In this document: positions 1 to 41,007 of the stretch, piece after piece
Layout: each line of letters opens with the position of its first letter
Numbering within the stretch: position 1 is the stretch's first letter
NCBI GenBank assembly: GCA_021432655.1
Contig: MU271593.1
Coordinates: forward strand, 1 to 41,007
Reading direction: 5' to 3'
From: Atractiella rhizophila
Lineage: Eukaryota
DNA length: 41,007 nt
Position numbers and translations under genes: made by a program
The notes under the pieces: generated by a model
Databases searched by the model: none
What the model was told of the DNA's origin: nothing
The model's input: the letters and a program-made list of their open reading frames with translations, nothing else

Positions 1-2562
1 TTTTGGCAGTGCAGAGCGAGGGATGCGCAGATGTGCAGTGACCATATCCGTCTTGGATCAAGAGGGTGGCAGACTCGTTTCCAAAGCCCTTAGACATGGA
101 TTTGGCGGCTGAGAAAGTTGGTCAGATAGTGAAAGGGGACATGTAACGGTAAGAAATAGGCTAAACCTGAGAGCGGAGTGACGGGATCATGAGTGTTGCC
201 AATGAATAGCACTGGGTGTCTGATAATCGAAACCATTAAAACACTGCCAGGGAAAATAAAGGCTGCATACTTTGTTTTTCTGAGACCATCTTCGACAGTC
301 CACGGTCCCCTGTACGCTTCAAATGGCTCGTAATCCCATCCAAAGCATTCGGACATCCAAAGCGACCACTGTTCGCCCACCCTGTTCGAATACGACGCAT
401 CGATATGATTGTTTCAAAGAGATGACTGCGACAGCACTGACCAGCTTGATATTTTGCTCATCTAGCAGGGCTGGCGTCAGTTACTTAATTCATGATTCGT
501 TCGAGGAAATACTAGTACCTTGTGAACATAATTCTGGAATCCTTTAATCGTGAAATCCTTCCAAACATCCTTTGCCGTGTCCGCGCAGAGAATCAGCTAC
601 AGTCGAAGGTGGTCAATACTATATCTAAGCGTTTAAACGCTAGGGCGCTTACTCTGGAGCCAAGTCCCGCTCCAACATTCAATGGTCGATGAAAGATGTT
701 ATCATCCCATTTCTATTCCACACACCGCAAATGAGCAATCTTGGCCTATGAATGGACCACTCAACGCACCTTATGAACAAAATCATCCTCTCCTACTGCG
801 GACAGATCCCACAACGGGCCACCATTTCCCTTCGACGCTTCATCAATTGCCTTTGCCAGTCCAGGCCAAGCTTGAGGTTTGTAGAGAGCAGAAAATATGG
901 CTGAGTGCAAGCCGGACGCAGTCAGGATGCCAACACCCTTCTCCGTCGCCACGGGTAGGGGACTCGTCAAAAGAGTAGCGGAGACATCGGCGATCCGCGA
1001 GTGTAAGGAGGAAGTGGTCAAGTTTTCAGCTGCTAGAGCACAGCGAGAAGGACCGGCAGAGATGCACTCGCGCAAGAATCCGTTGTATGTCTGTCATTCG
1101 TGTCAGACGTGTCATAGACGGAAGGGATAGAAGAAGAGAACCTTTTCATTATCATCCATGCCAGAGATTCCCCAGTCAAGGATGTTGTTGGTATAGGTGA
1201 CAGAGTCGGAGGTTCCATCGACAACCACGCGGTTGACAAGCTCAGGGAACATGGCGGAGAATGTGGCTCCAAGGATCGTACCTTTTGCTTTGCTCAGTTA
1301 CATACCACTGAACCATATGCAACAAACCGTAGGAAAAACCTGTTTTTGCAACTGTGAGTGAGAAACAGTGCGTTTTGGGCAGATGAAGACAAACCCCAGT
1401 AATTGAGTCCGCCCTCGCTCTCCCCCAAAGCCTCCAAAATCCACTTCATGTCCCGAACAACAAAGGCGGTGGTAGTACTCTTCAGCATATCTTGATTCCC
1501 GTATTTCTTGCAGGCGGCGAGCTGCGCTTCACGATGCTTGAATTGTTTTACAAAGAAAGCATGCTCAGAGGCATCTGCTGCTGCTTGTTCGCTTTTAGTC
1601 AAAGAGTTGGATGTGCTGTTGTGTAGGTATGGTGAGGCAGAGGGGTAGAGTCGAGCCTTTTATTCGAGTTAAGATTGACACTACTCCGAAGAAGGGATGA
1701 GCGACCAACCTCGTATGGGTATCCTAAGGAGGCGATATTGTAGTTCTCCAAGTTCGCAGAGGCTTCATCAGAAAAGCACCCCACTCCCGGAGTTGTTTGG
1801 TTGACGCTAAATACAAACAGTAAGGCATGGAATAGCATGACTTAGAAGTTGAAGCATACCTTCGAGGATCAAAACCGAGGATATCATATTTCCCTGGATG
1901 CTTCTGTCAGATCATGTTCAACAAAAACTAAACTCACCTTCCAAGATCGTGTGTATCATTAGCCCAGCACGTGCCACTAACGACGTTCCTATAGGGGGTA
2001 TCAGGCGTTCAAGTTCTCGCTTCCTCATCTCAAAATTTTCACACACCGGAACCTCCAGGACCTCCAGGATTGATCAACAACGTTCCCTTCCTTTCCTTCG
2101 GCGGCACGGTAGCAGGCAGTCTTCTCAATGCGAGAGAGACGGTGAGATTCGGTTGTGGGTTCAGGTGCTGTCACGCATCAACTTGAGCTTACATTCTGAG
2201 AAAAGAGAAAACTCACATTCATAGGAACAGTCAGGTATGCGCAATCCATCTCTGTCAGGTCAGCACAGGCAGACCAGGCAATGCCGCCATGCAGTCCATT
2301 GCTGAAGCTTCGACGAGGGGTATCCTCGGCCTTCCTCAGCAAGATCAGAGACTGACAGAATACTTAGCAGTTCACTGACTGGAAGTATGTTCCTAACGCC
2401 TTGAAATAATGTCTGGAAAAATCCTGACGAGAAGAGAAGGTATCCAGTAACCGCAAAAACTGCAAATTGGCGCGGGTTGAACGTCTTTCGCGGACGCTTG
2501 GGGGTTCCAAGCCCGTTTGGAGCGTAGATCTCCTGAGTGGATTGAGGCAGCTTCTCAGCCAT
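1..2562 (-). CDS. TAP-like alpha/beta hydrolase (peptidase S33/Abhydrolase_4 type), multi-exon, 3' end outside window
   Basis: Exon peptides include MAEKLPQS with a hydrophobic anchor (FAVFAVTGYLLF), FDPRG, TTTAFVVRDMKWILEALG..LNYWG/FSYGS (GxSxG nucleophile), CISAGPSRCALA, ALYKPQAWPGLA and PVLFIGNTHDPVTPL. Many GT-AG introns. Confidence 0.85.
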
Positions 2563-4321
2563 TCTCACAACTTGGAACGACCAGAATGGCTGGTTGTGTA
2601 TTTGTATTTGTCCAAAATTGCAAATTAGCGGAAGCGAATTTTCGATCAATCACACCGAGAAGGCGAGTGCTGGGCATGAACACGAGGAGGAGTGGGTCAG
2701 CTTTTAATGTGTCGTGGAGTCAGTTGGGGGTGAACCGGAGGAGTCCAGTGGAACGAAAGAGTGGTGTCGGAGCCAGGGAGTGGCGTACGCACTTTCTTTG
2801 TATGTTGTTGTTCTCGTGTGGTGAGAGAGGGAATGGGATGAGAGCGCGACGACGACGAGGTACATGAAAGTTCAACATTGTATCTCGATTGTACAAGTTA
2901 GTCTTGCTGTGAATAGCGTGGCGTATTGAGCTTTTAACAACCCAGACATTTCCACGCGTTACTCCAACCTTCCATTCAATGTTTTCATATTCCTATCCTG
3001 CACATGACTCGTGTTGTGAACACACCTGAGGTTTATGTCGAACTTCGATAATCAAGACACTTACCTTAAGACGAAACACGGCTGTCAGCATAAGGTGGAG
3101 AGCTGGAGACAGTAGAAGTCGTTTGATTGTGGAAACAGAGTGCTGGTTTACCTCAAATCACTCCCTTTCAACTCCGCCTGTGCTTTGAAATGTAGCCAAT
3201 CTTTCTATCCCTCAGACGACGCTGATGGAATGGTTTGCTCCATCACCCGCTCCATCACCAGAACTGCTGCTTTGGGGACCGTGCTCTATTACCTCCAAGA
3301 CCCACCGAATCCTTCAGGCATTCATGCGAAACATTCTGCCATGAAATAAGATCGGACGATGCGTTTGGGATAAAACTTGGACTCCAAGCGTGAACTTTCC
3401 AGCACCTCAACCACTTCCCGTACTCCAGCAGTCATGCTGTATGGGATAGACCAACAGCCTTCGTGAGTACTAACCACTCTAAATCTCCCAGAGTACTCAC
3501 ATATTTCCAAACGTCTTGGAGTAAAACCGGAATAAGTGGACAAGAAACAACTTGAAGTGCGAAATATTTGTTTCTTGAATGTGTTAACTTTGAATCGGTG
3601 TGCTACTTTCAGCGTCTTCCTTTCCTAAAATAATCCCTTTTTGTTGCAGACTCTTCTCATAAACTCGAAGGTGCTGGCAGCATTATAGCTAATCGAAACA
3701 TAACATTTAATGTTTGAGCTTCAGTTCTGAAAGACAGACTGCCCTATAACTTTAATTTCGCAAAGACTAGCATTTTCTGCACTTACTAGTAGCTCACGCC
3801 TCAGGTTAAATGTTCCTGTTCAACGTTATGATTTCAATTCAATTCGATTTGTGATTTGCAGAGCATTTCATTCCGCTCATCAACTGTGCTACCACCTGAC
3901 CACTTAACCCTCCTACTCCTGGCCTATCCAACACATCTTGGAAAAACCCTATTCGTACCATTGCGTTTTTCAAGGGAACTTCAACATTCAATAATGTTCA
4001 ATGTTCAATGTGCAACATTTTGGGGACCCCGCATTCTGCTGCCTCCCAGTATGGACGCTAACTCCGTGCTCCGCCCTTGTCAGCTTGAACGCTTGTACCT
4101 CCCCCCATAAAAGCTGATCGAGCTCACTGGTGAAATCAATCCCCATTAACAAATCAGAGACTTCCGATCTTACAATCATGATGGAATGGTTCATATCTAA
4201 AATGACTGGTTCCTCAGGTTCCGCAGAAGGTGAGCATTATTACGATGTGAGATGAACCTTGCTGATCTAAGTAGGCGAAGACGCTGTAACGCCAGCACCG
4301 GCACCCGCGCAAATTGGAGCA

Positions 4322-5455
4322 ATGAAGAAACACCTCCCCAAAAACGATGTCTACGTCGTCCCTCCATCGGCCCACATTGCCGATCCCAACGGGCTCCGCG
4401 TTCTTTGCCTTGACGGAGGCGGCGTACGAGGACTGTCTGAACTCTATATTCTGGAGCAGATCATGGAGCAGCTTGGGCACCAACTGTTCCCTGATGATCC
4501 CAATCCAGAGAAGAAGGAACTGCGACCTTGCGACTACTTTGACCTCATATGCGGGACATCCACCGGGGGACTCATTGCAATCATGCTCGGAAGATTGGGA
4601 ATGACGACTCGTCAATGCATTCAAGTGTATGGGGAACTTGCGCAGAGAATTTTCCCCGATCCATCCGTCACCGAAAAAAGTCTCAATGCCATCAAAGGCT
4701 TGAAAACCGGAGTCTATGCGTTCGATAGTCAAAATCTAGAGAATGCAATTGTGGAGATGCTGGCTCTCTATGCACCGGACGAGGACCATAAAGATCCTCG
4801 GAAGATACCCATGAAAGATCCGGACGTCAACTTTGTACAAAGATGCAGAGTCCTCCTCACCTCCACCTACCAAGCCAATGCTGTCACTCCAGCCTTCTTA
4901 CGAACGTACCGTACGGTTCACCACCGAACGGAGATGGCAATCTGGCAAGCGGCTAGAGCGACGAGTGCTGCACCGTTATTTTTCGCCCCTATCGAGGTCG
5001 ACAACACTCTCTATGTTGATGGCGGCATGGGAACCAACAATCCAACCAATGTTGCCATTGATGAAACGAAGCACATCTGGGGAAACAACAGTCGGATCTC
5101 GTGTCTCATCTCCCTCGGGACTGGTTCACAACCTGCAGCCAAAGGCAGTGGTTCTTACTGGCAGTTGATGAAGGCGATGGAGCAGATTGTGACGGACTGT
5201 TCGAAAGTTGCCAACCAGGTGAAAGAACAGTTTCAGCAACAGGGGAGACGGGGCGATTACCATCGTTTTCAGGTCGAAGGGTTGGGAACGGTCGGACTGG
5301 CGGAGTGGAGAGAGGTTTCGACTATCGTGGGCCTCACGAGGGCATTCATGCAAAATCAAGCCTTCGAGGTTAGAGACGCAGCTGTGGGACTCGAGAGGGT
5401 GGGTGTACAGCTGGAACGGCAGGAGGACCTGGTAGACCCAGAAGATCAGAGGTGA
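4322..5455 (+). CDS. Patatin-like phospholipase (PNPLA), single exon, 377 aa
   Basis: LCLDGGGVRG oxyanion motif, GTSTG nucleophile, ARATSAAPLFF, YVDGGMGTNNP (DGG) and ISLGTG, all in one uninterrupted ORF. Confidence 0.93.
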   Translation: MKKHLPKNDVYVVPPSAHIADPNGLRVLCLDGGGVRGLSELYILEQIMEQLGHQLFPDDPNPEKKELRPCDYFDLICGTSTGGLIAIMLGRLGMTTRQCIQVYGELAQRIFPDPSVTEKSLNAIKGLKTGVYAFDSQNLENAIVEMLALYAPDEDHKDPRKIPMKDPDVNFVQRCRVLLTSTYQANAVTPAFLRTYRTVHHRTEMAIWQAARATSAAPLFFAPIEVDNTLYVDGGMGTNNPTNVAIDETKHIWGNNSRISCLISLGTGSQPAAKGSGSYWQLMKAMEQIVTDCSKVANQVKEQFQQQGRRGDYHRFQVEGLGTVGLAEWREVSTIVGLTRAFMQNQAFEVRDAAVGLERVGVQLERQEDLVDPEDQR

Positions 5456-5954
5456 TCTCTTCCTAAAAAATTCTTTCAGTTTTACCTCCTTGTCTCATAA
5501 ATATTTCAATATGTTTGAACGCTTCACTTTCACCTTGAGTACCTCCGTGTTGACGAACTTTCATTGTATATGTAAGAGTCAAATAGTGTCCAATGACAGG
5601 CATGATATCCCTAGAGCTAACCAGAGACTCACTTAACGACGCGGATAGTATTTCCAAGCACACTCGTACCCACCTGAATTCCACCATTTCATTCGATAAA
5701 GTCAGAGCTAAGGTAGAATGTAAGTTTTTGTATGTAGTCCCCAACCTCGCAAACTCAAACATGAGAAGGAAATGCCCAAAATTAAGACTCGAGGTTGCAT
5801 AATTGTTCACTGCCAGTGTATTGAGAGTTTAATATTGGATGTCTAATGTGTACATCTTAACCATAACAATGAAGGTGCCTTCTTGCGACTAAGAAGGAGT
5901 AGACTACTAGCCACTAACCGTTCTACGGCTCCAACCTCCAGTAAAATTTAAAAT

Positions 5955-8597
5955 TTACCAACATTCCTCCCACACCCTCCCACCTCTTCCCCCTTCGCTC
6001 CACCATCTCTCCGCCTCATCCTCTTCCATCCCTCCTTCAGTCCGCACAACCTTTTTAAAAGCGGCGGCCACAGACTTCGGCATCTGTCCTTCCGCCCTAA
6101 TCCATCCAGAATCCGTCAAGCGTCAGCATAATGATTGATGGGGGGGCAGCAAAAGCTGTTGAAGGCGAACGAGGATGGGCAGAGAGAACTTGCCCGCAAA
6201 TGTAAATCCAAGCACCTTCCTCCAAGAGCTCAAATACCTCCTGTGCATGCTCGACGATCTTATCTTGCACATATACCTTGCGCTCCTTATAATACATCAA
6301 CATCGTCGTCAGACCCCGTTTCCGGATTCCAAAGGAAGAGACTAACCTGGGTCCGACTGCTCGCCACCACAACACGCGCATGGCTTAGCTCGTCCTCCCA
6401 CTCCCTCTCAAAAAATAAATCCTTCGCTCGATCCCTGCATCCGAAAAATACCAGATTTTCGCTCGCTGCCCAATGAAAAAGTTTTCAGCGTCACAAGCCC
6501 GTAAGAAGGGGAAAGGAGGAGATATACATTTCGTGCGAGCTTGCATGAACGCTCTAAAAGGCGCTATACCCGTTCCTGGGCCTACACAGATGATTGGGGT
6601 CTCTTGTGGTGGAAGACGCATAGTTCCTTCCTCGATCCCAACACGAACTTTGGCTCCTGAACACCAACTGATCGTTCGTCGATGTTTTCTACGGAATAAA
6701 AGGAGAAAACAGACGTACCAACAGGCAATGTGGACAGATATGTAGTGCACACTCCTTTCCTCGGCGCTCGCAAAAACTTTGTCTTGTAATTAACGATGGC
6801 GACCAATATCTCAACCTGCAATCAACTCACGTCTTAGCGAGGAGTAACAGACGCGAACGGGTGGGGGGAGGACAGACGGATGATCCGTCCTGTTTGGCAG
6901 CAGAACAAATACTGAACTCTCGCCTCCTCATCATAGGTATGAGCTCCACCAACCACTCGATAGGCAAGTGTTTTACTGAGTTGAATTCTTCCAACACCTC
7001 CAGGATTGTACGCCGTGGGCGGGTTGCATAGTCGTACATATCCTCCTATACCACCGGATGCATCAATGCCATATACCTTCAAGACGTAACGGCGGGGATA
7101 CACACAAGTCCCTCCTCAGATCCACTGGCAAAATCCCACAACTTCTCTTTGTGAACGGGATCGTCAGTAAAAAAGCTGAGGAGGTAGAAAAAGGCGCGGG
7201 TGGGGACGGCCGTGAAGTCCAACCTTTGCACTAACAATTTCCTGAGCGTCGTCGTATACGTACTCTTCGGATGGGAAGGATGGGTAGGGGATATGGAAAC
7301 TGAAGCATCGGGGTCATAAGAGGATAAGAAGGAAAGGGAGAGGAGCCGAGAGACGGAGGATGGGGAGTTGCGTGGGAGGATGGTAAGGGTTGAACCTGGT
7401 TCATAGCTGCCGCATGAATAGTAAACATCCTCAACTGTGCAATCACTGAAAGATGAATGATGGCAGAGTATGAACTCACTTTAATTCGCGAGAGGAAGTT
7501 GGAACTTTTGAGAAAGTTATATGACGGACGTCCTGCCAGTGAGAAGGCGCAGTAACACGCTCATTTAGCGTTACTTCTACATGGATCAGTTCCTCTTCTT
7601 CCTCCTCTTCCTCGTTGGTCTCTGAGAAGGAGGGCTCGCAAGGTACGACCGACCATTTCGCCGGCGGAAGTGAGGTGGGATCCCCCCGTAGAGCTTTGAA
7701 TCCATTGATGCTTTCCAATGCCGGGATAAGGCGGCTGAAGGTCCAAGTGTCGAAGGCACGTTCTATCCTTTCCTTTCTGTCAGCCTTCAGTTAAATGCCA
7801 GAAACAAAATCAAGTCAATTTTGCTTCAATGCAACATCTGGCTACTAGGAAAGAAGCACGAAGGATAAGTAAAGGCTCATCCTGCACTCTTTTGCGTAAT
7901 TCTTCCACACAAAGACTAAACGCAGTGTTCTTCATTGTCAGGCGTTTCTCAAAAAGAAAATTATCGAAAGCAAAGGCTAGAGAAGATGAGTGGGAAGGCA
8001 AAGATCACATACCCGGAAGATGAAGATTCGTCCCCCTCTCCTCCCTCACACCACTCCCTCGCTCCCAGCTGCTGTAGACGGCGATGTAGCTTTCGAGAGG
8101 CGTATTGATAGTGCACGTAGTTAGTGGATCCCACACCGAAGATCGTATACCTGTCCATCGCATTCAATCCACACGATCAAACAACCTATATGGTTGGGCA
8201 TGTCTTAGGCCAGGAGAGGGAGCACGTACGTGAGATTGGAGAGAGAGGTGGAGGTGAGGGAGGAAGAAAGAAGTGTGCGCCATGGTTTCTTCATGGAGTG
8301 CGTGACGGCGCCTCTCCCCGTTGTTGAGATGATGAATATGTTGCATTCGCGAAATTCGCCATTATTTCCCTTGCTGATTTCATTCTTCGAAATTGATGCT
8401 GAATTTTTTGCTGCTGACTGTGAAACCGCTCGTGATAGTGATGGAGCTCTCGATGTCTGTTGGAAGGGAGAAAAGGATGAGATGGACTGCGAGTGGACTC
8501 GTAGTGATGGGAAGGCGTGAGACAACTTGTAGGCGAGCAAGCGTGCGAGATCCTCTGACGCGCCAGTCTGGGAGGCGAAATAAATATTCACGTCCAT
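5955..8597 (-). CDS. TAH18: NADPH-dependent diflavin oxidoreductase 1 (Tah18/NDOR1-like), multi-exon
   Basis: Flavodoxin start IYFASQTGASEDLA; RKLHRRLQQLGA; NERVTAPSHWQDVRHI; YDYATRPRRTILEVL; RRREFSICS; AIVNYKTKFLRAPRKGVCT; ICVGPGTGIAPFR; KVYVQDKI; C-terminus VWEECW with stop at 5955-5957. Confidence 0.88.
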
Positions 8598-8758
8598 GGT
8601 GGCAAGTTCCGTTTCTTCTACAATCGATAATGCTTCGCTGTTTCTGGATTACTCCAAGCCTGAACGATTTCCTCCTTCTCCTAGCGGTCACAATAACACA
8701 GAGAGATATCAGATATGTCAGACTCAGAAGATATTATGTAATTGCAATTTTTACTGAT

Positions 8759-8796
8759 CACGTGTCAACACTAAAGCTGTTAAACTTTAAACGCGT
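8759..8796. promoter_or_regulatory. Divergent promoter between TAH18 and the coiled-coil gene, with CACGTG and ACGCGT (MCB-like) motifs
   Basis: About 290 bp between opposite ATGs; TCACGTG near 8758-8764 and ACGCGT at 8791-8796. Confidence 0.4.
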
Positions 8797-8883
8797 CACA
8801 TCCTCCAGGAAAACAACATCGACACATCCCTTTGTGACGATCTCCTCATTCATGACCCAAGTTGTAAGACCGTCAGGGCAAGA

Positions 8884-11800
8884 ATGGAACATTCACAGCG
8901 ATACTCAGCAGGAGATACCAGAGATACCAGGGATATCACAAGGGATGTCAGGGAAGGGAGGGAGGGAAGAGACCCTTTTGTTACCATTCTCAGGTTGAGG
9001 CAGGAGAGAAATGAGTTGCTGGGAAAGTTGGACTTTGCCTACACTGAGAGGTGCGTCTTCATTCTGTCGTCATTCGTTCGGGGTATTTTCCACGTGTGCT
9101 ACCACTTTGTGAAACAACACAAGTTGAATCTTTCCTATATATTGCCACGAGAAGTGGAGAATATTTCTATAGAGAAAGAATGCCCTGGAGAGAGGTGCGC
9201 AACCTGGCGAGAGGGCAGGAAGATGTTCCCACTCAAGCTGTTCCATTTGCACCAGGGAAGCACGAAAACATGAGAAATGACGAACAAAAACAGGACTCTC
9301 CTCGCTCAATCCTACGACGAAGCGATGCACGAGCTTTCGCACCTGCAAGCCTCCAATTCTCACAAGGACGACGAGCTCAGCCGCCTACGCGACGACTTGG
9401 AAGGCACACGGGTGGCGATGGAGACGTTCAAGAGGCGTCTAGAGAAGAATTCAGAGGCTGCGAGGGCCAAAGAGGCGCGGATCAGCGAGTTGGAGCTCGA
9501 GGTCGGCGAGCACACGAGGAGGATCTCAGGGGGGAGTACGGCATCCGTCGGCAGTCAGACTGGACTCATTGAAGGTGCAGAGGGAGAGAGTGCGGATGAG
9601 CTGAAGAAGACTTTGGCGAGAGTGAGAAAGGAGAGGAATAAGGCGCTCAAGGAAGGTAGGGAGAGGGAGAAGCTGTTTGCTGAGCTCGTGAAGGAGGCTG
9701 AGAGGGTGGAGACGGAGAGGATAGAGAGGGAGGAGGAGGGGAGGAAACTGGAAGAGCTTGTGGAGCGGATGAAAGGAGAGCTGGAAGCGTTGAAGGGGAG
9801 GGAAGAACAGAGACAGATGAAGCTTCTATCTTCTCCACCAGCATACACTCCACTCGAACCCTCTTCCTCAAATTCTTCTGTCCACCAGCCAGGCCAACAA
9901 AGCGAGCCCGAATCTACTGTCGATGCCGCAGAAATTGCCTCCTTGCATTCCCAACTCGAACAGAAGACCCTTCTCCACTCCGAGGCTCTCGCTGGCATTT
10001 CCTCCTTACAGTCCGCAAATGCGAAACTCGAAGCTGACAAATGTTCCCTGGAATCGGAGCTGCGTACTATCAGAGCCGCTCACGACGCGACAATCGCCGA
10101 AAAGAATGAGATCCAGTCCCTTCTCTCGCTGTCCGAAGCACCGAAATCTGAAGTGCAGGAATCCGAGCCCTCACAGGACCAGGGCAAAGAAAGCCAGGAG
10201 ATGTCACCAGTCAAAGAAGTTAATGAACAGCCTGAGCAGGCAGAGGCTTTGCTTGAGAAGATGGTTCAGGAGAACCGAGAGCTTGAACTGCAGCTCGCTG
10301 CATTGACGACAGCCCTTGATGACGAACGTGCACAGGCTGAATTACTGCGCGAAGAGCCAAAGGCGACTGAAGAGAATGGAAATATGGTGGAGGTGGAGAG
10401 AAAGAATGAGGAGCTCAAAGATCAGAATAGGGAAATAGGTGTGGAGAGAGACAACCTGCGGACCCGTTTGGGAGAAGCTGAACAATCCTTGGTTCACTTT
10501 CGAGCACGGGTGGAGGAGCTCGAATCTTCACTCAGGGCCCTTGAAGCTTCAGCTGGCACCAATCTCTCTGAGCTTACGCGTGTGAAGGAGGAGCTACGGA
10601 CGGAGTCGTGTCGAGTCATTTCTCTCACTGAGGAGCTGGAGGTGTTGAGGGAGGAGAACGAGCGGGTGAAGGAGGAGAAGGACGAAATGGAAGGGTGGTA
10701 TTTCCAGCTTAAGGATGAGAAGGCGGCACTTAAAGGACGGTTAGAAGGCGTATGTTTGGAAAGGGATGGAGCGAAGGAGAAGGTGGACGTCCTAGAGAGA
10801 GACCTAGAAAAGGCACTGGAGGTCGGCGGAGAGTTGAAACTAGCGTTAGATGCTGCCAGAGAGGAGTCAGTGGTGGCGAACGATGCTCGAAAGCAGATGG
10901 AGAGGAAAACAAAGGAGGTCACGAGGGAATTGAAGACGGAGTTGGAGGTGTCTCACAGAGCGTTGGTCGACACCAAGGAGCTGTCGAAGGCTAAGGAGGA
11001 GGCGTGGGAAACCATGATTGATGAACTCGAGCAACGGCAGGAGGAAATTCTGAAGATTTCCGAGTCAAGAAATGAGAGTCTGGAGGAGGAACGGAAAATA
11101 GTATTGGCGCTCAAAGACGAAATCTCCAGTCTCAATGCCAAGGTCTTGGGAAAGGCTGAAAATGTGGAACAAGAGGTGAAGAGGGCTCATGAGGAAGCTG
11201 CAGCACTCAAAGAAGAGTACGAGCTGCAAATGCAGTCGTTGACGGGGATGAAGGATTCTGAACTCTCGTCTCTGCGACAACAACTTGTTGCATCTCAAAA
11301 CGACCTCGCAAGCACCGAATCCAGATTGGAAACGCTCAGTCATGACCTGTCCCAGTCAAGAGCCGATCAAGCGGAGAAGGATAGGAAGATAGATGAGCTT
11401 TTTGCACGTCTGGATAACGCAGAGGCGGATGTGCAAGCGTATGAAACGAGACTGGAGAATAGGCAAGAGGAAATCGAAGAGCTAGAGATCGAGTTGCAAG
11501 AGACGAGAGGTCAGATGGATCGAGTCGAAGATGAATTCCATCGGGTGCGAGAGCAACTCGCTTCCTCGAGACTTGAGGTGGCAGCGCTTTCGGAGACCGA
11601 AAACAACATTCAAAGCGCATATGAAGAGCTGAGAGAGCAGCTCACGGCACAACAGAACCAGCGAGAAAAGTCGGCCAACGACGCCGAAATATTACGAGCT
11701 GAAGTCCTCCGGCTGAGCAATCACCTTGAAGAGAGCGTTACTGCACTGGAGCGGATGGAGGAGGAGGCTCAAAAAGCCATTGCGTCTCGATGCGAGCTGG

Positions 11801-13036
11801 AGAAAGTCAACCGAACCCTAGACGAGCAGCTGCTGAGTGCGAAGAAAGAAGTAGCTGCCTTCATGGCTCGTTTGCAGGAGTTCTCAGTCAAGGCCCAAGA
11901 CGATGGTAGTCGAACGCACAATCGGGTGCTACAGCTGGAAGAACAAGTCAGAGAACTGGAAAAGCAGGTTGACGAGTCCTCAGAGCTCGAAAAACGCCTG
12001 GTGCAGAAAATATCAAAGTTGGAAGAATCCAAGCTTTATTTGAAGCGGGTGGAGGAAGAGCTCGCTGAGAAGACGGAGTATCTTGAACAAGCTGAGGATA
12101 GACTAAAGAGGCTTGATGCAGAACAGCAAATCGTGAGCTTGCAGTCCTTTTCGAGCATTAGTTTGACAGCCTTTACGTAGGCCGACGATCGATTATATGA
12201 GCAGATGAAGAAGTATAAGACACTTGATAAGGAGAACTGGAAGTTAAAGGTGAACTTGCCCTACCTGTTTAACTTAACTCCAAGCTCACGCTCCCCTGCA
12301 GACAATGGCCGAAAAGGCAGAACTCGCTCGGAAACAAGTCTCAGACGAACTCGACAAGCTCAAAGCAGTGCACCAAGAGCTGGTTAACAGTACCCATACT
12401 CCGCTGAGCTTACAGAGCTCCATTGCTCCAGCGGAAGCTGCCTCATTCAAACCCATCACCTCCCCTATCACCTCCGAACCTACCATTACCAGCACAGTCT
12501 CACTTACTGGGTCTCTGTCAAAGAAGAGGAACCGACCTCGCGAATTCGATGTTGTGGAAGCTCCAAACGACGCGAAGGCTGCTGATATACCGAAACAAAA
12601 CTCATCCTCGATGCGACGCACCCATTCTTCAGTGTCCTCTCAGGATCGGAGATCATCAGATGTCCGAAGGTCAAGCAGCAAGCTCGAAGCTCCGGAAGAC
12701 ACCGAATCGATGCCCAGAGCCAGATCCAAGTCCTCGAAGAGTTCTAAGGCGTCTTCCAAAGAAACTACAAAACTCAAGACTGCTTATTCTGATTTTCAAG
12801 GTGACGACGACACCACAGGTTTGTTTCACTATGCCGTCGAGGTGAAAGCTCCAGCGGATATGGAGGAGTTCGACGCTTCCATCTCACCGCCGAAACCAAC
12901 TACTCGCCGTCCTTTGGCATCTGTGCAGAAGAATACAAGGACCAAGCCAACCTCAACTTCATCGTCTCATCAGCGTTCGTCATCACAACAAAGTCAGAAT
13001 TTGATAGAGGCCATCAACAAGCTGCAACAACAATGA
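8884..13036 (+). CDS. Large coiled-coil protein (>1200 aa) with Ser/Thr-rich C-terminal tail; family not identified
   Basis: 967-codon E/K/L/R-rich heptad exon 9277-12180, short exons near 12181-12250, terminal exon 12305-13036. The 5' exon probably starts at 8884, but splicing at 9050-9295 is unresolved. Confidence 0.75.
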
Positions 13037-13813
13037 ACCCCTTTCTTTCTGGTTTATTTCGTTATTTCTTTTTGGTTTGGTTCTTTTTTCGACTTTCTTG
13101 TCTATACGCACCTTTGTACTGAAATCCACCACACTTACATCAGTTGGTCACTCACTTTAAACACCTCGAATAGTCAGGTGTTAAATGGCTGCTGACGAAA
13201 GCGAGAACGAAATATACAATGATGCCTTGATACCAGGCGTCGTTTGTTTCTCTCTGAGACTGCGTTTGGTTGCGACACAACTTAGATCATATTATTTTAA
13301 GGTAGAGCAATCAACATGACGGCCAGTATCGATATGTGCCAAAAGTTAGACATGCTGAAATTTGGCTGGAAGAAGAGAAACAGCATCATGATGATTTGAA
13401 ATTACTTTGGTTGCTTTCTCTCTTTCCTGCACTGGCATTGGTTCTGGTTCGTGTTGGTTGCGAGTTGCATCTGCTACGAAACGTAGTCGTGTCACGTCTC
13501 GCTTGCATGTATGATCATCTCATCATCACTTCGCACTCCCCATCCCCCTTCAGTACAGTTATCGCATTCACCATTTGCCCTGAATCACAAAAGCATGTCC
13601 CACTCGCAAAAGTACAGACTGGCTGGGCGATGCTAGCAGATAGTGAATTGCAGGACAACAACTCGAAAGCTAAATACTACACGCGATGTAAACAAAGCTC
13701 GTCAGTTAACAAATCATGAAGGTAAAGTTTGAGTCAAAGCGCTTGAAACGCATGACGACGAAAATCAAAGTGAAAAGGAGACGTGACAAGAATGGACGGT
13801 ACAATAAGTATCT

Positions 13814-14340
13814 CTATTCCTCCGAGGCTTCTTCCTCTTCGTCATCCTTGGGAGCAGCCTGACAACGATGAATCAGTGTGTGCCCGAATGTGAGATAACG
13901 CAAAGGACTGACATCATAAGCTTTCTTTTCCTTTTCATATCGCTTCTTGTCTGCATCGGCCATATCGACGTAAGGCTATAGTTGCGAATAAGCAACTGTA
14001 ATGGGAATAGATAGAGTAAGGACTCTACCTTTTTCTCTGCATCATCGAGCTCCTTCCACTTAGCTCCTAAGATTTTACCCATTTCACCTATTCCCAGAGG
14101 CATAGCGATGAACCCCCACCTCTCCTTATATTATGAAAGAGACGGCGAACCAAAGGTAGCCTCGGGATTCTCAGCTTTGACACGCTCCCTCCAGTCCTGG
14201 CTGAAAAACATGTAGGCTGACAAGCCTTTCTTCGGGGCGTTAGGGTCCTTCTTCTTGCTCTTAGCCTCCTTCGTGTTCCTCTTCTTAGCGCCCTCGGTCG
14301 CCTTCTTCGTGGTCTTGGTCTTGGTTGTATCTTTTGGCAT
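13814..14340 (-). CDS. NHP6: Non-histone chromosomal HMG-box protein Nhp6, 4 exons
   Basis: [72 protein letters not shown], then an acidic tail [14 protein letters not shown] and stop. Confidence 0.95.
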
Positions 14341-14596
14341 AGTGAATCTTTGTGCTAGCGAAAAACGGTAAACATGACAATTTCGAAAAAGATTGGATTT
14401 TTGGGGTCCTTACCTGTTGCTGTGTAACGAGAGGTCCAGATGACGCGTGATATTGGTGGAAGGAACGCTTAGAAAGTACCTTTAACACAAAAAATCGTCA
14501 GTACCTATATCGCGTCTGCAAGCGAGGGAGTGCAGCGTACAGCTTTTTGGCTGGGTGGACGCTCTGCTGAGAGGGGCAGCCTTATTGTGAGCCCTG

Positions 14597-18434
<3,838 letters not shown>

Positions 18435-18869
18435 AAAGCAACATCGGAAATGTATCATTTTCTCTGAACTGAAATATAATCGTGACTGTGGAACCAATTA
18501 TGCACCAGTGCAATCGGAAATTGAGAGATATTCCTCACTCGTGAACAATTTCTCAGCGTCGACCTAGTTGAATCTGGTGGAATTTCACGAGTTTACTGGT
18601 TTAAAGCACAGATCAGATCCTTGATATAATCATGATAATATAACACAGTAGCCAATGTTCATATTGCAATGCAAAGGAGTTGTGACCATGAGTCATGTGC
18701 AAGTGAAGGAGGTAAACTCAAGATTCGTCTTATTACTTTCACCGACTTCTTCGTTGTGTTGTGAGCTCATGAACCCGTCTGCAATTGTGACCACTAACTA
18801 TTACAATACTAGTAAAACACTGGTTGGACCACAAACCGCCAGCCCAGCAATGCTCCTAGACTCAATCTG

Positions 18870-21523
18870 ATGGACACGACACCGCAACGCCCTGCCTCCC
18901 CTCAACAACCTCCTCAGCGGACGTCATCATCGTCCTTGTTTTTCTTCCTGTTTATCACCTTTTTCCTGCTGACATCACAATCGTCCTCGTCCCTCGACCT
19001 CATCGAACTCAAGTATCGCGAATTCCTCCAGCAGCGTGCTACAGAGAGAGACGAAATTGGATGGGGCAATTGGACATCTAAAGCTCTGGATGGGGAGTCT
19101 GGACGAGCTGGCGGGGAGGAGGTAACGGCTCTCGCTGCACCGTTGGTGGCTGTGGAGCAGGGGAGCTATTGGAGGAACCTGACGGGATTCTTGAAGGGCG
19201 AGTGGCACGTGAGGGAGATGGAGTGGGAGAAATTGGGGCTGGTAGAAGCGTGGAATGAAACGGTGAGGAACCCGGCTTGGGAGGTATTGAAAGATGCGAA
19301 TTCTACGACTGGCTCTCAAGAAGCTCAGTCGGTAGCCGTGACTGCTAGTGTGCCAGAGGCGTCTTCTACCGGAGAAGAGAAGGAGGGCAGTCCCGCTCAA
19401 GAGTTCATCACTCACACCATTAACATCACATCTTATCGTGGCTCCCATAACTGGACAGCAGGCGGAAAACTCAATTTCAACATTAGAGAAGTTGGTCGCG
19501 CCGACCTCCTCAACCAAAGCGTTATTGGTCCGGACCCCCCACCTGAGGACTTTTATAACCTTCGTGTTTGTTTCTCTCCTCCACGTTTCCCGTCACCTAT
19601 AAATTTGTTTTGTTACACAGGGCTCACTCGAAGTTGCACTCCCTACCACCTCTTTCTCATACCAACTGGAGGGCCTCCACCAACTCTCAACGGGCAGTAT
19701 GATTTTCGTCACCTCTCCAGATCCGCGGACCATATTAGGCTTCCTACCTCCTGTATGGGACAACGCGACGCAGACGGCAGCTATTGAAACGCTGAAAACT
19801 GGATACGATTATCGCATACAGAAGTTACAGCGAATGATTGATAGCAAGCAATGGCCGGATGATGGGGATGACGACGAAGACGGAGAGAACAAGTGTCATT
19901 GGATGGGATGGGGGAGGATTAGAGGATTCGGAAGACCTGTACCCGAGCGCATTGTGGAGTTGGAGGAAAAGGTATGCTCTTTCCTTTCGTCCCTGTTTTA
20001 GCAACCAGGAAGTCAAAATGGACATTTTGTGGTGGAAAGGAACGCCACGAACCATCCGGACTGAGATTGCCACAACTGAACGAGCCAGTCATGGATTGGA
20101 TGATGTATTCGAAAGAGTGTGGAATGGTCATTCAGAGCACAGAGAAAGGAGTAAAGTCCCTAACCTTCGACAGTTTCTGGTCCAAGGTATGTTGTCCCCA
20201 CCTCTGATTGCGTTGTGATGCTAATTTATGGAGAACAGGGCCTTCACTACGCTGTTGTTTTCGGCGTTGTCTCGTTCATCCAGACCCTGCTCCTCGTACG
20301 ACAGATGGAACAGCGGAGCTCTCCTGCAGTATTGTTTCCTTTTCCTCCTCAATAATTATTGACACTGGTCGCAGAATATGGCAAAAATCTCCCATCTCAC
20401 TATTCTGGTGCAGGCTGTTATTGACGCCTATTCTCTGGCCATGCACCTGACCCTGAGCGTCGTCACAGGTTCTTTCTTTCTGCCTCCTTGCGACAAAGTT
20501 AATGCTAGAATAGACAATCGCTCAACAATAGCTTTCCTCATTCCATCGTTTTTCTCTGGCGTAGGTAGCATGGTGTTCGGTCTACGCTATGCTGCACACA
20601 TCCGCATCCTCTCTTCTCCAGCACCGACAAATGCTCCACCTACTCCTCCACCCCCCACAGTCGCTCCACCGCCCAGTATTTCCGCCGGTGGACTACCCAC
20701 TCCTGTCACACAGTCGCGAACCGATAATGACGACGACGCCATTACGCTGAAAGACGTGGGAAAGTTCCTCATCATTCTCGCTCCCATCCTGAGCATCGTG
20801 GCGTTCATCACGTTGTGGGGATTTGTACCTTTCTTCGCTATGCTCATGTATTCTTTTTGGAGTAAGTTATTTCCTCGCATAACTTTGAGTAAAGCTGACT
20901 GCAGTACGGCATTGAATCAGTCCCTCAGATCATTCATAATTGCCAGTATGGTCAAAGACGCATGGGCTTGAAGAGAGAATTCATCTTCGGAACGACTTTG
21001 TGTCGCCTTTTCCTCCCTCTCTACTTCTGGGGCTGTCCAGACAACATCCTCTTCATTGATTCCTCAAGTATGCATCCATGTCCACTTCGAGGAAGCTAGC
21101 GTCGCTGACTGCAGAGGTTCTTCAGACTCCGTCTTCTTATTAGTGCTGTACCAAGGCGCCCAACTTGCTATTCTCCTACTGCAGGACAGCTTCCATCCCC
21201 GATTCTTCCTTCCATCCTGGTGGAGAGAAGAGTCATACGATTACCATCCGATTATGCTAGCAGATGCAGAGAAAGGGACGAGCAAAGTGAGCCATGAATG
21301 TGGAGTTTGCTTTGAGAACGTGGATCTGCGGCCGACGGAGAGGAAGGGATATATGGTACGTTCTCTCATTTTACAGCAAGCTGTTAACTCATTCTGTGAA
21401 CAGTGCACGCCTTGTCGTCACATCTTCCACACGAAGTGTCTCACAACTTGGATGGGCATTAGGATGACATGTCCCATGTGTAAAAGTACCTTACCCAACT
21501 ACTACTCATTCATAGATTCGTAG
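18870..21523 (+). CDS. TUL1: Transmembrane RING-H2 E3 ubiquitin ligase, Tul1/Dsc1-like
   Basis: N-terminal TM (LFFFLFITFFLL), lumenal YWRNLTGFLKGEW, YSKECG, several TMs (AKISHLTILVQAVIDAY, YSFW..PQI, LLLQDSFHPRFFLP..YDYHP), C-terminal CGVC..TPCRHIFHTKCLTTWM..CPMCK. Confidence 0.87.
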
Positions 21524-21615
21524 TTTTAATTGTATCACCATTTTTCATTCCCTGTATGTTCCTCGTAATTGACAGCATTTAAGCCACGAAGAGCATTGAG
21601 AGTGCTACAACACCG

Positions 21616-23524
21616 TCAGACTACAACCAAATCTTCATCCTCGTCATCATCCCGAGACTGGAGGCTCCTCATGCGAGAAGAATGAACCAGGTCTTTGTCC
21701 TTCATTCTACGCTCATAGTCAACGACAAGCAAGGTACAGCTCGGAATAAAAACCTGTTCTTTGGAGCAATGGGATTGAAGCCCAGGATTTTGAGCGTTTC
21801 TTTGGGGAAAGCGTGGTGCCGCCTGTTGTCCACTATGTCTGGATCCTTCGTCTCGGCGAATTTATCACTTTCATCCGCCTCCGTCTTTCGCTGAGACCGC
21901 AAATACTGAGCCCCCACCGTCTCATCTCTCTTATTCTGCAGTTGTGAGCGCAAGAGCGCATCCAACTCCGCCTGTTGAATCTGTGCTGACTTCTTTCCAT
22001 TCGAGACTGGAGAGTCGGACTGGATGGACTTGACGCCCCGTACCCCTAAGAAGGACTTGATAGGTTTCGCTTGACCTGCAACAGCATAGACTGCAACCCC
22101 CGATATGTAAGTTTTGCCTTGACCTTGCTTACTCGAGCCTTTCTGAATCATTGATGCAGGCCGCACGGACGGAGCATGACCCTTCGTAGTACGCAGCTGA
22201 CCCTTAGTCCGAAATGTGTCTGTCGAAGAGTTTCTAACAAGACAGCGGTTAGGTCGATTCGAAGGTGTGAGCAAAACTTACCCAGAAAAGAACTCGGATC
22301 GATTCGAACGAGCGGTCTTGACGGCACGATTGACGTGATAATCGCAAGTCGTACTCACCCGCCTACAGCAACTCTCAGTCAAAGCCCATCATTGGGAAGG
22401 AAATCACTGACAAATCGCACCACGAACCGCACGCTTCTCCATCAGCTTTGATGGATTGACAGTGACCCAGATCCTTAGCTGTGCCGATGAGAACGATAGA
22501 GTCTGCACCTTGGGGAGTAATCGACAGCAGCCCAGATCGGATGGTCGTCTGCCTCGTAATCAATTAGAATTCTGCATAAATTGCAAGACGTACTGAAGGA
22601 ACCTGCGTAATTCTTGGGTTCAGAATCGCAATCAAACTTCCGTTTGCGGACTTCCACCATCGCTCATAAGCCCCTCCACTGCCACCCTTGTACACCCTCG
22701 TCTTGTTCCCCTCTTCGTCTAGCCTCTCGTCACTTTGCTCAGACTCGAAAAGCGAGACGTTGACGATTGCGTCTCCTTTGGCCGGAGAGCGCATGTTTAA
22801 CAATTTGAAGGAGATGTAGCGTTTTGGCTTCGTAGATGAACTAGATTCCGATGACGTCGTCATTCGTACATCGCTCTTCTCTGCTATCACTCCAAGAACC
22901 ACGAAGTCTCCAGCAACGGGCACGTCCCATTGATTTGAGCCATTGACGGGACGTGCGACTGAGTACACAAGTTCTGGCGTGATGATGTAGCGACCTGCGA
23001 GAAGATCTTGTAGAACTTCGTGTGAAGTCTGTCGTGATCTAACCTAGCGTGAATGCTTGCTAGGACCAGAAAAACACGCTACCAACCGCAAACGAGTTCC
23101 AGTATTAGGCTCAATCGTGTGCCATGTTGGGTCATAATGAGGAGCGGTAAAGTCAACAGGTCCCATCTCCAGTTTCTCCATCACCGTGAGGTCCTCGTTG
23201 CGGGTAGCGAATGCACTAAACATGGCTATAATTCTCATGAGTGCGTAGTAGACGGTCCTTACTCGACATGCTCCGGTGCAGTCCGTTCTTCCGACTTTGC
23301 AGAAAACTTGGTAGACCGCACAATGTTCGCTATAGATGGTCGTGACGATGCGCGAGCTCGTAAAAGTTTCTCAGCCAGGTCCGTATCATCTGAATACACG
23401 GCATGTCAGAGCGTGCTTGTCAGGCGGAGGAGAGTAACCCAGGCTGCGTTTGCGTTTTCCTGCACGCAAGTTAGTTTAAGTCCTTGCTGTAAAAGCACCC
23501 ACTGTGTAACCTATCTGACATCAT
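21616..23524 (-). CDS. MCM10: DNA replication factor Mcm10, multi-exon (start codon uncertain)
   Basis: LEMGPVDFTAPHYDPTWHTIEPNTGTRLR, DVPVAGDFVVLGVIAEKS (OB fold), YKGGSGGAYERWWK..IAILNPRI, zinc finger IGTAKDLGHCQSIKADGEACGSWCD, and an acidic end DDDEDEDLVVV-stop. Confidence 0.87.
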
Positions 23525-23706
23525 CGCCACAAAGATTATCGAGGTTGAATATTGTTTCTTGCTGCTGGTGTTGACATGATCGCGTTCTCAACGCGCAGCA
23601 TGACTCATCACCAAAGAACGGCGACAACGCTTCTTCCTGCTTCTCTGTCTGGCCCTTTCTGCTTCCTGTTTGCGAGGGCTGAGTGTCCCTCGAGGCTCAG
23701 GCAGTA

Positions 23707-26465
23707 ATGGTGGATGATAGTGATTACACCACAGAGGTATGTCGCACATTCACCGTCAGGCCACCTGCTCACAAAAGCCAGGCGCTCACCACATTTGCTG
23801 AACTCGAAGAGAATAACTACCAGAACAAGTCACTGGGATGTACAAAGCATCAGGGAGAGGACATGGTCTGCGAATGCAGCTATAGTCCAGGTGAGTAAGC
23901 TTGCTTTAGGAACTAGCACGTGCGGCGTACTGAGAAGTCGCAAAGGGGAAGATGAGGAAGAGGAGGCATGTGGAGAGGGATCAGGGTGCATCAATAGACT
24001 GACCCAGATTGAGTGTCTCGAGGACGAATGCAGATGCGGCCCTTTCTGCCAAAATCAAAGGTTTGTGAAGACCACTTGCCCAGTTCTTGCATTGCTCAAC
24101 GCTCCGCCGTAAGGCGAGCAGGTTCCAGAAGCGGCAGTATGCCAATATTGATATTATCAAAACTGAAAAGAAAGGCTATGGAGTTCGCGCTGCCAGTGAC
24201 CTGCCTGCGTAAGTGGCTCCATTCCGAGCATTTATTGTCAATGACCGGACGTCTCCAGCGATGCCTTCGTGTATGAGTATGTCGGGGACGTCATCACTAA
24301 TCATACATTCCTCAAACGAATACGAGAATACGCTGATCAAGGTATTCGGCACTTTTACTTCATGCTACTCCAGAAGGACGAGGTGTGTTTAAAGCCTCAC
24401 GACTCATGAATTCTTTTGCTTCATCCTCTGTCGCAGTTTATCGATGCCACGAAGAGAGGAGGAAAGGGTCGGTTCCTAAACCACTCCTGCAAGCCTAATT
24501 GCTACGTTGCTAAATGGGTCGTCGGTCGCAAGTTACGCATGGGCATTTTTACGAAACGTGACGTTGCGCAAGGGGAGGAACTGACTTTTAACTACAATGT
24601 AGACCGTTATGGGTGCGTCCCAAGCATTCTATCGTTTTAGCGACTTTTTCTCACCGTGTTTACAGTCATGATCCACAAGAATGCTTCTGTGGAGAATCCA
24701 ATTGCGTTGGATACATTGGCGGGAAGACTCAAACGGATATCTCAGGGATGGACGACCTGTATCTCGATGGTGAGATTTGACACTCTTGGTTTTGCATAAT
24801 CTGAGGAGCTTTTATTTAGCACTGGGTATCACAGAGGAGGTGGAACAGTTAAGCTTGAAGGGTTCGAAGAAGAAGAAAGGGAAGAAGATGGATGACGATT
24901 ACATTGTAGGCCTATTTCTTTCTCACTCACAGAGTGTTAAATTCTCTGCAGCCAATTCTCAAGCCAATCGTACTGAAAGAAACCCCCAAAGTTGCCTCCG
25001 GCGTCCGACAGTCAGTCAACAGCCGTAGAATTTTGACCAAGCTGCTTTCTCGGATTAGGGTACAATCTCCTAGTGCTGTCTCTAATGCTCCCATGCTCAG
25101 AAACGAAAAATAGATGACCGCCGACGGAGCTGTTCAGAAACAGTTGATGCGACTACACGGCTTCAGTCTCATGAATAGTGTGTTGGACGAATGGCCAGCT
25201 GATGTTGACATTATACTTGAGGTAAGATACATGTTTCTTTGACGATCTTGACTAACATTCTCAAGGTCCTTCAAATTCTCTCACGTTGGGATCTAGTCGC
25301 TAAGAACAAGCTGCTCTCAACCTCGCTCGAATCCATTATCAAGAAGTATATCTCGTATGAGAGCGATCCAAACTTATCACAGTCTGCCACGGAGAATCCT
25401 TCGACAGAAGCGAAATGGAAGCAAGTGAAGGATCTTGCTCTCAGTGTACTTGCTTTCCCGTCTTTGTCCATGAATATGCATTCTCTAACGTCGGGCTTAC
25501 AGCTCGATTCAATTTGGAGTAACTTGGCAGTGGGCTATCGAATACCGAAGGGCATTCCAAGGGTGAGCCGTTAGGGTTAGAGGACTATGTTGAGATAGAG
25601 GCAGGCGCCGTCTCCCGAACCTGAACGTTGGATGTCCGAGCGCAAGCGGCAGCGGACCTATGACAATGCTCCTGTGGAATGGAAACGGTCACGAATCGAT
25701 ACAACGATCATTCAAAAGCCTCCTACGCCTATCATTGACTACCGCGCAGTTCAACCGCCAGATCTACCCCCGAATTGGTCATACCAACGAATGCCGATCA
25801 ACGGTAGACTGTATTTTTACCACGATTTCCTACGTATCACTCGTTGGGAGCCTCCGACTCCGGAAGAGGCAGCCCTTATTGAAGCTGAGATTATCGCCCA
25901 TACAAAAGCTGCTACAGCCCAATTGCCAGTCAACATAGACGACGTAGTCGCGCAAGCGAAAGCTGAAGAGGAGGCGAAGAACGCTCAGAGAGCTGCCACT
26001 GCAGCACCGCCTGCGGCGCAGTCAATCAACAAGGTGCCACCAAAAGAGAAAGAGAAGCATCATTCTGGTCCTTCTAAAACTCTCGATCGGGATAAGGAGT
26101 CATCGAAAGAGAAGCGCTTGTACAAGGTTTTCGGTCAAGTTGTTGTTGATACAATGTCACGGTATAAAGGGTCTTTTAAGGACAAGGAGCAATTCAAACG
26201 GCGGGCAAAAGAAGTGAGTATCTAACTCCAGTCTGATTACAAAGTCCCGCAGCCTAATTAGGATTCACAGGTGACAGAAATCTTGTGCTCAAAGGAGAAA
26301 AAGTCGCCCCATTACACCACTGAGACGTACATTGACCTTACTCCCGAAAAAGAAGCTAAGGTCAAGGCTTTTGTGAAAGACTGGACAAAGAAGTTACTCG
26401 CACGTCACAGCTCGTCGGCCAATCGTACCACTGATGGATTGAACCGGAGCTCTGAGACTACTTGA
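23707..26465 (+). CDS. SET2: Histone H3K36 methyltransferase Set2 (AWS-SET-postSET, WW, SRI), multi-exon
   Basis: [101 protein letters not shown] domain LPPNWS..YFYH..TRWEPP, SRI domain ending [11 protein letters not shown]. Confidence 0.96.
26022..26296 (+). repeat. 275-bp direct repeat, copy 1 (inside SET2; includes last intron)
   Basis: Identical by visual comparison to 27865-28139, from TCAATCAACAAGG to GTGCTCAAAGGA. Confidence 0.95.
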
Positions 26466-26538
26466 ACATCTCTCTTCAGTTTGTCACAGTAGATTACCTT
26501 GCAACAGCGTTCAAATTTCCTTCAGGTAAACCATCGTA

Positions 26539-27408
26539 CTAGTGGGCTAGTGGTGATTTGAGACCAAGCTCCTCGACTCTACCATCCATCAATGTCCATC
26601 TCTGCCCACTTGTCGGCGTGGCCACGAGGTCCGTGGTCTCTTTAAACTTTTGTCCCAACTTGAGAAGTATGTCAAGTGCTTTTCCGGCATCCTTCACTGG
26701 AGATTTAGACTAGAGGAGGCTTAGCACAGAGAACCGTCAGCTCCTTCGCTCCAATACCATTCAGAGATGAGGTACCATTTCTGTAACGTTGTAAAGTAGA
26801 TAAGGTGTGGTGTGCTATCATCCAATGTGCCAGGAAGGGATGATTATCATTTCAAAGCCGAACCCTTCCTGCAAGAGTGAGGCAGAGGAGAATATGATGG
26901 ATTGGAGCTCAAGTTTAAGTGGGTGAAAGGATTCCTTCATACGCTCTCAACCATTAACTCCGTCTGAGAAATGAAATCGTCTAAATGGCCCCATATTAGA
27001 CCAATTATGCCACATCCTAAGGCATAATTGGTAGGTATCCCTTCATGACGTAACTGGTCGACAATAAGGCAAAGTTTCCGAAACCTTGGAACAAACCTTA
27101 TATAGAAAGCACGACTGTTTGTACCACAACTCACCTATACTGCTGGGTACTTATATCGCTACCTACAATAACCCTTTCAAAAATATGAGCATACCACTAG
27201 AATACATGTCCTGTCAGCACCTTTCGAACTGTATAAAGCAAAGCTCATTTAAAATCGTTCTTATAACTGAGGCAAATGATTTCTTGGGCACTTTGGGCAA
27301 GATTTCCTTACCTACTCAAAGTATGTTGGTGAGGTATCACATTTGTAGTACAGTGTAGTCGGTATACATAGAAACTCAATGTAAGGTTGGTGCCAGTATG
27401 GTTAAATT
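26539..27408 (-). pseudogene. Spliced pseudogene of unknown function, convergent with SET2
   Basis: Phase-consistent exons 27196-27135, 27084-26943, 26868-26776 and 26709-26539 with GT-AG introns. Two adjacent in-frame stops (TGA TAG). A probable further exon at 27408-27312; the 5' part is interrupted by an LTR and the SET2 repeat. Confidence 0.6.
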
Positions 27409-27456
27409 CTGGGCATCAAAAATGCATTGATCAGTCAAAACACAGCATTAACATTG

Positions 27457-27700
27457 TGTTAGGGCTGACACTATGTGCGGTCGCCAACAGGCGATGTGTC
27501 TGTAGTGGAGGTAAACCTAAGAGAATACTCTCAGATCACCATCACTCCATCTCGATGTATATATACCCATGTAAGGGCACTGCCATAAACTGTAAAGTAT
27601 GTCTCTTGAAACATGTAGGATAGCTAGATCAGGAACATAACAAAGGGAATAATCGGAAATAATATTCTATTCCTCTAAGATTCATCAGTTCTTGGCAACA
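27457..27700 (-). mobile_element. Degenerate solo LTR, family A
   Basis: TGTT...AACA ends. Shares the core GAGTATTCTCTTAG..CTCCACTACAGA and TGGCAGTG with 29450-29919 and 35971-36384. No clear TSD. Confidence 0.6.
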
Positions 27701-27864
27701 GTCAGAAAATGCACTTTTGAGCCTTCATACCTCCCTCATGAGGCATATCGAAACGAAATGAATTACACCATCTTACTGCATATGCTTGCACCTTTCTGCA
27801 GCCGCAAGGAAATTTTATTCTAAAGGGAGTAAAAAATTACATTTCTTACTGAACTTGAACCCTA

Positions 27865-28323
27865 TCAATCAACAAGGTGCCACCAAAAGAGAAAGAGAAG
27901 CATCATTCTGGTCCTTCTAAAACTCTCGATCGGGATAAGGAGTCATCGAAAGAGAAGCGCTTGTACAAGGTTTTCGGTCAAGTTGTTGTTGATACAATGT
28001 CACGGTATAAAGGGTCTTTTAAGGACAAGGAGCAATTCAAACGGCGGGCAAAAGAAGTGAGTATCTAACTCCAGTCTGATTACAAAGTCCCGCAGCCTAA
28101 TTAGGATTCACAGGTGACAGAAATCTTGTGCTCAAAGGAAAAAAAGTCTCCACATTACGGTAAGGAGAGCTATATTGAACTTACACCAGAGAAAGAAGCC
28201 AAGGTAAAGGCTTTTGTCAAGGACTGGACAAAAAAATTGCTGAACCGGAACAACTCGTCAACACTATCCTCCAGCGGTCACAACAACGGTTTGATCCCAG
28301 AGCTCTCAGACGAATTGAGATGA
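27865..28323 (+). pseudogene. SET2: Second SET2 3' end (SRI domain): 275 bp identical to SET2, then a diverged alternative terminal exon
   Basis: No promoter or 5' exons. Intact acceptor at 28113 and open terminal exon [48 protein letters not shown]-stop. Confidence 0.88.
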
Positions 28324-28752
28324 ATGAATAATACCTCATGCACCTCATGCAGTCCACTGTTTTTTGACTGTATTGGTCTCTTGACTACACTGAATGTTCT
28401 ATTTATCAAAACATGCCTCTGGACAGAGGGTAATTTTAGAGTGCACAAAGTTTCAGAGCCCGCTCCTCGTCGAACTTGAAATTCCAAGTGAAACGTCTCT
28501 TGTTTCAAGTTCACGCTGATTTCCTCAGTCTAACGTAAGCAAAGGTTGTAGAAGTTTTCGTCGCTTTACGACTTCTGCCTTCTGCTCAACTCAAGTAAAA
28601 GCCCTTGATTGCATTTCATGTTACCCTGATGTCCTGAATTGCTTTCCTAGTCTCAAGGTCTTAACTGCCATTTAGATTCTGTCACACTTTTGTAGGTTTA
28701 CCGATATTGCAATCCATTCTAATTCTTTGTCCTTCTTTGTACTTTTGCAACC

Positions 28753-29433
28753 GTGAGAGAGACCGACTCGACATCATCACTGGAGCAGTGCCTAGCACGA
28801 TCTGACACGCTATTCTGCACGACGGCAACAACTCGTTCTGCCATCACCTTCCCATCACATCTCGATGTGAACAACTTGGCACCTAATCACGCCATTGTTT
28901 CCTTCATCTGGGAACATTGCTATATTGGACAGGATCCAATTCACAAATGACACCTATGCTGACGATGGAGATGGAACGTAGGGAGGGACGCGTCATCTGC
29001 TTTGCTGAAAGACGAGGAAGGGGCATCGATGTGCAAAGACAGCAGAAGGGCTGATGTGGATGGTCGGCATGAAGATGTGGAGGGGGAGTGGCTGTATGAG
29101 GCTGGATGGTCGTGACGGCTTGATGGCATGGCAGCGTGGCGGAAGTCAGTTGTTGCTTGGACTGACCCCGCTATCCTTGCTATGCTACACACCTGCAATC
29201 CAAAGTCAGTTGAGAAGAGATGTGGATGCCTTATTGACTTGAACAACTCACAATTTCTCCAAAAACCAAGCGAGAGGGCCAAAGGAGGTCTCGAAACTGT
29301 GCACTGGGGCTGGAGGAGGGATGGGAAGACAGTTGTCCGCACTCGCCGATTAGCTGTTTTCAAAGGAACTACCTCGAGGTCGGGAGTTGGCAAGCCTGTG
29401 GAGAGGATGCCGTGTTGGATAGTAGCCAGGTAG
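28753..29433 (+). pseudogene. Possible decayed ORF of unknown identity
   Basis: One reading frame of about 227 codons broken only by three TGA codons (28948, 28960, 29113). No recognisable motif. Confidence 0.25.
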
Positions 29434-29449
29434 GCTGAGAGGTGGAGGA

Positions 29450-29919
29450 TGTTGAGGGGGGGGAGGGTTCACTATGCTAGGAGAAGTTAGCGGTCGCCGA
29501 CGGACAATGTGTCTCAATGTGTCTGTAGTGGAGATAAACCAAAGAGCATGATATGACATGAGAAGACTAACTAGTAGTGGAGATAACCTAAGAGAATACT
29601 CTAAGGTCACCTCCACTACTCTCTGATCTATACACAAGCGGAATAACACTGCCACAAAATGTAGAGGAGAGCAGATGAAACATGTAAGAGAACTAAAAGT
29701 GACAGTGGGAGTAGCAGGGTTAATAAGAGGAGAATAGACACAATTGGGCTAAGTGGTGATGTAGATGCAAATGGGTGTACGTGTGACCGGGCACCAATTT
29801 AAACTGCTGGAGCAGTGACGACGGGGAACCGATTCATGTAGAATGCAAACAGGCAAACGGGCGATAGGAGACGCAACCTGGCAAACAGGCGCTGATTTGC
29901 AAAAGTTGTAAACCTGACA
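29450..29919 (-). mobile_element. Solo LTR, family A
   Basis: TGTTG...TGACA ends; homologous to the 27457 and 35971 copies; internal duplication of GTAGTGGAGATAAAC-like block. Confidence 0.7.
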
Positions 29920-32700
29920 GAAGGTCTGTTCTCAGTCATTTTGATCTTTCCAGACTTCACACCACTTCGAACAGAAAGAAGATGTCCTGAGGAGTCGTTC
30001 CAATCCATTTGTGCACCCTTCTGGAGGCAAAATGAGGGAAACATGAACCATTTGATGCATGGAAGCTTAACTTGTAGATCCCACCAATTCAAATATTTTA
30101 AGCTGAGCACTGAAAACTGTGACAGCTGGACCAGCTATTGCAGGGGAGATACACGAGGTTGAAGTTGAAAAAAGATTCCACTTTTTGATTTCTCTGGTTT
30201 CCCACTCTACAAGTAGGACCAGGTCAGACGCTGATTACGAAATCCATCCACATGCAATGAAACCTGTTTGCACATTAGTGAAGTACCTACAGCAGAAAAT
30301 AAAAGCCAGGGAAGGGAAGAAACACATAACATACCTTTAACCAAGTGCAGTCTAATCCAACTTCACCTTATCACAGCTACAAACTTTTCAAAGGGAAGAA
30401 GTGGGAGTTGGCAGACAGAAGGTGGATGTAGTAGCGAAGGTGCAACTTGATGGAACTGCTCCATCTAGACAGTGTGATTGATTAGATCCACGTAAGACTG
30501 AATGCAGGATTGAAGGTGAGCTTTCATGGTTCCCAAGCACTGCTTGCTGCTGAATATCCAAGTTGCACAGGAAGGTCTAAGCCAGTCTTGATAGTTGGGA
30601 ATGTGAAGGAGAGTGTGAACAATGCTGGGGCATGCAGAAAGGCGGTCATACTTGTACTGTTAATAAAGATCTTCATACTTCTCCACCGATTTACGATTTG
30701 CTCCTCAAATCCCAGAGATTCTCCTTTACCATTGAGTACTGGATGCAAGTGACAATGATCTTCCTTCAATCTAAGAAATGCTGGTAGTAAGGCTCCTTCA
30801 GGCAGTCTCAAAGGACGGAAAGGTCTGTGAAAATCATGAAATGTAAGAAATCCTCAGCTGTGAGGTCTGAACAGTCATCATGAAGGTTGCAGAAGTGCCT
30901 TCATTTTGGTTGCCTCTTCAATTTCTTTTCCAATTACCTCACAATCCTCCTTTAAAATCACATACTTATCCTTGTCTTCCTTACCAAATCCTTAAAGTCC
31001 CCTCTCCAGAATATGAGCAAATGCTCAAATGCTTGGTCATGTTTTTGATGGCAAGGTGCCTGAAATCTAATGGGCCAAGGAAAAAAATAATTACTGGAAA
31101 ATTCAACTAAATACAATTTCCATTGATCCTGCAAGCCTTAGAGACTTCTTCAAAGTTTCTTACACTGTCTGCTTCCTTTGCCTGTAAGCGAAAGGTTTGG
31201 TCACTTCATAATGGGAGGTTGTGTGTCCAATGCTTCAGTTTTGGGACAGGTCCCAAGTTTTAAGTTGTAGGGATATTCAATGGTCATTGAAGTGGGCAGA
31301 GTAAGTCCTGCCACGCAGAAACCCACCAGCTTCACAGGTGCAGCAGCATAAATTCCATTTGCACCTTTCATGTTCATCAATGTCTTAATAATAGCTTTGC
31401 ATGTCACTACACACCAAGCTGATGCATGTTGAATGGATTCAGTTTTCATCTCTGAGGACTAGGAGGAAAATCCTCGTACCATCTCGATTGCCTCTTCATA
31501 AAGAGGATGAAGAAACAAGAAACAAATCAATATCCTTTGGAGCTTTCAGGCCAGGAATGAGAAAAACGAGCCAATGCTCTTCATTATGACAGGACTTGGT
31601 GGGGGAAAGGTTGAGGAATTCATCAGAGTAAAAGCGAAGTGCAATATCTCTTGGGTCTTCAAAGTATTTATACCTTTGTTTCTTCCCATCAATCACAACA
31701 TGCTTCTGCTTCAGCTGTTGACAGTGTTTCCTATCAAGCACATTACTCCACTTTTCCTTTGTGATGCTGCTTGTGGCAAAGGTCATTTTTCTGCCTTTGT
31801 CCGTGTTTCCTGTCTCAGTTCGAAGGCATGGAATCTTTGGAAGATATTTCTAGACCTTTCTCGGTTCCGGCGCTGTCATAACAGGCTCGTTGCAGTATGG
31901 GCACCACTGATTGCTCTCATATGGAGGCAGTTAAAATTGAGATGTGAGCCTATGCTGCACTCAAACTCTTTTACTCGCAGGTCAGCGAGTGCCTCAAGTT
32001 TGTGTATGAGCTTATGCAGGCTTGCAATCTCTGGCCTATCTGGCCATGTTTCTTGCAACATATTAAAACCATGACGACTCATTCCAGCTTGAAAAAACTG
32101 AAAGCTTTCAGGATCTTTCTCACCTAAAGTGAGGTAACTCTCATCTTCAAACAGAAATAAATAATCAAAATATAAATTACAGAGGAAATGCACACCTAAA
32201 CAGTTGATCTCACCACCTGCATCCTCATCTGCTCTAACTGACCGATGGTACCATTGATAGAGCTCCTACGCATCCTGCTCATCATCCATGTGCTCATCTC
32301 CGGGCAGCCCATCCTCCAAAGAAGCATCGAACTGAGGCGATGCTCCAATTTCAGCAGCCTCTTCCTCCTCATTCCATCCAGAGTCATTATCTGATGGGAT
32401 AGGGGAAGAAGCTGCTCCACCATGTGTAGCATCAGGAGCATCATAAGGCTTTCAACCAGTTCCACAGTTACAACATGGCAGCCAAGTTGCAGCAATTTGA
32501 GGATATCCTTGCTGACCTAGATCAGCATTCTGTATAGACAGCTTACAAATATGGTGGGTTTGTTGATGACATCCACGCCCATGCAACGTCTTCCATGTCA
32601 AGTGTGCCGGATTTCGGTTTTGAAATATGTTCCGTAGTCGCGGAGGTTGCATTCGGAGCCGAAAATGAAGCTGCAAAGCGAATATTGTCTCTCCGTGTCT
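29920..32700 (-). mobile_element. Decayed CACTA/EnSpm (tnp2, Transposase_21-like) DNA transposon
   Basis: Fragments YFEDPRDIALRFYSDEF, FLIPGLKAPKDIDLFL and KTLMNMKGANG match fungal tnp2 motifs (DIAL..DG, IPGP..PKD.D.FL, GD..A..K..G.NG). Many stops and frameshifts. Termini not identified. Confidence 0.8.
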
Positions 32701-33154
32701 CCTGTCCACTTGGGAGAAGCCAAGGTGAGTTTCTAGGTGCGCAAGATGGAGCTATTGTTTCGACGTGTCTTCTCGACTACTGGCCCCAAATCTAATCTTC
32801 AGGGTGTCTGTGTGTTTGGACAGGCAATCTGCCTAGCAGCTTACTGGTGTCTTAGTGAGGGTTGGTCTAGCAAGAAATACTAGACATTTATTTCCTTTGG
32901 ATACATTACTCTTCTGAGGTGCCTGCGCAATGGATGGAAACCGTTACATATCCAACTTTGCAACCTTGTTCATCTTTGCTATAGTTCTGATTTTGATCCC
33001 TTGGCTTGCCCTGTCGTGATTGCCTTGTCATGAACACGGCGGACTTTTAGAGGGACAGTTGGTAGAGGGACAGTTGGAGGCAGTAGATAACCATGAGCTA
33101 ACATCAACCATAGTCCAGACGTCGAATTGCCTCACCAATAGACGTGTCGAAGAA

Positions 33155-35389
33155 ATGGGAAAGTCGCGGGAGCTGATAACCAATCCTTTCGGGGACGTTC
33201 CAGAAGATGGAGATGTCAAAAACCCTTTCGAAACGGACAGTCACTCCAGTCATGGATCGGAGGAATCGTCAGAGCAGTCCTCGCAGTTCAACTATCCCGT
33301 AAATGACGATGAAGCTGGATCGGAGACGTCGTTTCATTATCCAGGTTTGCCCTCTTGAATTCAGATTCCTTGAACTGGTGGTAATTCCGACGCAGCCAGT
33401 GATGAAGGAGATAATACTCAACATGTTGCATCAGTTCCTGAATGTCAGTCACCTGCTTGTCAACTTGAGATCGAACGGTTACCACAAGGGACACCTGTTT
33501 TCCAACATGTCCATGAGAGTTTTTTAGAGTTACCGCCAGCGAAAGTGTTAACGTCGCATCTCAATTCTCTTATCCAACAGTCAAATCTTCATAGCTTAGA
33601 ACGGCTACTCAGCCCAACACCTACTGAAGTCGAGTTTTGGGAAAATAAATACAAGGCAACGTGGCCCGGCGCTTTTGAGGTGCGTCCAACATGTCCTTCC
33701 TCGAATGAATCAGATGGAAGACTTGGGGAAAGATCATCAACGAAGCCTCTAGCGCTAGGCGTACTGGCGGATCCATTTTGGCGGCTTTATTTGGTAATCT
33801 GAAGATCTTGAAATTATTGGTGAACCATGGTACGCAAGGAGCTGTGTTGAAATATCCTCCTGACTTGTAAAATAGGTGCTATGCTGAATGTGACTGATCA
33901 GTCTGGTGAGCTGTGTGCTCCACCTACTTCCTGCCAAGACACATTATTGGTCTAGGGGAAACTGCGCTTCACAAAGCTATTCAAAACAATCATCTTGCCT
34001 GTGTTGAATTTCTGCTTGACCACGAATGCGAGGTGGACATTCAGGCACGTCTACGTATGAGTGGTGGCTCAATGCTGATTTTACCAATCAACAGGATAAC
34101 GACGGTTGGGCTCCTATTCATGTAGCCTCATCGCAAGGTTCGGTGGAAGTGATGGAGCTATTGGCTAGCCATGGTAGCGATCTTAATCTCACATCCCAAG
34201 TCAGTTTTGGTTACACCATCAAACCAATGGATCAAACATTTCACATAGGCAGGGTATACCCCTCTTATGAACGCTTGTGCGAGGAAGCAAACAGAAGCGG
34301 TTTATTTTCTCATTCGGCGCAAAGTCGATCCGTTCATCTCAACGCCTGATGGTTTGACCGCTCTTGCTATTGCTTGTGAAGTACGTGCCATTGAACTACT
34401 CTATAGTGCTGATACCAGAAACAGGTGGACAGCAGCAAGATCTTCGATTCCTTATCGCGTTACGAATCCAAGATCTACCGTCGCCCTCTCTCTCAGACAT
34501 CATCTAATCACGCGGCTGCCTACACCCCATTGGAGATACACCGTGTATATCGCCTGATGGTGTATGAATATCAACGGCTCGATTTCGTTTCGGCAGCAGT
34601 CGGAGTGCCAGTATTCACCTACAAAGCTCTGAGCAAAAGCGACAATCGCGCACCGTACGGATTGCCGCCGTCCTTTGCTGGAATCAACGATACTGGCAAG
34701 GAAATACACATACAGAGCCTAGATGAGATTTCTCTCCCACTTGCGGAATCTTCTGATAAGATTTCATTTTCTATTCGACACTCCTACAAGTCGCCGTGGC
34801 TCTGGGCTTCAGACTGGTCAATTAATGGCGACGGGATGGAAGTCGATTCTGAAGGCTGGCAGTATGGAACATCGTGGCATGGTGAATGGACTCAGCCTAT
34901 GCCCACTGTCAACATCAGCTTTCTCAATGTCCCAAAAGTCTTGAGGAGACGCAAGCTAATCCGTATCTTGCGACGAACAAATGAAATCGTCGCGGCCCCA
35001 TTGCCGCAATTGGATGCGGAAAACGATTCCGTGCCTAACATCCAGATAGTTGACGGTTTTCCCGTGGTCACTGGTTTCTGGGAAGAAGACTCCAAGGTGC
35101 TGGCTTGTCGAAATTGCCGCTCCATGTTTTCTCTTCTCAGACGCAAACATCACTGTCGCGCTTGCGGTGCGATTTCTCTAGTTTCACTTCTTTCACCGCA
35201 CTGAGTCGGCGCTTTGAAGGTCGCATCTTTTGCAGAGATTGTTCAAACAACAACGCAATCCTATTGAAGAGAGATAGTCTTCGCAAGTTGAATGCCAGAG
35301 TTTGTAATACGTGTGAGTGCCTGGGCTCATGTGTCGTCGAAGGTTCTCTGAAGACTTGGGTAGGCTTTACTCAGATACCTGATCCATGA
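33155..35389 (+). CDS. Ankyrin-repeat + DysF-like + FYVE protein, Upa1-like endosomal adaptor, multi-exon
   Basis: Acidic N-terminus with two FxYP motifs; ankyrin repeats (GETALHKA, DNDGWAPIHVAS, GYTPLMNACA, DGLTALAIA); DysF-like WLWASDWSI..DSEGWQYG..RRRKLIR; FYVE WEED..CRNC..FSLLRRKHHCRACGRIFCRDC..RVCNTC. Confidence 0.85.
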
Positions 35390-35970
35390 AGGCTTTTCAC
35401 AAAATGCAAGGAAATCCAATGATCTACCGGCCAGACTACAGATTATTTTTTTCGAAATGGATCGGAAAGCGCGTAATGGCGATAGCTTGCGATGGACATA
35501 CAATGCAGCTAGCTAGTTGATGAAGGCTACGTGGCATTGCATCCTTCAGCCTTGTTATGCGCTGGCTGTTGAGTGATTTTCTCTTTTAGCCTAGCCCCGA
35601 ATTTGGCAATTTTATGACTCCATTGGAACTTTATACCCGTGATTTGTTAATGATCAACACGAGTGAAACTACGACAATGGCCCCTGAATATTGGAAGACT
35701 GAACTGGGCTGATGGATTTCTCTAGGATGTCAACATGGACTCTGCTCAATGAAAAAGCAACGTATCCCAATCATAACAGCCTTTTGTCCAAATCTGGTAC
35801 CAGGTTCTGATTACAAAGTCACCGCAGTCAAAATTTCAATGTTTTGACAACCAAATGCCCCTTGGCTGTTCTGCTTTAATGAAGATGCTTAGTGGTATTT
35901 CAATGTAACATTATATAGTATTTGCCATAAGGAGGCTTCAGAAATGCTCTGTTATAACTTTTCAGATGAA

Positions 35971-36384
35971 TGTCAGATTTGCATTCTGTGTGGATCAGTA
36001 CCCAGTCACCCATTGACTAAGCGCTACCCATTCACCTATTCATACTCCCTTCATTGATTGTACAAGTTAGCACACGTTTGCCTGTTTGTCTCTCCCATCA
36101 CCAGTTTGAATTTCATTGCCTGTTTGTGCCTATTAGTGCCATTTAAGTTTACTCTTTCTCCTCTTATTGACTCCGCATAATCCTGGTGTTGTGCTTCCCT
36201 TCTGTTTCTTTTCATGTTTCGTATGCTCTCTCTACACATTGTGGCAGTGTTATTCTGGTTGTATATACCAATTGGATTGTCATGTCATAGAGATGACCAT
36301 AGAGTATTCTCTTAGATTCATCTCTACTACAGATGCATTACTGATTAGCACCTGTACATAGTGTCTGGGTATCTATCTTTAACA
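35971..36384 (+). mobile_element. Degenerate solo LTR, family A (opposite orientation)
   Basis: TGTCAG...TAACA; shares TTGTGGCAGTGTTATTC and AGAGTATTCTCTTAG..ACTACAGA with the reverse complement of 29450-29919. Confidence 0.6.
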
Positions 36385-36719
36385 AACTTCCCAAAGTTCG
36401 TAATATTCCGCAATTTGCCTTGCTACAGAGGATAGATAGAGAGGTCAGTGTAGAATCATCCAGGATCATTGATTTGAGTTGTACTCATGCAAGTGATACA
36501 TGAACACTGATTGTAACGGTTATAGTTATCTAGATCCTCATAGCAACTCCAAGGCTGGATAGAATTAGTGAATGGGTGTTGATGATTAAAAATAATAAAA
36601 GTGATGAGTAGCCAAAGGTATAACGACTGTACTGACTCCTAGGAAGTAGTTGGATCAGATGCCTGTTTTGCTACTAAGAATAGGTCAGACAGTTTAATAG
36701 AGCACTGTGAGACCATATT

Positions 36720-36830
36720 CATCATCAAGGGCCTCCCCTTGTTAAAGTTAGTGTTTTGTGATTTGTTCATCACGCACAGATAAGGTCTGGCACATAATCC
36801 CTGAGACCCATCTACATTGATGATCGTCCC
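36720..36830 (+). mobile_element. Possible non-LTR (LINE-like) reverse transcriptase remnant
   Basis: QGPPL (36726) and YIDD (36813) lie in the same frame 29 codons apart, with two stops between; spacing resembles QGSPLS...YADD. Confidence 0.35.
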
Positions 36831-37708
36831 AGCTAATTATATTTACCTTCTTCATTTACTTATGGATCTGGTGAGAGAATCCAATGCTGGATGGAGCTAG
36901 GGTCAAACTGGTCAACATTTCGCATTTCAGAGTCCCAGGCTCTACTGCCTATGTCCAACTCTAGAAGGATGAAAGAAGCCACAGTTTAGCCTCCCATACA
37001 TACAGATATGCCTTCATAGGTTACTCTACCAGTGTCAGAGGTTGGGGTTTCGGGCGTCCAATCTCTATGGAGGTCTACACTTGAGATATCACAAATTTGA
37101 CAAAAAGGGAACTGCTTTCCAAAGTCAGGAGGAAAGAGAACATGTTGGAGCCGCCTTAGGGACTACTGGGCAAGTGGACAGCATGTCAGGATCAGGTGGG
37201 AGAAGGCAAGAGAGAACCTTGACGACCAATTCCCATCCTCTAGCTCCATCCAGCGTCAGATTCTCAACTGGTAGTGAGAGCAGTGGCTAGGGATTAACAG
37301 ATCAGTTTTGCCACCCACTTAGTTGAAATTTTGATCACTTAGCCATCCGTTGTCCAATCAGTTCAAGACTTTGGGATCATATATGAGACCTACTTACATC
37401 GCTATCCACCCATTTCTACAAAGGTCGGACAATCCAAACTCAAATTTTGTCACCATGGCCAAAGAAAGTAAAATTTGATCACCCCTCTCAGAGAGAAGAA
37501 CTATGGCACCTGGTGCATTGATATGCAGGCAGAATTGATGCGAAAGGGGTTATAGGAGATAGTTTCTGGAGTGGAAGACAAAGCCAGAAGATTTGAAGGA
37601 GCAAAAGCAATGGCAAAAGGACAGCTCCAAAGCGGCTAGGATCCTGTTCCTTAGCCTAGAAGCGACCCAGAAAGCCCATGTGGTCTCTGTTCTTCAAGAT
37701 CCAGTCAA

Positions 37709-38061
37709 TGTAAGGATCTAAGGCTAGGAGTAGTTGGTGGTCAATAATAAGACATTGATGAAGTATAGAGAGATATACCTAGAAGTAGTTGGTGGTCAAT
37801 AATGTACGAATTTGGGGGAAGATTCTCTGGATTTAGTGGGAGTGTCAAGAGACAGTTGCCCAGGTGGGAGTGTTAGTTGTAGTGTTGTTGTGTTGGTCAT
37901 CTGCCTCTTATGACTCTTATGAGTCATCAATATGTAGTTTAGTTCTGCCTATAAGTGTTGGTACTTATTATTGACCACCAACTACTCCTAGGTATGTCTC
38001 TCTATACTTCTCTAATGGCTCGTTATTGACCACCAACTACTCCTAGCCTTAGATCCTTACA
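37709..38061. mobile_element. Family B LTR pair: inverted partial LTR (37709-37802) fused to a complete LTR (37803-38061)
   Basis: TGTAAGGATCTAAGGCTAGG at 37709 is the reverse complement of the 38061 end. 37803-38061 is the reverse-complement homologue of 38407-38663. Confidence 0.85.
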
Positions 38062-38300
38062 GTGTCTGTGATGGAAGACCCAGTCACGATTTGGACCACC
38101 CTTCAAGATATCCATCAACAGAAGAGGTCTTCCATGCGTTTTTGTCTCTAAGCGCCCTGCTTGTTCTCCAGAAGAAAGAAGATGAATCCCTGGCCACCCT
38201 CTGTGTCAGAAGCAATCAACTCCATCTGGACTTTACCAATATGCTGTCCAACCACTATTCCCAAGGAGGACCTTCAATCCTTCACTCTCATTCGCTCTCT

Positions 38301-38380
38301 TGTTGAACCTTGGGTATAAAGGGTTAATCTGCACTGTTGGGAATGACTGGTCATTTTAGTGCAATTGGCTAAATCCAGCA
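38301..38380. mobile_element. 80-bp solo-LTR-like insertion with 5-bp TSD
   Basis: TGTTG...CAGCA flanked by TCTCT on both sides. The intact gag near 39750-39770 has a single TCTCT at this site. Confidence 0.8.
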
Positions 38381-38406
38381 TCTCTGGGCCCAGAATATGC
38401 CAGCTT

Positions 38407-38663
38407 TGTAAGGATCTAAGGCTACGAGTAGTTGGTGGCCAATAATGAGCCATTAGAGGAGTATAGAGAGATATACCTAGGAGTAGTTGGTGGTCAATAA
38501 TAAGCACCAACACTCCTAGGCAGAACTAAACTACATAGTGATGACTCATAAGAGTCATAAGAGGCAGATGACCAAACAACACACTACGACTAACACTCTC
38601 ACCTGGGCAGCTGCCTCCTGAAGCTCCCACCACATCCAAAGAATCTCACACCGAATTCGTACA
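38407..38663 (-). mobile_element. Solo LTR, family B
   Basis: TGTA...TACA, 257 bp, with tandem GGAGTAGTTGGTGGTCAATAA-like motifs; inserted at the end of the decayed gag. Confidence 0.85.
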
Positions 38664-39084
38664 ATGTATACTCGATATAAAGCATATTAGTTTTGCAGTG
38701 AAAAGAAGAGGGAAAGTCCTCGCACCCCTTAAAGCGGCGTCTTATAACCCCACAGAGGAGGAAAGGAATTTTATTGCGCCCCATAACTGCCTCATACACT
38801 TGGGCAGGGGCACAAACCCATCATAACTCGAAACTTGTCCACGCTGGCAACTGGAAGTGCCTTGTGTTGGATTAGCTGTTAAATTTCATGGTGTTGTCTT
38901 AGTGTGGTCAGCCACCTTTGCTGTGTTTCCTCACTTCGTAGTTTTTCTCCCTAGGGGGCAGTCTTGGTGGTCATCATTTTTGACCACCAACTCCTGTCCC
39001 CTAGGTATGTGTTTCCTCATCAATCCTATCATCTTTGACCACCAACTCCTGTCCCCTAGCTCCATCCAGCGTCTATTTCTCTCA

Positions 39085-39097
39085 TGGTAGCGAGAGC
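39085..39097 (+). promoter_or_regulatory. Primer-binding site, probably tRNA-iMet
   Basis: TGGTAGCGAGAGC immediately follows the LTR-terminal CA. TGGTAGC is the start of known iMet PBSs. Confidence 0.7.
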
Positions 39098-39282
39098 AGT
39101 GGCTAGGGATTGACAGATCAGTTGGAATTGCAATTTTCAATTTTGCCACCCACTTGGTTGAAAATTTTGACCACTCAGCCATCCTTTGTCCAATCGATTC
39201 AAGTCATAATCGAGACCCCTCCTAAGGCCCTATCCCCCCATTTCGACGAAGATCAGACGATCCAAACTCGAACTTTATCGCC

Positions 39283-41007
39283 ATGTCTGAAGAAAGTAAA
39301 ATTTTGATCACCCCCCTTGGAGAGAAGAACTATGGCACCTGGTGCATCGATATGCAAGCTGAATTAATGCGAAAGGGGCTATGGGAGATTGTGTGTGGAG
39401 AGGAGAAGAAGCCTGCTGATTTGAAGGAGGGAAAGCAATGGGAAAAGGAGCGCTCTAAAGCGGCAGGAATGCTGTTCCTCAGCCTGGAATCCACCCAGAA
39501 GGCTCATGTGGTGTCTGTCATTCAAGATCCAGTCAAGATCTGGTCCACCCTTCAAGAAATCCATCAGCAGAAGAAGTCTTCCACGCGTTTTTCGTCCCTA
39601 AGCGCCCTGCTTGCTCTCCAGAAGAAAGAAGATGAATCCCTGGTCACCCTCTGTGCCAGAAGCGACCAGCTCCTTCTGGACTTCACCAATACCCTGTCCA
39701 AGGACTATTCCCTCGATAATTTGAAGGAGGATCTTCAATCCTTCGCTCTCATTCGCTCTCTGGGCCCAGAATACGCCAGTTTTGTCCAAAACATCACCCT
39801 AATGACCTCAACTGATCTCAAATCGATTAAACAAGCTTTCTTCTCGATGCAGGCCACCAGGAACTCAGAGGAAGCCATCTCAAACACCCAAATGGCGAAT
39901 CAGGCGTCCAGCAGCAACAGGGGACGTCCTGTAGGACGTGGGAGAGGTGCAAGGAATGGTGGGGGATCTGGGAGAAGGGATTGGTCACCTGTGGGAGTGC
40001 TTCAACTGCCATAAGAAGGGTCATATCGCTTCCAACTGCCCTGGAACATCTTCAGAAGGCCTCAAATTGGAACGGCATAAAGCGAAGTTTGGGAAGTTGG
40101 AAGATGTTATGGAAGCCAGAGTCGAAGGAGAAGGGGGAGAATTTGCTGGGGAGACCAGCTATGCAGCGGTAGACGATGCCATTAGTCGCCAGAGAGCTGG
40201 GACTGACTGGCCTATTGATACAGGAGCAACTTCATCAATGACTCCACATTCCCACTTCTTCAAATCCTATCAAAAACATGTTGTACCCATCAGAGTTGTG
40301 AATGGAGAAGTGATCTGGTCTACTGGGATAGGAGAAGTGGTGATTGAGGCGAAATTGGAGGATAAAAAGTCAAAGAAGGTCACCATTCACAATGTCCTAC
40401 ACGTCCCCAAATTGTGCAGCAATCTCCTATCTGTTTTCAAGCTCACAATCTTTGAAGGTGTAACTGTGACCATTATTGGGAGCAGAGTACGCTTCCTCAA
40501 GGCCGGAAATCCACGCTTTACAGCGACAGTTGATCACAGGAGAGGAAGCATGAGTGCCATCATTGATGGAAGAACACTCATGGCCTCAGAATCTGTTGCA
40601 CACGCCTCCACTACCCCTCTAAACGCTTCCCTGTGGCATAGAAGACTTGCCCACTTAAATCATGAAGATATAAAGCGAATGCTGAAGAAAAAACTTGTGA
40701 AGGGAATGATTCTGGACTCAGAAGACGCTCCTGACCCCATCTGTGAGCCCTGCATCGCTGGGAAGCAGCACAGGATCTACAACAAGGCTGCAGAGAATAG
40801 GGAGATAGAAATTATAGGAAGGATCAGCTCAGATCTTCATGGACCACTCCCAGTTGCTTCAAGAGAAGGATTTCGCTATTGGGTGACATTTGTAGACGAG
40901 GCAACAAATCACTGGACCATTGCCTTTCTGAAGAAGAAGTCAGAAGCCCCGCAGCGCTTTAAGGAGTATAAGGCGATGATGGAGACCCTGACTGGAAGGA
41001 AGATCAA
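39283..41007 (+). CDS. Copia gag-pol with one frameshift near 39993
   Basis: Gag NYGTWCIDMQAELMRKGLWEIV; in the +1 frame CFNCHKKGHIASNC (CCHC), WPIDTGATSSM (protease), NVLHVPKLCSNLLSV, LWHRRLAH..CEPC, SDLHGP..YWVTFVDE (integrase). Confidence 0.9.

Follow-up and report, generated by a model that had tools for sequence, protein, structure and literature searches.

Two anciently diverged 3' ends of SET2 in Atractiella rhizophila and their tandem layout in the genome assembly

In one contig of the fungus Atractiella rhizophila (MU271593.1, assembly GCA_021432655.1), the gene SET2 is followed by a second version of its own 3' end, and both versions are introduced by the same 275 bp, which raises the question of whether the two ends lie in tandem on a chromosome or were only written so by the assembler. 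We analysed the whole stretch of DNA, 41,007 nucleotides (here called the window), together with contigs from four sequencing runs, X1 (DNA), X3 and X4 (RNA) and X5; the genome data of this species are described as unpublished in the part of PMC13347111 that was available. A previous, sequence-only reading had proposed that an 1843-bp cassette, formed by the first end plus cargo, was brought in by homology and may serve as a switch. We consider instead, with a probability of about one half, that the two ends, A and B, are alternative and anciently diverged forms of the locus that the assembler set in tandem.

SET2 and its two ends

The gene model built in this analysis places SET2 with end A at 23707..26465 on the forward strand, with 14 exons encoding 696 amino acid residues in the layout AWS-SET-WW-SRI. 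The modelled protein and P0001 are of equal length and 100% identical across the 203-aa exon, five GT..AG joints were confirmed in X3 RNA contigs, and the introns of the region measure 42–57 nt. Pfam profiles recognised the SET (82.9 bits), AWS (52.6 bits) and SRI (53.2 bits) domains, with the WW domain (18.6 bits) under its cut-off of 26.9, and the protein matched, over its full length, the solved Set2 chains 6nzo_S (E 4e-113) and 9wms_s (E 2e-112). The AWS-SET catalytic core plus a C-terminal SRI domain, present according to both the profiles and the structure chains, identify the host gene of both ends as SET2, an H3K36 methyltransferase, whose SRI domain is the part that binds the Pol II CTD. 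The protein collection holds a single SET2 from A. rhizophila (one member, one contig), so that the assembly is collapsed at this gene.

The direct repeat was reported as perfect and as including the last intron, and it is so: positions 26022-26296 and 27865-28139 match exactly over 275 bp and the identity stops in mid-exon. Copy 1 (26022..26296, forward strand) begins in the penultimate exon, of which it holds 192 nt, spans the intron 26214-26270 and takes in another 26 nt at the start of the last exon. Copy 2 (27865..28139, forward strand), which likewise holds the whole last intron (28057-28113), belongs to a promoterless 3' fragment of SET2 with in-frame stop codons just upstream. The donors, at 26213 and 28056, sit within identical sequence, and the acceptor regions of the two ends are identical. 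To the left, the identity extends by 0 bases, the flanks are unrelated and the join 27864|27865 lacks microhomology; to the right, blastn aligned 26022-26389 with 27865-28232 (94.8% over 368 nt), the stretch behind the repeat having 19 differences in 93 nt. It is the only perfect long repeat of the window, where the other repeat families are 77–91% identical, and the window contains no N.

Beyond the repeat, the A-specific coding part (26297..26465, forward strand) provides the second half of the SRI domain and a tail, and the B-specific part (28140..28323, forward strand) the second half of the domain and a longer tail, each including its stop codon. A recount over codons 9–43 of the last exon returned the 15 synonymous and 4 replacement codon differences previously given for 35 codons, and the later tails, described as loosely similar, align only loosely past codon 44 and then not at all. 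For the first 40 codons the Nei-Gojobori method gave pS 0.58, dS 1.13 and dN 0.065 (dN/dS about 0.06), so that silent sites are saturated, and the four replacement changes are clustered in codons 16–22, directly after the switch point. The two forms are 99.6% identical upstream of this point and about 80% identical downstream.

Both last exons score above the cut-off of the Pfam SRI profile (23.5 bits), A over profile positions 34–77 (28.6 bits) and B over positions 34–75 (27.0 bits), and these scores, together with the alignment with orthologue tails, indicate that each alternative end completes the SRI domain. In that alignment, of 30 tails taken from the 68 sequences with a blastp hit among 150 listed, A and B both look like ordinary SRI ends with mixed affinities, the nearest SET2 representatives being only about 50% identical overall and the informative stretch spanning about 35 codons. 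The SRI scores, the dN/dS and the transcription and splicing of both ends (see below) support the earlier claim of a long evolution of both as SRI domains, during which they have stayed under purifying selection. We also agree that a simple recent tandem duplication cannot account for the pattern, since it fails to explain saturated divergence beside identity.

Sequence between and around the two ends

The segment between end A and the second repeat copy, referred to as cargo (26466..27864), comprises the 3' UTR of end A, a spliced minus-strand transcript, AT-rich sequence and a high-copy short element. The transcript, seen in X3 contig 26271-26719+26776-26923, has an intron at 26720-26775 (CT..AC on the forward strand). 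The element begins at about 27453, and X1 depth over 27338-27838 is 8,000–55,000, against about 90–230 in unique parts; a second copy lies at 29490..29850 (X1 depth 26,000–57,000) and a third at 36206-36365 on the minus strand. None of the 27 stop-to-stop frames of at least 30 aa within 26408-27917 matched a Pfam family at E<=1, neither endonuclease, recombinase, integrase, transposase nor mating-type gene, and the cargo has no match among Rfam families or in a tRNA search. The proposal of a cassette acting as a switch is therefore unsupported, given a cargo devoid of recognised protein and RNA families and a junction that none of the listed contigs bridges.

Behind end B, the sequence 28324..28852 is represented in X1 by a single contig identical to the window (28110-28985, depth 93.6, 0 differences), and a variant contig (depth 114.9) was seen only at 28951/28955; from the bin depths, the second X1 allele seems to be alignable only from about 28853. 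A convergent transcript follows on the minus strand (28900..29490), with an intron at 29190-29248 whose joint 29189->29249 (CT..AC) is present in X3 and X4; no Pfam family was recognised in 28941-29393(-). Islands of 73–93% identity behind A and behind B (27477-27626 and 29490-29695) were considered as remains of an old colinearity and turned out to be copies of the high-copy element, the only sequence that tblastx found to be shared by the two regions.

The window otherwise contains ordinary housekeeping genes, with Pfam hits in 12 of its 50 long ORFs. The idea of a mating-type locus was rejected, since no homeodomain or STE3 gene was detected by Pfam among these 50 ORFs and the one permissive CAAX-like ORF (27185-27358, ending CSTV) is unconvincing as a pheromone gene. 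Searches for relatives returned, among longer proteins, only the window's own protein with the 203-aa exon and only the window's own SET2 (82% identity) with the B tail, which matched no protein of similar length. Among JGI metagenome contigs no relative was confirmed (589 pattern matches, 0 confirmed), and a 29-nt pattern covering both ends was unmatched.

Contigs at the locus and the readings of the tandem

X1 probably derives from the same strain as the assembly, as judged by 0 differences over 1216+876+304+266 nt of mostly non-coding sequence. Its contig 25093-26296 (depth 234.1) runs through 26021|26022 and ends exactly at the end of the repeat, and from there, with a 30-nt overlap, continue both 26267-27482 (A plus cargo, depth 179.9) and 28110-28985 (B), so that the locus has the shape of a fork, with A and B branching off behind the upstream sequence and repeat, and not of a cycle. 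Haplotype-specific sequences in the flanks indicate that the strain is heterozygous: downstream, two alleles are present at 28951/28955 (depths 93.6 and 114.9) and at 29109-29262 (depths 77.2 and 63.4; here the alleles differ by 12 substitutions and a 5-bp gap), and the upstream-plus-repeat contig differs from the window at 25224, 25319, 25492, 25493 and 26117, the last inside the repeat, where X1 has G and the window has C in both copies. At these variable sites the upstream letters of the window are all those of the set not present in the X1 contig, and its downstream letters are those of the window-identical contigs.

The other runs show each end attached to the shared exon. The X4 contig 25748-26213+26271-26499 leads from upstream sequence through the repeat (G at 26117) into end A, and the letters of this run at 29140-29177 are window-like. 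For X5, the letter at 26117 is C (contig 25976-26126), and end B follows the repeat in contig 27993-28056+28114-28200, which is spliced across the intron 28057-28113. In X3, the SET2 contig stops after 26 nt of the last exon, and two tail contigs follow, one for A, starting at 26271, and one for B, starting at 28114 and preceded by 4 exon letters. The RNA contigs show transcripts of both ends, each with the correct splice to the shared exon, and both spliced forms occur in X3. X4 has no cover of end B at 28006-28840 and X5 none of end A at 26169-26502, at depths of 2–5 at which holes are no proof. Similarly, the junction 27864|27865, where holes prove nothing, is not bridged by any listed contig piece or joint of the four runs, and the bin 27839-28005 has depth 0 in X1, X3 and X4 and 0.21 in X5; the second copy of the repeat is multi-mapped to the first.

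According to the reading we favour, A. rhizophila would have two forms of the SET2 3' end, near-identical as far as 26296, a point midway through the SRI domain, and anciently diverged beyond, each encoding a working SRI end and each expressed. The sequenced strain would carry A and B on different genome copies, as a dikaryon or a diploid, and the assembler would have put the A form, consisting of end A and roughly the next 1.4 kb, before the B form, writing the shared 275 bp twice. The product would be a false 'heterotype' duplication in which nothing is mobile, the join 27864|27865 would be artificial, and the perfect identity of the repeat copies would be trivial, since both would come from the same reads. 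The fork and the two downstream alleles of X1 count in favour of such a merge, and so do the X4 contig leading from the repeat into A, the X5 contig leading into B, the separate A-tail and B-tail contigs of X3 and the single SET2 of this species in the protein collection. The depth of the B contig (93.6), compared with 234.1 for upstream plus repeat, points in the same direction, although contig depth does not equal copy number. That X1 kept G at 26117 argues against C being present twice per haplotype, since C would then be better covered and, by our understanding of contig simplification, kept.

Other observations speak against the merge of alleles. A plus cargo is covered at 179.9, roughly double the depth of B (93.6) or of each downstream allele (63–115), which suggests that A plus cargo is present on both genome copies, so that the B-bearing copy would also carry A; a single figure per contig is no copy number, and this one could be inflated by shared repeat words. 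The window has coherent letters on both sides of the A insert, as if it were one haplotype, and in X4 end A occurs together with the window-like letters at 29140-29177. The lack of any N also argues against an artefact, since false duplications usually flank a gap according to the available part of PMC9516828. In addition, saturated silent divergence beside 99.6% identity requires an unusual history, for example balancing selection over a long time or the arrival of one form from a distant lineage. A merge of two dikaryon haplotypes had been named as the scenario that would overturn the cassette; it fits the fork in the heterozygous X1 strain at least as well as the cassette does, and no listed contig crosses the junction, but the window without N and the A depth of 179.9 are at odds with it.

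These same observations make a real tandem haplotype, able to loop out to B-only, a tentative alternative. In its recent version, which we regard as unlikely, the tandem exists in one haplotype: A and 1.4 kb were joined illegitimately before repeat plus B, or an A-bearing fragment was integrated, so that SET2 ends in A with B as a spare behind it, recombination between the 275-bp repeats deletes 1843 bp and leaves B-only, and both haplotypes segregate. The contiguous deposited sequence, a join resembling end-joining in its lack of microhomology, the twofold depth of A plus cargo, the coherence of the window around the insert and the X4 and X5 contigs agree with it, and perfect 275-bp identity suits a recent event. 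On the other hand, the X1 contig is unbroken at 26021|26022, where by our reasoning a second entry to the repeat should break a 31-mer graph, and it keeps G at 26117 though C would exist twice. Moreover, B is expressed and spliced in X3, a strain with both ends, which under the tandem would depend on a splice over 1.9 kb or on an internal start, and a prior ancient A/B dimorphism would still be required. Comparably doubtful is a more specific form, in which one haplotype has, ahead of the resident B, 1.4 kb together with an end A that diverged long ago and may have been imported, the whole being bracketed by the repeats, whose recombination would remove A and restore a B-ended SET2; the layout and the cluster of replacements could then be the relic of a WHO-like element minus its endonuclease.

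Improbable, in our view, is an ancient tandem in which A and B serve as alternative terminal exons (donor 26213 to acceptor 26271 or 28114), both kept by selection, with the 275 bp homogenised recently by gene conversion. It would explain the saturated silent sites and the dN/dS of about 0.06 without balanced alleles, and it agrees with the identical acceptor regions and with the splicing of both ends to the shared exon in the RNA of one culture (X3), although the donors 26213 and 28056 lie in identical sequence; yet the X4 and X5 contigs each lead into one end, with different letters at 26117, which looks genotype-bound and not regulated, among introns of 42–57 nt, one of 1.9 kb that encloses an antisense gene and a repeat element as well as a polyadenylated end would be an exception, no listed contig bridges 27864|27865, and an old tandem in a second species was not found among the proteins and JGI metagenome contigs searched. 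Very improbable is a WHO-type mobile gene-end-replacing element or programmed switch in which A plus cargo replaces the SET2 end and pushes the old one downstream, as the FBA1-like layout (identity falling from 99.6% to about 80% at a sharp intragenic point, a displaced 3' fragment behind the cargo) and the replacements clustered in codons 16–22 after that point might suggest, because the cargo has no endonuclease, integrase, transposase or other family in its 27 frames, no RNA family and no tRNA, the window has no mating-type genes, and the one displaced fragment, not a cluster, starts 275 bp before the switch point in a tandem that is itself putative.

In either layout, one fungal species keeps two very old, selected versions of the SET2 part that docks on elongating RNA polymerase II, and the change from A to B falls at a single sharp point within an exon, a pattern for which, outside mating-type and incompatibility loci, the main explanation so far has been yeast homing elements that replace gene ends. 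If the tandem is true, a chromatin enzyme would have a simple repeat-mediated swap of its targeting domain, and two SRI ends that bind the Pol II CTD would segregate in the species, which could switch between them in one direction. If the layout is an assembly artefact, the locus would offer a clean worked example of a merged haplotype imitating a cassette, in a strain heterozygous with locally very deep allelic divergence.

Comparison with known systems

Tandem exon duplications share with SET2 the two homologous last exons with identical acceptors, both spliced to the same upstream exon sequence; unlike in such duplications, the SET2 duplicate includes a piece of the preceding exon, splicing would have to skip 1.9 kb, and A and B appear singly in different samples. 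At the borders of mating-type idiomorphs, unalignable sequence starts abruptly in or beside a conserved gene, and in the unidirectional MAT switching of some ascomycetes direct repeats can delete the segment between them. SET2 resembles these systems in the abrupt start of unalignable sequence and in direct repeats that could delete the segment between, but the window has no homeodomain, pheromone-receptor or convincing pheromone gene, and nothing ties the SET2 ends to mating.

WHO homing elements at FBA1 of Torulaspora, as presented in the available parts of Coughlan et al., 2020 (PMC7282813) and Osborne et al., 2026 (bioRxiv 10.64898/2026.08.13.744650), affect, like the locus as assembled here, an essential or housekeeping gene with alternative 3' parts and an old 3' fragment beyond intervening DNA, and allele identity there changes from about 99% upstream to 80–85% downstream of a sharp point. 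By the same partial account, SET2 differs in that its intervening DNA has no LAGLIDADG/zinc-finger endonuclease nor any ORF family, in its single fragment, in the 275 bp shared before the switch point and in its basidiomycete host. The joining of a new 3' part with displacement of the old fragment is present at SET2 in the assembly, the join being confirmed by the listed contigs of no run.

The closest counterpart of the reading we favour is false duplication in assemblies. In the portions of Ko et al., 2022 (PMC9516828) that were available, heterozygous, more diverged regions can be written twice on one scaffold, wrongly filled gaps sometimes connect the false copies, and a depth at the haploid level is given as their hallmark. 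Against that description, the SET2 copies have no gap between them and the A contig is not at half depth. In agreement with it, a diverged haplotype region stands beside a near-identical one, both forms succeed each other on one scaffold, the B copy may be at about haploid level, as far as contig depth can show, and the flanks contain heterozygous sites.

The SET2 gene and its two 3' ends

We built by hand a SET2 gene model of 14 exons on the forward strand (23707-26465), encoding 696 amino acids with end A, and the only database protein encoded by the window that matched the query was P0001 ('SET domain-containing protein [Atractiella rhizophila]', 696 aa, one member, one contig). AWS, SET and SRI domains were found in the product with Pfam (WW fell under the cut-off), and it aligns end to end with solved Set2 chains (6nzo_S, E 4e-113). 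The closest relatives, in a search among 1.84 billion representatives, are just 51-52% identical, so none of them is a close sister sequence.

Two SRI ends exist, end A (26297-26465) and end B (28140-28323), each preceded by one copy of a perfect 275-bp direct repeat (26022-26296 and 27865-28139), which takes in the last intron together with the final 192 nt of the exon before it and 26 nt of the exon after it. The pair is the sole perfect long repeat in the window, an entire contig of 41,007 bp, and its identity has no leftward extension, the left flanks being unrelated. Past the repeat, ends A and B show 19 differences in 93 nt: codons 9-43 of the last exon hold 15 synonymous and four replacement differences, all four replacements lying within codons 16-22, and the first 40 codons give a pS of 0.58, a dS of 1.13 and a dN of 0.065 (Nei-Gojobori), while the tails farther downstream align only loosely. 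In Pfam, each last exon scores over the cut-off against the C-terminal half of the SRI profile (28.6 bits for A, 27.0 bits for B). The two ends split long ago and have been under purifying selection since. The sequence-only reading had described the repeat and the A/B differences correctly in every checkable detail (275 bp of identity, 15 + 4 codon differences).

Both ends are expressed as correctly spliced mRNA. Public runs were examined as Logan contigs (k = 31), and one of them, X3, is RNA, since its contigs cross five SET2 introns with GT..AG borders. In X3 the SET2 contig ends 26 nt into the last exon, and separate contigs for the A tail and the B tail follow, the latter starting with four letters of the upstream exon; the tail depths (29.8 for A and 105.6 for B) are both blurred by the fusion of each contig with a convergent antisense transcript. 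The long-standing functional dimorphism at the SRI end of SET2 is genuine and unusual.

Separate genome copies or tandem

The DNA run X1 probably comes from the assembled strain or a clone of it, since four of its listed contigs show no difference from the window over 1216, 876, 304 and 266 nt, most of this sequence being non-coding. Its upstream contig (25093-26296, depth 234.1) crosses the left border of the first repeat copy (26021|26022) and stops exactly at the repeat end, and is continued, with the usual 30-nt overlap, both by a contig with end A and cargo (26267-27482, depth 179.9) and by one with end B (28110-28985, depth 93.6). This upstream contig and the window disagree at 25224, 25319, 25492, 25493 and 26117; the last of these positions lies in the repeat, and both window copies have C there, X1 having G. 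Farther downstream X1 has a pair of alleles both at 28951/28955 (depths 93.6 and 114.9) and at 29109-29262 (77.2 and 63.4), and the strain is therefore heterozygous. Local heterozygosity is very high at 29109-29262, where the two contigs are separated by 12 substitutions and one 5-bp gap in ~154 nt, as compared with five differences in the 1204 nt that lead up to the end of the repeat.

With a probability of about one half, A and B are separate forms on the two genome copies of this heterozygous strain, merged by the assembler. This is suggested by the X1 graph, which forms a fork and not a cycle, by the roughly haploid depth of end B, and by the G that X1 keeps at 26117, where a tandem carrying C twice should favour the C path. 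Two low-depth runs from other sources also link G with A and C with B: in X4 a single contig leads from the upstream sequence through the repeat, with T at 26036 and G at 26117, into end A, and in X5 the contig across 26021|26022 carries C at 26117 and another is spliced from the repeat to end B. Moreover, sharp haplotype divergence is, according to PMC9516828, exactly where false 'heterotype' duplications arise.

That A and B stand in true tandem on one chromosome, as assembled, is a serious possibility that we rate below even odds. The window sequence contains no N and reads as one coherent haplotype on either side of the insert, the cargo/copy-2 join at 27864|27865 has no overlap usable by a graph error, A and cargo are covered twice as deeply as B or either downstream allele, and X4 pairs end A with window-like downstream letters. 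The separate-copies and tandem models each leave one quantitative hint unexplained. No listed piece or joint of any run crosses 27864|27865, to which we give no weight as evidence, since holes in contig cover prove nothing. A tandem could be a recent structural haplotype able to loop out to B-only, which we hold possible but unlikely; alternative terminal exons of ancient origin, with 275 bp homogenised between them, are a distinctly poorer candidate. The 1843-bp mobile cassette or switch of the sequence-only reading is very improbable and has zero positive support, whereas the old functional dimorphism that it also proposed stands.

The cargo and the surrounding window

The segment between the repeat copies (26466-27864) contains no noteworthy ORF, no Rfam family or tRNA was found in it, and none of its 27 stop-to-stop frames of at least 30 aa matched a Pfam family at E<=1. 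RNA contigs reveal a spliced antisense transcript (26271-27003, minus strand; intron 26720-26775, CT..AC on the forward strand) that overlaps the 3' end of A and holds just small ORFs of 40-65 aa with no family match. Behind end B, a convergent spliced transcript (28900-29490, minus strand; intron 29190-29248) is present in X3 and X4, with a 150-aa ORF (28941-29393) of low-complexity reading and no Pfam family. A permissive CAAX search over 26400-30600 gave a single match, a 57-aa cargo ORF (27185-27358, forward strand; C-terminal CSTV), unconvincing as a pheromone precursor.

Depth in X1 also marks a short element, which may be MITE-like, at 27453-27838 (start approximate), 29490-29850 and 36206-36365; its depth of 8,000-57,000, with 8,000-55,000 for the cargo copy, against ~90-230 for unique sequence, implies hundreds of copies. 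Its core (27457-27527) is present in X3, X4 and X5 RNA contigs with unrelated flanks, and the 29490-29850 copy includes a 22-nt inverted repeat (29573-29620). Old colinearity of the stretches that follow A and B was rejected, their weak similarity being this element alone.

Pfam matches were obtained for 12 of the 50 long ORFs in the window, and the neighbours are ordinary: patatin, a flavodoxin/FAD reductase, PEX6, a RING ligase, an ankyrin-FYVE protein and, at the contig end, a copia-type retroelement (37219-38575 and 39035-41005; gag, Pol beta-barrel, gag-pre-integrase) that exits on the right. Diverged direct (82-91%) and inverted (90-95%) repeats directly upstream of it resemble nested or decayed copies. 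An unbroken 968-aa open frame without Pfam family occupies 9274-12177 (forward strand).

Comparison with known systems

Mating-type idiomorphs have abrupt borders, and repeat-driven unidirectional switching relies on direct repeats. The SET2 locus has both an abrupt border and direct repeats but, unlike mating-type systems, comes without a mating gene in the window (none among the 12 Pfam-matched ORFs of the 50 long ones). Its closest biological analogue is the FBA1/WHO locus of Torulaspora, where, according to PMC7282813, identity between alleles drops at one position from 99% on the upstream side to 85% on the downstream side, and old 3' fragments have been displaced downstream. WHO elements are defined, in a 2026 preprint (bioRxiv 10.64898/2026.08.13.744650), by an endonuclease gene accompanied by a 3' half of the host gene that is resistant. 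The SET2 cargo has no such endonuclease (0/27 frames, Pfam) and is thus not a member of the WHO family; the locus may at most be WHO-like in its working, or a WHO relic.
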